Shown: positions 1 through 64,000 of the stretch, one piece after another
Layout of the letters: every line of letters starts with the position of its first letter
Position numbering within the stretch: position 1 is the stretch's first letter
Assembly: GCA_963790205.1 (NCBI GenBank)
Contig: CAWBNQ010000003.1
Location: 640,001-704,000, forward strand
Origin: Nitrospirota bacterium
GTDB taxonomy: Bacteria; Nitrospirota; UBA9217
Direction of reading: 5' to 3'
Length of the DNA stretch: 64,000 bases
Notes under the pieces: generated by a model
What the model was told of the DNA's origin: nothing
The model's input: only the letters and a program-made list of their open reading frames with translations
Databases searched by the model: none
Program-made: the position numbers and the translations under genes

Positions 1-37
1 GGTCCGAACACTATTCTGAACAGTTAGAGGTGCAGCC

Positions 38-1957
38 ATGAAGCAGGCGGTCATGAAACTGGTCTGGCTCCTGATATCGCTGGTTGCCGCACTATCGATC
101 GCCATCGTCACCGGAATATTCAATCCCGGCGAGAAGGTGAACGCGCTCTGGCTCATAACGGCGGCCGCGTGTTTCTATGTGATCACGTATCGCTTCTACG
201 CATCGTTTCTCGCGGCAAAGGTCCTGTCGCTCGATCCGGGTCTCTCGACGCCCGCCCACAATCTCAAGGACGGGGTGGACTATCACCCGACGAACCGCTG
301 GGTGCTCTTCGGCCACCACTTCGCCGCCATCGCCGGCGCCGGCCCGCTTATCGGGCCGATGCTTGCGGCCCAGTTCGGCTATCTGCCGGGCTTTCTCTGG
401 ATCCTGATCGGCGCGGCGCTCGGCGGGGCCGTGCACGACATGGTGATCCTCGCCGCATCGGTCAGGAGGCAGGGGCGCTCGCTGGCCCGGATCGCACAGG
501 ACGAGATCGGCCCCGTGGGCGGCCTGGCGGCCTCGTTCGCCATCCTCTTCATCATCATCGTAGCGCTCGCCGGGCTCGGCCTCGCCGTGGTGAACGCGCT
601 TACCAAAAGCCCGTGGGGCACGTTCACCATCGCGGTCACGATTCCGATCGCGCTCTTTATGGGGCTCTACCTGTACCGCATCAGGCCGGGCAGGGTGGGC
701 GAGGTGAGCGCCATCGGGTTCGTCCTGCTCTTGGCCGCGGTCGTCATCGGCCGCTTCATTCCCGGCTCGTTCCTCGAACCGCTCTTCAGCCTTACGAAAA
801 ACCAGCTCGTGGTGTCCATCGCGGTGTACGGTTTCATCGCCTCGGTGCTGCCGGTCTGGATGCTGCTCTGTCCGCGCGACTACCTGTCCACCTATATGAA
901 GATCGGCACGGTCATGCTCCTCGCCGTCGGGGTGGTCTTCATCGCCCCGGTCCTCCAGATGCCGGCGGTCACGCGGTTCGTTCACGGCGGAGGGCCGGTC
1001 ATCCCCGGCAGGCTCTTCCCCTTCATGTTCATCACGATCGCCTGCGGCGCCATATCCGGCTTCCACGCCCTGATCTCCTCCGGCACCACGCCGAAGATGA
1101 TCATGTCCGAACGCGACATCCGCGTCATCGGCTTCGGCGCCATGCTGACGGAAGGCTTCGTGGCCATGATGGCGCTCATCGCGGCAACGGTGCTCATCCC
1201 GGGAGACTATTTCGCGATCAACAGCACGCTGTCGTCCGATGCGCTTGCCGCTCTCGGTTTTCCCGCAGGCAGGGTCGCGGAGCTCTCCGCCATGGTCGGG
1301 ACCAATGTCGCGGGCAGGCCCGGCGGCGCGGTCTCGCTCGCCGTGGGCATGGCCTCGATCCTCTCCGGCATCCCGGGCATGAAGGAGCTCATGGCGTACT
1401 GGTACAACTTCGCGCTCATGTTCGAGGCGCTCTTTATCCTCACGACGGTCGACACCGGCACGCGCGTTGCGCGCTTCCTCCTGCAGGAACTCGGGAGCCG
1501 CGTGTATGCGCCCCTCGGCCGCCAGCGGTGGATGCCGGGCATCATCGCGACGAGCCTTCTCGTCGTGGCTGCCTGGGCGTATCTCATCCACTCGGGGAGC
1601 ATTTCCACGATCTGGCCCATGTTCGGCGTGTCGAACCAGCTCCTCTCCGCCATCGCCTTCGGCGTGGGCACGACGGTCATCATCAAGTCCGGCAAGGCGA
1701 AATACGCCTGGACCACCTTTATCCCCATGGTCTTCATGTTCGCCACCACGCTCACGGCCTCCTGGGAACTCATCGGGATGTTCAGGGACAAGACGGCGAA
1801 GGCCGCGAACGCCGCCGAAGCGTTCAGCTTCACGGCCGATGCGTTCCTCGTGTTCCTGATGGCGGCCCTCGCCGTCATTTCACTCGCAGACATGCTCCAT
1901 ACGTGGTACGGATATCTCTCATCGACCCGGAAAGCGTCCGCGGGCCGGGCCCTCTGA
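38..1957 (+). CDS. cstA: Carbon starvation protein A family peptide/pyruvate transporter
   Basis: 639 aa polytopic membrane protein with LFGHHFAAIAGAGPLIGP, ITIACGAISGFH and IWPMFGVSNQLL motifs. Confidence 0.95.
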   Translation: MKQAVMKLVWLLISLVAALSIAIVTGIFNPGEKVNALWLITAAACFYVITYRFYASFLAAKVLSLDPGLSTPAHNLKDGVDYHPTNRWVLFGHHFAAIAGAGPLIGPMLAAQFGYLPGFLWILIGAALGGAVHDMVILAASVRRQGRSLARIAQDEIGPVGGLAASFAILFIIIVALAGLGLAVVNALTKSPWGTFTIAVTIPIALFMGLYLYRIRPGRVGEVSAIGFVLLLAAVVIGRFIPGSFLEPLFSLTKNQLVVSIAVYGFIASVLPVWMLLCPRDYLSTYMKIGTVMLLAVGVVFIAPVLQMPAVTRFVHGGGPVIPGRLFPFMFITIACGAISGFHALISSGTTPKMIMSERDIRVIGFGAMLTEGFVAMMALIAATVLIPGDYFAINSTLSSDALAALGFPAGRVAELSAMVGTNVAGRPGGAVSLAVGMASILSGIPGMKELMAYWYNFALMFEALFILTTVDTGTRVARFLLQELGSRVYAPLGRQRWMPGIIATSLLVVAAWAYLIHSGSISTIWPMFGVSNQLLSAIAFGVGTTVIIKSGKAKYAWTTFIPMVFMFATTLTASWELIGMFRDKTAKAANAAEAFSFTADAFLVFLMAALAVISLADMLHTWYGYLSSTRKASAGRAL

Positions 1958-2307
1958 CGGACGTGCCGGGCAATTTTTGTTTTTTCTTGATTTCATCGCG
2001 CCAGTATGTTATAGAATGATCAGGAGCGCTCATGGGTGAGCGCAGCAGGTGGAAGCATGAAGCCGGCAACGGAAAAAAAGAGGAAACAGCGGCCATCCGC
2101 CGCGATGACGCTGAAGCCCCCCTGCGGCACGCTGTCGTATCTCGCCGAATGCCGCGGCGCCCCGCAGAAAGCCGAAACGTTCCGGGGACAGGGGCCGGCG
2201 GTGGACTTCATGAACAGGACCGTGAGAAAATATGCCGCCGAGAGATGAAGCTGACGGTTTTTTTGTCCTCCGGCCCTCCCGCCGCATGAAGAGGGAAGGA
2301 GCGCGTC

Positions 2308-2496
2308 GTGTGTGATCTCAAGGCCTATGTAAGAAAAAACGAAAAGGAAGAACTGTTTCTCGAATCAGTCAATCTGGTGCGCGCCGAGGGTGAAGAAGTG
2401 ATCGTGAGGAACCTTTTCGGAGAGGAAAAACGCGTTCGCGGCGCGCTGAAAGAGGTCTCGCTCGCGAGGAACCGTATCCTCGTGGAGCAGGCCTGA
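2308..2496 (+). CDS. cooT: CooT family nickel-binding protein
   Basis: 62 aa, MC N-terminus and RNLFGEEK motif typical of CooT-like proteins; GAGGGAAGGAG RBS before GTG. Confidence 0.75.
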   Translation: MCDLKAYVRKNEKEELFLESVNLVRAEGEEVIVRNLFGEEKRVRGALKEVSLARNRILVEQA

Positions 2497-2512
2497 GGGG
2501 TCTGTACCTGAT

Positions 2513-2839
2513 ATGCATATCGTATCCGTGGCATCCATTGTTTTTGTCCTGAATCTTCCCTTCGGCTACTGGCGGTCCAATGTGAGGAAGTTCTCGCGCC
2601 CCTGGTTCCTCTCGGTGCACGCGCCCGTGCCCGTGGTGATAGCCCTGCGCGTGCTTTCCGGCCTGGGCTGGCAATTGATCACCTTCCCGATCATGCTCGG
2701 GGCATTTTTCGGCGGGCAATTCGCCGGCGGCGGGCTCCATCGTTTGCTCAGCAACCGGCCCGGGTCTCCGGTCAGTTCCTGTCTGGTCCGGGACCTTATG
2801 GGCAGTAAGCCAAAAGGCCCGGGAGCCGGTCCGGAGTAA
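2513..2839 (+). CDS. Small conserved membrane protein
   Basis: Hydrophobic 108 aa with NLPFGYWR..RKFS..WFLSVHAPVP pattern; follows cooT. Confidence 0.7.
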   Translation: MHIVSVASIVFVLNLPFGYWRSNVRKFSRPWFLSVHAPVPVVIALRVLSGLGWQLITFPIMLGAFFGGQFAGGGLHRLLSNRPGSPVSSCLVRDLMGSKPKGPGAGPE

Positions 2840-2973
2840 ACGGGAGGACGGATTCCGCTGTCTATTATTTTCTTACCTTCGAAACCCTCATCTCATTCTT
2901 GCGCTTGATCCTGTTTTTCGATGCTCGTTGACAACCAGTGCGGATACGTAGATCAGCCGGATCCGGGAGCAGG

Positions 2974-3096
2974 ATGGCGAAGCTGCAAAAGCAGGCAACC
3001 ATGGCCGCCATGCGGAGCGGCAGGTCCTGCGGGGCCTGCCACAACGGGCAAAAGGCTTTCTCTGGAGAAGCGAACTATAACCGGTGCCATGGATAA
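2974..3096 (+). pseudogene. Remnant or mini-ORF resembling the C-terminus of a c7-type cytochrome domain
   Basis: Manual translation MAKLQKQATMAAMRSGRSCGACHNGQKAFSGEANYNRCHG*: one CxxCH and one degenerate YxxCH. Confidence 0.55.
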
Positions 3097-3256
3097 AAGA
3101 CCGGGTAGTACGGCTTGGACGGCTCTCAGTTAATCGGGAGACGGCCTGTGCGCGACATTCAACCGCACAAGGGGCCCACGAACGCGGAAAAGCCGCGATC
3201 GGGACGGTCAATCTTGACGGCACAAAAAGACATTGGCAGGGTGACGGCCTCGTCTT

Positions 3257-3640
3257 ATGCAGGACCATGAAATGAAAGCCATGCTCATCGAGTACATGGG
3301 CAAGGGTTTCCTCGACAACATTATTGCGCTGTTCAGGCAGGACCGCTCGCTTTTCCGGTTCGTCGCCGATATGCTTGTTGACGAGAATCTGCGGGTAAGG
3401 CTCGGGACCGTCGCCCTGGTCGAAGAGCTGGCCGCGGAACGCGGAAGCGGGCTCCGGGCGGCAGTGCCGGGGCTCATAGAACTTTTAAAACACGACAATC
3501 CTACCATCCGGGGAGACGCGGCCTCGGTGCTCGGGACCATCAAAGACCGGTCCGTGCGCGCGGCGCTCGAGGCCTGTTTGCAGGACAGCCATCCCGGCGT
3601 GCGCGAAGCGGCGCGCGATGCGCTCGCGGACATTGGCTGA
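3257..3640 (+). CDS. HEAT-repeat protein
   Basis: LLKHDNPTIRGDAASVLG and LQDSHPGVREAARDAL repeats. Confidence 0.85.
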   Translation: MQDHEMKAMLIEYMGKGFLDNIIALFRQDRSLFRFVADMLVDENLRVRLGTVALVEELAAERGSGLRAAVPGLIELLKHDNPTIRGDAASVLGTIKDRSVRAALEACLQDSHPGVREAARDALADIG

Positions 3641-3668
3641 AGGGAGAGAGCGAAGGCTGTGCGTTACG

Positions 3669-3863
3669 TTAAGGCGCCCTCATGTTCCTCACTTTGTCGG
3701 CAACGAGGACGCCGAAGAGAAAAAGCGTGCCGGTAATGCCGATGAGGGTCAGGAGAAAATAAAACGCTTTCTTCGGCCGTGAATAATTTGTTTTTCTGAT
3801 CGAGCGAAAATAGACCAGGAAGCTGAAGCCCAGCCCGAAGAGGAAACCGACCTGTTCTATCAT
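3669..3863 (-). CDS. Small two-TM hypothetical protein
   Basis: Two hydrophobic segments; ATG at 3863 chosen as start. Confidence 0.5.
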   Translation of the reverse strand: MIEQVGFLFGLGFSFLVYFRSIRKTNYSRPKKAFYFLLTLIGITGTLFLFGVLVADKVRNMRAP

Positions 3864-3974
3864 GCGGCCATCATATCCCACCACGTGCCTGCCTGTCAAC
3901 CCGGCAGCGCTGCCGGACGTTATCAGGATTATTTATTTGACACTAGGCCGGTCCTCAATTAATATTCATTTATC

Positions 3975-4286
3975 ATGACGCATGATCGCGATGATGCCGA
4001 TGATGAGGGCTGGGAGTACGGCGATATCTGGAAGCGGGGTTCTCCTGACGAGAAAACTCCCGAGGAAAATATTGACTACGTCGAGATCTTGCGCGGCGAC
4101 ACGGGCCGAGGGTATGACGATTCCGTCATGATCGACCTCTTGGGGTACCTGGGGTCAAGGGGGCTCCGCGCAACTTATGATTCCTTCTCCCTGGGGGCGG
4201 AAGTCGGCGCAATGAAGACGTATGTGCTCAAGGTAGAATCGGGAAAAGAGGATGAGGCGCTCGCGTATTTGAAAGAAAAGAGGTAG
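3975..4286 (+). CDS. Hypothetical acidic protein
   Basis: 103 aa ORF with protein-like composition, co-oriented with osmC-like gene. Confidence 0.65.
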   Translation: MTHDRDDADDEGWEYGDIWKRGSPDEKTPEENIDYVEILRGDTGRGYDDSVMIDLLGYLGSRGLRATYDSFSLGAEVGAMKTYVLKVESGKEDEALAYLKEKR

Positions 4287-4355
4287 GGTAGAATTGGAAC
4301 GGGCAGGTATGATGCCCGCCCCTCCCTTGTAATTTATCTGATAAAGGAGCGGAAC

Positions 4356-4829
4356 ATGGCGGAAGAACAGGAAGTCAAGGCATTAGACGAATCGCTCGAA
4401 GGGTACAAGTCGAAGATCCAGCAGGTGAACAAAGCGACGCTCACCTGGGACAAGGACCTTATCTTCATCGGTCGCACGGCCCGCGGCTACGAGGTAGAGT
4501 ACGACGCGCAGCAGCAGTGGGGCTGCTCGCCGACGGAGACGCTTCTCCTGAGCGTGGCGGGGTGCATGGGGATCGATATGGTATCGTTCCTTAAAAAGAT
4601 GAAATGTGAAATCAAGGCATATAAGATGGACATTGTAGGCGAGAGGAACCCGACGCCACCCCAGTATTACACCGCCATCGAAATGATCATTTCCGTCACG
4701 GGCACGGAGTTAACCGCCAAAAAAATCGAGCGGGCGATCTCGCTTTCTCACGATAAGTATTGTTCCGTATATCACTCGCTCAGAAAAGACATGAAGGTCA
4801 AAGTGGATTATACGTTCGAGAACGTGTAA
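4356..4829 (+). CDS. OsmC/YhfA family protein
   Basis: SPTETLLLSVAGCMGID and KYCSV motifs; AGGAG RBS. Confidence 0.9.
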   Translation: MAEEQEVKALDESLEGYKSKIQQVNKATLTWDKDLIFIGRTARGYEVEYDAQQQWGCSPTETLLLSVAGCMGIDMVSFLKKMKCEIKAYKMDIVGERNPTPPQYYTAIEMIISVTGTELTAKKIERAISLSHDKYCSVYHSLRKDMKVKVDYTFENV

Positions 4830-4907
4830 CGCCTGCGCGTAATGACGGCATAAAAGACTTTTTATGAGACCGTCAAGTTTTCAATTTACAATTTCCACTG
4901 ATCCCGT

Positions 4908-6041
4908 ATGCCTATGGCCACCGTGCGGCTCCTGAGAAACGGCATTGAAGCCTTCCCCGCGATGTTCGAAGCCATTGACCGTGCGCAGTCATCCGTCGCT
5001 GTCGAGATGTATACCGTGGCCGATGACGAGACGGCGCGGGAATTCCGCGCCCGCCTGGTGAAGGCGGCGGGACGGGGAGTGCGCGTTATGGTCCTTGTGG
5101 ACGCCTGGGGTTCGTGGGACCTGCCGGACTCGTTCTGGGATGTACTCCGCATCGCCGGCGGCATGGTACGCTGGTTCCATCCGATTGCCCGGGGACTACT
5201 CCCGTTCCGCAATCACCGGAAGCTGCTGCTCGTTGACGACCGCACTGCCTACATCGGCGGGATGAACATCGCGGACGAATATTACCGCGGAGCGGGCGGG
5301 TTGGCTCCCTGGCGGGACAACGTCCTCGAGATCTCGGGGATGGAGGTCGCAAGGCTCAGGCGGTCATTCAAGAGGATGTGGGCTAGGGCGGATGCGCCGT
5401 TCCGCAGGCTTTTTCTCCGCTTGCGCCGGTTGCGCGTCGCCCGCCGCATTGATCACGACGCCCTGCGGTTCCTTGAAAACGGGCCTGAGGACCCAATGAG
5501 GCCGGTGCGCAGGGCCTACCGGCAGTTGGTCCAAAGCGCGGCGAGGAGCATCGACCTCGCCATGGGCTACTTCTATCCCCATGGAAGGATGATGCGGATC
5601 CTTAAGCGCGCGGTGAAGCGCGGAGTGCGAGTACGTCTCCTGTTCCCGCAGAAAACCGATGTGCCGATAGCGCGTTGGGCGGCACGGGGGCTCTACGGCA
5701 GACTGCTGCGCGCCGGCATCGAGGTCTGGGAATACCTGCCGACGATGATGCACGCCAAGCTCGCGATCGCGGACGATACGGTGATTGCCGGGTCCGCGAA
5801 CCTGGATATCCGGAGCGGCAGCATCAACTATGAGCTGGTGGCGGTCGTGACCGACCCGTTGCTGGCGGCGAGGGCGCGGTCGGATTTCGAGGATGACCTC
5901 AAACAGGCGGTGCGGATACGCTTTGAAGACTGGAGAAAGCGGCCGCTGATCCAGAAACTCAAGGAACGCTTCAGCTACTGCCTGCTCGCACGAGCTGACA
6001 TATTTTTTGCCCGGGCAGGGCTGACCAGAAAAATGCGGTAA
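4908..6041 (+). CDS. cls: Cardiolipin synthase (phospholipase D family, ClsB-like)
   Basis: Two HKD motifs: RNHRKLLLVD..GGMN and MHAKLAIAD..GSANLD. Confidence 0.88.
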   Translation: MPMATVRLLRNGIEAFPAMFEAIDRAQSSVAVEMYTVADDETAREFRARLVKAAGRGVRVMVLVDAWGSWDLPDSFWDVLRIAGGMVRWFHPIARGLLPFRNHRKLLLVDDRTAYIGGMNIADEYYRGAGGLAPWRDNVLEISGMEVARLRRSFKRMWARADAPFRRLFLRLRRLRVARRIDHDALRFLENGPEDPMRPVRRAYRQLVQSAARSIDLAMGYFYPHGRMMRILKRAVKRGVRVRLLFPQKTDVPIARWAARGLYGRLLRAGIEVWEYLPTMMHAKLAIADDTVIAGSANLDIRSGSINYELVAVVTDPLLAARARSDFEDDLKQAVRIRFEDWRKRPLIQKLKERFSYCLLARADIFFARAGLTRKMR

Positions 6042-6234
6042 CCTGCCGCAACGCAGAATGCATTATCCGCCCCGAAGCCTTTTCGTTGTTGCAAACGACC
6101 CTCTGTCGTCGTATACTGTTCAATAGAAAAATAAATCGATTACCTCAACCGTTCAGAAGGACGAATGACGTTCGTGCGCGAGTTTCATGATGTGGTTCTC
6201 TGCGTGGTGTATGGAGGATTAAACGGAGGTTGTT

Positions 6235-6540
6235 ATGATGGATACGGCAAATTGGAAGGTTACCGAGGCCCCGACCTGCCCGCACTGCAACGCGGTCATG
6301 GAGCAGATGGATTCGCGCTACCTGGACTGGGAATCACCCTACCTCTGGGTTTGCTACAATAACGAATGCAAGCTGTTCAAAAAGGGCTGGGAACACATGA
6401 TGGAGACCGTCGGCCAGCTCGTGTCCTACCGGTTCATGATCCATCCCCAGAACGGGGAAAAGGGGGTGATCCCGTCCTTCAGCAAGGATTACCTTGAGAA
6501 GAGCGGGAAGCCGAGGAACCCGAACTACGATGAAGAGTAA
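6235..6540 (+). CDS. Small zinc-ribbon-like protein
   Basis: CPHC...WVCYNNEC; GGAGG RBS; followed by a terminator. Confidence 0.75.
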   Translation: MMDTANWKVTEAPTCPHCNAVMEQMDSRYLDWESPYLWVCYNNECKLFKKGWEHMMETVGQLVSYRFMIHPQNGEKGVIPSFSKDYLEKSGKPRNPNYDEE

Positions 6541-6561
6541 ACCGGGGAGACCTTAATTATT

Positions 6562-6593
6562 CCGGGGATGCGAACACATTCCCGGTTTTTTTT
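6562..6593 (+). terminator. Rho-independent terminator
   Basis: CCGGGGATG/CATTCCCGG stem followed by T8. Confidence 0.7.
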
Positions 6594-6658
6594 GGTAAAA
6601 CAGATGAGTAAAATAGCATTGGGATCCCTGGGGAGTGACGTGCTGCAGGCTCTTGTTT

Positions 6659-7498
6659 TTATGCCAGACTGTCGACTCCCGGCAGGATGTTGAATTTCTT
6701 TATTTCTTCGAGTGAGAAGATCGGCCCTTCTTCGCAGATGAGTTTCCCGCCGCAGTAACAGTGCCCGCATTTTCCCACGCCGCATTTCATATGTGCCTCA
6801 AGGGTCGTTATGATCCGGTCATCGGGCATGCCCATGAGCGACAGGTCGCGCATGGCGGCCTGGATCATGACGTGCGGCCCGCAGAGGTAAGCGGTGCAGT
6901 TCTTGAAGTCAACGCGCGCTTTCCCGAGGTGCTCGGTGACGAGCCCGGTGCAGCCCTTCCACGCCTCGATGTCACACCGGTCCACCGTCATGACCACGTT
7001 CACGCCCTGGTCCATCCATGAAGCGACCTCATCCATGAACAGGACTTCCGACGGGTTCCGGGACCCGTAGACCACGGCCACGGTCCCGTTCCCGCCGGAC
7101 CGGGTCCGGGCATCCACGAGCTGGTGGATCAGCGGCCTCAGGGGCACGATGCCGATGCCGCCGCAGATGAAGAGGATGTCCCGGTGCCCGTTGACGGGGA
7201 ATGGCCTGCCGTAGGGGCCGCGGACCAGGATGTCGTCGCCGGCCTTCAGCGAGTTCACCGCCGCGGAAACGTGGCCCACGGTCCGTACGCAGATCTCGAG
7301 GTCGCGGCTCACGCCGGGCGTCGACGTTATGGAGATCGGGACCTCGCCGGCCCCGAGCACCGAGACCATGACGAACTGGCCGGCCTGGTACGTGAAGCCT
7401 TCCGGCAGGACGATGGAATACAGTTTTACGTCCTTCGCGAGCTCCCTGACGTCCCGGATGATCGTAGTGATGGGCAGGTATATGTTTTTAGTTGTCAT
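6659..7498 (-). CDS. FAD/NAD(P)-binding electron-transfer subunit (AsrB / sulfhydrogenase gamma / PyrK family)
   Basis: GQFVMVS, RGPYG, GGIGIVPLR and MKCGVGKCGHC..ICEEGPIF [2Fe-2S] motif. Confidence 0.9.
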   Translation of the reverse strand: MTTKNIYLPITTIIRDVRELAKDVKLYSIVLPEGFTYQAGQFVMVSVLGAGEVPISITSTPGVSRDLEICVRTVGHVSAAVNSLKAGDDILVRGPYGRPFPVNGHRDILFICGGIGIVPLRPLIHQLVDARTRSGGNGTVAVVYGSRNPSEVLFMDEVASWMDQGVNVVMTVDRCDIEAWKGCTGLVTEHLGKARVDFKNCTAYLCGPHVMIQAAMRDLSLMGMPDDRIITTLEAHMKCGVGKCGHCYCGGKLICEEGPIFSLEEIKKFNILPGVDSLA

Positions 7499-7521
7499 GA
7501 TCCTTTTTTATCGTTGATACG

Positions 7522-7585
7522 GTAGGGGCGACCCGATGTGGTCGTCGCCCTTTTCTGAAGGCCAGCCACGCGGGGCTGCCCCTAC
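7522..7585. repeat. GTAG-type REP-like palindromic element
   Basis: GTAGGGGCGACCC...GGGGCTGCCCCTAC; supplies the stop codon of the asrA-like gene. Confidence 0.7.
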
Positions 7586-8619
7586 GTTTTCTCTTCTGCC
7601 TGGTCCGAGCCCTTGATCCTGAGCGCCACGGTAGCCATGTCGATCTTGCCGGGGCATGACACGGCGCAGCGTCCGCAGCCTACACACCCGAAAGCGCCGA
7701 ACTGCTCGGGCCAGTGAATGAGTTTGTGATGGAACCAGCGCTTGGTGCGGACCATCTTGTTCTTAGCGGGCACAACGCCGCCGGCCATGCGCGTGAAGCC
7801 CTTGAACATGCAGGTGTCCCAGATACGCATCCGTTTCCCGGAGTCCGGAGAAAGGGGACGGTCGAGGACGTTAAAGCAGGTGCAGACCGGGCAATTATAC
7901 ACGCAGCCGCCGCACTCGAAGCAGCGGTCGGCCACCCATTCCCAGAGAGAGTCCTTTACGGCGCCGGAGAGGATGCGTTTCCGCACCTGTTCAAGGTTGA
8001 CCCGTTTTTCGAAACGGCTCTGCGATGCCAGCCGCGTCTCGTACAGATCTTCGGCGTCGGCAGGTCCGGGCTCCGTGAAAATATGGGAATAATCCCTGAT
8101 CAGGGCAGCGCCGGTTTCCGTCCCCGTTTCGACCAGGAAGCGGTCTCCGAGGTCGGTCAGTTGCAGGTCGAACCCGGTTTTGAGGAACGGGCCCGTGCCC
8201 AGACCGAGGCAGAAGCACGTGGGGTCGGGCTGGTTGCAGGCAAGGGCGATCATGGCCGTGTTTTTGCGCCGTGACTCGTAATAAGCGTCTTTGTTGTTCC
8301 CCAGGTAGAACCGGTCCAGGATCGCGACAGCCGAGAGATCGCAGGGCCTGATGCCGAAGAGAACGCGCGGCTTTTTATTGAATGCTTCTTCGATGCCCTC
8401 TTCGGACCAGCAAAAGAGCTGCTCCATCTGCGGGAGAAGAAATTCCTTGGGCGACGGCATGAGGGCCGGGCCGTCGAGCGCCGTCTCGTGCATGCGCGTG
8501 AGCTCGGTGAGCACGATGTCGCCGCTCACATCGCGCATGGGCGCAATGAGCTCGTGGGACGTTTTCAGCTGCCGGAGCCAGAAAGAGAGGTGGTTCTTAT
8601 TGAGGATGTAAGTGTCCAA
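7582..8619 (-). CDS. 4Fe-4S dicluster protein (AsrA / sulfhydrogenase beta family)
   Basis: GIRPCD, CFECGGCVYNCPVCTCF and CVGCGRCAVSCP motifs. Confidence 0.9.
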   Translation of the reverse strand: MDTYILNKNHLSFWLRQLKTSHELIAPMRDVSGDIVLTELTRMHETALDGPALMPSPKEFLLPQMEQLFCWSEEGIEEAFNKKPRVLFGIRPCDLSAVAILDRFYLGNNKDAYYESRRKNTAMIALACNQPDPTCFCLGLGTGPFLKTGFDLQLTDLGDRFLVETGTETGAALIRDYSHIFTEPGPADAEDLYETRLASQSRFEKRVNLEQVRKRILSGAVKDSLWEWVADRCFECGGCVYNCPVCTCFNVLDRPLSPDSGKRMRIWDTCMFKGFTRMAGGVVPAKNKMVRTKRWFHHKLIHWPEQFGAFGCVGCGRCAVSCPGKIDMATVALRIKGSDQAEEKT

Positions 8620-8620
8620 T

Positions 8621-10750
8621 TCAACGCTCCATCTCTTCAGGCGGAATATACAATTCCAGCCCGATCTTCATGCCTTCCTTGTAGGTGATCCTCGGCGCCT
8701 GTCTCGTTCCGGGCTTCCGCTTCACGGGTTCGATCGCCACGGCACAGACCTTGAACTCGGGGATCTTGGCGTTCGGGTCAACGGCATTGATCGTGAGCAG
8801 GTTCGCAGCGGCCTCCCGGAAATGAAAAGGCAGGAAAACGATGCCTTCCGGCACAACGCCGGTAATGTTCGCCTTCACCTCGATGCTGCCTCTTCGCGAT
8901 CTGATGCGCACGGGTTCTCCCGAGCGGATCCCGAGCCTTCCCGCATCCGCGGGGTTGATCTCGACGAGGCATTCCGGCTCCTCGCGCTCGAGCGTTGCGG
9001 TCCGGCGGCACATGGTCCCCGTATGATAGTGGAAGTAACTCCGGCCCGTCGTCAGGATAAAAGGATAGTCGCTGTCCGTGGGCTCCGCAGGCGGAATGAA
9101 CTCCACGGGTATGAAAGCGCCCATGCCGCGGGCGAATTTTTTACGGTGCAGGTACGGCGTGCCCGGATGGTCCATGCCCGGGCAGGGCCACTGGAGCCCG
9201 AAATTCGCGTCGAGCCGGTGGTGGAGCACGCCGCCGTAGGAGGGCGTCAGGATGGCTATCTCTTCCATGATCTCGTGCGAAGCGCGGTAATCCATGGGAT
9301 AGCCCATGAGCTTGGACAGCCCGCAGATGATCTCGTAATCGGGCCTGGCCTCGCCGGGAGGCGGCACGGCGCGCCGGATCTTCTGCACCCGCCGCTCGGT
9401 GTTCGTATAGGTCCCGTCCTTTTCCGCGAAGCTTGCCGCGGGCAAGATCACCTGGGCGAACTCCGCGGTGTCTGTCGGGAATATGTCCTGGACCGCGAGG
9501 AACTCGAGCCTGGAAAGCGCATCTTTCACATGGGCCGTGTCGGGGTCCGAGATCACGGGGTTCTCTCCCATGATGTACATCGCCCGTATCTTTCCGTTGA
9601 GGATGCCGTCGATCATCTCGGTGACCGTGAGTCCTGGCGTATCCGGCATGGGGCGCGACCAGGCCAGCTCGAACTTTTTTCTCATCGCGGGATCAGCGAC
9701 CTTCTGGTAGCCCGAGTAAACATCGGGAAGGGCGCCCACATCGCAGGCCCCCTGCACGTTGTTCTGGCCGCGGAGCGGGTTCAGGCCCGTCATGGGCTGG
9801 CCGATATGGGCCGTGAGCATCACGAGGTTGGCGCAGGAACGCACGTTGTCAACGCCGGTGATATGCTGGGTGATCCCCATGGAATAGAAGAGCATGGAGC
9901 GTTTTTCAGACGCATAGAGCCGGGCCGCCTTGCGGATGTCCCCCGCAGGCACCGAGGTTATCTGTTCCGCAATGTCGGGTGTATAGGTCATGACGCGCTG
10001 TTCGAAGTCGTCGAAGTTTTCGGTGCGCTGACGTATAAAGGAGACGTCCACGAGCCCCTCGGTAATAATCACGTGCATCATGGCGTTCAGGAGCGCCACG
10101 TCCGTGCCGCTCTTGTGTCTCAGGTGGAGGCGGGCGAACCGGGCGATCTGCGTGCGCCGCGGGTCGGCAACGATCAATGTCGCGCCGCGGTCCCTTGCCT
10201 CAAGCATGTGCATGCCGATCATGGGATGCTGTTCCGTGGTGTTCGAGCCGATCACGAAGATGACGCGGGCGTCCCTGATCTCATCGATGGAGTTGGTCAT
10301 GGCGCCGGAGCCGAAGGCCGCGGCCAGGCCGCCCACGGTGGAGGAGTGGCAGAGCCGGGCACAGTGGTCGACGTTGTTCGTGCCCACGACGGCGCGGGCG
10401 AACTTCATGAGCACGAAGTTCTCCTCGTTCGTGCACTTGGCGGAGCCCAGGATGCCGATAGCGTCCGGGCCGTATTTATTCTTTATCTCCGTAAGCCTTG
10501 CAGCGGTCGCTCCGAGCGCCTCGTCCCAGGTCGCGTGCCGGAAAGCGCCGCCATCGCGCATGAGCGGAAACTGCAAACGGTCGGGGTGCTGCACGAACTC
10601 GTGGCAGTTCCAGCCCTTGACGCAGAGCGTGCCGTGATTGACGGGATGCTTCCTGTTCGGCGATACGCCGGTGATGAGGTTCTGTTCTACGTGAAGGTAG
10701 AGCCCGCAGCCGCAGCCGCAGTAGGGGCAGGTTGTAGAAACTTTTTCCAT
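8621..10750 (-). CDS. fdhF: Formate dehydrogenase alpha subunit (Mo/W-bis-MGD, Cys-type)
   Basis: TTCPYCGCGC..C Fe-S motif, DHCARLCHS active site, PLRGQNNVQGACD, PEFKVCAV. Confidence 0.93.
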   Translation of the reverse strand: MEKVSTTCPYCGCGCGLYLHVEQNLITGVSPNRKHPVNHGTLCVKGWNCHEFVQHPDRLQFPLMRDGGAFRHATWDEALGATAARLTEIKNKYGPDAIGILGSAKCTNEENFVLMKFARAVVGTNNVDHCARLCHSSTVGGLAAAFGSGAMTNSIDEIRDARVIFVIGSNTTEQHPMIGMHMLEARDRGATLIVADPRRTQIARFARLHLRHKSGTDVALLNAMMHVIITEGLVDVSFIRQRTENFDDFEQRVMTYTPDIAEQITSVPAGDIRKAARLYASEKRSMLFYSMGITQHITGVDNVRSCANLVMLTAHIGQPMTGLNPLRGQNNVQGACDVGALPDVYSGYQKVADPAMRKKFELAWSRPMPDTPGLTVTEMIDGILNGKIRAMYIMGENPVISDPDTAHVKDALSRLEFLAVQDIFPTDTAEFAQVILPAASFAEKDGTYTNTERRVQKIRRAVPPPGEARPDYEIICGLSKLMGYPMDYRASHEIMEEIAILTPSYGGVLHHRLDANFGLQWPCPGMDHPGTPYLHRKKFARGMGAFIPVEFIPPAEPTDSDYPFILTTGRSYFHYHTGTMCRRTATLEREEPECLVEINPADAGRLGIRSGEPVRIRSRRGSIEVKANITGVVPEGIVFLPFHFREAAANLLTINAVDPNAKIPEFKVCAVAIEPVKRKPGTRQAPRITYKEGMKIGLELYIPPEEMER

Positions 10751-10932
10751 AACACTTTATTATAACACCTCGTCCGAAAAAAAAGCAAAGAAAAGAGGAC
10801 TCTTTTGGGGCAGAATGAGCAGTCCTTCGCGCTGCGTTTGTTTCACAAGATTGCAACTGAGACGTGGGTCGTTTTCGGGGGACTTTTTTCGATGTTTAGT
10901 TTTCTTCCCTCGTGGAAACGAAGCGGACTGCT

Positions 10933-12393
10933 TCATTTTCCACTTGCAGGCGGTCTGTGAGCGGATTTGCGCGACTCCAGCCCCTTGACCTCGCCGACAC
11001 GGTGGATCTTCATCATGTTCGTGCTGCCGGCCACGCCCACGGGGACGCCGGCGGTAATCACGATGAGGTCGTGCTGTTGCGCGAGATTTCGAAAGATCAT
11101 GGCGCGCTCTACGCTCGCGATCATGTCGTCGGTAGTGCGCTTGGTCTTGAGGAGGATGGGGGTCACGCCCCAGTAGAGAGACATCTTTCTGGCCACCAGA
11201 TCGAACGGCGTCGGCGCAATGATGCCCATCCTGGGGCGATGCTTCGAAACCAGGAGCGCGGTGGAGCCGGACTGGGTGAAGGTCACGATCGCCTGCGCCT
11301 GCTGTTCCTCCGCCGCGCGGCAGGCGGCATGGGCCACGCTCTCGTCCGGGCCGGAGATATGGACATCGGGCGGCCAGGGGTTCAAGGACGTTTCGGTCTG
11401 CACGGCGAACCTCGCCATTACCTCAACGGCCTGGACCGGGTAGTTTCCCATCGCGGTCTCGCCTGAAAGCATGACACAGTCCGTGCCGTCCAGGATGGCG
11501 TTTGCCACGTCCGAGGCCTCTGCGCGCGTGGGCTGGGGGTTCTCGATCATGCTTTCGAGCATCTGCGTGGCCGTGATCACCGGTTTTTCCGCCCAATGGC
11601 AGGCTTCAATTATTTTTTTCTGGAGCATCGGCACCTGTTCGGGCGACATCTCCACGCCCAAGTCGCCCCGCGCCACCATGATCCCGTCGGCCGCCTCAAT
11701 GATCTCAGCGAGATTGTGGATTGCCTCGGGTTTTTCAATCTTTGCGATGATCGGGATGTCAGCGCCGTGAGCTTTCAGGAACAGACGCGTTGCGATGATG
11801 TCTTTGGCCGTGCGCACGAACGAGAGCGCGATATAGTCCACGCCCCGGGCGATGCCGAAACGGAGGTCCGACTTGTCCTTGGGAGAGAGCGACGAAAGCG
11901 AAAGGAGCGCGCCGGGCAGGTTCACTCCTTTGTGGCTTTTGAGAACGCCTCCGCGGACCACCTTGCATGCCAGGCCGGCGGCGCTTTTTTTCACGACTTT
12001 CAGTTCAAGCCTGCCGTCGTCCAGAAGCATTGCTGCGCCGATTTTCAGGTCTTTTTTCAGACGAGGATAGGTCACGGAGATGACACGGTTCGTCCCTATG
12101 ATCTTCTTCGTCGTCACGGTCACGGCATCTCCGCGCCGCAGGGTCACCGCGTCATTCTGCATGACGCCGACGCGCAGCTTCGGACCCTGGAGGTCCTGGA
12201 TGATGGCGATCTGTTTTCCCGCCTTTTCAGCCTCCTGTCGGAGGAGCCTGATGCGCTTCGTGTGGTCGTTCCAATCGCCGTGAGAGAAGTTCAGCCTCGC
12301 CGCGTCCATGCCCGCGCGGATGAGTTTTGCGATGACGGCGGGTGAGCTTGATGCCGGGCCGATGGTGGCGATGATCTTGGTGCGTTTGTGCAT
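10933..12393 (-). CDS. pyk: Pyruvate kinase
   Basis: RTKIIATIGPAS, RLNFSHG, IMVARGDLGVE, MLSGETA. Confidence 0.97.
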   Translation of the reverse strand: MHKRTKIIATIGPASSSPAVIAKLIRAGMDAARLNFSHGDWNDHTKRIRLLRQEAEKAGKQIAIIQDLQGPKLRVGVMQNDAVTLRRGDAVTVTTKKIIGTNRVISVTYPRLKKDLKIGAAMLLDDGRLELKVVKKSAAGLACKVVRGGVLKSHKGVNLPGALLSLSSLSPKDKSDLRFGIARGVDYIALSFVRTAKDIIATRLFLKAHGADIPIIAKIEKPEAIHNLAEIIEAADGIMVARGDLGVEMSPEQVPMLQKKIIEACHWAEKPVITATQMLESMIENPQPTRAEASDVANAILDGTDCVMLSGETAMGNYPVQAVEVMARFAVQTETSLNPWPPDVHISGPDESVAHAACRAAEEQQAQAIVTFTQSGSTALLVSKHRPRMGIIAPTPFDLVARKMSLYWGVTPILLKTKRTTDDMIASVERAMIFRNLAQQHDLIVITAGVPVGVAGSTNMMKIHRVGEVKGLESRKSAHRPPASGK

Positions 12394-12511
12394 GGTTTTT
12401 ATTATAGCCTATCACACATGAATGTGCAGAAAAATCCAGAAGAAAAAAGCTTTTTTGCCACGAATGAGCACGGATAGATCCGGATAAATGAGCGGGCAAT
12501 AGGTTTTTACC

Positions 12512-12625
12512 GGCATTACGTTCCGCATTCCGCCTGCGCCCAGCGTTTACGAGTGCCTGGCGTAGTCTGCTCTTGCGAAACCGCGGCCATAAACGAGTGC
12601 AGGGTGAAGTCCGCATTCCGCATTT
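12512..12625. repeat. TTCCGCA-heptamer-flanked short interspersed element (homologous copy at 36679-36760)
   Basis: TCCGCCTGCGCCCAGCGTTTACGAGTGC...CGAGTGCAGGG..CCGCATTCCGCA. Confidence 0.65.
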
Positions 12626-12627
12626 GC

Positions 12628-12770
12628 CTACGGTTCTATCTTCACCAGCTCATACTTCTTCGATCCGAGCCCCAGTCGCTCCGCCTCGTCGATCTGGAGC
12701 TGCATGGGCCGGGGATTGAGCTTGAACATGATGTCGTCGCCGGGCTTTATGCCCGCTTCTTCTAAAAAAA
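12628..12770 (-). pseudogene. C-terminal remnant of a DUF362/Fe-S-type protein
   Basis: Manual translation LEEAGIKPGDDIMFKLNPRPMQLQIDEAERLGLGSKKYELVKIEP*; no upstream gene body. Confidence 0.55.
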
Positions 12771-12879
12771 GCAGTATGGGGCCGATGTATGCCGCGTCTG
12801 AAATATGGTCCTATGACTATTTTTTTAAGCGAGATTGAATCAACGGCCGGTTCGGCATTCTTGGTTCAACCATGCCGCA

Positions 12880-13311
12880 TTAATGAGACGGTTTACTATC
12901 CTGCTTCGAAATATAAACAAGAAACATTCGCGCGTCGCGCAAGTCCGGGTCTAATTGGAGCGCGATCTCGAACTGCTGACGCGCCCTGTTTATTTCACCC
13001 ATACTGACATACGATATGCCGAGGCTCTCATGTGCTTTTGCCAGGCCGGGTTCCACTTGGGTTGCGAGCAGGTATTGTTCGAAGGCCTTGCGCGGAAGAC
13101 GGTTCGTATCATAGGCCCTCCCTAAATTATGATGGACCCGTCCCTTGTTCGGGCTTTTTGCGGCTGCATCCTCCAATAAAGCGATATCATTTTGCCAGAC
13201 GGCATTCCTCGCATAGGTGCTCCCCGCCAGGACAACAACGGCAAGCGTCAGCAAAAACAACCTGCCGCTGTTCAATATTTTCCGCATCCTCATCCCGACC
13301 GCGCTCACCAT
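12880..13311 (-). CDS. TPR-repeat protein (resembles the C-terminal part of TMTC-like membrane proteins)
   Basis: TYARNAVWQND..KSPNKGRVHHNLG and TPR helices. Confidence 0.75.
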   Translation of the reverse strand: MVSAVGMRMRKILNSGRLFLLTLAVVVLAGSTYARNAVWQNDIALLEDAAAKSPNKGRVHHNLGRAYDTNRLPRKAFEQYLLATQVEPGLAKAHESLGISYVSMGEINRARQQFEIALQLDPDLRDARMFLVYISKQDSKPSH

Positions 13312-13611
13312 GGCCCCTTACAATGTTCCGTCGACAATGCCTAACGCCGCGGTTTTTCCGGATAACAGGCTGCTTTCCCGCGAAGCACGTTCTTCTGCTG
13401 CGGCAAGGGCGTCTTGTTCCCCTACGCCGCGAGAGAGAGGGAGGTTCCTGGAATGCCACGGGGAATCGATGTCCCGCCCCACGGGCTCCGGCGATGCCGC
13501 AGACGGTCCCTGCGGACCCGCCTCCGATCGAACCCCGGACAACCGCTGAAGCATGTCCGACAGGAGGCCCTGAGCTGCCTTATTTGCACGCATGAACGGT
13601 TGTTTCCGTAC

Positions 13612-14481
13612 TTAGTACATCGGGTGGCACGCGACACAGATCGCGGGAAGGCGAAGTTTGTTCTTGCTGTCCGCTCCCTTTGCGGCTGCCTCACGCTGGA
13701 TGACTCCCTGCTGGTGCGGATTGTGGCAGGTGGAACAGGTGATGCGCCCTCTCGGGATGAGGGGGAGGATGACCATGTCACGCTCTTCGGCTTGATGCAT
13801 GCTGTTGAGCATCTCCGCAGAGGGCCTTACCAGAAAATGGGTGCTGAAGAACGGGTCAGGCATGGGCGGATGACAGCGCCAGCAGAGAAATCCGATGTCG
13901 GCCCTGAATTTCACGCTATCCGTATAATCTTTTTCCGGGTCAGGCATCTGTGAATGACACAGGAGACATACCGGTTTGCCGTTGACCTCTCTGAAATTAT
14001 TTTTATCGTCCAGCATCAGGTGAGGATTGATTCCTGCGTACCGTTCGCCCGAGTGGCACCGAAAGCAGATCTGCCGGCGATCCTTGGTATAGGGTCCGCC
14101 CCGCAATAGTTTCGGGGTCCCTTCCTTTCCGGGCCCGCCGTGAATCTCATGGCAGGTCAGGCACCTCACCTTGCCTTCGAATAAGGGGAAGGGGAACCCG
14201 GCAGTGACGGCTGGAGTAAAATCGACAGGATGATGGTTTTCTTGGTAGTCATGACAGTTGAGACAGGAGGTGGAGGGCTCGACGCCCGGGGCGAAGAGCG
14301 CTCCGCCCGGTTGGGGTTTTGCCGTTGCATGACACGCCACACAGAGCGTGTGCGGATTTTTGTACGCAGGGACGGAATAGACGGAATAGCCGGTATTTTG
14401 CGGCGTGATCAGCGCTTGCAGGCTGCAGGATGACGCCAGGATTGCCGTGGACAACACAAAGCATTTAACGAAAAAGCGCAT
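13612..14481 (-). CDS. Multiheme (8 x CxxCH) cytochrome c lipoprotein
   Basis: CVACH, CLNCH, CLTCH, CFRCH, CLLCH, CWRCH, CSTCH, CVACH; signal peptide with LASSC lipobox-like site. Confidence 0.9.
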   Translation of the reverse strand: MRFFVKCFVLSTAILASSCSLQALITPQNTGYSVYSVPAYKNPHTLCVACHATAKPQPGGALFAPGVEPSTSCLNCHDYQENHHPVDFTPAVTAGFPFPLFEGKVRCLTCHEIHGGPGKEGTPKLLRGGPYTKDRRQICFRCHSGERYAGINPHLMLDDKNNFREVNGKPVCLLCHSQMPDPEKDYTDSVKFRADIGFLCWRCHPPMPDPFFSTHFLVRPSAEMLNSMHQAEERDMVILPLIPRGRITCSTCHNPHQQGVIQREAAAKGADSKNKLRLPAICVACHPMY

Positions 14482-14620
14482 TTAAAATAATAACACAAGC
14501 GGCCGAATAAGTAAACACCCTGTTCCTTTTTTTGGCGCCGGATTTATCGGGTCAGCCACCCGCGGTGCTGACGCGATTCCGCTATCCGTGCGGGTGCATT
14601 GTTCAACCCTATGCAGTCTG

Positions 14621-15448
14621 TTATACCTTCAGGCTTTCCTTATACACATCTTTTTTAGGCAGGCCGAGCTCTTCCGCGGCGGCAGCGATGGCTTCTTTCT
14701 TGCTCAGGCCGCGATGCAGCATGAGGTTTTTGAGGAATTCCGCAGTGTCGATGTCCTGCTTAAGCGGCTCCGCTGATGCCCCGTGCACGATGACCGTGAA
14801 TTCTCCTTTTATCGTTCCGTGCTGCAACCGGCTCAGAAGCTCGGAAAGTGTTCCCCGGATCGTTTCTTCATGGATCTTGGTCAGCTCCCGGGTAACGACC
14901 GCCCGCCGATCGCCGAAGACTTCGAGCAGGTCCTCGACGGTCCCGATGATCTTATGCGGGGCTTCGTAGAAGATGATCGTGCGTTCTTCTTTGACAAGCT
15001 CCCGGAGACGTTTAAGCCGGGCCATACGCTTTGCCGGGAGAAAGCCTTCGAATACAAAGCGGTCCGTGGGAAGGCCGGAGATCGAAAGCGCCGCAATGGC
15101 CGCTGTAGCGCCGGGGATGGGGACCACGGGGATTTTCTGGTCTACGGCCAGGTTGATCAGGAAGTAACCGGGATCGGAGATGCCGGGAGTGCCTGCATCG
15201 GAAACGAGAGCGAGGTTCTTGCCTTCGAGGAGCCGTGCCGCGAGGACCGGGGCTTTCTCTTCTTTGTTATGGTCGTGATAGCTCGTGAGCTGCGTTTCTA
15301 TTTGATAGCGGTCGAGCAAATGCCTCGTATGGCGCGTGTCCTCGGCCGCGATCAAGTCGACTTCCTTGAGCACGCGGACCGCCCGGAGAGTGATGTCCTC
15401 GAGGTTCCCGATGGGGGTGGCGACTATGTAGAGTATTCCTGATTGCAT
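14621..15448 (-). CDS. rsmI: 16S rRNA (cytidine1402-2'-O)-methyltransferase
   Basis: LYIVATPIGNLEDITLRA, VSDAGTPGISDPG, RELTKIHEE. Confidence 0.95.
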   Translation of the reverse strand: MQSGILYIVATPIGNLEDITLRAVRVLKEVDLIAAEDTRHTRHLLDRYQIETQLTSYHDHNKEEKAPVLAARLLEGKNLALVSDAGTPGISDPGYFLINLAVDQKIPVVPIPGATAAIAALSISGLPTDRFVFEGFLPAKRMARLKRLRELVKEERTIIFYEAPHKIIGTVEDLLEVFGDRRAVVTRELTKIHEETIRGTLSELLSRLQHGTIKGEFTVIVHGASAEPLKQDIDTAEFLKNLMLHRGLSKKEAIAAAAEELGLPKKDVYKESLKV

Positions 15449-15461
15449 AAAGTCAAAGGCG

Positions 15462-15592
15462 GTTTCTCGCAAAGCTCGCAAAGGGCGCCAAGGAAACCAA
15501 AAACAAGAACAAGGATTTGTCTTTCAAACAAATCTTAATTCAGGTTTAATTCTTAGCTTTTCTTTGCGCCCTTTGCGAGCTTTGCGAGAAAC
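15462..15592. repeat. Empty CGCAAAG-type inverted-repeat element (copy A)
   Basis: 31-bp arms GTTTCTCGCAAAGCTCGCAAAGGGCGCCAAG and its reverse complement (1 mismatch) around an AT-rich spacer. Confidence 0.9.
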
Positions 15593-15641
15593 AGATCTGA
15601 TCTTTTGCTGTTTCTTTATTATCTTCTCGCGAGAAATAGTC

Positions 15642-17366
15642 TTAATAGCTTTTGTACCTGTTCGTGATCGGGAACCTTCTATCTTTCCCCAGTCCCCTTG
15701 GCGTGATCTTGACCCCGGGAGGGGCCTGGCGGCGTTTGTACTCGCTGGAATCCACGAGCCGGATCACGCGCTCCACGGTCTTCCGGTCGAAGCCCATCCT
15801 GATCATCTCGTCGAATTCCCTGTCGTCCTCGACATAGGCCTTGAGGATCGGGTCGAGCACCTCGTACTCGGGCAGGGAATCGCTGTCCTTCTGGTTCGGA
15901 CGGAGCTCCGCGGTCGGCGCCTTCACGAGGACGCGTTTCGGAATGACGGTCCTGCCCGCAAGGCGGTTGACGCACCTGCAGATGTCATAGACCAGGGTCT
16001 TGGGAACGTCCTTGATCACGGCAAAGCCCCCGGCCATGTCGCCGTAGAGCGTGGCATAGCCCGTGGACATCTCGCTCTTGTTGCCGGTGGTGAGCACGAG
16101 CCAGCCGAACTTGTTCGAGAGCGCCATGAGAATATTGCCCCTGATCCGCGCCTGCAGGTTCTCTTCGGTCACGTCCTGCTTCGTGTGCGAAAATATGCCG
16201 CGCAGGGTGTTGAGAAAGGCATTGAAGGGCTGGTGGATGGGGATGCTGAACATCTTAATGCCGAGAGTCCGCGCGAGCTCGGTCGCGTCCTCGCAGCTTT
16301 CGTCGGAGCTGAACTCCGACGGCATGAACACGCCGTGGACGTTTTCCCTGCCGATGGCCGCCACGGCGACGGCGGCAACGAGGGACGAGTCGATCCCGCC
16401 CGAAAGGCCGATGACCACGGACCTGAACCCGGTCTTTTTCATGTAATCCCGCGTCCCGAGGACGAGCGCGCGGTATACTTCTTCGCACAGCCTGTAGGGC
16501 CGCGCGATGCGTGCGGGAGGCAGCGGTTTTTTCCTCGCACCCGGCTTGTCCGAAATGACGACGGAATCGATCGTATCCCGGTGTTCGTCGAGGATCAGCT
16601 CTGACGTCGTGTCCGCGCCGCGGCGGGGCGGGCCGGGAAGTTTTATGTCGTAGGAGATAAGCTCTTCCTCGAACTGCTTTCCGGCCGCGAGCAGATTCCC
16701 CTTCGGGTCCAGGATCATGCTGTGGCCGTCGAAGACCAGCTCGTCCTGCCCGCCGACGGTGTTCGTGTACACGATGAAGACGTTGTTCTCTTTCGCGCGG
16801 AGGGCGAGCATCCGCCGGCGTTCTTTGCCTTTCCCCTTATGATAGGGCGAGGCGTTCACGGCTATGATGATCTCGGCGCCTGCCAGGGCCTGGGTACGGG
16901 CGGGACCGTCGGCGTACCAGATGTCCTCGCAAATGTTGACGCCGATATTCACGCCCTTGACCGTGATGACGGGGAAGCGCTTCCCCGGCTTGAAGTAGCG
17001 GTATTCATCGAACACGCCGTAGTTCGGGAGCAGCATCTTGTGATAGACATGGACGAGCTTGCCGTTGCTCATGATCGCCGCGGCGTCATAGATGTGGTCG
17101 TTCGAGTCCACGTATCCGACGATCGCCGTGATGCCGCGCGTCGCTCTCGTGATCTCCCTGAGCGTGCGCAGGTTGTCCTTCACGAATTGCGGCTTGAGAA
17201 TGAGGTCTTCGGGCGGATAGCCGGTGACGGCGAGCTCGGTGAAGGCGACGATATCGGCGCCCTGCTTCTTCGCGCGATCGATATACTCGATGATCTTGTC
17301 CCGGTTGCCCTTGAGGTCGCCCACAGTGGGGTTTATCTGGGCCATGGCGATGCGGAGTGTTCTCAT
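15642..17366 (-). CDS. nadE: Glutamine-dependent NAD+ synthetase
   Basis: Nitrilase-like domain (GYPPED, ICEDIW) plus LSGGIDS, NLQARIRG, TTGNKSE, EYKRRQ. Confidence 0.96.
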   Translation of the reverse strand: MRTLRIAMAQINPTVGDLKGNRDKIIEYIDRAKKQGADIVAFTELAVTGYPPEDLILKPQFVKDNLRTLREITRATRGITAIVGYVDSNDHIYDAAAIMSNGKLVHVYHKMLLPNYGVFDEYRYFKPGKRFPVITVKGVNIGVNICEDIWYADGPARTQALAGAEIIIAVNASPYHKGKGKERRRMLALRAKENNVFIVYTNTVGGQDELVFDGHSMILDPKGNLLAAGKQFEEELISYDIKLPGPPRRGADTTSELILDEHRDTIDSVVISDKPGARKKPLPPARIARPYRLCEEVYRALVLGTRDYMKKTGFRSVVIGLSGGIDSSLVAAVAVAAIGRENVHGVFMPSEFSSDESCEDATELARTLGIKMFSIPIHQPFNAFLNTLRGIFSHTKQDVTEENLQARIRGNILMALSNKFGWLVLTTGNKSEMSTGYATLYGDMAGGFAVIKDVPKTLVYDICRCVNRLAGRTVIPKRVLVKAPTAELRPNQKDSDSLPEYEVLDPILKAYVEDDREFDEMIRMGFDRKTVERVIRLVDSSEYKRRQAPPGVKITPRGLGKDRRFPITNRYKSY

Positions 17367-17413
17367 AAGGTTCTCACTAAGATAATTATAAAATCAACAA
17401 ATGCTGGAAGCAG

Positions 17414-17896
17414 GTTTCTCGCAAAGCTCGCAAAGGGCGCAAAGGGAGGCATAAGTCCAAGTTAAAATCAAAGGCCATTCGCGATACGGGTAATGCCATC
17501 CTTCATCAGTTCGACATTGAAATTGACAAGCAAACCCAGCTTCTTTTTAGAGAGCTTCAGGTAAGTCAATAATTGCTTCTTGTGAACCGGAATGACGTTT
17601 TCGATAGATTTTAATTCTATAATAACTTTGTCATCTACCATAACATCAGCTCTGGATCCGATGTCCATCGTGATTTCATCATACACAACAGGGACGTCTA
17701 CCTGGTTGGTAGCCTTGATGCCAAGTTTTTTAAGCTCATAAACGAGTGCAGCTTCATAAACAGACTCCAAAAGGCCAGGGCCGAGGGTCCTGTGAATTTT
17801 CACACACAGGTCAACAACAATTTTGGCTATTTCGTTTTCCGACAATACTATCGCTCCTCAGCCTTCCTTTGCGTCCTTAGCGAGCTTTGCGAGAAA
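17414..17896. mobile_element. Putative GxxExxY element: gene bracketed by about 36-bp CGCAAAG inverted repeats (copy B)
   Basis: Left arm 17415-17450 TTTCTCGCAAAGCTCGCAAAGGGCGCAAAGGGAGGC; right arm 17861-17896 is its reverse complement with 3 mismatches. Confidence 0.65.
17468..17845 (-). CDS. GxxExxY protein (PD-(D/E)XK nuclease-like)
   Basis: HRTLGPGLLESVYE, RADVMVDDKVIIELKS, QLLTYLK, GLLVNF; GAGGAG RBS before TTG; AT-richer than its neighbours. Confidence 0.93.
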   Translation of the reverse strand: MSENEIAKIVVDLCVKIHRTLGPGLLESVYEAALVYELKKLGIKATNQVDVPVVYDEITMDIGSRADVMVDDKVIIELKSIENVIPVHKKQLLTYLKLSKKKLGLLVNFNVELMKDGITRIANGL

Positions 17897-19054
17897 AATG
17901 ACTCTTCGCTTCTTCTATCACGTCCTTGAGCGGCACCTGTTTCTCCTCCGCGAGCCGTCTACAATCCTCATACTCCGGCGTGGCTGTCAGCACTTCCTCT
18001 CCACGCCTGCTTATCTTTACCCGGATCTTACCATATGTTGTATCGACTTCCTCGATCTCACGCGTCAGTTTCTTTCTGTCCACTTCCCGGATACGGACGC
18101 CGATGCTCGTGGTCTCTCGGAAGATGGTGTCGAGCATCGCTTCGGTTTTGGTCTTATCCGTGAGCACCGAGAGCAGGATTGCGGGCCTTCCTTTTTTCAT
18201 GATGATCGGCGTAAGATACGCGTCCTGCGCCCCCTGCTTCATGAAGTTTCTCGATGAGGTAATCATAGACCTGCGGGTTCATATCGTCAATGTTTGTTTC
18301 GATGACGATCGAGGTGTCCTCTTCATAGGCGGCGGCCGGTTCTCCGATCATGAGCCTCAGGACGTTCGGCTGGTCCGGAATTTCCCTGCCTCCCGCCCCA
18401 TGCGCTATGCGGCTTAACCTCATGTGGGGCAGGGGGCCGAACGATGAAGCCAGTGTGCTCAGGAGAACGGCCCCGGTCGGCGTGGTGAGTTCGAAGGGGA
18501 TCGAAGAGCCGTACGAGGGAATACCCTTGAGCAGCTCGGCCGTGGCAGGGGCGGGGACGGGCAGGGTCCCGTGGGCGGTCTTGATCGTACCCGACCCCAC
18601 GTTCACCGGCGAGCCGACAATGGCTGTGACATCGAGCAGCTCAAGGCCGATGACTGACCCGACGATATCCACGATCGCATCCACAGCGCCTACCTCGTGA
18701 AAGTGGACCTTGTCAGGCGTTGTGCCATGGACCCTGGCCTCCGCTTCTGCCAGCCGATCGAAAATAGTGATGCTTTTCTGCTTGAACGGACGAAGAGAGG
18801 GTAGATGCTTCGATCAACTTTTTTATATCCGCAAGATGGCGGGCAGGCTGCTCCTTCTCATCGAGGCAGACATGCACCTTGGTTGCCGGGATGCCGGAAC
18901 GCATCACCTTCAAGGCCGTGATCTCATATCCCGGCAAATTCAGCTTCTCCAGCTCCGCACGCAGGATTTCGATGGCCACACCCGCGTCCACGAGCGCACC
19001 CAGGGTCATGTCGCCGGATATGCCGGAAAAACAGTCGAAGTAAGCAAGGGTCAT
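17877..19054 (-). CDS. larC: Nickel-pincer cofactor biosynthesis protein LarC (two apparent +1 frameshifts, near 18785 and 18244)
   Basis: YFDCFSGISGDMTLGAL, VHFHEVGAVDAIVD, ELTTPTGA, ETNIDD, MKKGRP and PEYEDC spread over three ORF pieces. Confidence 0.9.
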
Positions 19055-19081
19055 AGTTTAAACCAAAATCGAAGGCTTGTC

Positions 19082-19240
19082 TCTCGCAAAGCTCGCAAAG
19101 AGAGGCATTTAAACAAGTAAAGCAAATTTAAGTTTTGTCTTAAAACCAAGAAAAACTAAGACTACTGCTTGCTTTTGGTTTTAAACGAAAAAAGATTCTG
19201 ACTCAAGATCCCCTTTGCGACCTTTGCGCCTTTGCGAGAA
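19082..19240. repeat. Empty CGCAAAG-type inverted-repeat element (copy C)
   Basis: TCTCGCAAAGCTCGCAAAG ... CTTTGCGACCTTTGCGCCTTTGCGAGA between larC and larB. Confidence 0.85.
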
Positions 19241-19254
19241 AAAAGGTCTTAGGC

Positions 19255-20007
19255 TTATTCTCCAAGAATATTTATCCTGTGCGCCAGCACTCCGGCCCCG
19301 AAGCCGTTGTCGATGTTCATCACGGCAATGCCCGCGGCGCAGGAGTTGAGCATGGTGAGCAGCGGGGCCAGCCCCTGGAACCCCGCGCCGTAACCCACGC
19401 TGGTTGGCACGGCGATCACGGGCTTGTCCACGAGTCCGCCCACGACCGAGGGGAGCGCGCCGTCCATGCCCGCGACAACGACGATCACCCGCGCCGCGTC
19501 GAGGACCTCCCGCTTGCTCAAGACGCGGTGGATGCCGGCCACGCCCACGTCGTACACGGTCTGCACCGTGCTGCCGAGCATATCCGCCGTGACCGCAGCC
19601 TCCTCGGCAACGGGAATGTCCGATGTGCCCGCGGTCAGGACAAGGACCATGCCATTGGTGAGAGTTTTTCTTTTATTCTGAATCACGATGGAGCGGGAGG
19701 CCTTGTGGTAGAGGGCGCGGCGGTCGAGCTTTTTGACCGCCTTATAAACCTGCTCGTCCGCCCGGGTAGCGAGGACATCGCTCTTATTGGCCAGCATGCG
19801 CTGCGCGATGCCGACGACCTGATCGATTGTCTTTCCCTCGCAGTAAATGACCTCGGGCATCCCGTGGCGCAGATGACGATGGTGGTCGATGTGCGCATAA
19901 ACGATGTCTTCGAAGGGCAGGTGCTTGAGCCGGTTGAGCGCGGCCTCGACATCGGTCTTGCCGTCGCGGACGCTTTGAAGAAGTTTGGTGAGGTCTGATT
20001 TATTCAT
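19255..20007 (-). CDS. larB: Nickel-pincer cofactor biosynthesis protein LarB (PurE-like)
   Basis: AGTSDIPVAEEA, DVGVAGIHR, AGMDGALPSVV, PTSVGYG, NIDNGFGA. Confidence 0.95.
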   Translation of the reverse strand: MNKSDLTKLLQSVRDGKTDVEAALNRLKHLPFEDIVYAHIDHHRHLRHGMPEVIYCEGKTIDQVVGIAQRMLANKSDVLATRADEQVYKAVKKLDRRALYHKASRSIVIQNKRKTLTNGMVLVLTAGTSDIPVAEEAAVTADMLGSTVQTVYDVGVAGIHRVLSKREVLDAARVIVVVAGMDGALPSVVGGLVDKPVIAVPTSVGYGAGFQGLAPLLTMLNSCAAGIAVMNIDNGFGAGVLAHRINILGE

Positions 20008-20017
20008 AGGGGCTATT

Positions 20018-20106
20018 TATCCACGGATTACGCAGATTTCACAGATTAAATCAAGGCCGGAATTCGTTGTCTTAAAATCTGTGGCCATCTGCGAAATCTG
20101 CGGATA
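20018..20106. repeat. 9-nt-periodic CRCAGAT-type inverted-repeat element
   Basis: TATCCACGGATTACGCAGATTTCACAGATT ... AATCTGTGGCCATCTGCGAAATCTGCGGATA. Confidence 0.8.
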
Positions 20107-20157
20107 GATCGGTTTAATGTCTTTTCTGAATGTCGCATTCGGCATTCCGCATTCGAA

Positions 20158-21163
20158 TCATTCTTCTTTCAACTCTCTGGACATAAGGTCTCTTACCGCC
20201 CGTTTCGGGTCCTTGCCCTCGTACAGGATCAGATAGACCTCATCCACGACCGGCATGTCGACGTTGAACTTTCTGGCCAGGTCCCGGGCCGCCCGGGCCG
20301 TCTTCACGCCTTCGGCCACGGTCTTGACGCCCTTCATGATATCGTCCAGCTTTTCACCCTTGCCGAGCCGCACGCCGAGCGTCCGGTTGCGCGACAAACC
20401 TCCCGTGCACGTGAGCACCAGATCGCCCATGCCGGCGAGACCGGAAAAGGTCTCGAGGTTGCCGCCCATGGCGACGCCGAGGCGGGCCATTTCTGCTAAG
20501 CCCCGCGTGAGCAGGGCCGCGGCGGTGTTGTAGCCGTAGCCCATGCCTTCGAGCACGCCGGCCGCGATGGCGACGACGTTCTTGAGCGAGCCGGCAAGCT
20601 CCACGCCGATGACATCGGGATTGGTATAAATGCGGAAATAGGCGTTGCTGAAGATTTCCTGCGCTTTCCTGCCGAGAGCGGGGTCGTACGAAGCGAGAGA
20701 GACCGCGGTGGGCATCTTTTGCGCCACTTCTTTGGCGAAGCTCGGGCCGGAGAGGAAGCAGAGCCGGTTATGATACTCGTTTCGGCAGGATGTCCCTGAA
20801 CACTTCCGAGAGCGGCATAAGCGTGTCGATCTCGATTCCTTTCGAGGCGCTCACGAGGACCGTATCGTCCGACAGAAACGGCGCGAATTGTCCGGACACG
20901 GCGCGCACGGTGTGGGAGGGGACAACGGAAAGGATCACAGCCCTGCCCGCGACGGCCGCTTCCATCGAAGCGGTCACCTTGATCGAGGCGGGCAGGGTGA
21001 ACCCGGGCAAATAGACCCGGTTCTCCCGGGTGCGCGACGTCTCCTCGGCCAGGTCCTTCTCGTACATCCAGAGGGTGACGTCGTGCCCCTTGTCCGCGAG
21101 CAGCATGGAAAGGGCCGTGCCCCATGCGCCTGCGCCGATTACCCCGATTCTCTCAGTCATCAT
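20158..21163 (-). CDS. gpsA: NAD(P)H-dependent glycerol-3-phosphate dehydrogenase (apparent +1 frameshift near 20781)
   Basis: IGAGAWGTAL, SASKGIE, LSGPSFA, GSLKNVVAIAAG, GDLVLTC..SRNR. Confidence 0.92.
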
Positions 21164-21292
21164 GGGCCATTATAAGGGTAATGAGATTGCCTGTCAAAAG
21201 GTTTATGGGGAAGGACAGGGAGAAGAACCTCCACTCTTCGGAAAAGGGGCAGTTTCAGGCTTTCGCCCGCGATCATTTGCAATGGGGCGGAT

Positions 21293-21342
21293 GCGCGGAT
21301 GAGCCGCGTGTTTTTCGCGGCGGTCTCGATCCGCTCGTTATG

Positions 21343-21343
<1 letters not shown>
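21293..21343 (-). other. Terminal, degenerate attC site
   Basis: Minus strand: GCATAAC (R'') at the stop codon, then a GC stem with extrahelical bases; R' box not recognisable. Confidence 0.65.
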
Positions 21344-21891
<548 letters not shown>

Positions 21892-21920
21892 TACGTAAGA
21901 GTACCTCTAATCATAGGTCA

Positions 21921-21979
21921 GCCTAACACGGTGTTGAGGGGCGGTGATTTTCCCGCCCCTCTCGGACACCAAGTTATAT
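21921..21979 (-). other. attC site (59 bp)
   Basis: Minus strand ATATAAC...GGTGTCCGAGAGGGGCGG/CCGCCCCTCAACACC...GTTAGGC. Confidence 0.88.
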
Positions 21980-22516
21980 CACACTCACGAGTAAACGTAA
22001 TATCCAATAAAGTGTGAATGACGCACCAATGAAAATTAATGTCCAAATTAAAGCGATAAGCCATTTTGATAATTGTACCGTTGGAATGACGGTGATAATT
22101 TTAGCCAAACCATCATCAGACTTTGCATAAGCATTGATTTTATCCCAAGTTGTAGGAGGAAAATATAAATATGAAATGGTAATTTGTTCTTTCGGAACTA
22201 AAACAGGTATAAGTAATTCTCCAGAACCATCATCGTTACGCTCAACGGAATATTTGATCTTTGGGAAAACGGTGATATTAGGTGGTAAATAATTATGTCC
22301 AACTCTGACGTTGTGGGCTGATTTATTCCCGGCATTGCGAAGGATAATGCTATGAGTAAAGACGACGGTCTTTTGAGCATCTTGAAGAGTAAAAGAAGAT
22401 ATATGGCCTATATAGGAAACGAGTTTTGATCGTGTTTCTGTGTAGTATTTAATAATTGTTCCGAGGAGGAGCGTAATGATTGGAGAGAGTAATTTAAGAA
22501 TTTGTTCGGTTGTCAT
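21974..22516 (-). CDS. Hypothetical membrane-anchored protein (gene cassette)
   Basis: AT-rich; N- and C-terminal hydrophobic helices; GGGAGG RBS; stop codon lies in the attC R'' box. Confidence 0.8.
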   Translation of the reverse strand: MTTEQILKLLSPIITLLLGTIIKYYTETRSKLVSYIGHISSFTLQDAQKTVVFTHSIILRNAGNKSAHNVRVGHNYLPPNITVFPKIKYSVERNDDGSGELLIPVLVPKEQITISYLYFPPTTWDKINAYAKSDDGLAKIITVIPTVQLSKWLIALIWTLIFIGASFTLYWILRLLVSVI

Positions 22517-22644
22517 AGAACCTCCCTTATCGTGTCCGCAATGTGGGTCCATTGTTATGCAAAAAGAAGTAATTTCAAATGACCCTAATGTAAAAACAAC
22601 AGATTGCGAATGCCAAAAATGCGGCTGGTCACAATATCACTCAC

Positions 22645-22699
22645 ATATAACGCGCCGGTCACGCGCCGCTTTTTAGCGCGTCGCTGTGGACCGGCAGGT
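22645..22699 (-). other. attC site interrupted by a group II intron (remainder at 24648-24652)
   Basis: Removing 22700-24647 restores ATATAACGCGCCGGTC...GACCGGCAGGT|TAAAA, a 60-bp attC. Confidence 0.85.
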
Positions 22700-24647
22700 G
22701 TACGCTCGGCACGGGCGTGAGCTAATGGGGTGCAAGTCCTCTGTACGAGAACCAGAGTAGCACAAGTACCAGCCCAAGGCAAGGGCGGAAGGGCGACCGA
22801 CCGTCTGAAGGAAGCCTAACGGCAAACGTGCGAGCCGACGGACAGAAACCGCATACAAGGCTTAGCCCTCGGGTGAGTCAGCACCACATGACGAAGCCCA
22901 CTGGTTCAGGGGATAGGGTAAATGCGGCGGTTGCGCACGGACAGTTCACGTTCTTATCCGGGGAGATCTGCGCGACATGCGATAGGATCGTCATGAGAGA
23001 ATCCGGGACGGGTCAACCCGGCAAGCAAGGCCCCGGCGTATCAGCGGCTGTCGCCTGATACGAGTCCCGCTTTCGGGAGATACGAATCAGACAGCATCTC
23101 ATGCCGAACCCCTGTAGCGCCTTCTTTGGAAACAGAGACGGTGAGCGCGCAGAAGTCAGCAGACGGCATAGTAGTCCCGGACTACTCGGGACGAAGGCCA
23201 GAACGCGGAAAGGAGGAAGGGCAATCCATAAGCTCTGGGACGGTGATGAGTCCGACACGGATGAGCCGATCCGGGCGCGTTATGGAGAGACAGCCCACTC
23301 GAATGACCACAGTGGAAGACGTTGTAGGCAGTGAGAACATGCAGCAGGCATGGCAGCGGGTCAAGGCGAACAAGGGAGCAGCCGGCATCGACGACATGTC
23401 GATTACGGACTATCCCGAATTCGCCAGGACCAACTGGCCAAGAATCAAAGCCTCCTTGCTGGACGGGACGTATGATCCCACTCCGGTCAAGAGGGTCGAG
23501 ATTCCGAAGGACAACGGGGGTACGAGGCTTCTCGGCATCCCCACGGTCTCCGATCGCGTTATTCAGCAAGCGATCACCCAGGTGCTTGTCCCGATCTTCG
23601 ATCCCCACTTCTCCGAATCGAGCTATGGGTACAGGCCGGGCCGCTCGGCGCATCAGGCTGTAAAGAAGGTGGTTGAGTTGATCAACCAAGGATACCGCTA
23701 CGCCGTTGACATCGATCTTGCGAAGTTCTTCGATAACGTCAATTGGGACGTGTTGATGAGCCGGGTCGGTAGACGCGTCACGGACAAGGGCATCCTCAAA
23801 CTGATCGGCAAATACCTTCGGGCCGGAGTCGTCGTAAACGGCAGGCTTACCCAGACCACCAAAGGAGTGCCGCAGGGCGGGCCGCTTTCGCCGTTCCTGT
23901 CGAACATTCTTCTGGATGATCTCGACAAAGAGTTGGAGAAACGGGGGCATCAGTTCTGCCGGTACGCCGACGACCTTATCATTCTGGTAAAGTCAAAGCG
24001 TGCCGGAGAGCGGGTGATGAAGAGCGTCACCACCTTCCTTGAAAAGAACCTCAAGGTGCAGGTGAACAGGGACAAGAGCAAGGTGGGAAGCGCGGAGTCC
24101 AGCATCTTCCTCAGCTTCACGTTCCATCTCAAGAGGCCCACTGTCTCCCGGAAGGCGTTCACGAACTTCAAGAATGAACTCAAGGACCTTACGGGCCGCA
24201 GCTGGGGTGTATCCATGAAGCACCGATACGATAAAATCCGGACCTACTTACAGGGCTGGATGAACTATTTCGGAATCGGTATGCGGTACAACGATGCGGT
24301 CGAACTGGATCAGCGGCTCCGAAGACGCATTCGGATGTGCTATTGGAAACAGTGGCGCACGACGAGAAAGCGCGTCGGGGAGCTGATGAAACGCGGGGTG
24401 AGTGAACATCGCGCAGTATCGGTCGGCATGAGCAGGAAGAGCTACTGGCATCTTGCTAAGAACGAAGCCATCAATGTCGGCCTGTCCAATGCCTATCTCA
24501 AGGAACAGGGGCTTACCTCGATCAGAACACTGTGGATCAAGATTCACCATCCGGCTACGGCCCGATAGTTTTCTGCGAATCGCCTAGTGCGGACCCGCAT
24601 GCTAGGTGGTGTGGGGGCTGGGGGCTAAACACCCCCGGCTACCCGAT
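22700..24647 (+). mobile_element. Group IIC-attC intron
   Basis: 5' end GTACG; short domain V with CGC triad and domain VI ending CTACCCGAT; encodes an RT; inserted antisense in attC. Confidence 0.9.
23126..24568 (+). CDS. ltrA: Group II intron reverse transcriptase/maturase (no endonuclease domain; true start probably further downstream)
   Basis: NKGAAGID, RLLGIPTVSDR, GVPQGGPLSP, RYADD, C-terminal LWIKIHHPATAR. Confidence 0.95.
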   Translation: METETVSAQKSADGIVVPDYSGRRPERGKEEGQSISSGTVMSPTRMSRSGRVMERQPTRMTTVEDVVGSENMQQAWQRVKANKGAAGIDDMSITDYPEFARTNWPRIKASLLDGTYDPTPVKRVEIPKDNGGTRLLGIPTVSDRVIQQAITQVLVPIFDPHFSESSYGYRPGRSAHQAVKKVVELINQGYRYAVDIDLAKFFDNVNWDVLMSRVGRRVTDKGILKLIGKYLRAGVVVNGRLTQTTKGVPQGGPLSPFLSNILLDDLDKELEKRGHQFCRYADDLIILVKSKRAGERVMKSVTTFLEKNLKVQVNRDKSKVGSAESSIFLSFTFHLKRPTVSRKAFTNFKNELKDLTGRSWGVSMKHRYDKIRTYLQGWMNYFGIGMRYNDAVELDQRLRRRIRMCYWKQWRTTRKRVGELMKRGVSEHRAVSVGMSRKSYWHLAKNEAINVGLSNAYLKEQGLTSIRTLWIKIHHPATAR

Positions 24648-24657
24648 TAAAATATGC

Positions 24658-25551
24658 TCATTTAGATTTCCAACTTATGCGGCGCAATAGGACGCCATCG
24701 TCAAGAGCGATAAGGTGATAAATATCTCCCTCTGAATCCACTGCAAATCTTTCATCGAAATTGCCCCGATATCTAATTTGAATTGGCTTTTCAATTTTCT
24801 TGGATTGCACATCACCATTAATTTGGTATTGTATCTTTATGTTTTTGTCCTTATTTTCGATTTGTACAGTTGTCGTTATTGCATAATTATTCTTTCGAGA
24901 GTTATTAGATTTGATGCGATAAAAAGTCCCTTCTTTGTCATACCAAGAGAAATGATCATGATTTGGATTCTTTACATATTTAAGGAAATTTCCATCAAAA
25001 TCATAAACTGCTGACTTTCCCGATCCTCCAATAACACAAGTAACATGGCCCATCTGTTCATCGCTGCTTATCTCAGAAAAATACTCTTCTGTCTTCGGGT
25101 TAAGCTGCTGAGCGCCAAATTTATTTAATATCTTGCCACCGGAGGATATTTTGTAAATATCGTCATTCAGCATATTATAATAAGGTGGCTTTGCTATGAG
25201 GGCGAAGAAGTTGTCATTCAAAATAGCGAATCGACCAGCAAGTCCTTGTTTGATCCAATCGAAACCGAGAGGGATCTTTCTAATGAACTTACCGTTTAAG
25301 TCGAAGACTTGAATTCGGTTATTCATAGAATCGAAAATATAAATATGACTTTTGTAAAGTTGAAAGTCTAGCGAATAGCCCAGTTCCGTTTTGCCAAGAG
25401 TTTCTCTACCAAATTCGCCGTCTTTGTCGCCCCAATTACCAACGATTAATATGTTGTCACTGATATTAGGGCCGCAAAATGCGGGCGAGGTATATAAACT
25501 GCAAAAAAGAACGATGATCATGACGTATTTCAGAACTTTCATGAATACCAC
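24658..25551 (-). CDS. Secreted NHL/beta-propeller-like hypothetical protein (gene cassette)
   Basis: Signal peptide; IYIFDSMNNRIQVFDLNGKF; FAVDSEGDIY; AT-rich. Confidence 0.75.
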   Translation of the reverse strand: MVFMKVLKYVMIIVLFCSLYTSPAFCGPNISDNILIVGNWGDKDGEFGRETLGKTELGYSLDFQLYKSHIYIFDSMNNRIQVFDLNGKFIRKIPLGFDWIKQGLAGRFAILNDNFFALIAKPPYYNMLNDDIYKISSGGKILNKFGAQQLNPKTEEYFSEISSDEQMGHVTCVIGGSGKSAVYDFDGNFLKYVKNPNHDHFSWYDKEGTFYRIKSNNSRKNNYAITTTVQIENKDKNIKIQYQINGDVQSKKIEKPIQIRYRGNFDERFAVDSEGDIYHLIALDDGVLLRRISWKSK

Positions 25552-25571
25552 CTTTGATGAGCTTTTATTCG

Positions 25572-25631
25572 GATTAACGCGCGGGTGAGACGCGCGTATT
25601 TTGCGCGTCGTTCTCGACCCGCAGGTTGGGT
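25572..25631 (-). other. attC site (60 bp)
   Basis: Minus strand ACCCAAC-CTGCGGGTCGAGAACGACGCGC...GCGCGTCTCACCCGCGC-GTTAATC. Confidence 0.85.
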
Positions 25632-26461
25632 CATTTGTCGAGTTTCGTTCCGCTCAACCCGTCCTGCGAACTCTTTTTAAAGATATTCATCATTTGCTCG
25701 ATCATGCCCTTATTATTTTTTGCTTCAACAGTCATAAACTTATATGCCTCGTTTTCTGGATGAATGCTTGTGGAAATTAGCAGTTCGCTATTACTCTGTG
25801 TCAGTTCAGGTGAAAGTTTGAAAAATACTCTGTTCGGATGGCGTCGTTTATCTAACGAAAGAGTTATGCTAATGTTTGGAAATTGAAGCACCCAGCCATT
25901 GACACTTTGGCCGTCTCTTGCGGTATCCATCGGCTTTATTTTCTTTCTATAAGGCAGAAAGAAGGCACTATGCAGCGGGTCTGTCAGAAAAAAGACAAAA
26001 ACATCTATATAATCAACAGCGCCACCATTATACAAGTCATTTCTTATTTTTTGCTCATAAAAACTACCGACGGAGAGTGATCGCACCTCAAGTTGCTTTG
26101 ATACACTGACACGCCACAAGACAGATGCAAAGAACTTTCTTAGTTTTGTTTTGTCGATATCGTTGAACACACATAGTTTCGTATCTTTAGCGTCCGGGTG
26201 TGATACTCGGTCAAAGAGGCCTTGCTTGTCTCTCAATACTTGAATTGCATAAGCATCGAGTGGTTCAAAAATACCATGTTCGCAATCCGGACACACAATT
26301 TTGTCATCGTAGATTGCTTTCTGTAATCGACGCCCTCTTTCACCCGATGAGTCATAGGTTTCAACCTTTCCCTTAGTTTCAATGTTACTAAAAAAACCAA
26401 TGGAGAAGATATGAGCCTTAGCCATTTTATCTTTCTCATTTGTGCACAAGAGACACTTCAT
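25631..26461 (-). CDS. Hypothetical protein with HNH-like zinc-binding N-terminus (gene cassette)
   Basis: CLLC..KAHIF...IVCPDCE..F..LD pattern; AT-rich. Confidence 0.7.
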   Translation of the reverse strand: MKCLLCTNEKDKMAKAHIFSIGFFSNIETKGKVETYDSSGERGRRLQKAIYDDKIVCPDCEHGIFEPLDAYAIQVLRDKQGLFDRVSHPDAKDTKLCVFNDIDKTKLRKFFASVLWRVSVSKQLEVRSLSVGSFYEQKIRNDLYNGGAVDYIDVFVFFLTDPLHSAFFLPYRKKIKPMDTARDGQSVNGWVLQFPNISITLSLDKRRHPNRVFFKLSPELTQSNSELLISTSIHPENEAYKFMTVEAKNNKGMIEQMMNIFKKSSQDGLSGTKLDK

Positions 26462-26465
26462 TTTT

Positions 26466-26948
26466 TTACTGAGGGTTGTATCCTTTTAAATAATTAGTAA
26501 CCGCCACATAATTATCCATCCACATCATAGCAAACTGAACAAGTGTCATGGGATTCGGCTCGTCAATACCAATTTGAGTTAACCATGCTTTGGCCCAATG
26601 AATTCCATTGCCCGAATTCCTCGACTTTAACAACTCGGACACCTGGTCCATTGTCGCTTTTACTTCAATGACAAAAGGATAGCCCTCCACTATATCGGGA
26701 GAGAAGACTATCTTTTCAAGGAACTCCCTAACGTGCCGAAAGTTTGCATTTTTATCTTCTAAAGCAAGAAGTGCCAATAAGACCAGTGCCAATTTATGAA
26801 GCACAACCTTATCTTCAAAAGACGGAGAGAGTACCCAATTTGTATTCAACTTGAACCGAGAGTTTATATCTTTGTTCATGATAAAGTCGGAGAGAAGTAC
26901 ATCCGCCAAAATATTAGGTTTTATTTTTTTCTTACCGATGTCAAACAT
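26466..26948 (-). CDS. Hypothetical protein (first gene of a two-gene cassette)
   Basis: 160 aa AT-rich ORF, 4 bp from the next ORF with no attC between them. Confidence 0.7.
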   Translation of the reverse strand: MFDIGKKKIKPNILADVLLSDFIMNKDINSRFKLNTNWVLSPSFEDKVVLHKLALVLLALLALEDKNANFRHVREFLEKIVFSPDIVEGYPFVIEVKATMDQVSELLKSRNSGNGIHWAKAWLTQIGIDEPNPMTLVQFAMMWMDNYVAVTNYLKGYNPQ

Positions 26949-26985
26949 AACGTATTTTATGATACCTTTTTTATTATTTGGCTTA

Positions 26986-27040
26986 GTCCAATGTTAAGGC
27001 TTCTTTCTGAACGCTTTATTCAGAAAGAAGCTGGTTGGAC
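26986..27040 (-). other. attC-like hairpin heading the cassette array
   Basis: Minus strand GTCCAAC-CAGCTTCTTTCTGAA...TTCAGAAAGAAGC-CTTAAC-ATTGGAC. Confidence 0.55.
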
Positions 27041-27292
27041 AAAGCCGTTGCGCGCCACGTCGCTATGGGATTTCGAATAATTTTTCAGTTTAAAGCGAAG
27101 TCCGCGGAAACGACATTGGCAGGGGCGTGAGACTTGTTCGGATGAAAAGCGGCGATTCCGGACTGCTCCGCAAGCCCCTTTCGTAAATGACTATACAGGA
27201 AAAAGAGCTTTTGGGCAATAGCGTCTCGTTGCGAAAGACATGGCTGTTTTCGGGGAGTGGGAGCAGCGCTCTATTGTTGAAGTGTGCGGTAA

Positions 27293-27505
27293 TCATATCT
27301 TCGGCGGTCCTTTGCAGCGCGCAGGCTGGATGATTTCGACGGTGCGCATGGCGCGTTCGCCGCAGGCCGGATACTTGCCGACGTCGATGCCGGTGAGCCG
27401 GAGCAACGTCTTCTGCCACGTTTCCGTATTCTTTTTGGGTTGCTTCGGGACGCAGACGAGCAGTTCCCGCGCCCGGTCGAGTTTCTCCCTGCGGCAGAGG
27501 TGAAG
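27293..27505 (-). pseudogene. IS91-family (Y2/HUH) transposase C-terminal remnant
   Basis: Manual translation CRREKLDRARELL...ETWQKTLLRLTGIDVGKYPACGERAMRTVEIIQPARCKGPPKI*. Confidence 0.7.
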
Positions 27506-27523
27506 AGCCCGCTTGATTTTTAA

Positions 27524-28045
27524 TCACTCCTTCAAAAACTTCTCCACCTTGTTCGCCCACACCTCATACCCCTTGCCGCTCAAATGCACGCCGTCGTCCT
27601 GGAGATAGTCGCCGATCGGGTTTCCCTTTGAATCGACAAAAAGGCCGTAGACGTCAAGATATTCGGCGCCATGCTCGCGCGCTATTTCAGCAAGATGACG
27701 GTTGGTGTCCTTGATGACGTTGTTACTGACCCATGACAGGTCAACGGGCAGGATGCTTTGGACCACGACCGTGGCTTTCTTGTACCACGTGGTCAGGTTT
27801 CGCACGATCTCGCGGTAGCTGTCCGTGATGAAGTACTGCTCCATGGCGATATCATTGATGCCGGTCATGAGGAAAATAGTGTCGGGGTTATCGAGCTGCG
27901 AACGGATCCCGTCCCTGCGCGCAAGCAAGCCTTCGACCGGCTCGCCCGAGATGCCGAGGTTGGTCACGGTGTAATCGGGAAAGCGCCGCTGCCAGTCGAA
28001 CCACTCGGTCAGGGAATCGCCTATGAAGACGAGATGTTTTTTCAT
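27524..28045 (-). CDS. SGNH/GDSL hydrolase
   Basis: FIGDSLT, GIND, DGVH motifs. Confidence 0.92.
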   Translation of the reverse strand: MKKHLVFIGDSLTEWFDWQRRFPDYTVTNLGISGEPVEGLLARRDGIRSQLDNPDTIFLMTGINDIAMEQYFITDSYREIVRNLTTWYKKATVVVQSILPVDLSWVSNNVIKDTNRHLAEIAREHGAEYLDVYGLFVDSKGNPIGDYLQDDGVHLSGKGYEVWANKVEKFLKE

Positions 28046-28094
28046 AGGGCAGGATCTGCCAGAGAGCGCAGAGAGGACTGAAGGGTTGTTGTCA

Positions 28095-28412
28095 TTATTC
28101 CGGGGTATTCTGTCTCAAGATTGCTTCTTTCAGCATCATTACCGAAGGCACGTTCGCGAGCCGCCCGGACTCGTCCCGGTACATCCTTCAGGTGACGCCG
28201 GGCGCATTGCCGCCTTCGAAGGCGTCCTTCCCGTTTATCCAGACGGTGGGGGAGCCTTTGATCCCGAGGCTGACCGCATCGTCGTAATACACGGTCCGGT
28301 AGTTGACCTCGGTCTCGACATGCAGTTCCGCAAGCGCTTTTTCGATGTTCTCGCGGAGCTCGTAATAGGAACCGCATTGCTCGGACGTGAATATGTCGAT
28401 CTTTAAAGACAT
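28095..28412 (-). CDS. Thioredoxin-fold (DUF2703-like) probable selenoprotein, UGA at 28188-28190 read as Sec
   Basis: GSPTVWINGKD..PGVT-UGA-RMYRDESGRLANVPSVMMLKEAI; related proteins have CRxY at this position. Confidence 0.7.
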
Positions 28413-28422
28413 AACTCAGGGA

Positions 28423-28485
28423 AAGGCTAAGGTTAAGGCTGAGTAAGCCCGAACTCAACCTCAACCTTGCTTCCTCAACCTTAAG
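28423..28485. repeat. Hexamer-periodic inverted repeat (AAGGYT / CTCAAC)
   Basis: AAGGCTAAGGTTAAGGCTGAGT ... ACTCAACCTCAACCTT..CTCAACCTTAA. Confidence 0.6.
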
Positions 28486-28489
28486 ACGT

Positions 28490-28720
28490 TCATCCCACAT
28501 GAATGATCGTGACCGGGCAGGAGTCGGAGGCCTCCTTCACCTTGTCCAGGAGCTCCGCCGGCGCTTCGCCCGTTGCGGGATCGCCCCCGACGCGATACTT
28601 CGTTGTCACTTCACTCCAGCTGTCGTTCGGATTCTGCTGGAAGAACTCGGGGCAGACGGTCCAGCATGATTCGCAGCTGATGCATTCTTCCCTGGTGATC
28701 GTTACTTTTGTTTTTGCCAT
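28490..28720 (-). CDS. Single-cluster ferredoxin
   Basis: CISCESCWTVCP...SCPVTIIH; GAGAGG RBS. Confidence 0.9.
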   Translation of the reverse strand: MAKTKVTITREECISCESCWTVCPEFFQQNPNDSWSEVTTKYRVGGDPATGEAPAELLDKVKEASDSCPVTIIHVG

Positions 28721-28794
28721 GAGTACACCTCTCTTCAGTTGAATTTTTATGAAATAAAACCGCGATAGCACAATGGATTGTCCGGCTGTCAGGA

Positions 28795-29118
28795 TTAAAC
28801 GAGTCTTTTTCTCTCCAGAACATCGTCTGCCCAGGAGAGCGCGGCCGAGACGGAGGGAAAACCGATCGTACTCGTGAGGAGAATGACGGCGTGGCGTATT
28901 TCCTCGGGCTTGGCGCCGGCCGCGACGGCCCGCCGCGTGTGCGAGTGGACCGAACCTTCGGAATGGACCGCTGCGGCAGCGGCGAGCTGGACCAGCTCTG
29001 AAGTCTTTTTATTCAGCGGTCCGGCTGTCTTGGCCGCCTTGCCGAGGTTTTCCACTGCTTTCATAAGACCTTTGTACCGTTTCTGGATGCCGGTGTACTG
29101 GTTGGGCAGCTTGGGCAT
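28795..29118 (-). CDS. Carboxymuconolactone decarboxylase / AhpD-like protein
   Basis: GPLNKKTSELVQLA..GSVHSHTRRA..GAKPEEI..TIGFP. Confidence 0.88.
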   Translation of the reverse strand: MPKLPNQYTGIQKRYKGLMKAVENLGKAAKTAGPLNKKTSELVQLAAAAAVHSEGSVHSHTRRAVAAGAKPEEIRHAVILLTSTIGFPSVSAALSWADDVLERKRLV

Positions 29119-29255
29119 GGGATTTCTCCTCTCGCATTCATACCGGGGTCGTCTCCCGCCTTCGGAGTTATTTTTTCAAGTGTATGCAAAAAGCCGGGAA
29201 TAGTCAAGTGAATGCGGCGTTTGACTCGCCGGGGGATCTATGCTACGTTTTTATC

Positions 29256-30137
29256 ATGCAGAGCGCAGAATATCTCCGGCAGGTGGTGACCGTACTTTCA
29301 GGGGAGATCGGGGTCCGCACCTACCGGGACATGGACCGGCTCCAACGAACGGCGGAATATATCTCCGGGCAATTCAAGGCTTCCGGCTACGAGGTTTCAA
29401 GACAGCCTTTTCTCTTCCGGGGCAACACGTACCATAACGTCATCGCGGAGCTCACGGGCGGGGCTTCCCCGGAAAAAATCCTCATCGTCGGGGCGCATTA
29501 CGACACGGTTCGCACCACCTCCGGAGCGGACGACAATGCAAGCGGCGTGGCCGGCCTGCTCGACCTGGCGAGGACGCTTCGGGGGAAGAAGTTGTCGAAG
29601 ACCGTACGGTTCGTTGCCTTTGCCCTTGAAGAGTCGCCGGTCTACCGCTCCCGGAACATGGGGAGCTATCACTATGCGCGGAGCTTGAAGGAAAAAAAGG
29701 AACAGGTCCTGGGCATGGTCTGCCTCGAGATGATCGGCTTCTTCTGCGACCGCGACGGCTCTCAGCATTATCCGCTCCCGTTTTTTAAATTACGATATCC
29801 TTCGCAGGGGAACTTCATCTCCCTGGTCGGCAACCTGCGCTCCCGGGCCTTTACGAAAAGGATGGCCGCGGGTTTTCGCAAGGCCGTCGATCTTCCTCTC
29901 GTCACGTTGAACGCGCCGGCGATCGTCGTGGGCATCGACTTTTCCGACCACTGGTCGTTCAACAAGTTCGGGTATGACGCGCTCATGGTCACGGACACGG
30001 CTTTCTATCGCAACCCTCACTATCATGCGCCGACGGACCTGCCTGAGACGCTCGATTACGGACGGATGGCCAAGGTGGTCGAGGGGCTCACCGCGGCAGT
30101 GGGGGAATGGGGAGGGAGCGACGGAGGCGGGGCATGA
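29256..30137 (+). CDS. M28 family peptidase
   Basis: VGAHYD, GADDNASG, LEE, SDHWSF, YHAPTD. Confidence 0.92.
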   Translation: MQSAEYLRQVVTVLSGEIGVRTYRDMDRLQRTAEYISGQFKASGYEVSRQPFLFRGNTYHNVIAELTGGASPEKILIVGAHYDTVRTTSGADDNASGVAGLLDLARTLRGKKLSKTVRFVAFALEESPVYRSRNMGSYHYARSLKEKKEQVLGMVCLEMIGFFCDRDGSQHYPLPFFKLRYPSQGNFISLVGNLRSRAFTKRMAAGFRKAVDLPLVTLNAPAIVVGIDFSDHWSFNKFGYDALMVTDTAFYRNPHYHAPTDLPETLDYGRMAKVVEGLTAAVGEWGGSDGGGA

Positions 30138-30234
30138 GAGATGAAAAGAAGCGGGAACACCCGGGGAATATTGACAATCCCGTCGTTTCCGTGTATTTTT
30201 AAGGCAGGCGCATTGTTATTATAAGGAGGATGGC

Positions 30235-30480
30235 GTGAAGAAAGCATGTTTACTACTGGCATTGTTTTTCCTGTTTTCATCGGCAGCGGTTTTTGCCGAC
30301 GAAGAGAAGGAATCGGCAAAGGAAGGATTCAAGGAAGTCCAGAGTGGAATGAAAAAAGTGGCCAAGGCTGTTGATAAGAAGGCCAAGCAAGGCGCAAAAA
30401 AGATCGACAAGACCGCCAAGAAGACCTGGAAACAGATCGGACACGACATTCATCATCAGGATCAGGCCGGCAAGGACTGA
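30235..30480 (+). CDS. Small secreted lysine-rich protein
   Basis: Signal peptide ending AVFA; AAGGAGG RBS. Confidence 0.7.
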   Translation: MKKACLLLALFFLFSSAAVFADEEKESAKEGFKEVQSGMKKVAKAVDKKAKQGAKKIDKTAKKTWKQIGHDIHHQDQAGKD

Positions 30481-30612
30481 CGCCCCAAGGACTTTCCGGG
30501 ATGACCACGTCCGGCCTTCCCTTTCCGGTTCCTCGAAAACTCCATTGACATTCCTGCCGCTCCCCTATATTCTATTTCGGTCAGTCGATACCTTCAGAGT
30601 GTGAGGCACGGC

Positions 30613-33231
30613 ATGATCCTGACCAGGATTCAAGAAACGGCAGCGCGGCATCCCGACGACACAGCCGTCCAAATGAAGTCTGACAACGCGTACCGGCAAT
30701 ACACCTATCGGGACCTGGTGCAGGGCACGGCGTCCGTTGCCCGCTCCCTCTCGGAGGGGGGGATCGGGAAGGGCGACCGCGTGGCCCTTCTTTCCGAGAA
30801 CCGTCCCGAATGGATCTTCGCCTATCTCTCGACGGTCTCGCTCGGGGCGGTCATCGTTCCGCTCGACGCGCAGTTCACTGACAAGGAGGTGGCGCTCCTT
30901 CTTGCAAACTCCGGGGCAAAGGCGGTCTTCGTGTCCGCGGCAGGCAGGCCGAAGCTTCCCCCGACCAATCGCTCATGATACTTTCCTTTGACGCCGGGGA
31001 AGGTCTTTCTTTCCCGGAGATGCTCACGGCCCATCTTGACGCAGAAATACCTCCCGCGCCTTCGCCCGGCGATACGGCCGCGCTTCTCTACACCTCGGGC
31101 ACGACCGGCGACCCCAAAGGGGTGATGCTTTCCCACGGAAACCTGGCATCGAACCGCGAAAGCGTTATCCGGCTGAACCTGATCGGTCACGGGGACAACC
31201 TTCTCTGTCTTCTCCCGCTGCACCATACCTATCCCGCCATCGCCTGTATCTTCTACGCTCTCGCCGTCGGCGCGAAGGTGACGATCCTGAACAGCCTGAA
31301 GGGCCCCGATATCCTCGCGTGCATGAAGGAGACGAACGTGAGCGTCATGCTCGGCGTGCCGCAGTTGTTCGCCGGCCTGCGCCGCGCCATCTTTGACGAA
31401 ATACGGAAAAAACCTGTTGTCGTGCGGCTGCTCGTAAAAATTCTTCTCAGCATGAACGGCCTGTTCAGGAAGACCGCGAACGTGAATGTGGGTAAGGCGC
31501 TCTTCGGCAAGGTGCACGCCCGGTTCGGGCCCGGGTTCAGGCTTTTTGCGAGCGGCGGGGCGCGGCTCGATCCCGACGTGTACACCGACATGACCAGGCT
31601 CGGGTTCACCATCATCGAAGGGTACGGCCTGACCGAGACCTCGCCGGTCTGCACCTTCAACCCCGTTTCGAAGCAGAAGCCGGGCTCGATCGGCATCCCG
31701 GTCCCCGGCGTCGAGGTCAGGATCGCGAACCCCGATGAGCACGGCCAGGGAGAGCTCGCGGTGCGCGGACCGAACGTGATGCTCGGTTATTACAAAAAAC
31801 CCGCGGGAAACCGCCGAAGTGCTGAAGGACGGCTGGTTCTATACCGGCGACCTGGGGTTCCGGGACAAGGACGGGTACTTTTTCATCACCGGCAGGTCCA
31901 AGGAGATGATCGTGCTCCCTACGGGGAAGAAGATATTTCCCGAGGAGCTCGAGAAGTTCTACAAACAGATCCCCGCGATCAAGGAAATTTGCCTCATTCA
32001 GGGCGAGCGCGGGCTTGAGGCGGCCGTGGTCCCCGATTTCGATTATCTCCGGAAGATGAACCTTTCAAATTCGCGCGAGACCATCGCGTTCGAGATCGAA
32101 GACCTCGCCAAAGACCTGCCGCCCTACAAACGGATCTCGGGCCTCAAGATATTCAAGGAGTCCCTGCCCGTAACGCGTCTGGGCAAGCTCAAGAGGAGCC
32201 TGGTAAAAGACCTGTATGAAAAGGGCGGCGAACGGGCGGAGAAAGCGGTGGAGGAAATCGACGGCAACCTGCTTGCGGACCCGGTTGCGAAGAAGCTGCT
32301 CGCGTGCCTTGAACCCTTTTCCGCAAAAAAGAACATCGTGCCCGACGACAACCTGGAACTCGACCTCGGGCTCGATTCGCTTTCGAGGGTGGAGCTGGTC
32401 GTGAGCCTCGAAAAGACCCTGGGCCTCAGCCTGCCGGAGTCCTTCGGCTCCGAGATCTTTACGGTAAAAGACGCGGTGCTGAAGCTCCGGGAGCTGATCG
32501 CTTCGGGACCGGTGAAGGCCGGCGAGCAGGTGCGGCTGACCTGGGCCGAGATCCTCGTTCAGGAGCCTTCCGACGGGGTGCAACAAACGCTCAGCCTCGA
32601 ATCGGGCCTGCTCTGCAGCATCGGCAAGTATCTCCTCAAAGGGTTTCTCAAGGTATTTTTCAAGGTCTACAACCGCCTTTCAATACGCGGCCTCGAGAAC
32701 CTCCCGAAAAGAGGGCCCTATATTATCGCGCCGAACCATTTGAGCCTTGCCGATGCTCCGGCTGTCATGGCTTCGGTCACCTGGAGCATCGGATCGCAGA
32801 CATTCTTCCTCGGCACCACCGATTATTTCGGCGGACCGCTCACGTCCCGGTTGGCCAAGTCACTTCAGGTGATCCCGGTTGACATGGACGCCAGGCTGTA
32901 CGGCGCACTCCAGCTTTCCGCCTACGTGCTTCGGAAAGGCAAGGTCCTGTGCGTGTTCCCTGAAGGCGGCAGGTCGCGCGACGGAGGCATTAAGGAATTT
33001 AAAAAAGGCGTGGGCATCATCTCCCGGGAATTGAACCTTCCGGTGGTCCCCGTTGCCATCAAGGGCACGTACGAAATGCTGGCCCCGGGGAAAAAGTTCC
33101 CCCGGCCGGCCAGGGTCTCGGTCACCTTCGGCAAACCGATCCATCCCGGGGACAGGGATTATGACGGGATCGTGAAGAGGTTGCACGAGGAAGTTGTGGA
33201 ACTGCTGGGGGAAAGACGAGGGACGACGTAA
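30613..33231 (+). CDS. Long-chain acyl-CoA/ACP ligase - acyl carrier - PlsC acyltransferase fusion (apparent frameshifts near 30960 and 31806)
   Basis: LLYTSGTTGDPKG, GYGLTET, WFYTGD, LGLDSL (ACP serine), PNHLSLAD, FPEGGRS. Confidence 0.88.
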
Positions 33232-33293
33232 GAAGTAAGAAGCCTCTATCATACGCCCTGCATCGGATCCTTTCATTAATAAGAGGGTTAACC

Positions 33294-34262
33294 ATGAAAT
33301 TCATAAAAAGATCGTTCCCGGTGGTTTTTCTGATGATCGTCGTTTCGTCCTGCGCGTCCACGCAGGCGCCCCCGGTGACGGGGGCGGCGCGTCCGAAGAT
33401 AGCGCTTGTGCTGGGCGGCGGCGCGGCCCGCGGCTTCGCGCACGTAGGCGTGATACGCGCGCTCGAGCAGGAGAAGATCCCGATCGACATGATCGTCGGC
33501 ACCAGCGTGGGCAGCCTCATCGGCGCGATCTATGCCAGCGACACGAACAGTTTCGATCTCGAATGGACCGCGTTCACCCTCGAAAAAGACGACCTCTTCG
33601 ACTACGCCATCTTCTCGGCGATCACGGGCATGGGACTGGTCAAGGGAGACAAGCTCGAAGACTTCGTGAAGGCCAAGATCCCGACCGCGAACATCGAAAA
33701 CCTCAAGTTGCCCTTTACCGCGGTCGCGACCGATCTCAACCGCGGCACGCGCGTGGTGCTCGACCGCGGGTCCGTGGCCAAGGCGGTGCATGCCAGCAGC
33801 GCCATCCCGGGAGTATTCAGCCCCGTCGATTATCAGGGCAGGCTTCTTGTGGATGGCGGCATCGTGGACAATATCCCGATCTCCGTGGCCAGGGACAAGG
33901 GCGCGGACATCGTGATCGCCGTCGACATCAGCGAGAACGTGACGAATTTCAACATTACCAATCTCGTGGACGTCGTTCTCCAGTCCGCGAACATCATGTT
34001 CAATGAAAGCGTGAAGAACAGGAAAAAGGACGCCGACGTGCTCATCACGCCGGCTGTGGGGGACGTGGGCATGCTCGATTTCACCCAGAAGAAGCGGTGT
34101 ATGCAGGCCGGCATCGACGCGGCGCAAAAGGCCATGCCGGAGATCAGGGAAGAAGATCGAAGAGTGGGAGAAAAAGGCGGCGCAGAAATGAGCCAACTAC
34201 CGATACAGAATAAACCACAGAGGCACAGAGACTTTCCAATCTACAAGTCGGCCTTATTATAA
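33294..34262 (+). CDS. Patatin-like phospholipase lipoprotein (true stop probably about 34191, after a +1 error near 34148)
   Basis: VSSC lipobox, GGGAARG, GTSVG, DGG. Confidence 0.9.
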   Translation: MKFIKRSFPVVFLMIVVSSCASTQAPPVTGAARPKIALVLGGGAARGFAHVGVIRALEQEKIPIDMIVGTSVGSLIGAIYASDTNSFDLEWTAFTLEKDDLFDYAIFSAITGMGLVKGDKLEDFVKAKIPTANIENLKLPFTAVATDLNRGTRVVLDRGSVAKAVHASSAIPGVFSPVDYQGRLLVDGGIVDNIPISVARDKGADIVIAVDISENVTNFNITNLVDVVLQSANIMFNESVKNRKKDADVLITPAVGDVGMLDFTQKKRCMQAGIDAAQKAMPEIREEDRRVGEKGGAEMSQLPIQNKPQRHRDFPIYKSALL

Positions 34263-34458
34263 TAAATTTCATGTACCAACTTTGATGTATTCGTAAGAAA
34301 TAAAAATCCACCGCGGAGACGCAGAGAATAAAAATTAATTGGTTTCCTCCGCGCCCTCCGCGACTCTGCGGTTAAATCCGACTTTTTACGATTTTACCGG
34401 CTTTAAAAGACGGCATCAGGAGGCTTGTCCTTTAATCTTTCTCTGTGTCTCTGTGGTT
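34213..34458. repeat. Three nested inverted-repeat pairs
   Basis: Outer AACCACAGAGGCACAGAGA, middle TCGTAAGAAA/ACTTTTTACGA, inner ACCGCGGAGACGCAGAG. Confidence 0.75.
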
Positions 34459-34483
34459 AATACCGTTTTAAGGAGTCATTTCT

Positions 34484-35335
34484 GTGCTGAAAAAAATCAA
34501 GGTCATCCTCGATATGATCAAGTTCGAGCACACGATCTTCGCGCTTCCCTTCGCCTTTACCGGCGCGCTGCTCGCGGCCGACGGCCTCCCTCCGTGGAGA
34601 ACGGTCCTCTGGATCGCCGCGGCCATGTTCGGCGCGCGCTCGGCAGCCATGGGGTTCAACCGCTGGGCCGACCGGCACATCGACGCCGAGAACCCGAGGA
34701 CGAAAACCCGTGCCTTGCCCATGAGACTCGTTACGCCGGCGCAGGTGGTCCTGTTCACCGCGGCCTCATCGGCGCTGCTCATGTGTGCGGCATATATGCT
34801 GAACCCGCTTTCTTTTTATCTCTCGCCTGTTGCGCTTGCAGTCGTATTTTTCTACTCCTACACGAAACGCTTCACCTATCTGTCGCACGCCTTTCTCGGC
34901 CTCGCCATCTGCCTTTCTCCGATCGGCGCCTGGATCGCGGTCACCGGGAAGATAGAGCCGCCCGCGCTCGTGCTCGGCGCCGCGGTGCTGTTCTGGCTGC
35001 TCGGGTTCGACGTGCTCTACGCGCTCCAGGACATGGAGTTCGACCGCAAGGCCGGGCTCCACTCCATTCCGCAGCGTTTCGGGATCAGACGCTCGCTCTG
35101 GATATCCCGCGCTTCGCATGCTGTGACCATGGCCGCACTCCTCTGGCTCTCTATTTTACTCTCCCTCGGATGGCTTTACCTCGCCGGCGTTTTCATCGCC
35201 CTGTGCCTCATCGTCTATGAACATACGCTGGTGAAGGAGGACGATCTTTCAAAGCTCGATATCGCGTTCTTCAACATGAACGGCTACATCAGCGTGACGG
35301 TTTTTCTGTTCACCCTGATGGACAGACTGGTGTGA
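34484..35335 (+). CDS. UbiA-family prenyltransferase (MqnP-like)
   Basis: IKFEHTIFALPF, NRWADRHIDAENPRT, YSYTKRF, FDVLYALQD. Confidence 0.9.
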   Translation: MLKKIKVILDMIKFEHTIFALPFAFTGALLAADGLPPWRTVLWIAAAMFGARSAAMGFNRWADRHIDAENPRTKTRALPMRLVTPAQVVLFTAASSALLMCAAYMLNPLSFYLSPVALAVVFFYSYTKRFTYLSHAFLGLAICLSPIGAWIAVTGKIEPPALVLGAAVLFWLLGFDVLYALQDMEFDRKAGLHSIPQRFGIRRSLWISRASHAVTMAALLWLSILLSLGWLYLAGVFIALCLIVYEHTLVKEDDLSKLDIAFFNMNGYISVTVFLFTLMDRLV

Positions 35336-35341
35336 TGTCCA

Positions 35342-35941
35342 TCAGGGTCCGCCTTGTTTCCCCCTCTTGACCTTTGCCGCGCATTCCGGGCAGATGCCGT
35401 GCGTGAACGTTGCGTTCGAGCGGCTTTCGATGTAGGCCTCGACCTGGTCCCAGTAGCCCTTATCATCGCGGATCTTCCGGCACCAAGCGCAGATGGGGAT
35501 CATCCCGCTCAGCGTCTTGACGTTTGCCAGAGCATCCTGGAGTTCGCGGATAAGCTTGTTCCGTTCGATTGCATAACGCAGGGCGCGGGAAAGGAGATGG
35601 CCGTCGACCTGCCCTTTGATGAGATAGTCCTGGGCGCCCTCATGCACCGCACGGACCGCAAGCGCCTCGTCATCCAGACCGGTCAGCAGTACGATCGGCA
35701 CTGCGCCCGCCTTTTCCCGGAGTTTGAAGAACGTGTCGAAGCCCTGGCTGTCGGGCAACGAGAGGTCCAGCAGCACCACGTCCCGCTCGCCGTCCGCGAG
35801 CCGGACGAGGCCCGTGGAGAGTCTGTCCGCAGTCTCCAATTCAGGAACCCCGTCCCGCAGGCCTTTCAGCATTTCACGGATCATGCGTGCATCGGCGGGA
35901 TTGTCTTCGATCAGCAGGACCCTGAGCGGGCGATCACCCAT
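35342..35941 (-). CDS. Response regulator with C-terminal Cys-rich (ICAWCRKIRDDKGYW..HGICPEC) domain
   Basis: REC domain LLDLSLPD..AQDYLIK. Confidence 0.9.
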   Translation of the reverse strand: MGDRPLRVLLIEDNPADARMIREMLKGLRDGVPELETADRLSTGLVRLADGERDVVLLDLSLPDSQGFDTFFKLREKAGAVPIVLLTGLDDEALAVRAVHEGAQDYLIKGQVDGHLLSRALRYAIERNKLIRELQDALANVKTLSGMIPICAWCRKIRDDKGYWDQVEAYIESRSNATFTHGICPECAAKVKRGKQGGP

Positions 35942-35946
35942 AGCAT

Positions 35947-36393
35947 TTACCTCGTGGGAAGCTTTACGATCGTGAGCCAGAAATCCTCGATCGACCTGAA
36001 TATCCTGATGAACTGCTCAAGGTCCACGGGTTTCTTGATATAGCTGTTCACGCCGGATTCATACGCCTTCCACACGTCCTGGTCCGCGTCCGACGTCGTC
36101 AGGACGATGATGGGTATGGTCTTCAGTTCCCGGTCGGACTTGATCTCGCTCAAAACTTCCCTCCCGTCCTTCCTGGGCAGGTTCAGGTCGAGGAGGATAA
36201 GATCCGGACGGTCTGCATCGGCGTATTTTCCCTGCTTCTGCAAAAAAGCCAGGGCTTCTTCCCCGTCCGTGGCCACGCTGATATGGTTCGTGATCCTGCT
36301 GTCTTTGAACACTTCGATGGTCAGCCTGACATCCGCCGGGTTGTCTTCAACCAGCAAAATTTCGACCGGCCTTCCTCCTCGAGTATCGGTCAT
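35947..36393 (-). CDS. Single-domain response regulator (Rcp1-like)
   Basis: [26 protein letters not shown]. Confidence 0.92.
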
Positions 36394-39230
36394 GGTGCCC
36401 CCTTTTTCTTCTCATGTGTTTGATCGATCGTGGTGTCGCTCCCGGCCGGCTTCGGAAGCGTAAAAAGAAAGGTCGAGCCCTTTCCCGGTTCCGAATTCAC
36501 CCAGATGCTGCCCCCGTGGCGCTCCACGATTTTTTTGCAGATAGCGAGGCCGATGCCCGTACCGGGGTATTCTTCGCGTTTATGGAGGCGCTGAAAAACC
36601 TGGAAGATCCGGTCGAAATACTGGGGATCGATGCCGATGCCGTTGTCCTGAACGGAAAAAAGCCAACCGGTTTCCAAGGCGGAATGCGGAATGCGCCCTG
36701 CACTCGCGCCTGACGCACTCGTAACCGCTGGGTGCAGGCGGAGTGAGGAATGAACTGCGGGATCAGCGAGCTGCTTCGCAGAAACATGGATGTGCGGCGG
36801 CTCATCTTTCTTCCGGTACTTGACTGCGTTTCCGATCAGGTTTTGGAACAGGTGCACGAGCTGTGATTCGTCAGCAGTCACGACGGGCAGGGGATCGGCA
36901 GTAATCACGGCGCTACTCTCCTCGATGGAGGCCTTCAGGTTCGTAAGCGCTTTCTGCATCACCAAATCGCAGTTCGCCGGCTTGAAGGGGTTCCCGCGGG
37001 TCGTGACCCGGGAATAATCGAGGAGATCGCGAATGAGCTGCTGCATGCGGAGGGCGCCGTTCACGATATATTCTATGAAATCGTCCGCGTTCTCGTCCAG
37101 CCTGCCCTTATATCTCTGTTCGAGGAGCTGCGCAAATCCGGACACGACGCGGAGCGGCTCCTGGAGGTCATGGGAGGCGATGGAGGCGAACATCTGCAGC
37201 TCCTTGTTGCTTCGCTCCAGTTCGTTGGAATAACGGACCAGCGCCTCCTCGGCCCGTTTCCTCATCATGAAATCCCCGATCTGGCTGCCGAGGGCGTCGA
37301 ACATCTTGAGCAGGTCCTCATCCGGAGACTGCACGCTATGGCTGAAAAAATCCATGACGCCGATCACTTCTCCGGCGCTCCTGATCGGGAAGGCGAACCC
37401 TGCGTGCAGTCCTGCCGCGACCGCAGCGGCGACGCGCGGGAAATTCGGGTCAGTTTCAACGTCGGTGATCCAGAGAGGGCGTCCGTCCTCCCATACGCGT
37501 CCCGGAAGGCCCCTGCCGCGCACGAAGGCGGTCCCGCGGCTGAGCGCATTGAATTCCGAGGCGTCCAGGGAGGGGGTTTGCCAGACGCCCCCCAGGCGCA
37601 GCGCCGGGGAGCCCGCTTCAACGAGCCACACCTCGCCCATTACCCAACCCACGTGTTCGCAGATGGACCGGAGGATATCGGGCGTCGCCTCGGCGGGAGA
37701 GCCGGATTTCGCGAGGATCTCGATCACCGCATACTGCACGGCAAGCCGGCGCTCCGCTTCTTTGCGTTCGGTGATGTCCTGCGCCATGAGGAAATAGCCG
37801 ATGAGGGCGTTGTTCTTATCGCGTATGCCGGTTATCCCCGTCTCGATGAATATACGGCGCCCGTCCCTCATCTGCTCGACAACGTAATGATAATCCCGGC
37901 CGAGCCGGACCATTTCCCTGGCCTTGTCAACGGCGCCCCGATCGACTTTTTCGCGCAAGTGGATCTCGTTGACCGTTTTCCCGATGACCTCCCCGGCCGC
38001 GTACCCGAAGATCTTTTCCGCCACGGTGTTGTAATACTTGATGCGGAGGTCGAGGTCGGTGGCGGCGATCGCCAGCGGGGAGGACTGCAGGATATTGTCG
38101 AGGTAGACCGTTTTTTCGCGTAAAAGCTCCTCCGCCTGCCTTTCCAATTTTTCCCGCGCCTTGATGATTTCCACGGTGAGGTTCTCGAACTGCTGCTCAA
38201 GCACGAAGAGTTCGTCGCCTCTGCGGATTTCCGGGACGTGTATGCGCAAGGCGTCCTGAGAAAAGTCCGTGATCGTTCGAGTGAGCCGCTGGATGTGCCG
38301 CGTGATCCAGATTGTTATCGCTGCAAACGCAAGGATGAGCGAAAAGGAGACGATAGCGCGCTGGAGGCGCTCGGCGGAGAGAACCGAGGCGTTCAGCCTG
38401 TCGGCCTCGGCCCGGGAAATGAACGAAACCAGCTGGACGGTCAAATCCGAGCCGCCCGAGTCAAAAAAGGATTTGCCGGTGACGAGGTAGTTCTTTTTCA
38501 GTGAATCGAGCGTCGCTCCGGAAGGTATCAGGTCGGACCTGTTGCTCGCGATGATGCGCGGCGCGTCCCCGGCGGCGAGCGCCACGATGTTCTCCTCCGA
38601 TGTCATGCCCAGAGCGGAGACGAGAAAATCGCTGTCAAGATTTACTGCCAGCATCAGCGTCGCCAGTGGTTTTCCCTGCGGGGTCTTTACTGATTCCGAG
38701 GTGAGCAGGAACGGTATGCCGTCCAGGGTCGTCATGAAGCTCTGATTATGACTGAGCTGCCGCAGAAGCGCTGAAGGCCGGAGCAGGGTCGCAGGCGGCG
38801 GAACGGGCCAGCCCTGATAGACCTCACGCACCCTTCCTTCGGGGTCGATCAGGAGTGCGTAATGGATATGCACGAATTTGCGCATGACCGACGCATTGGG
38901 GAGCCACAAAGGCAGTTCAGAATGCCAGGTGACGCGCATCGCGCCGTCCGGGGCTTCGATGCGGGACTCGGCATAAGCGATGATGCTCTGCTGTGAGGCG
39001 ATCAGCGTTGCCGCTTGCTCATATGATCCGACATAGTTGTCAAAGCGAATTCTGTTGTCCCCGGCCACTTCCGACAGTCGCCGGGCGAGGTTGGCCTCGA
39101 AGATCTGCCGCAACTTTTTTGTCTGCGTATGGTCGAGGACCCCCCATACCACGACGCCCACCAGGAACGTCAACATCAGCAGTTTCGGGGCAAGGGGGAT
39201 TCGTCGCAGAATTTTGGATGTCGTCTTCAT
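36390..39230 (-). CDS. Membrane sensor histidine kinase (HAMP-PAS-GAF-HisKA-HATPase)
   Basis: [33 protein letters not shown]; contains an in-frame repeat insertion. Confidence 0.93.
36679..36760. repeat. In-frame copy of the 12512-12625 element inside the kinase HATPase domain
   Basis: Reverse complement CTCCGCCTGCACCCAGCGGTTACGAGTGC..CGAGTGCAGGGCGCATTCCGCATTCCGC. Confidence 0.7.
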
Positions 39231-40297
39231 TAATGCTTTGCCGATGCCGGCTCCCCGATCAGTTCATCACCCTTGAATTTCCATCCTGCATTTCTGAGAC
39301 GGTTTTGGGAAACAAATCCGAACCTGTCCGCATTAAGCTTCTCGAATTCCTTCTTCATATATTCGACGAGTTGATTCGCGTGCTTGTTCTCTACATTTTT
39401 CCCCACCCAGGTAGTAAGGCTGTAGGTGCGGTAAAAGGGGTACTTTAGGGATGCGAGCGCGGCCGAATCGCTGGGAAGAAATCCGTCTATCCTGAGCGGC
39501 TTCACCGTGCCCATGTTCCTGTACTTTTCAACCATCGTGAGCACTTCCCAGCCGATGGCGTTGCGCGATGAGGCCACCTGAGCGATCATGTCCGGGATGG
39601 AGCCGACCTCTTGGAGCCGCGGACTGAACTCTCTGTCGGTATCGAGCAACTGGCGCCAGTGGCCGGGCCGTTTCTGGCAGTGAAGCCTTGCGATCGCCTT
39701 GATCGTCCGGTCCGGACCGGGGACGCCGCGTGAAGTTTTGATCTCGGACCAGCGAAACAACTTGCCGCGGTATATATTGCGGAGCTGTGACGAGGAAACA
39801 TTGTCCACCGGATTGTCCGGATTGACAAAGAACGCTGTGGCCACGATGCCCATGGTGTGGAACCGCACGCCCGGCAGTCGGTCTTCGGCGCCCGGCGGGC
39901 AGCAGAATCCGCCCATGTCCACTGATTTTTTGCCGAGCATTCCCGCTGCAATGCCGCAGGTGCCTTCCTTCACGAAGATCTTCAGATTGTTGTCCTTGCC
40001 GAATTTCCGGATAATGGGCAGGAGCGTGTAATAGATGTCCTGGTCCATGACAATGGACAAATCCGCGTCCGCGCGCTCGGCTTCCCTCTCGTAGACAATG
40101 CGCTTGTCAATCCAATCGCCGGGCATGGGGAATTGTTTGGACGGATCCGTAAAGGTTTCGCCGCGGAGGTTGTTATCAGCGTCGTGCGCGATCGCAACGG
40201 CGCCTGCCAGAAACACCATGAACAGCAGCATGCGCATAATAAGCGTGGAGTGGTATTTCAGGTTTTTTTTCATATGTATCTTCCTCAAATGTTTCAC
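39230..40297 (-). CDS. PstS-like periplasmic binding (PBP) domain protein
   Basis: FVNPDNPVDNVSSSQLRNIYRGK..WSE; YPFYR; overlaps the kinase start. Confidence 0.8.
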   Translation of the reverse strand: MKHLRKIHMKKNLKYHSTLIMRMLLFMVFLAGAVAIAHDADNNLRGETFTDPSKQFPMPGDWIDKRIVYEREAERADADLSIVMDQDIYYTLLPIIRKFGKDNNLKIFVKEGTCGIAAGMLGKKSVDMGGFCCPPGAEDRLPGVRFHTMGIVATAFFVNPDNPVDNVSSSQLRNIYRGKLFRWSEIKTSRGVPGPDRTIKAIARLHCQKRPGHWRQLLDTDREFSPRLQEVGSIPDMIAQVASSRNAIGWEVLTMVEKYRNMGTVKPLRIDGFLPSDSAALASLKYPFYRTYSLTTWVGKNVENKHANQLVEYMKKEFEKLNADRFGFVSQNRLRNAGWKFKGDELIGEPASAKH

Positions 40298-40626
40298 ATA
40301 AATTTATTGTAACACTGCATACGGACAATTTCACCATTTTCATGCGTTGAGAACGATTTTCCGGGAGAGGCTAAAGCCCCCAAAGCGGCACGAGATGAGC
40401 TTTCTTCCTGAAGGCAGGACGAAGAATGAACAGTGAGAATAATACTTTAGATAGCCATCATGCTCCAGGGTATTCTGCATCCCACAATAGGCCGCGAGGA
40501 AATGAGCTTTTTTATATAGCGAAAAAAAACACGAGGGAGTATTATTCAAGGGCTGTAACGAAAAATCCGGGACAGCGGGGCCGTCCTGCGCAATGAAAAC
40601 AATACGCCTTCTCAGGTTGCCAAACT

Positions 40627-41958
40627 ATGAATGCATTCAACATCAGGATTCTGATAGCAGACGATGAAAAAAACCTGAGAACGGTCCTGGCGAAGGAGCT
40701 TTCCGATGAAGGGTATGAGGTGCGCGAGACGGACAACGGATCGGCGGCGGCGGGATTGCTGGAAAAAGATGAATACGACGTGCTGCTTCTCGACCTGAAC
40801 ATGCCCGGAATGGACGGCATGGAGGTCCTGAAAAAAATAAAGTCCCTGGAACTGTCCACCGAAGTGATCATCCTTACCGGCCACGGCACCGTGTCCACGG
40901 CCGTGCAGGCCATGAAGCTGGGCGCCTACGACTACCTTACCAAGCCGTTCAAAACGGAAGAGCTCAAGGCGATCGTCGAGAAGGCGTACGAGAAGAAAAA
41001 AATCCTGAGCGAAAACCTGCGGCTCAAAACGCAGATAAAACGGCAGTCGGAAACCCAGGGAATCGTCACGGAGAGCCACCTCATGCGTGAGATCCTGGAG
41101 ACTGTGAAGAAGGTCGCGGTATCGGACTTCCCCATCGTCATCTACGGCGAAAGCGGCACGGGCAAGGAACTCGTCGCCCGGGCGATCCATGACGCCTCTC
41201 CCCGGGCTGACGGTCCTTTCATTCCCCTCAACTGCGGGGCGATTCCCGAGACGATGATCGAGAGCGAGCTCTTCGGCCACGAAAAGGGCGCGTTTACCGG
41301 GGCCCATGAGAAAAAACTGGGGCTCCTGGAGATCGCCGGCAACGGGACCCTTTTTCTCGACGAGATCGGAGAGCTGCCGATGCCGCTCCAGGTAAAACTC
41401 CTCCGGGTGATCGAGACATCGCGGTTCTTCAGGGTCGGCGGCGTCAAGGAAGTACGGGTCAGCGTGAAGTTCATCTCCGCGTCCAATAAGGACATAAAAG
41501 CGGAAGTTGAAAAGGGCGCCTTCCGGGCCGACCTCTACTACCGGATCAGCGCGCTGACGCTCCATATCCCTCCTCTCCGGGAGCGCAGGGAAGACATCCC
41601 CGTCCTTATCGAGCACTTCAGAAGTAAAAATCCAGCCTTCAAGCACAAACAGTTCAGTAACGATGCGCTCAATGTCCTTTCCCTATATGCCTGGCCCGGG
41701 AACGTGCGGGAGCTGCAGAACGTGGTGCACCGGACCCTTCTGCTGTCCCATGACGACGTGATCGTCGAATGCGACCTCCCGGCGGACCTGGTAGGGTGCC
41801 GCAAGGAGAGCAGCAAGCGGCTCGTTGACATGGAAAAAGAGCACATCCTCTCGGTGCTCAGGGACGCGGACGGCCACCGGGGCAGGGCCGCGGAAATCCT
41901 GGGCATCGACCCCAAGACCCTCTACCGGAAGCTCCAGGACTACGGAGTGAAAGGATGA
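40627..41958 (+). CDS. Sigma-54-dependent response regulator (NtrC/AtoC family)
   Basis: REC domain, GESGTGKE, GAFTGA, WPGNVREL, Fis-type HTH. Confidence 0.95.
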   Translation: MNAFNIRILIADDEKNLRTVLAKELSDEGYEVRETDNGSAAAGLLEKDEYDVLLLDLNMPGMDGMEVLKKIKSLELSTEVIILTGHGTVSTAVQAMKLGAYDYLTKPFKTEELKAIVEKAYEKKKILSENLRLKTQIKRQSETQGIVTESHLMREILETVKKVAVSDFPIVIYGESGTGKELVARAIHDASPRADGPFIPLNCGAIPETMIESELFGHEKGAFTGAHEKKLGLLEIAGNGTLFLDEIGELPMPLQVKLLRVIETSRFFRVGGVKEVRVSVKFISASNKDIKAEVEKGAFRADLYYRISALTLHIPPLRERREDIPVLIEHFRSKNPAFKHKQFSNDALNVLSLYAWPGNVRELQNVVHRTLLLSHDDVIVECDLPADLVGCRKESSKRLVDMEKEHILSVLRDADGHRGRAAEILGIDPKTLYRKLQDYGVKG

Positions 41959-44900
41959 GCATCGGGAGAAAGTTCGCCCTCTGGATCGTATCGATTCTGC
42001 TGGCCGTCAGCGCGGTGACGGCATACGTTTTCTACACGATTGAGCTCCGGGAAGAGACGGCGAAGCTCGACCTATTCGGACGGATGGCAGGCCGCATCAT
42101 CGAAGAAAGCCTCATCACGTTCATGCAGAGGCGGGACAATCCCGGGCTCAGCAAAAAACTGGATGACGTCAAAAAGAATGCGGAGACCATCAGCGGGATA
42201 CTGCTGCTGAACAGAGACGGCGTTGTCAAAGCCGCGACAAACAAAGAACTGATCAATAAAAAATTTGAAATTCACGACGCAGGGCGACGGGAGTATCATG
42301 AAAGAGGGATCAAGGGGCTCTCCGCGAACGAAGGGAGCACCTATCGCTGGGCGTCTCCCGTAGAAAACAAACCGGCATGCCAGGCCTGCCACCTGTCCTC
42401 GGTAAAGAACAACGGCGTGCTCGTCATTGATTTTTCCGTTGCCGAATTTAAACGGCATGTCCGGGAGGAACTGGTTAAAGGATTTGTCATCTTCAGTTCT
42501 TCCACGGTCCTCATGGGCATTATCATGGTTTTATTATCCAGGGCGCTCGTCACCCGCAGGCTGGAACGCATGGGCGCAGCGATGAAGGGCTTTCAGCATG
42601 GCGGGTCATCGGTGTTCGCGCCGGTAGAAGGCAACGATGAGATCACGCAGTTGGAAACCGGCTTCAATGATCTGGCGCATGCGATCACGACCCGGGAGCG
42701 GGAAAAGAGCGGGCTGGTCGACCGGCTCAACGCCGCGAATGACCAGTTGCAGCGCGAGATCGCCCAGCGGATACGGTGGGAGCGGATGCAGCAGGAGCAG
42801 CTGCAATTCCTCCAGCTCCTGATTGATACTATTCCGATGCCGGTGTTCTATAAGGACAGGGACGGCGTGTATCTGGGCTGCAACAAGACCTTCCTGGAGT
42901 ATATCGGCCTGACAAAGGACAAAATCGTCGGCAAGACCGTGTACGACATCGCCCCGAAGGAGCTTGCGGATGCATATTATCTCAAGGACAAGGGGCTGTT
43001 CGACCGTCCCGGCGTACAGGTATACGAATATTCCGTCAAGCACGCGGACGGGACCATGCGCGACGTCATCTTCAATAAGGCCACGTACACCGATACCCTG
43101 GGAAATACGGCCGGCCTGGTCGGCGCCATGCAGGACATCACGGAACGGAAGCGGTCGGAGAATGAGGTCCAGGAGGCGCTCCACAAAATCGAGGCGGTGA
43201 TCAATGCGACGCCGCTCGCCATTCAGGCGCTCGATACCGAAGGCGTTGTCATGATGTGGAACCCCGCTGCGGAACGCATTTTCGGCTGGACCGCGGCGGA
43301 GGCCGTCGGGAGATACAACCCCATCGTCCCGGACGACAAACGGGAGGAGTTCAGGCGGATCCGGGACCGGGCCATGAACGGAGAGCCGGCCGCCGGCGTG
43401 GAGATCCTGCGGCGGAGAAAAGACGGAACGCTCATCGACCTGAGCGTGTCCACCGCCCCCCTGCGGGACGCCCGCAAACGCATCATCGGCATCGTGGGCG
43501 TGCTCGAGGACATCACCGAGCGTAAACGTCTCGAGCAAAAACTGGCGCAGAGCGAGGGGCGCCTCCGCGCCATCATCGACACCGAGCCGGAATGCGTGAA
43601 GCTCATCGCGGCAGACGGCGCTCTTCTCGAAATGAACCCCGCGGGACTAGCGATGATCGAGGCTGATTCATTGGACCAGGTTGTGGGCCAACGGATATCA
43701 TCGCTCGTTGCGCCCGAGTACCATGCCGCATTCGAAACGCTTTCCGAGAAGGCGTTCCGGGGAGAGTCAGGCACGCTCGAATTCGAGATCGTCGGACTGA
43801 AAGGGACCCGCCGGTGGCTTGAAACACATTCTGCCCCCTTGCGGAACGCGCGGGGAGAGATTTTCGCCCTCCTGGGGGTGACCAGAGACATCACCGAACG
43901 CAAGAGAGCGGTACAGGTCATTCAACGGAACTACGATACCCAGACCGCAATCAACTGGATATTGCATATCTCCTTGGAAAATCTCCCCCTTGAGTCGGTC
44001 CTGAAGCAGGCGCTCGATCTCATACTCTCCATCCCCTGGCTTTCCATTGAATCACAGGGCAGCATCTTTCTGGTTGAGAGCGATCCGGACAAGCTCGTCA
44101 TGAAGGCCCAGAGGGGGCTGTCGGACTATCTCAAGGAAGAGTGCAGGGTCGTTCCGTTCGGCACGTGCCTGTGCGGCAGGGCCGCGGCCAGGGGAGAGGT
44201 CCAATTTGCCGATGCGCTCGACGACCGTCACGAAATCACTTACGACGGCATCGCCCCCCATGGGCACTACTGCGTTCCGATCATTCACGCAAAAGCGGTC
44301 CTCGGCGTGATCAATCTTTACCTGAAAGAGGGCCATCAGCGGGACCGGCGCGAAGTCGAGTTCCTCAGCGCCATAGCCGACGTCCTGGCAGGAATCATTC
44401 AACGCAAACGGGCCGAAGGGGAGCGCGAAAAGCTCATCAACGAACTCAAAAAACTGCTCGAGATCGTTTCCCGTTCTCAGACGGAATGGCGCGACACCTT
44501 TGACAGCATCACGGACATGATTTCCATCGTGGACCGGGATTTCACTATCCTGAAGGCCAACAAGGCGTTTTCAGCGTATTTCGGTCTTCGCCCCCCGGAC
44601 GTGATCAATAAAAAGTGTTATGAGCTTGTCCACGATGGCGATTCACCGATTCCGAACTGTCCTCATCTGAAGACGATGGCTGAAAAGAAACCGTCGGGAG
44701 AGGAGATCTTCGATAAGCGGACCAAAAGGACGTTCCGCATCTTCACCTTCCCCTATAATTCCCCGGACGGAGAGATCATCGGGTCGATCCATATCATGAG
44801 AGACATTACGGACGACAAGGAGCAGGAGATGCGCCTCATCACCAGCGAGCGTCTTGCCGCGCTGGGACAGATGGCCTCGGGCATCGCCCACGAGATCAAC

Positions 44901-45518
44901 AATCCTCTGGCCTCCATCGCGGGCTGTTCGGAGGGGCTCCTGTCGCGGGTGAAGAAGGGCCAGTGCGACAACGCCCTCTTCGAATCCTATCTGAGCATCA
45001 TCCAGGAGGAGGTGTTCAGGTGCAAGAGCATAACCACGGCAATGCTCTCTTTTGTGAGAAAGACGACGTATGAAAAGCAGGATATAAACCTGGCAGATGC
45101 CCTGGATAAGACCATTGAGATCATAGGCTTCCAGGGAAGGCTGAAAAACATCGAAGTCACAAGAAAGTATCATGAGCCGTCGCCGGTCATCAATGGTAAT
45201 GGAGGCGAAGTGAGGCAGGTCATGCTTGCCGTGATCACCAACGCCCTTGATGCCATGAACGACAAGGGCACGCTCACGCTCGAAACCGGGGCGCGGGAGA
45301 ACAGCGCAATCATCCGCATCAGCGATACCGGAGAGGGGATCTCCCCGGAAGTCATCACCAGGATCTTCGACCCCTTCTTCACCACCAAATCGGAAAGGGG
45401 GGGCACGGGGCTCGGCCTTTCCATCGCCCGCAAGATCGTCGCGAACCATAATGGACACATCGATGCCTCATCAACCCCCGGACAAGGGACGACGTTCACG
45501 ATAACATTTCCGCAGTAA
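41955..45518 (+). CDS. Sensor histidine kinase with periplasmic c-heme motif, HAMP, four PAS and a GAF domain
   Basis: CQACH between TM helices, repeated DITERK motifs, AHEINNPL, FDPFFTTK, GTGLGL. Confidence 0.93.
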   Translation: MSIGRKFALWIVSILLAVSAVTAYVFYTIELREETAKLDLFGRMAGRIIEESLITFMQRRDNPGLSKKLDDVKKNAETISGILLLNRDGVVKAATNKELINKKFEIHDAGRREYHERGIKGLSANEGSTYRWASPVENKPACQACHLSSVKNNGVLVIDFSVAEFKRHVREELVKGFVIFSSSTVLMGIIMVLLSRALVTRRLERMGAAMKGFQHGGSSVFAPVEGNDEITQLETGFNDLAHAITTREREKSGLVDRLNAANDQLQREIAQRIRWERMQQEQLQFLQLLIDTIPMPVFYKDRDGVYLGCNKTFLEYIGLTKDKIVGKTVYDIAPKELADAYYLKDKGLFDRPGVQVYEYSVKHADGTMRDVIFNKATYTDTLGNTAGLVGAMQDITERKRSENEVQEALHKIEAVINATPLAIQALDTEGVVMMWNPAAERIFGWTAAEAVGRYNPIVPDDKREEFRRIRDRAMNGEPAAGVEILRRRKDGTLIDLSVSTAPLRDARKRIIGIVGVLEDITERKRLEQKLAQSEGRLRAIIDTEPECVKLIAADGALLEMNPAGLAMIEADSLDQVVGQRISSLVAPEYHAAFETLSEKAFRGESGTLEFEIVGLKGTRRWLETHSAPLRNARGEIFALLGVTRDITERKRAVQVIQRNYDTQTAINWILHISLENLPLESVLKQALDLILSIPWLSIESQGSIFLVESDPDKLVMKAQRGLSDYLKEECRVVPFGTCLCGRAAARGEVQFADALDDRHEITYDGIAPHGHYCVPIIHAKAVLGVINLYLKEGHQRDRREVEFLSAIADVLAGIIQRKRAEGEREKLINELKKLLEIVSRSQTEWRDTFDSITDMISIVDRDFTILKANKAFSAYFGLRPPDVINKKCYELVHDGDSPIPNCPHLKTMAEKKPSGEEIFDKRTKRTFRIFTFPYNSPDGEIIGSIHIMRDITDDKEQEMRLITSERLAALGQMASGIAHEINNPLASIAGCSEGLLSRVKKGQCDNALFESYLSIIQEEVFRCKSITTAMLSFVRKTTYEKQDINLADALDKTIEIIGFQGRLKNIEVTRKYHEPSPVINGNGGEVRQVMLAVITNALDAMNDKGTLTLETGARENSAIIRISDTGEGISPEVITRIFDPFFTTKSERGGTGLGLSIARKIVANHNGHIDASSTPGQGTTFTITFPQ

Positions 45519-45649
45519 CATCGTCTCCTTGTTCATTTTCTCCTCTTCTTTTCACTCCATCGGGCATACTGCCCATCCAGTCAGACATCTTGCCTGACCG
45601 CCGCGTCATTCCCGACAATAAAGCATCATTAAATCACGATGTTCTGTTC

Positions 45650-45665
45650 CGGCATTTCTCTTGCT
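45650..45665 (+). promoter_or_regulatory. Sigma-54 (-24/-12) promoter
   Basis: CGGCATTTCTCTTGCT: GG-N10-GC spacing, 32 bp upstream of the operon. Confidence 0.7.
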
Positions 45666-45697
45666 ATTCACTATCATCATAACCGGAGGTATCGGCC

Positions 45698-45928
45698 GTG
45701 AGATATCAGTTGCAAGATCCTTTCAGTGACGTCATCGAAGCAGCAAAAGAGGCCGGGATCCGGCAGACCCTGACCCTCGATGGACAAGAAAGGGTCGTGA
45801 ATTATTTTCTGCGTGATTTCGACTCGTTGATCAAGGAAGCCCGCCGGCTGAGGTTTTCTCCTTATGATGACGTTGTACGCATCCGGCAAGCGGCCGCCGC
45901 AACGGGAGTGAGGAGGAGCAGAGCATGA
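45698..45928 (+). CDS. Hypothetical protein
   Basis: GGAGG RBS, GTG start, ATGA overlap with the next gene. Confidence 0.65.
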   Translation: MRYQLQDPFSDVIEAAKEAGIRQTLTLDGQERVVNYFLRDFDSLIKEARRLRFSPYDDVVRIRQAAAATGVRRSRA

Positions 45929-46296
45929 AGATGAACTGCTGGGAGTTTAAAAAGTGCGGGAGGCAGCCGGGAGGCCCGAAGGCGGCTGAACTGGGCGTCT
46001 GCCCCGCGGCCGTAAGTGCGGTTTTGGACGGGGCCCACGACGGGCAGAACGCGGGCAGGGCGTGCTGGGTCGTTGCGGGGTCCCTCTGCGGAGGCAAGAT
46101 CCAGGGCACCTACGCCAAGAAATTGGTGAATTGCTGGAGATGCGAATTTATGAACAAGGTAAAACAGGAGGAAGAACCCGCTCAGTTTGGTTTTTCGCAT
46201 ACCCGTCTCGGGATGGAGCGGAGCCTCGAGCGGCAGAAGCAGGAACGGGCGCCCGGCCATGAAACCGCCGGCAGTCGCCAGCTTGTCAAGAAATAG
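45925..46296 (+). CDS. Small Cys/Trp ('two-CW' domain) protein
   Basis: NCWEFKKCGR..CPA..GRACWVVAGSLCGG..CWRCEF. Confidence 0.85.
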   Translation: MKMNCWEFKKCGRQPGGPKAAELGVCPAAVSAVLDGAHDGQNAGRACWVVAGSLCGGKIQGTYAKKLVNCWRCEFMNKVKQEEEPAQFGFSHTRLGMERSLERQKQERAPGHETAGSRQLVKK

Positions 46297-46333
46297 GCGC
46301 CGTCACGGGCCTGAAAGGCAAGGGAGAGAAGAC

Positions 46334-46657
46334 ATGAAAAAGAGGAATTGCTGGGAGTTTAAACAGTGCGGCAGGGAGCCGGGGGGCAAGAAGGCCGAAG
46401 AGCTGGGTGTATGCCCCGCTTCGTTGGATGACCGGCTCGAGGGCATACACGGGGGGAAGAACGCCGGACGCGCGTGCTGGGTGCTGGCGGGCACGCTCTG
46501 CGGCGGAAAGCCCCAGGGGACGTATGCCAGTAAACACAAGAACTGTCAGCTCTGCGATTTTTACCGCGCAATAAAGGACGAGGAGGGGATGGACTTTCAG
46601 CTGTCGATCGTGCTCCTTCGAAGGCTGGAGACCGGCCTTGTCCCCGCGGGACAGTGA
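46334..46657 (+). CDS. Small Cys/Trp ('two-CW' domain) protein, paralog
   Basis: NCWEFKQCGR..CPA..GRACWVLAGTLCGG..CQLCDF. Confidence 0.85.
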   Translation: MKKRNCWEFKQCGREPGGKKAEELGVCPASLDDRLEGIHGGKNAGRACWVLAGTLCGGKPQGTYASKHKNCQLCDFYRAIKDEEGMDFQLSIVLLRRLETGLVPAGQ

Positions 46658-46704
46658 GCGCGCGCCGGAGGCGGGTGAAGAACAATACATCTGGAGACAG
46701 GAGA

Positions 46705-48696
46705 ATGGGACTGAAGATCGGGACAAAACTCACGATCGCTTTTATGGGAATTGTTTTTCTTCTTTTGACCGTCAGTATCGTGGCGTACGTGAACCTGGGG
46801 AACATGGCCAAAAGCTCGGAGCAGGTGTCGGCGGCCGGCGAGATCAGAAATGCCTGTACCGCCCTGGCCAGGGACTTCATTCGCGAGCAGGACGGGTTTA
46901 CCGACTATGCACTGACCAGGAATCCCGAAGGAAAGAAAGAGACAACCGGGGACGGCGAGCTTGTAAAAAAGGACATTGAAAAACTGAAGGAGCTTCTGGG
47001 GGGAACGGGAGAGGCGGTCTCTTTCGATGACATCGTGAACGTTCACCGGGCCTTTGAAACCACGGGCGAGTTGATGGCGGCCCTCTCTTTTCAGGGAAAA
47101 CCCGAGGCGGCCGATGCCGCCATGAAAAAGTTCAACGGCGTTATTACGACCGTCGAGAAAGAGATGTTGAAACTCGATGCATTTGCAAACAGGAACAGCG
47201 CGGACGCCGTCACAGCGGCCGCTGATGCGAAGAGAACGGCAAATACCCTGATTCTCTCCCTGACGATCGTGTCGGTTATAATCGGCATGAGCCTGGGGAT
47301 ATTCCTTTCGCGGTCCCTTGTCGGGCCCGTGGTCGAGGTCGCCGGCATCGCGCAGAGAATTTCCGGGGGAGACATCGATCAGGAGGTCAGGATCCGGCGA
47401 GGGGACGAGATCGGGGCGCTGTCCGATTCATTCAGAAACATGATCTCTTACCTCAAGGACATGGCGCATACGGCCGAGGCCATTGCCCAAGGCGACCTTC
47501 GCGTAACGGTGGCGCCGAAGTCGGACAGGGATGTGCTCGGAAATGCTTTTTCGATAATGATCGACGGCCTCCGGGGCGTCGTCTGCGATATCAGAAACGG
47601 CGCCGAGCAGATGTCGTCCGCCGCTGTCCAGATCGCATTAACTTCGGAACAGGCGGCAAAAAACAACGAGGCTGCTGCGGCCGGGGTGGAGGAGACCACG
47701 TCCACCATGCATGAGATGTCGGCGAACATTTATAACGTGGCAAGGAACTCGCAGAGCCGGACATCGTCAGTGACGGAAACCTCGGCGTCGGTGGAGCAGA
47801 TGGTTGCCTCGATCCGGCGGATCGCGGACACCGCGAAGCTGTTCGTCGAGCTGTCGCATATATCGAAGGCGGCCGTGAAAAACGGTCTCAAGGCGATGGA
47901 CAAATCCGACAAAGGGTCCATCCAGATCACCCATACCGTGACCAAGTCCGCCGACATGATCTCCACCCTCGGGTCGCGGGTCGAGGACATCGGCAAGATC
48001 GTGGACGTGATCGATGACATAGCTGAACAGACCAATCTTCTCGCCTTGAACGCGGCCATCGAGGCCGCGCGGGCCGGCGAGCAGGGCATGGGCTTCGCGG
48101 TCGTGGCCGAGGAAGTGGGAAAACTCGCGGAGCGCTCGGGAACATCGACGAAGGAAATAGCGAAATTAATTTCCGGCATCCAGGCAAAAACCAGGGAAGT
48201 GGTCGAGCAGATGGGGAAGACCATTCTGATCGTGAGCGACGCCGCGGAAAGCAACAAGGAGGTCGGTCGCTCTCTCAAGGACATAGAAGGCAACGTAACG
48301 GAAGTGGACCGGTACGCCAGGGAGATCAGCGCGGCGACGCAGGAACAGTCCAGCGGGAGCTCCCAGATCGCGAAGGCCGCGGGGAGCCTCAGGGAGGTCA
48401 CGCACGAGATCAGCTCAGCGGCCGAGGAACAGGCGTCGGCGGCCGAGCAGATCGTAAAGACCATGGAGAAGATGCGCGAGATGGTCCACCAGAACGCCTC
48501 GGGGTCGACAGAACTCGCCTCGTCGGCCGAACAGCTTCGTTCCCAGGCGGACCAGTTTCAGGAACTTGTCGGGAAGTTCCTGCTCGACGGCGAAGACCGG
48601 CCGGAAAGGTCTTTTAATAAAATCGGTACAGGGTTGCATCCGGGCGACAATGGTCCCGGGAAGGCTTCACGGCGAGCATTGCCAACGGCCGCCTGA
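46705..48696 (+). CDS. Methyl-accepting chemotaxis protein 1
   Basis: Two TM, two [34 protein letters not shown]. Confidence 0.93.
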   Translation: MGLKIGTKLTIAFMGIVFLLLTVSIVAYVNLGNMAKSSEQVSAAGEIRNACTALARDFIREQDGFTDYALTRNPEGKKETTGDGELVKKDIEKLKELLGGTGEAVSFDDIVNVHRAFETTGELMAALSFQGKPEAADAAMKKFNGVITTVEKEMLKLDAFANRNSADAVTAAADAKRTANTLILSLTIVSVIIGMSLGIFLSRSLVGPVVEVAGIAQRISGGDIDQEVRIRRGDEIGALSDSFRNMISYLKDMAHTAEAIAQGDLRVTVAPKSDRDVLGNAFSIMIDGLRGVVCDIRNGAEQMSSAAVQIALTSEQAAKNNEAAAAGVEETTSTMHEMSANIYNVARNSQSRTSSVTETSASVEQMVASIRRIADTAKLFVELSHISKAAVKNGLKAMDKSDKGSIQITHTVTKSADMISTLGSRVEDIGKIVDVIDDIAEQTNLLALNAAIEAARAGEQGMGFAVVAEEVGKLAERSGTSTKEIAKLISGIQAKTREVVEQMGKTILIVSDAAESNKEVGRSLKDIEGNVTEVDRYAREISAATQEQSSGSSQIAKAAGSLREVTHEISSAAEEQASAAEQIVKTMEKMREMVHQNASGSTELASSAEQLRSQADQFQELVGKFLLDGEDRPERSFNKIGTGLHPGDNGPGKASRRALPTAA

Positions 48697-48747
48697 CGCG
48701 ACCGGGACCGGAAGACATGCAAGTTTTGACCCAAGGAGGAATACAGT

Positions 48748-49230
48748 ATGGCTAAGAATCTTCAATTGGTCGTGTTCAACATCGGGAAAGAACTGTACGG
48801 CGTTGGCATCGACGCCGTCCACGAGATCGTAAAGGTCCCGGACATCACCGAAGTGCCGGATGCGCCGGCGTTTCTGCAAGGGGTGATCAACCTCAGGGGC
48901 AAGATCGTTCCCGTGGTCGATCTCAGGAAGCGGATGAAACTGGCCGAAAAGGAAAAGACGAAGGCATCGAGAGTGCTCATCACCGAGAACGACGGCCGCC
49001 TGGTCGGACTGCTCGTGGACGCCGTGTCCGAGGTCCTGAAGGTGACGCCGGAATCCGTGGAAGCGCCGCCGGAGATGATCTCGTCCATTGGTGTGGAGTA
49101 CATCACCGGTGTGGCAAAGGTGGGTGGGGGGCTCATAATCCTCCTGAACCTCAAAAAGGTATTCAGCGTCGAGGACATGAAAAAAGTCGGCGCCGTCGTT
49201 GAGAAAGTTGTTGAGCCGAAGGCCGCATAA
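48748..49230 (+). CDS. cheW: Chemotaxis coupling protein
   Basis: GVINLRGKIVPVVDLR, GLLVDAVSEV. Confidence 0.95.
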   Translation: MAKNLQLVVFNIGKELYGVGIDAVHEIVKVPDITEVPDAPAFLQGVINLRGKIVPVVDLRKRMKLAEKEKTKASRVLITENDGRLVGLLVDAVSEVLKVTPESVEAPPEMISSIGVEYITGVAKVGGGLIILLNLKKVFSVEDMKKVGAVVEKVVEPKAA

Positions 49231-49288
49231 AGGACAAGTTCAAGAACGTTTTTGAAAAGAAAAATCAATACGTCAGGGAGGAAATGCC

Positions 49289-51340
49289 ATGAAAGAGCTG
49301 TTTAAGAACATGAAAATCGGAGGAAAGCTGGCTGTCTTGGTGGGGCTTATGTCGCTTCTGCTCGTTGCCACGGGGATCTATCTGCTCCGCGGCATTTCCG
49401 GGACCAACAAGCGGCTGACTACAAACATGGCCACGGCCGAGGCCTACACGCGGGCGGCGGGTGACGCGGACGACCTCGAGATAGCGTTCAAGAAACAAGT
49501 GCAGGAGTGGAAAGACACGCTCCTGAGGGGCAACGATCCTGCACTGTTCGCCAAATACCATGATAATTTCCTGAAAGAGGAAGCCGATGTGAAGTCCCGC
49601 GGGAAGGATCTGAAGGTGTCTCTGGCAAAGCTCAACGTGGACACGGCAAGACTGGATGAATTTTTAAAAACACATGCTCTCCTGGGGGAGAAATACCAGG
49701 AGGCGCTGAAAAGCTATCGTTCCGGCAATGTGCAGAGCTTCCGCATCGTGGACATTATGGTGAGGGGAATCGACCGGGAGCCGACGGAGATCATCGATTC
49801 GGTCGCCGAAAACACGCGGAAGCAGGAATCGGAGATGTTCGCGGAAGTGGCGAAAAAATCCGCTGAGTCTTATAACTCCGTTTTCAGGAACTCCCTCATC
49901 TTCATGGCGCTCGGGATCGGGCTGGGTATCTTCCTTTCCCTGGTGATCATCCGCGCCATTACGGTGCCGCTCAACAACATCGTGCTGGTGGCGAACAAAA
50001 CGAGCGAGGGGGACCTGTCGCATGAAGTAACGGTCGAAAGCGCGGACGAGACCGGCATGCTGGCCTCGGCGTTCCGGGACATGATGGCCTATCTGCGTGT
50101 GATGGCAAAGACGGCCGAACACATTTCCGATGGAGACCTTCGGGGAGACGTGACGCCGAAATCGGACAAGGATGTGCTCGGCAACGCCTTCAAGGCGATG
50201 ATCGGGGGTTTGCGGGGCCTTGTCACCGATATGAGGACCGGCGCGGACCAGATGGCCACGGCCTCGGCCCAGATCGCGTCCACCTCAGAGCAGGCGGCCC
50301 GGAATAACGAAGCCGCCGCGACCGGCGTGGAGGAGACCACGTCCACCATGCACGAGATGTCCGCGAACATCCAGAACGTGGCCAAGAACTCGCAGAGCCA
50401 GGCGTCGTCCGTTACCGAGACCTCGGCGTCCGTTGAGCAGATGGTGACCTCGATCCAGCGGATCGCGAACACCGCGAAGCAGTTCATCGAATTGTCGCAA
50501 AAGACGAAAAAGGCCGTGGATGCGGGCCTCGATGCGGTCGAAAAATCGGTCAAGGGCACGGACGAGATCAATAAATCAATCGCCCGCTCCGCGGACACGA
50601 TTGCCGCGCTGGGCACCCGGGTCGAGGATATCGGCAAGATCGTGGACGTGATCGACGAGATCGCCGAGCAGACGAACCTGCTCGCTCTGAATGCTGCCAT
50701 CGAGGCGGCCCGTGCGGGCGAACAGGGCATGGGCTTCGCGGTCGTGGCGGAGGAAGTGAGAAAGCTCGCCGAGCGTTCGGCCAAGTCCACCAAGGAGATC
50801 GCGGAGCTGATCTCGGGCATCCAGAAGGAGGCCCAGGAAGCGGTCAGGGTCATGGAAAAATCCACCCAGCTCGTGGAAAAGGGCGTGGAGATGAGCAGGC
50901 AGGTGGGCGACACGCTCAAGGCCATCGACGGCAACGTGGTCGAGGTGGACAAGTACTCGAAGGAGATCGGCGCGGCCACGCAGGAGCAGTCCTCCGGGAG
51001 CACGCAGATCGCCAAGTCCGCCGAGAACCTGAGGGAGGTGACTCACGAGATCAGCTCCGCGACCGAGGAGCAGGCCTCGGCCGCCGAGCAGATCGTGAAG
51101 ACCATGGAGAAGATGCGGGAGATGATCCACCAGAACGCCTCGGGCACCACGGAGCTCGCCTCTTCTGCGGAACAGCTCCGCTCCCAGGCCGACCGGTTCC
51201 AGGAGATCGTCGGCAAGTTCGTGCTGGACGACGGCGACGGGGCCGTGGTCACATCACTGAAGAAAAAGGCGGCGTCGAAGCCTGACGGCAACGGTTCGGG
51301 AAAAAAGACCGTGCTGCAGGGACTGGCAGGAGCCGCGTAA
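49289..51340 (+). CDS. Methyl-accepting chemotaxis protein 2
   Basis: [15 protein letters not shown] sensor domain, two HAMP, MCP signalling domain. Confidence 0.94.
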
Positions 51341-51358
51341 TGTCGGAATACCCTCATT

Positions 51359-51384
51359 CCGTCCCTCCCGAAGCGGGAGGGCGG
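51359..51384 (+). other. GC-rich intergenic hairpin without U-tract
   Basis: CCGTCCCTCCCG-AAG-CGGGAGGGCGG. Confidence 0.5.
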
Positions 51385-51428
51385 GTGTGAGAAGGATGTA
51401 CTACGCGATAAAAGGAGGAACAAGTATC

Positions 51429-52310
51429 ATGAAAACGACAGTGAGCAAAATTACGCTTTCTCTTGCAGTGTTATTTCTTTTGACAAGCGCAGCGTCCTGG
51501 GCCGCGGGAATCAAATGGGTCGGATGCGGCGTCTCGAAGAAGGCGTTCATGGGCGCGCTCGCGGCGGCCTATGAGAAAAAAACGGGCGTCAAGATCCAGC
51601 TCGGGGGGGGCGGCGCGACGCGGGGGATCGTGGACGTGGCGGAGGGAAAGGCGGACATCGGCGGGACCTGCCGACACGCGCTGATGCGGCAGGAGGAACG
51701 CGGCATACGGCTCGTCCCTGTCGGGTGGGACGCGCTGGTCGTGCTGGTACACCCGTCCAACCCGGTAGGCAATCTCACGATGGAACAGTTGAAGAGCATC
51801 TATACGGGAAAGATCACCAACTGGAAACAGGTGGGCGGACGCGACCGGAAGATCCTCGTTGTTGCGCGCGCGGGAAAGATCTCGGGAGTGGGACGGATGT
51901 TCCGCGAGCTGGTGTTCAAGAACCCCGATCAGGATTTTACCCCGAACGCCAGGATCGTGGAAGAGTCTACCGGCGTGGAGCAGACCGTTGAAAACGACCC
52001 CGGTGCCATTGCGGTCAGCGGGGTGAGCAGCGCCCATAAACGGGCGGTCAAGCTGGTGCGGGTCAACGGCAAGGCCCCTGTCCGGGAAAACATCGCGGAT
52101 GGATCGTACCTTCTCTATCGCCCTCTCTACCTGGTGACCAAAGTGGACGCTTCTGAAGAGGTCAGGAAGTTCCTCGCTTTTGCCCGGAGCGCGGAAGGCC
52201 AGGCCGTCATTTCGGGAGAGGGCACCGTGAACTTGAAGGAAGGGGCGCGCTTGTGGGCCCTGTACGGCCAGCAGATGAAGGACGCCGGCGTTACGCCGGG
52301 GACATTCTAA
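51429..52310 (+). CDS. PstS-like periplasmic substrate-binding protein
   Basis: Signal peptide; [46 protein letters not shown]. Confidence 0.88.
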
Positions 52311-52330
52311 AGGACCGCGGGAGGCTCACC

Positions 52331-54205
52331 ATGCAATTAGGGACATTGATGAACAACTGGAAGCTTACGAAGAAACTGGTCGTTGCTATTCTGGCCGTGC
52401 TTGCGCTGGTGTTCGCGGCGCTGACCGCGGTCCTGAGCTTCCACGAGCGGCAGGTCCTCCTGCACGAGCTCGACAAGAAGGGTGCGAGCCTCGCAAAGTT
52501 CGTGGCGGACATTTCAACGGAGCCGATATTAAGCTATAACTTTACCTACCTGGAAAACTACGTGCGGGACATCACTTCCGGCGACAAGGACATAGCCTAT
52601 GCGGTCATCCTCGGAAAGGACGGCAGTCCTTTGACACACCAGGGAGAGGAAGCCGGGGACAAAAAGGGCATCCGTGAGTACACCAGCCCGATCATGCAGG
52701 GTACGACCGGGATCGGCACGGTCAAAATAGGATACAGCACCTCCGTCATCAGCAGTGCCTTGCTCAGCTCCCGGCTCATCATCGCCGTGCTGTCAGTCTG
52801 CACCCTGCTCGTAATCTCCGTCACCATGTTCCTCCTGTTCCGGGCCATGGCGCTCCGGCCTATTGCAATGCTCAAAAAGGTCATGGAAGCGGTCGCCGCC
52901 GGCGATCTGACGGTAACGGCCGAGGTCCGGAACGGAGATGAAATCGGCGAGCTCAGTCAACGCATCAACGGGATGATCGGTTCCCTGGCCAATCTCATCG
53001 GCCAGGTCAAATCATCGTCGGAAAGCATCATTGCCGCTTCGGACAGCATCGCGGCAACGTCCGAAACCATTACCTCTTCGGCCGCCGGAACGGCGTCGAC
53101 CGCCGAACTAGCGGCAAAAAACAACGATTCCGCGGCGTCCGCCGTGGAGGAGACGTCGGCCACCATGCAGCAGATGTCGTCCAATATCCAGAACGTCGCG
53201 CGCAACGCGCAGAACCAGTCCGCATCGGTTTCGCAGACCTCGTCCTCGATCGAGCAGATGATCGCGTCGATCAAGAGCGTCGCGGGTACGGCTGAACGGC
53301 TCGTGGCCCTGTCCCGGAACGCGAAGAAAACCGTCGTTCTCGGTTTTGAATCGGTCAATAAGTCGAATAAGAGCTCCGAGGAGATCAGCAAGGCGATCAA
53401 CCGGTCGGGAGATACGATCGCGGCGCTCGGCTCCCGTGCGGAGGACATCGGCAAGATCGTGGACGTGATCGACGGGATCGCCGACCAGACCAACCTCCTT
53501 GCCTTGAACGCCGCGATCGAAGCGGCGCGGGCAGGGGAGCAGGGAGCAGGGTTCGCGGTCGTGGCCGAAGAGGTGCGAAAGCTCGCGGAGCGGTCGGCGA
53601 AGTCCACGAAGGAGATCGGGGAGCTGATCTCCGGAATGCAGAAAGAGGCGATCGAAGCCGTTAAGAACACGGAAAGGACGGTGGAGATCGTCGAGAAGGG
53701 CGTCGAGCTGAGCAAACAGGTCGGGGACGCCCTGAAAGAGGTCAACCGCACCGTGGAGGAAGTCGATTCCTGCGCAAACGCGATCGGTGCGGCGACCAGG
53801 CAGCAAAACAGCGGAAGCAGCCAGATCGTATCGTCGGTCGAGACCCTGCGGGAGATGACCCGTGAGATCGCTTCGGCCACCGAAGAGCAGGCGTCGGGCG
53901 CCGAGCAGATCGCGCAAACGATGGAAAGGATGCGGGCGAACCTGCATCAGAACGCTTCGAGCACGGCCGAGCTGGCCAAGTCAGCCGAGCACCTGCGTTC
54001 GCAGGGCGCTGCGGAGCTTGCGGAATCGGCAGGGCAGCTCCGCTCCCAGGCCGGCCGGTTCCAGGAGATCGTCGGCAAGTTCGTGCTGGACGACGGCGAA
54101 CGGGCCTCTGTCACACCGCTGAAGAAGGCCTTGCCAAGGCACGACGACAGCAAAGGCCCGGGAGGCAAGGAGCCGATGCATCGTAAACTGGGAGCGGCTG
54201 CATAA
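52331..54205 (+). CDS. Methyl-accepting chemotaxis protein 3
   Basis: Two [36 protein letters not shown]. Confidence 0.93.
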
Positions 54206-55039
54206 ATGTTGACCGACGAGGAGTTCAGGCTTTTCAAGAACATTATTTATGAGGAATCCGGCCTGTTCCTCGCGGAAGCGAAAAAGGACTTCCTCGAGAA
54301 CAGGCTCATGAAAAGGATGCGGGCGACGAACATGACGACCCCGTACTGGTATTACCGGTTCCTCCTGGCGAACAGGAAAGCCGAACTCCTCGTGCTGCTC
54401 GACTGCCTCACGATCAACGAGACGTCTTTTTTCAGGAACGAACCGCAGTTCGAGCTCTTCAGGAACATCATACTTCCCGACGTGATCGAGCGGCGGAAGC
54501 GCGAAATCCAGAGAAAACTGAGGATCTGGTCGGCGGGCTGCTCGACCGGCGAAGAGCCCTATTCCATCGCGATGTCGGTCCTTGATACGGTCCCGTATCC
54601 CGACCTCTGGGACATCAAGATCTACGCGTCCGATCTGAGCTTGAAGGCCCTCGAAAATGCGCATCGCGGCGTCTATCCGTTGGCCAAGGTGAAAGAGACG
54701 GTCCCCGGGGGAACGCTGGCGCGTTATTTTGAACCCCGGGCCGACGATGTTCGGGTGATTGACGCCGTGCGAAGACGTGTGGTGTTCGACTATCACAACC
54801 TGAAACACGAGAACGGCCTGCGTGATCTGGATGTCATATTCTGCCGGAATGTGATGATTTATTTTGACGAAGAGGAGCAGAAGAGACTGGTGGGCAAGTT
54901 TTACGGCCGTCTCGGCCCCGGCGGATACCTTCTGCTCGGCCATGCCGAAAGCCTGCACGGGTGGAATATGGATTTCCAGTTTGTGCACGACAACAAGGGG
55001 ACGGCGTATAAAAAGACCGGCAAGGGAGACGCGACATGA
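54206..55039 (+). CDS. cheR: Chemotaxis methyltransferase
   Basis: TINETSFFR, IWSAGCSTGEEPYS, IFCRNVMIYF, GHAES. Confidence 0.95.
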   Translation: MLTDEEFRLFKNIIYEESGLFLAEAKKDFLENRLMKRMRATNMTTPYWYYRFLLANRKAELLVLLDCLTINETSFFRNEPQFELFRNIILPDVIERRKREIQRKLRIWSAGCSTGEEPYSIAMSVLDTVPYPDLWDIKIYASDLSLKALENAHRGVYPLAKVKETVPGGTLARYFEPRADDVRVIDAVRRRVVFDYHNLKHENGLRDLDVIFCRNVMIYFDEEEQKRLVGKFYGRLGPGGYLLLGHAESLHGWNMDFQFVHDNKGTAYKKTGKGDAT

Positions 55040-55404
55040 GGATCCTGCTCGCTGAAGACGACAAAAATTTCGGATATGTCCTCAAGGGAGAGCTGGCGGA
55101 CACCGGCTACGAGATCGACCTTGCGCAGGATGGAGTCGAGGCGGTGATGAAATTCATCGACGGGGACTATGATTTTGTCCTCCTCGACATCAAGATGCCG
55201 AAGCTGGACGGCATCAATGTCCTGCGGATCATCAAGAAGCTGAATCCCCGGGTCCCGGCCATAACCTATTCGGGTAACGCGGGCAGCGGGGAAATGGCCG
55301 AGTCGGTGAAGGCCGGGGCGATACGGTGTCTCACCAAACCCTTTGAAATAAGTCAACTCAAGGAAGAGCTCAGGAAGTATCAATCACGGCACAACGGGGC
55401 ATGA
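55036..55404 (+). CDS. Single-domain response regulator
   Basis: LLAEDD, LLDIKMP, TKPF. Confidence 0.9.
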   Translation: MRILLAEDDKNFGYVLKGELADTGYEIDLAQDGVEAVMKFIDGDYDFVLLDIKMPKLDGINVLRIIKKLNPRVPAITYSGNAGSGEMAESVKAGAIRCLTKPFEISQLKEELRKYQSRHNGA

Positions 55405-55405
55405 T

Positions 55406-57419
55406 ATGACGGATGAATGCAGCCAATGGAACGAACAAGAGGTCGCTGAACTGAAGAGGGTCTTCTATGCCCAGGCGTACGAGATCGTGGAAGAACTTCA
55501 GGATTCGATGCTCAAACTCGAGGCGGAGCCGGGGAACGACGATGTCCTCAGGCTTGTCAAACGGCATGTCCATACCCTCAAGGGAGATTCTAATTCCATC
55601 GGGCTCGTGTCCATCGGGACGCTCTGCCACCGCATGGAAGACGTTCTCACGTCCCTCGCAAACAACGGCAGGGAGGCGGAGCGCGAGGCCGTTGACATCC
55701 TCATGTTTTGTGTCGACGCGGTGTATGACCTTCTCGCGAAAAGCGAAGCAGGCGGGGAAACCGGACAGGCCCATGAGATCATCGGCAGGATCGGCCGGTT
55801 TCTCGGCAATGCCGCGCCGGCGCCGTCCGCCGCCGTCCGTCCGGCTGCGCCCACCGAGTATCAGGAACTCCAGATCCAGGAGGTCTTGAAGAGCGGCCAG
55901 CGGGTGTATGTCATCAATGTCGGTTTTGACCCCCGGTGCAAGGAAAAGAGCGTGGCAGCGCTCATGATCATGCGGAACCTGGGCAACGCCGGCAGCATCA
56001 TAGCTTCAGTCCCCGATCCGGAGAACAACGATCTCAACGAGGCGCAAACCGTGACGTTTTTCCTCGGCTCGAAGCTCGATGCGGAAACCGTGAAAAAGGA
56101 AGCGTTTCTCACCGGAATGACCGCCGAGATCCTCGTCAGAGAGTGGGAAGAGAGAGCGCAAAGAAAAGAGGGCCCGGCTCAGCAGCAGCCGTCGCCCGCT
56201 GCGCCGTCTTCACGAAACGAGACCCTCAGGGTCGACGCGTCCCGGGTGGACCTGCTCATGGATTTGGTGGGAGAGCTCATTATCGGCCGGTCCATGATCG
56301 AACAGGTCACGCGGGAGATCGCCGCCGGAGCATCAACGGGCGAGGTGGCCGGCCGGCTCGCTTCCGTGAACGCCTCGATGGAACGAACGGTATCGGACAT
56401 TCAGAAAGGCGTCATGAAGATGCGCATGGTGCCCATGCACCACGTGTTCAGAAAATTCCCGAAGATCGTGCGAGACCTCGCAGCGGACAAGGGCAAGCGC
56501 GTGCGGCTTGAGCTCCTCGGGAGCGAGACTGAGCTGGACAAGGGGATCGTGGACGCTTTGGGAGAGCCGCTGTCCCACATCATCAGGAATTTCGTCGACC
56601 ACGGGATCGAAGCGCCCGAAGAGCGGCGCAGGGCGGGAAAATCCGGAGGAAGGCGTGATCACCCTCCGGGCCTGTCATGAAGCTTCGCAGATCGTTATCG
56701 AGGCCGGTGACGATGGCAGGGGCATCGACGTCCCGAAGCTCAAACAGAAGGCCCTGGACGGCGGTTTTCTGAACCCGCAGGAAGCGGACAGAATATCGGA
56801 AGCGGACGCCGTGAACCTCATCTTTGTTTCCGGCTTGAGCACCGCGGACGCCGTGAGCACGACCTCGGGCAGGGGCGTGGGCATGGACGCGGTGAAGTCG
56901 GCAGTGGAAGGCATGAAGGGATCCATCGAGATCGATACGAAAGAGGGCCGGGGTACCATCTTCCGCCTTCGGCTTCCGCTTACCCTCGCGGTGATCAAGG
57001 CGTTGCTCTTTGAGGTTGCCGGACGGATGTACGCGGTCCCGGTCCCCGCCATAGCGGAGGTCGCGAAAGTCACGCTCGACGACCTCGTCACGGTGGACGG
57101 AAAAAAGACGCTCCTCCTCAGGGACCAGATCATCTCCATCATCTCGCTGGAGGACCTGTTCATGATGAGCGGGAACGGGACGAAAAAGAAGTTCGTCCTC
57201 ATCCTCAGCATGGGCGCGAAGAAAGTGGGGCTCCTGATCGACCAGGTCATGTGGCAGCAGGAGCTGGTGATCAAGGCGATCGACGACCGCCATATGCGGT
57301 CGGATCTTCTCGCGGGCGCTTCCATTCTCGGCAACGGGAAGGTAGTGCTCATCCTCGATGTCTTCGCCATATTCAAGAAGGCCGTCGAGCGGGAAAAGAA
57401 AAGACTGGCAATGGTATGA
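55406..57419 (+). CDS. cheA: Chemotaxis histidine kinase CheA (apparent +1 frameshift near 56640)
   Basis: HTLKG Hpt domain, LVGELII, HIIRNFVDHGIE, SGRGVGMD, LPLTLA and a CheW domain over two frames. Confidence 0.92.
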
Positions 57420-57426
57420 CGAGGGT

Positions 57427-57510
57427 AAAATTCCAAATTTCCAAAAAGTTTGGCGTTTCGTGCTTGGTGCTTGGAATTTATTTGTTATTTGATGCTTGAG
57501 CATTGGTATT
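57427..57510. repeat. Heptamer-periodic AT-rich repeat (TTGGTGC / TTCCAAA type)
   Basis: AAATTCCAAATTTCCAAA..TTTGG..TGCTTGGTGCTTGGAATTT..TGCTTGAGCATTGGTATTT between cheA and cheB. Confidence 0.55.
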
Positions 57511-57540
57511 TTCCCCTGTCTATCATGAAAGGTACGCACG

Positions 57541-58626
57541 ATGGATAAGATCAGGGTCCTGGTTGTCGATGATTCGGCGCTCATGAGGAAGATGATCCCC
57601 CAGATCCTTTCATCCGACCCGGGCATAGAGGTCGTGGGGACCGCCATGGACGGCCTCTTTGCCCTGAAAAAAATGAAAGAGCTGCGGCCGGACGTCGTGA
57701 CCCTCGACGTCTCCATGCCGAGGATGGACGGGATCGAGACCCTTAGGCATATCGTGGAGGACTTCGGGACCCCGGCCATCATCGTGAGCTCGCTGGCGCA
57801 GAGGGACACGGAGCTCACGTTCCAGGCCCTGGAGATCGGCGCCTTCGACTTCGTGACAAAGCCGCAGGACGCCATCTCCGTGCATATCACCGAGATCGGC
57901 GCGGAGCTCACTGCAAAGGTAAAGGCCGCGCGCGAAAACCCCCTGGCAAGGTTTCGGATGGTGCAGGGACGCCCCGCCCGGCGCCCGGAGAAGAAGCAGG
58001 TCCGGCTCGTGGGCACACGGTCGGTGGACCGTCTCCTTGCCATCGGGATATCCACCGGCGGCCCGAATGCCCTGAGCTATCTTTTGCCTCAGATCCCGAA
58101 GGATTTTCCGGCCGGCATCCTCATTGTGCAGCACATGCCCGCGGGGTTCACGGAGATGTTCGCCTCCAGACTGAACACAACCTGCGAGATCGAGGTGAAA
58201 GAGGCAAAAGACGGGGACCTCGTTCTTCCCGGGAGGGCGCTCATCGCGCCCGGCAACCGCCACCTCAAGATCAAGCGGATGTCGCTCGGCACCATTGCCG
58301 TGCTCTCCGATGCGCCGCCGGTCTCCGGGCACCGCCCGTCCGCCGACGTGCTGTTCCGGTCGGTTGCCTCCGAATACGGGCGAAGCGTCACTGCGCTGAT
58401 CATGACCGGCATGGGCTCCGACGGGGCCGAGGGGATCGGCGAGATCAAGGCCCGGGGCGGCATGACCGTGGCCCAGGACGAAGAGAGCTGCATCGTCTTC
58501 GGGATGCCGAAGGTGGCGATCGAAAAGGACCATATCGAAAAAATCGTTTCTCTCAAGGACATGGGTGCTTTTCTCTCGGACCATTTCTTGAGCAAGGAGG
58601 TTGCACATGGCGCACTCAGTTGCTGA
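57541..58626 (+). CDS. cheB: Chemotaxis methylesterase response regulator
   Basis: REC domain plus GISTGGP, VQHMP, HRPSAD, MTGMGSDG. Confidence 0.96.
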   Translation: MDKIRVLVVDDSALMRKMIPQILSSDPGIEVVGTAMDGLFALKKMKELRPDVVTLDVSMPRMDGIETLRHIVEDFGTPAIIVSSLAQRDTELTFQALEIGAFDFVTKPQDAISVHITEIGAELTAKVKAARENPLARFRMVQGRPARRPEKKQVRLVGTRSVDRLLAIGISTGGPNALSYLLPQIPKDFPAGILIVQHMPAGFTEMFASRLNTTCEIEVKEAKDGDLVLPGRALIAPGNRHLKIKRMSLGTIAVLSDAPPVSGHRPSADVLFRSVASEYGRSVTALIMTGMGSDGAEGIGEIKARGGMTVAQDEESCIVFGMPKVAIEKDHIEKIVSLKDMGAFLSDHFLSKEVAHGALSC

Positions 58627-59014
58627 TGCGGACAGAAAAGAATTCCGGTGCCTCGTCGCGGACGACTCGGCGTTTGCCAGAAAGAACATCTCACAGGTCC
58701 TGGAAAAGCTCGGCGGGAGCGTGGTCGGAGAGGCGTCGAACGGGGTGGAGGCGCTGGCCCTTTACGGTACGCTGCATCCCGACCTGGTGCTCCTGGACAT
58801 AACCATGCCCCAGCTGGACGGCGTGGAGACGCTCCGCCAGATCATCGAACAGGACAAGAACGCCAGGGTGATCATGGTCAGCTCCATCGGCCACAAGGAG
58901 ATGGTGTGGAAGGCGATCTGCCTCGGCGCCAAGAGCTTCGTCACCAAGCCCTACGATCCCGACTATGCCGGCATGATCATTCAGGAAGTCGTCGGCGGGA
59001 AGGGAGGCGAATAA
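58607..59014 (+). CDS. cheY: CheY-like response regulator
   Basis: VADDSAFAR, LLDITMP, FVTKP; AAGGAGG RBS. Confidence 0.85.
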   Translation: MAHSVADADRKEFRCLVADDSAFARKNISQVLEKLGGSVVGEASNGVEALALYGTLHPDLVLLDITMPQLDGVETLRQIIEQDKNARVIMVSSIGHKEMVWKAICLGAKSFVTKPYDPDYAGMIIQEVVGGKGGE

Positions 59015-59015
59015 C

Positions 59016-59477
59016 GTGAGATACGAATATATTGATCCTTTCGTCACGACCACCATTCGGGTCCTCGACAACGCCATCCCGGGGAACATCCGCAGGGGAG
59101 ACATTACCGTGCTGCAGGGAGACCGGATGAAAGGGGACGTGGCCGTGCTGGTCAGGATCACCGGCGACGCTGAAGGCGATATCATTCTCAGTATGGACAC
59201 GGCCACCGCGCTCAGGATCTGCGCCTCGCTGTTTCGCGAGGACTTTGCAATCATGACGCCGAAGAGCGTGGATGCGCTCATGGAAATTGCGAACATGATC
59301 ACGGGCAACGCGGTCAGCGCCCTCAATGATCAGGGGTTCGACTTCGTGGTATCCCCTCCCGTGGTGATTACGAGAGATGACGGCAGGGAACGGCTCCCCG
59401 GCGTGGAGTCGCTGCAGATTCCCCTCTTTTCCGAATGCGGTGAAATGGTGATGAATGTCGTGTTGGGCCCAGACTAG
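59016..59477 (+). CDS. cheX: CheX family phosphatase
   Basis: YIDPF, ALMEIANMITGNA, SPPVV. Confidence 0.88.
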   Translation: MRYEYIDPFVTTTIRVLDNAIPGNIRRGDITVLQGDRMKGDVAVLVRITGDAEGDIILSMDTATALRICASLFREDFAIMTPKSVDALMEIANMITGNAVSALNDQGFDFVVSPPVVITRDDGRERLPGVESLQIPLFSECGEMVMNVVLGPD

Positions 59478-59494
59478 CAAAGGCGGTGTGTCCC

Positions 59495-60553
59495 ATGGCT
59501 GACGGCACCTCCATACTTTTTGTAGATGACGAAACGAGGATCCTGAAGGTGTTCTCTTCGCTGCTCACGGAAGCAGGATACTCCATCACGACGGCATCCC
59601 AGGCTGATGACGCAGTGCGGCTCATATCCGATAACCGGTTCGACATTGTTTTTCTTGACCAGTTTCTCGGTCCGACCCGGGGACTCGACGTGATGCGCCG
59701 TATGGCGGAGGTGAACGCGGACCTTTCCTATGTCATCATCACCGGCAACGGGAGCGCCGATCTCGCCGTCGAGTCCCTCAAGAACGGGGCTGTGGATTTT
59801 ATCACCAAACCGTTTTTGGTCACTGATCTGATCAAGAGCATCGAGTATGTAAAAAAACGGCGCAAGCTCGACCAGGAGCGAAGAGACTGGCTGACGGAGC
59901 TTCAGCTTGTGGTGAATGAAAAAACCGATGAGTTGAACCGGGTCTATACGCATGTGCTGGCCTCTCTCGCGCAGGCCATGGAAAAAAAGGACATGGGCAC
60001 CTATGGGCACAGCAGGCGGGTCAGTTACAATGCCCGCTTGTTAGCCGCCGCCCTCGACATGGGGGAACAGGAGCGGACAGATCTTAAGACCGCGGCCCTG
60101 CTTCACGATATCGGTAAGATCGGCATCACCGATTTCATCCTCGGCAAGGAAGGTCCTCTCACGGAGGCGGAGCGGGCTGTCATCCGCAGCCATCCGCAAA
60201 AGGGCGTCGAGATCCTCAAGCCGCTCAAGCAGTACGAGCGCATCCTTCCCAGCATCCTCCATCACCACGAAAACTACGATGGGAGCGGATATCCCCACGG
60301 GATTGCCGGAGAACGGATCCCTCTCCACGCCCGGATCATCGCCGTCGCCGACACCTATGATGCAATTCTTTCTTCCCGTCCTTACCGCTCCGCCGCCGGC
60401 CATGACCGGGCGATTTCCGAGCTGGTCGCGAACGCGGGCAGGCAGTTCGACCCGGACATTGTAAATGCCTTTGTTCTGACGGATGCAAAATACCGCCATA
60501 TATCCGCGCACGCCGGACCGCAGGGTCACCCCTGCCGGGCCGGAAAGGAGTGA
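59495..60553 (+). CDS. Response regulator with HD-GYP phosphodiesterase domain
   Basis: REC domain plus LHDIGK, HHHENYDGSGYP, IIAVAD. Confidence 0.92.
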   Translation: MADGTSILFVDDETRILKVFSSLLTEAGYSITTASQADDAVRLISDNRFDIVFLDQFLGPTRGLDVMRRMAEVNADLSYVIITGNGSADLAVESLKNGAVDFITKPFLVTDLIKSIEYVKKRRKLDQERRDWLTELQLVVNEKTDELNRVYTHVLASLAQAMEKKDMGTYGHSRRVSYNARLLAAALDMGEQERTDLKTAALLHDIGKIGITDFILGKEGPLTEAERAVIRSHPQKGVEILKPLKQYERILPSILHHHENYDGSGYPHGIAGERIPLHARIIAVADTYDAILSSRPYRSAAGHDRAISELVANAGRQFDPDIVNAFVLTDAKYRHISAHAGPQGHPCRAGKE

Positions 60554-60591
60554 TCGCCCGGGGAGACTCCCCGGCGGTTCTGCGGGCTGTT

Positions 60592-60701
60592 ACCCCGTTA
60601 GAGAAATCCGCCGGCTTCTGTCGGCGGCACACATCATTCCTCAGATTGTGGTTCAAAGCCACAATCTTATATCGTTAGAGAACGAAGTTCTCTAACGGGG
60701 T
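60592..60701. repeat. ACCCCGTTAGAGAA inverted-repeat element
   Basis: Perfect 14-bp IR (60592-60605 / 60688-60701) with an alternative internal hairpin at 60673-60697. Confidence 0.7.
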
Positions 60702-61002
60702 TTACCCTGTGCTTTTCATGTTTTGGCGGATTTTTCTTCCTGATTGCCGGACGAATGCCGATTTCCTTGCAACTCGCTCCTAAACTGCGACGTTCAAACT
60801 GCCATTGGCAAGTTCTCCCCTTCGAGGGGGTATTTCTCTTCATCCGGAGAACGACCCATGGTGTGAATGCACCTCCTCTTTTTACTCATTCAGCGTACAT
60901 TGGAGAGTTATCACTGTCTCCGAAACCGCAATCGACAAACCTCAATCGGCAGTATTGCAAATGGAGCGGAAGTATGATAAGCTTTTTAGATTCGGAGGTC
61001 GT

Positions 61003-61404
61003 ATGATCGGATTTCTCCTGCGTTGGTCCATGAATCTGCTTGCGCTTGTGGTTGCGGCGGCTTTGATCAGAGGCATCAGGATACAGAGCATCGAGATGGG
61101 AATCCTTGCCGCGGGCATCCTCGGCGTCGTCAATGCCGTCATCAGACCGATGGTGCTCCTTTTGACGCTTCCAATCAACCTGTTGACGCTCGGGCTTTTT
61201 ACGCTGGTGATCAACGCGGCAATGCTCAAGCTTGTTTCCGCGCTCGTCCCCGGGCTGGTCATTGAAAGTTTCAGCGCCGCCTTCTTCGGGGCGCTCATTA
61301 TCAGCCTTACCAGCTGGCTTTTAAACCTGTTTATCGGCGGCGATGGGAAAGTCGTATTCATCAGGAAAGCCGGCAAAAACAGCGGCGGCGGATGGCGACG
61401 CTGA
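61003..61404 (+). CDS. YvlD / 4-TMS 'phage holin' family membrane protein
   Basis: LGVVNAVIRP..LTLPINLLTLGLFTLVINA; GGAGG RBS. Confidence 0.88.
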   Translation: MIGFLLRWSMNLLALVVAAALIRGIRIQSIEMGILAAGILGVVNAVIRPMVLLLTLPINLLTLGLFTLVINAAMLKLVSALVPGLVIESFSAAFFGALIISLTSWLLNLFIGGDGKVVFIRKAGKNSGGGWRR

Positions 61405-61513
61405 AGGAGTTTCCATCGCCGAATAACATATACATTCCAGTCGCCAACTGTCGAATTCCCGGCGATTCTCCCCGCATCCGTCAATGAGCTGAGGAAGGCA
61501 ACCCATGACACAC

Positions 61514-62218
61514 ATGCATATACCCGACTTTGTCCTGCCCGTCTGGCTCTGGGTGTCGGGCTTTGTCGTGATGACGGCCGCTCTCTGGGTCAGCCTGGTG
61601 CGGCTCCGGTCCATGGACAAGAAGAGGGAGATCCCCCTTCTGGGGGCGATCTCAGCGGCAATGATCGTGGCCATGAGCCTCGAAATCCTCCCTATCGCCT
61701 ATCACATAAACTTGTCGGTCGTGGCAGGCATCCTCCTCGGCCCCTCCCTCGGGTTCGTTGCAGCCTTCATCGTGAACCTGATGCTGGCGCTTCTGGGCCA
61801 CGGCGGCGTCTCGGTCATCGGGCTCAATACGCTCCTGCTCGGTCTTGAGGCGGTCCTCGGCCACACGCTCTTTTCTCTCTTCAAGAGATTTTTCCCCGTG
61901 TTCTGGGGAGCGGCCGCTGCCACCGTGCTGACCCTCTTCATCACCACGATGTTGCTGATTGCCATAGTCGCGGCATCGAACGTGGACCCCGATCGCTTCC
62001 TTCATGCGGACGAACATCGGCTGAGTATGCAGGAGGGGCAGGTTTCCGTTTCGAAATTTGCACTGCTCGTACTTTCGTTCGGCGTGATCGGCTGGATCGT
62101 CGAAGCCGCGATCACGGGCTCCGTCGTGAAGTTCATCTCACAGGTCAAACCTGACCTCCTCAGTCACAAGCTCCATGCAAGCGCGGTCCAGGGGACGGAA
62201 GCGGGGAAGGACCGTTGA
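61514..62218 (+). CDS. cbiM: Co/Ni ECF transporter S component (CbiM/NikM)
   Basis: MHIPD N-terminus, GILLGP, GHGG motifs. Confidence 0.85.
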   Translation: MHIPDFVLPVWLWVSGFVVMTAALWVSLVRLRSMDKKREIPLLGAISAAMIVAMSLEILPIAYHINLSVVAGILLGPSLGFVAAFIVNLMLALLGHGGVSVIGLNTLLLGLEAVLGHTLFSLFKRFFPVFWGAAAATVLTLFITTMLLIAIVAASNVDPDRFLHADEHRLSMQEGQVSVSKFALLVLSFGVIGWIVEAAITGSVVKFISQVKPDLLSHKLHASAVQGTEAGKDR

Positions 62219-62919
62219 TAGATGTAGCGAAAATAGACTACTGGGCAGCCAGCGGGTCCGGTCCTTTTCACCGGGCGTCCATCCTTTCCAAGTTTGTGTT
62301 TCTGCTGCTCGTGCTTGCTGCCGCACTTTCGGCAAAGAACTTTTTCCCGCTTGCGCTCGGATACGGAGTCATCGTGCTTGTTGCCGCCGCGGCGCGCCTC
62401 CCCTGGCTCCGGATCGTGGGACTTTCATTATATGCGGCGGTCTTTACGGTTCTCTATATGATCAGTCTCCGGGGCGGCGCGATGGCCCATGGTGTGCTGA
62501 TCGCAAAGGCAGTGACCCCCGCCCTGGCCGTGCTGATGATCATTGTCACTACGCCCTATCCCCGGATCTTTTCGCTGCTCAGCGCCGTTCTCCCCGAGGT
62601 CCTGGCAGCGGGATTGTTCATGACCTACCGGACGCTTTTCATACTCCTCGATATGATGGACAATTTTGTAGCGGCCATACGGCTGCGGGGCGGTTTCTCG
62701 CCGGGCAGCCTCTATAAGAACGGCGCTAATATATCGAAAGGCATCGGGATGCTGCTCGTGCGGGCCGTGGAGCGCTCCTCGCGCCTGTACGCAGTCATGG
62801 TGGTCCGCGGCTACAGCGGCAGCATGGCTGAAAAGGCCCCCGTGCGGCTGCACCGGGAAGACTGGCTGCCGCTGGGAACGGGCAGCATTATACTTTTGCT
62901 CGTACTTGTCTGGAAGTAG
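62215..62919 (+). CDS. cbiQ: ECF transporter T component (CbiQ/NikQ)
   Basis: TTP, MTYR, RAVERSSRLYAVMVVRGY. Confidence 0.85.
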   Translation: MIDVAKIDYWAASGSGPFHRASILSKFVFLLLVLAAALSAKNFFPLALGYGVIVLVAAAARLPWLRIVGLSLYAAVFTVLYMISLRGGAMAHGVLIAKAVTPALAVLMIIVTTPYPRIFSLLSAVLPEVLAAGLFMTYRTLFILLDMMDNFVAAIRLRGGFSPGSLYKNGANISKGIGMLLVRAVERSSRLYAVMVVRGYSGSMAEKAPVRLHREDWLPLGTGSIILLLVLVWK

Positions 62920-63002
62920 GCGGTTTTCATTCGCGATCGATTGCGTGATTCGTAAAATTCGCAGCACCCTATTTGCTCTCGTTTCGTGCGGCAAAGGATC
63001 CA

Positions 63003-63839
63003 ATGGAATCTATCGTTACGGTAAGCTGTCTTAAACACACCTACCCCGACACGACCGAGATACACATGTGCGGTCTTGATTTCGTGGTGAACCGCGGAGA
63101 ACGCGTGGTGATCCTCGGCGGGAACGGCTCGGGCAAGACCACGCTGCTGTATCATGTCCTCGGCCTGCTCGCTCCGGACGAGGGCAAGGTGTCGGTGTTC
63201 GGCGTCAATCCCTCGGCCCGCTATAATACCATTCGGGAGCGGATCGGCGTGCTGCTCCAGAGCGTGGATGAACAGATCCTCTCACCTACGGTATGGGACG
63301 ATATCTCTTTTTCGCCGCGGAATTACGGCTATCAGAAGGAAGAAATCGAGACCATGGTCGAGCGGGTCATGTCGGAGCTCGGAATTCAGCATTTGCGCGA
63401 CAAGATATGTCATTATCTCTCGGGCGGAGAAAAAAGGAAGGTTGCGCTCGCCGGCGCGCTCGTCCTCCGTCCCGAACTCTTGATACTCGACGAACCGTTC
63501 GAAGGGCTGGACTCCCGCTCCCGGGCGGAACTGGTAACGCTCTTGAACACGCAGAACCGGGAAGGCATGACCATCGTCATGTCCACTCACGACCTCAACC
63601 TGGTAGCGAGTTTCGCCGACCGGGTCTACGTGCTGGCCAAGGGGCGGGGTGTGGTGACGGCCGGGACGCCCGCGGAGATATTCATGCAGGCCGACGCCCT
63701 GCGGGCCTCGAATATCGATCCGCCGCTCCTTACCGAGCTTTTTCTCAAGCTCCGGGAGCGCGGGGTGGCTGTGAATGTGCCGACCCTCGTGGACCAGGCC
63801 GTAAACGACCTGGTGCGTATCATCAGGTCGGGAGAATAA
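63003..63839 (+). CDS. cbiO: ECF transporter ATPase (CbiO/NikO)
   Basis: GGNGSGKTT, LSGGEKRKV, LDEP, STHD. Confidence 0.9.
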   Translation: MESIVTVSCLKHTYPDTTEIHMCGLDFVVNRGERVVILGGNGSGKTTLLYHVLGLLAPDEGKVSVFGVNPSARYNTIRERIGVLLQSVDEQILSPTVWDDISFSPRNYGYQKEEIETMVERVMSELGIQHLRDKICHYLSGGEKRKVALAGALVLRPELLILDEPFEGLDSRSRAELVTLLNTQNREGMTIVMSTHDLNLVASFADRVYVLAKGRGVVTAGTPAEIFMQADALRASNIDPPLLTELFLKLRERGVAVNVPTLVDQAVNDLVRIIRSGE

Positions 63840-63951
63840 AGAGGGAAGCTTTTCTTGGATATCTTTCGGCTCTCATTCGTATGCGAAGCCGCGTTCAGAT
63901 AACGATGCACCATGCGACATCCGCCGGATGTCGGCGTCAGGGAGGGTAACC

Positions 63952-64000
63952 ATGCCGAATAGCACAGTTGAACATCGCACGGGAATTCTGATTTTATTTG
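63952..64000 (+). CDS. Start of a gene truncated by the window edge
   Basis: GGAGGG RBS, then ATG reading MPNSTVEHRTGILILF. Confidence 0.45.
   Translation, partial: MPNSTVEHRTGILILF

Follow-up and report, generated by a model that had tools for sequence, protein, structure and literature searches.

A predicted GxxExxY nuclease gene between inverted arrays of seven-base words: a likely selfish DNA element replaced in place at the larC-nadE junction

The window analysed is a 64,000 nt stretch of a contig (CAWBNQ010000003.1) from a Nitrospirota bacterium, in which a short gene of the GxxExxY family separates larC from nadE (Table 1). Profile matches confirm the gene order larB-larC-nadE-rsmI given in a preliminary description of this DNA, and the GxxExxY gene is richer in AT than its neighbours, as had been remarked: its GC content is 0.42 against 0.57-0.62, and that of two gene-less spacers nearby is 0.27-0.28. 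The gene is enclosed by two inverted copies, or arms, of a short word array, differing at three of 36 positions. One of these mismatches lies within the word CGCTAAG, which contains the TAA stop codon of larC (17877-17879), and the arm does supply the end of that gene. Two single-base differences, which are absent from the contigs of two related sequencing runs, break the larC CDS into three ORFs. The single-word stub immediately before nadE is likely to be the remnant of an earlier arm, and similar stubs are found at this position in many relatives.

Similar arms recur without a gene in the adjacent gaps. Those between nadE and rsmI (15462-15492 and 15562-15592) differ at only one of 31 positions. 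The pair between larB and larC, previously placed at 19082-19240, is also real, but is less symmetric than had been implied, with two words at 9 nt spacing facing three at 9 and 8 nt. The spacers of these copies had been called unrelated, which is wrong in part, as that of the larB-larC copy can be aligned with five further gene-less copies in other parts of the genome, making it a member of a six-copy spacer family on four contigs. The pattern TCTCGCAAAGNNCGCNAAG has eight matches in the window, every one inside the three elements, and none in 100 dinucleotide shuffles. Scanning 15400-19300 for promoters and terminators gave counts no higher than in shuffled sequence, and an Rfam covariance-model scan of 14500-24700 found only group II intron matches (22787-23199), with none at the arms. 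The palindrome TCTCGCGAGA at 15625-15634, which resembles fused element ends, was considered as an excision footprint; it is the sole intergenic copy, where 0.7 would be expected, and as fused-end words related to it show no enrichment it was dropped as evidence.

Table 1. Positions of the cassette, its neighbouring genes and the gene-less elements in the window
Feature	Position	Strand	Details
GxxExxY gene	17468..17845	-	125 aa; TTG start; predicted PD-(D/E)XK nuclease
5' arm	17861..17896	-	TTTCT leader + CGCAAAG/CGCTAAG/CGCAAAG; 9 nt spacing; overlaps last larC codons
3' arm, inverted copy	17415..17450	+	three CGCAAAG words, at 17420, 17429 and 17438
Single-word stub	17372..17381	+	TCT-CACTAAG; inward-pointing; immediately before nadE start
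larC (host, upstream neighbour)	17877..19054	-	split into three ORFs
nadE (host, downstream neighbour)	15642..17366	-	glutamine-dependent NAD+ synthase
Gene-less arm pair	15462..15592	.	nadE-rsmI gap; 3+3 CGCAAAG-type words; 69 nt AT-rich spacer
Gene-less arm pair	19080..19240	.	larB-larC gap; 2+3 words; 112 nt spacer
Gene-less arm pair, other word class	20022..20102	.	CACGGAT/CGCAGAT/CACAGAT; next gap, upstream of larB
Nested gene-less elements	34216..34455	.	CGCGGAG/CGCAGAG pair (34312-34370) within CACAGAG pair

In profile searches the protein matches only TIGR04256 (138 bits, cut-off 35, E 1e-40) and PF13366 (133 bits, cut-off 22), with no match to the HUH-Y1 (IS200-like) or GIY-YIG families. 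The earlier assignment to the PD-(D/E)XK superfamily is upheld as a prediction: the modelled structure (pLDDT 95) has this fold, the highest-ranking VIA matches are mostly PD-(D/E)XK proteins, the best with a Z of 8.5 and an rmsd of 3.1 over 99 residues, and about 100% of 178 proteins retain the residues E27, D67, E77 and K79 of the putatively intact active site. A Foldseek search with the model returned no match at E <= 0.001, sequence searching found no relatives of solved structure (best E 0.66), and a protein atlas, itself lacking PF13366 clusters, gave no usable match. The gene is under purifying selection (median dN/dS 0.10; 7 of 105 pairs with dS below 1.5). The family is very common, with at least 8000 candidates in a protein search and an estimated 39,000 or so stored stretches with a pattern match in a metagenome scan, and is listed as of unknown function in the text available from PMC3424549. 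Literature searches of full texts, mainly outside subscription journals, turned up no account of arms flanking GxxExxY genes or of repeats linked to them.

Arms are enriched near GxxExxY genes across genomes, as found in sets of 75, 170 and a held-out 67 loci. An inverted-match score of at least 15 was observed for 41 of 75 loci; random windows reached it in 10 of 750 cases and cross pairs in 354 of 5550. Both arms were present in 86 of 170 loci, while the reversed orientation occurred in three and shuffled sequences gave none; 31 of the 170 lacked any strict arm. In the held-out set, arms flanked both sides of the gene in 36 of 67 loci, and 10 of the 67 also had reversed arms on both sides. 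The words follow the consensus C-R-C-N-R-A-K at a spacing of 8, 9 or 10 nt, are tandem and non-palindromic, and have a leader of the TCT/TCA/AAC type. Within a locus, one arm closely matches the other at base 2 (84/86), base 5 (85/86), base 7 (84/86) and in period (83/86), where shuffling gives means of 38-60 of 86. One-word stubs in the outer flanks point inward in 30 of 225 cases and outward in six.

Arm words also vary together with the protein. Residues 7, 8 and 11 of helix 1, residue 19 and the C-terminal L125 all co-vary with the arm word. A hydrophobic residue five positions after R120 accompanies G at base 2 (70/80 with G, 0/62 with A), with 11 of 15 independent pairs changing in the same direction and none in the opposite, and V, L or F at residue 11 accompanies A at base 5 (8.2 of 11 pairs). 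These rules were chosen after the data had been seen, and in the held-out loci they predicted base 2 correctly in 54 of 61 cases and base 5 in 51 of 61, against a baseline of 46. Base 7 offers only five pairs (p 0.13-0.25), with one T case held out. The underlying protein tree was a quick LG+G4 reconstruction from residues 20-109, omitting the candidate specificity columns; restricting the comparison to well-supported branches leaves three independent pairs, which is not significant. This covariation is consistent with a protein that would bind seven-base words through helix 1 and its C-terminal tail, with about one subunit per word.

Across the genome from which the window comes, 66 arm pairs face inward and two outward, with a median spacer of 52 nt. 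Six of the eight GxxExxY copies lie inside arm pairs, representing four word classes, and the classes of the arm pairs match those of the resident genes. The other seven copies share 31-62% identity with the gene in the window, and no near-identical copies were found at several sites of this genome. Gene-less copies have common spacers within word classes (24 of 349 spacer pairs scoring at least 15) and not across them (0 of 1082). Among 64 genomes of the family, arm number tracks gene number (rho 0.58), the median frequency of CGCVAAG doublets being 0.65 per Mb in the 13 genomes without the gene and 9.0 per Mb in the 51 with it; a second word class numbers 0-6 in the same 13 genomes. Up to 13 divergent GxxExxY matches are present per genome. 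The advance prediction that the dominant word of a genome would be of its gene's class met with one pass, one partial success and two failures, the latter in genomes G001 and G043.

Such a distribution could also arise were the arms the ends of MITEs moved by another transposase, with the GxxExxY gene only as cargo. Three genomes rich in arms, in which no intact gene of the matching class was found, fit this: G001 and G043 have many arms and only broken genes of other classes, and G044, a genome 65% complete, has 109 doublets and no detected GxxExxY gene. This explanation is nevertheless considered highly improbable. Target-site duplication is absent from the 66 pairs, whose own flanks have a mean longest direct match of 4.55, compared with 4.56 for cross pairs; arm counts rise with the presence of the gene even within the single genus g19 (0-3 doublets without the gene, 3-52 with it); and the residue-base covariation recurs over the protein tree and holds in the held-out loci.

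The form in which the arms are recognised can be approached through their mismatches and folding. Within words, G-U mismatches number 20 and A-C mismatches 23 (15 and 24 in a second count); either strand of an arm pair gives a stable fold (-43 to -73 kcal/mol), with the sense fold the more stable in 22 of 48 cases and the other in 26. The lack of a G-U excess or strand bias favours a double-stranded reading over RNA hairpins, and selection for an RNA hairpin is unsupported. An element acting in RNA, its arms pairing in the operon transcript to be cut out like an intervening sequence or to govern its processing or stability, and its protein having RNA as substrate, would suit the position of gene-less pairs between co-directional genes (48 of 60, against 1617 of 2402 background gaps, from crude ORF calls) and the weaker fold matches to tRNA-splicing endonucleases (Z about 5). 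The lack of a G-U excess and of a sense-strand folding advantage tells against it, an RNA role alone leaves the dispersed DNA copies and the swaps described below unexplained, and it is given very little credence.

Recognition of a single-stranded or cruciform substrate, the arms forming a hairpin for the protein to cut in the manner of SsnA at the NTS and TnpA-REP at REPs, is a less remote alternative, albeit still an unlikely one. It would fit the close, almost invariably inward arrangement of the pairs, their stable folding on both strands and the presence of Cas4 and exonucleases among the nearest Foldseek matches, and in the available text of PMC11893778 and PMC8266576 both known analogues act on ssDNA. 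However, the words are not palindromes, the linkers between them are poorly complementary (112 of 194 positions paired, and 21 of 91 in gene-less copies), G-T mismatches do not exceed A-C, and the arms of the cassette are 410 nt apart; furthermore, SsnA is described as reading one strand only (PMC11893778, in the part available), whereas no strand bias is evident here. On the strength of these sequence features, arrays of words bound as double-stranded DNA seem a better description of the arms than hairpins.

The larC-nadE junction of related genomes reveals how the cassette behaves over time. The gene is not a fixed and armless resident there: a cassette occupies 23 of 42 loci, only 15 of the 23 are called intact, and at least 12 changes of state are needed on the host tree. 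In the sister hosts G052/G053 and G071/G074, whose nadE windows are 87-100% identical, the cassettes share 62% and 68% identity and carry different words; those of the distant hosts G007 and G057 are 90% identical. Different cassette clades in sister hosts and near-identical ones in distant hosts imply that the unit has been replaced in place. Host trees forced to unite cassette-mates were rejected (AU p 1e-39 and 5e-44), the groups having been named after both trees were seen. Co-conversion extends into larC in G047 and G052, two of the tested trios, and not in G074/G071, the 3' end of larC being variable in cassette-free pairs too. As most close homologues are syntenic, insertion of whole cassettes at new sites appears rare. 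Many relatives likewise have the gene in synteny at larC-nadE, where it is swapped, so this is not a freely hopping, IS-like element. Four public DNA runs were covered, as contigs alone, and no joint listed for them takes out the cassette. Other repeat systems occupy these gaps in relatives, among them a GIY-YIG gene with flanking repeats between larB and larC in G021, so the choice of site may rest with some different process.

Long residence at one site over many genera, together with purifying selection, would also be expected of a domesticated host factor, which binds the arms on behalf of the cell, as a filter of incoming DNA or in organising or regulating operons, while the swaps result from ordinary homologous recombination where gaps are rich in repeats. 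GxxExxY genes are rare on plasmids (6 of 72,556), were not found in 50,697 phage records and occur at five IMG/VR loci; in the text available, RAYTs are argued to be domesticated (PMC5581495) and SsnA modulates transformation (PMC11893778). Against this stand the frequent loss and decay of the cassette, both at larC-nadE and in the gene-lacking genomes of the family, the multiplicity of divergent matches per genome, and the intrusion of the unit into the coding end of larC, which in G021 is fused to a GxxExxY tail. Domestication is accordingly regarded as improbable.

With moderate confidence, it is instead concluded that the gene belongs with its two inverted word arrays to a single unit, which is replaced in place between related bacteria and whose protein likely binds the words in double-stranded DNA and likely cuts at or near the arms. 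The combination of gene-less arm copies, different versions at one spot in sister species and residue-base covariation points to a likely undescribed selfish DNA element. Cutting at or near the arms would initiate host recombination, through which cassettes could be swapped and gene-less arm pairs copied into other intergenic gaps; repair through recombination tracts that vary in length may leave one-word stubs and no target duplication. Mobilisation would depend upon the GxxExxY protein, which may act in trans on the gene-less copies, as RAYTs are thought to act on REPINs. The initial proposal of a gene with arms and gene-less derivatives, analogous to RAYT/REPIN and using a PD-(D/E)XK protein, gains support from the arm enrichment and the state of the locus in relatives.

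Homing endonuclease genes encode nucleases that cut and convert the empty allele together with some flanking sequence, and over time they are gained, decay and are replaced at a single site. The cassette resembles them as a site-faithful nuclease gene with a similar cycle, with apparent flanking co-conversion in two of the tested trios, but it has no intron or intein, its words lie inside the element rather than in an empty target site, occupied sites are replaced and gene-less derivatives are found genome-wide. It appears to work like REPIN/RAYT or Ssn/SRM, but belongs to neither. As far as the available texts on REPIN/RAYT extend (PMC3116915; PMC5581495; PMC8266576), the likenesses are a nuclease gene with cognate short flanking repeats, gene-less inverted doublets in intergenic DNA, several divergent gene and repeat classes per genome, co-evolution of enzyme and repeat, and a gene that is rare on plasmids and not recently duplicated, the paralogues here being likewise divergent. 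By contrast, RAYT is an HUH-Y1 enzyme rather than a predicted PD-(D/E)XK protein, REPs are palindromes tagged GTAG (CGTC in a related REP class) rather than tandem non-palindromic 7-mers, and RAYTs are described in those texts as mostly vertically inherited, whereas cassette and arms are here repeatedly replaced at one site. Ssn/SRM, as presented in the available part of PMC11893778, shares a very small nuclease gene of one domain, flanked by a repeat of its own that is also dispersed in the genome, and many enzyme-repeat pairs across phyla, but Ssn has a GIY-YIG (cd10448) fold, unlike the PD-(D/E)XK model, and each SRM consists of one hairpin, which is cleaved in single-stranded form on one strand, rather than a periodic word array without strand bias. 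TIRtrons (TIRYT) and their MITEs similarly place a gene within terminal inverted repeats, which occur in gene-less families as well, but TIRYTs are tyrosine (HUH) transposases according to the text available from PMC3733652, while here target duplication is absent and the arms are periodic.

It is quite possible, though held more tentatively than the reading of the locus itself, that these cassettes constitute a widespread, undescribed class of selfish DNA, in which a PD-(D/E)XK nuclease of 125 residues would use a simple residue-to-base code to read its own arrays of seven-base words in the duplex, and would cut the arms, seed gene-less copies across the genome and evict cassettes with rival words from shared sites. 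If true, this would be a third enzyme solution, after the HUH RAYT and the GIY-YIG Ssn, to the lifestyle of a nuclease with a cognate repeat; it would also explain an abundant class of intergenic repeats and provide a very small scaffold for sequence-specific nucleases with natural variants. For a family without an assigned function, the locus offers a candidate substrate, a predicted active site and putative single-residue specificity switches, which makes that function directly testable.

The three inverted-repeat elements proposed in the preliminary description lie at the claimed positions in the larB-larC-nadE-rsmI run, with the numbers of differing bases that had been counted between their arms, and the arm pattern matches eight times within the window, against none in 100 shuffles. 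The gene enclosed by the middle pair was also correctly recognised as a GxxExxY/PDDEXK_3 member that is AT-richer than its neighbours (GC 0.42, against 0.57-0.62), and the larC stop codon does fall inside an arm word (CGCTAAG). Among the named relatives, the closest ones carry the label Nitrospirota, with the sole exception of one record labelled Betaproteobacteria. The larC gene is broken into three ORFs; because contigs from two public sequencing runs of one study (X1 and X2) are one base shorter at both breaks, this fragmentation probably reflects either faulty assembly or a peculiarity of the strain. The divided glycerol-3-phosphate dehydrogenase gene is possibly another single-base assembly error. 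The palindrome TCTCGCGAGA has a single intergenic copy genome-wide and shows no enrichment.

Repeat elements and neighbouring features in the window
Feature	Position	Strand	Remarks
Multiheme cytochrome c gene	13612-14481	-	Downstream of rsmI; Paired_CXXCH_1
Gene-less arms, nadE-rsmI gap	15462-15492, 15562-15592		1/31 bases differ
Palindrome	15625-15634		Adjoins nadE-rsmI element; resembles left end fused to right end
Cassette arms, larC-nadE gap	17415-17450, 17861-17896		3/36 bases differ
GxxExxY gene	17468-17845	-	125 aa
larC	17877-19054	-	Three ORFs
Gene-less pair, larB-larC gap	19080-19240		Two words on one side, three on the other
Short 7-base periodic run	20133-20157		CGCATTC-type; adjoins CGCAGAT-class arm pair upstream of larB
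Glycerol-3-phosphate dehydrogenase gene	20158-21163	-	Two ORFs: 20768-21163, 20158-20727
192-aa ORF	21974-22552	-	Hydrophobic ends; no Pfam match; adjoins group II intron
Group II intron	22787-24568	+	Rfam D1-D4 matches; 480-aa RT/maturase ORF at 23126-24568

When arms are defined generally, as runs of the word C-R-C-N-R-A-K at 8-10 nt spacing, 388 word runs are found in this genome, compared with 106-132 in local shuffles, and same-class arms form 66 inward-facing but only 2 outward-facing pairs. The genome holds eight GxxExxY copies by tblastn, including two partial ones; the seven besides the query itself have 31-62% identity to it. Six are enclosed by inward-facing pairs, which fall into four word classes; the remaining two have one arm only, or degenerate arms. 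All other inward pairs are gene-less (median spacer over all pairs, 52 nt). The spacers of the window's gene-less copies had been described as unrelated; over the genome, spacers are related within word classes (a likeness score of at least 15 in 24/349 pairs) and not across them (0/1082). The copy at 19082 has five relatives on three other contigs with unrelated distal flanks, implying that gene-less units have been copied whole. No target duplication was found around arm pairs in the genome, and it is very improbable that GxxExxY is the cargo of another transposase. In one copy (G000:C6:37818-38090), only the first 55 residues match before unrelated sequence begins, with a second arm within 240 nt.

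The suggested enrichment of arms beside GxxExxY genes is also observed in other genomes. Among 75 of 80 GTDB loci, five being excluded for short flanks, 41 have flanks with an inverted-match score of at least 15, a level reached by 10/750 random windows, 354/5550 cross pairs and 7/75 loci in direct orientation. The set was enlarged with 100 loci of the window's family and own-genome copies; 189 loci yielded 181 full proteins, 178 of them unique, and 170 loci had long flanks. Of these 170, 86 carry the full pair of arms, 139 carry one arm or more and 3 have both reversed, while shuffles never gave both arms. Within a locus, the arms share base 2 (84/86), base 5 (85/86), base 7 (84/86) and period (83/86). 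The held-out sample comprises 76 proteins drawn from 87 loci; of the 67 loci with long flanks, 36 show a complete pair, and 10 additionally show reversed arms to either side of the gene. Across 64 family genomes, CGCVAAG doublets have a median of 0.65 per Mb without the gene and 9.0 with it (rho 0.58), a comparison whose p-values overstate the significance because kin are not independent. Of the 13 gene-free genomes, 12 have 0-10 doublets and one, 65% complete, has 109; the 51 with the gene have 0-114. Counts within genus g19 are 0-3 without the gene and 3-52 with it, and for a second word class the 13 gene-free genomes yield counts of 0-6. The gene is rare on plasmids (6/72,556) and was not found in 50,697 phage records.

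Alignment of 42 orthologous larC-nadE loci (40 of the 64 family genomes and two outgroups), as had been proposed, reveals gene-carrying, arm-only and empty alleles. The gene is not fixed: it or a piece of it is present at 23 loci, 15 of these called intact, the others being empty, arm-only with other words, or occupied by another gene, and its presence requires at least 12 changes on the host tree. Both kinds of cassette, a CGCAGAG clade (7) and a CGCAAAG group (16), cut across that tree. In both sister-host pairs, G052/G053 and G071/G074, the two kinds stand side by side, at 62% and 68% cassette identity despite 87-100% identity in their nadE windows, while G007 and G057, distant as hosts, have cassettes 90% identical. 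Host trees forcing cassette-mates together are rejected (AU p 1e-39 and 5e-44, for groups chosen once the trees were known). This conflict, and the differences between sister hosts, indicate that gene and both arms move as one, replacing each other at one site. The exchanged tract extends approximately 90-135 nt into larC in G047, perhaps in G052, and not in G074/G071, although the larC end also varies between cassette-free pairs. One-word stubs outside the arms face inward in 30/225 flanks and outward in 6, and nested elements occur; both observations are compatible with older elements having been inserted into repeatedly. Across all loci, 58/82 pairs of homologues more than 80% identical have flanks in common, so cassettes do reach new sites, but less often than they keep old ones. 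The gene is under purifying selection (dN/dS ~0.10; 7/105 pairs), and there is a slender chance that it encodes a domesticated host factor. In G021, a GxxExxY tail (RIANGI) continues directly from larC, followed by one arm. A small secreted-looking ORF fills this gap alone in L124 (G016), and a similar-looking ORF lies 3' of the cassette in L255 (G065).

The confident protein model (pLDDT 95, pTM 0.88) resembles PD-(D/E)XK proteins (VIA Z 8.5 for 3ijm) but has no close structural match: no Foldseek match reached E 0.001, the best being Cas4 SSO0001. Residues E27, D67, E77 and K79 are invariant, and both the fold and an active site are predicted. Covariation between residues and bases was assessed over 143 loci, on a tree built without the candidate columns. 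A hydrophobic residue at R120+5 (L125 in the window) accompanies G at base 2 (70/80 G loci, 0/62 A loci), with 11 of 15 independent pairs concordant and none running the other way. Base 5 covaries with residue 11 together with 7 and 8 (8.2/11 pairs); for base 7 the link is to residues 19 and 117, in five pairs and without significance. Other columns coded as favourably have a median of 1.6-1.7. Restriction to starred branches leaves only three independent pairs, also non-significant. Fixed code rules were correct at held-out loci for base 2 in 54/61 and base 5 in 51/61, against a majority baseline of 46. An advance prediction that a genome's dominant word matches its gene class passed in G012, passed partially in G054 and failed in G001 and G043, where only broken GxxExxY genes, belonging to other classes, were found.

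These results probably reflect a protein that binds its own words, with about one subunit per word, and cuts at or near the arms, including in trans; host recombination would then repair the break with another element as template, which at occupied sites would exchange one cassette for another and in other places would seed gene-less pairs. It is unlikely that the protein is instead a single-stranded DNA hairpin nuclease, acting on a cruciform or on either single strand: G-U and A-C mismatches in sense-strand hairpins count as equal (20 vs 23 in words, 15 vs 24 in gene-less pairs), linkers between words pair poorly (112/194; gene-less, 21/91), and neither strand is favoured in folding (22 vs 26 of 48). 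That arms and gene form an RNA element is barely credible. Conservation lies in the word and in the distance between successive words, the pattern expected of protein sites in duplex DNA.

Homing endonuclease genes are a further system with which the cassette can be compared. It works like REPIN/RAYT (PMC3116915, PMC5581495, PMC8266576) but lies outside that group in enzyme family and repeat structure; enzyme family likewise separates it from NTS-ssnA-NTS (PMC11893778), which it resembles in working, and from the similar TIRtrons (PMC3733652). PMC3424549 lists PF13366 among families of unknown function, and bioRxiv 10.1101/2021.01.26.428298 mentions GxxExxY in passing. Full-text searches of the main texts of openly available articles found no description of the arms, and the system apparently has no published one. 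In the larB-larC gap, G021 has a GIY-YIG gene (PF01541) between palindromic repeats (L127:860-1350) and G005 a broken, interrupted one (L114), and 7-base periodic arrays occupy these gaps in other relatives, so such junctions are contested by several repeat systems. The cassette system is real and widespread, and is of the nuclease-plus-cognate-repeat kind.
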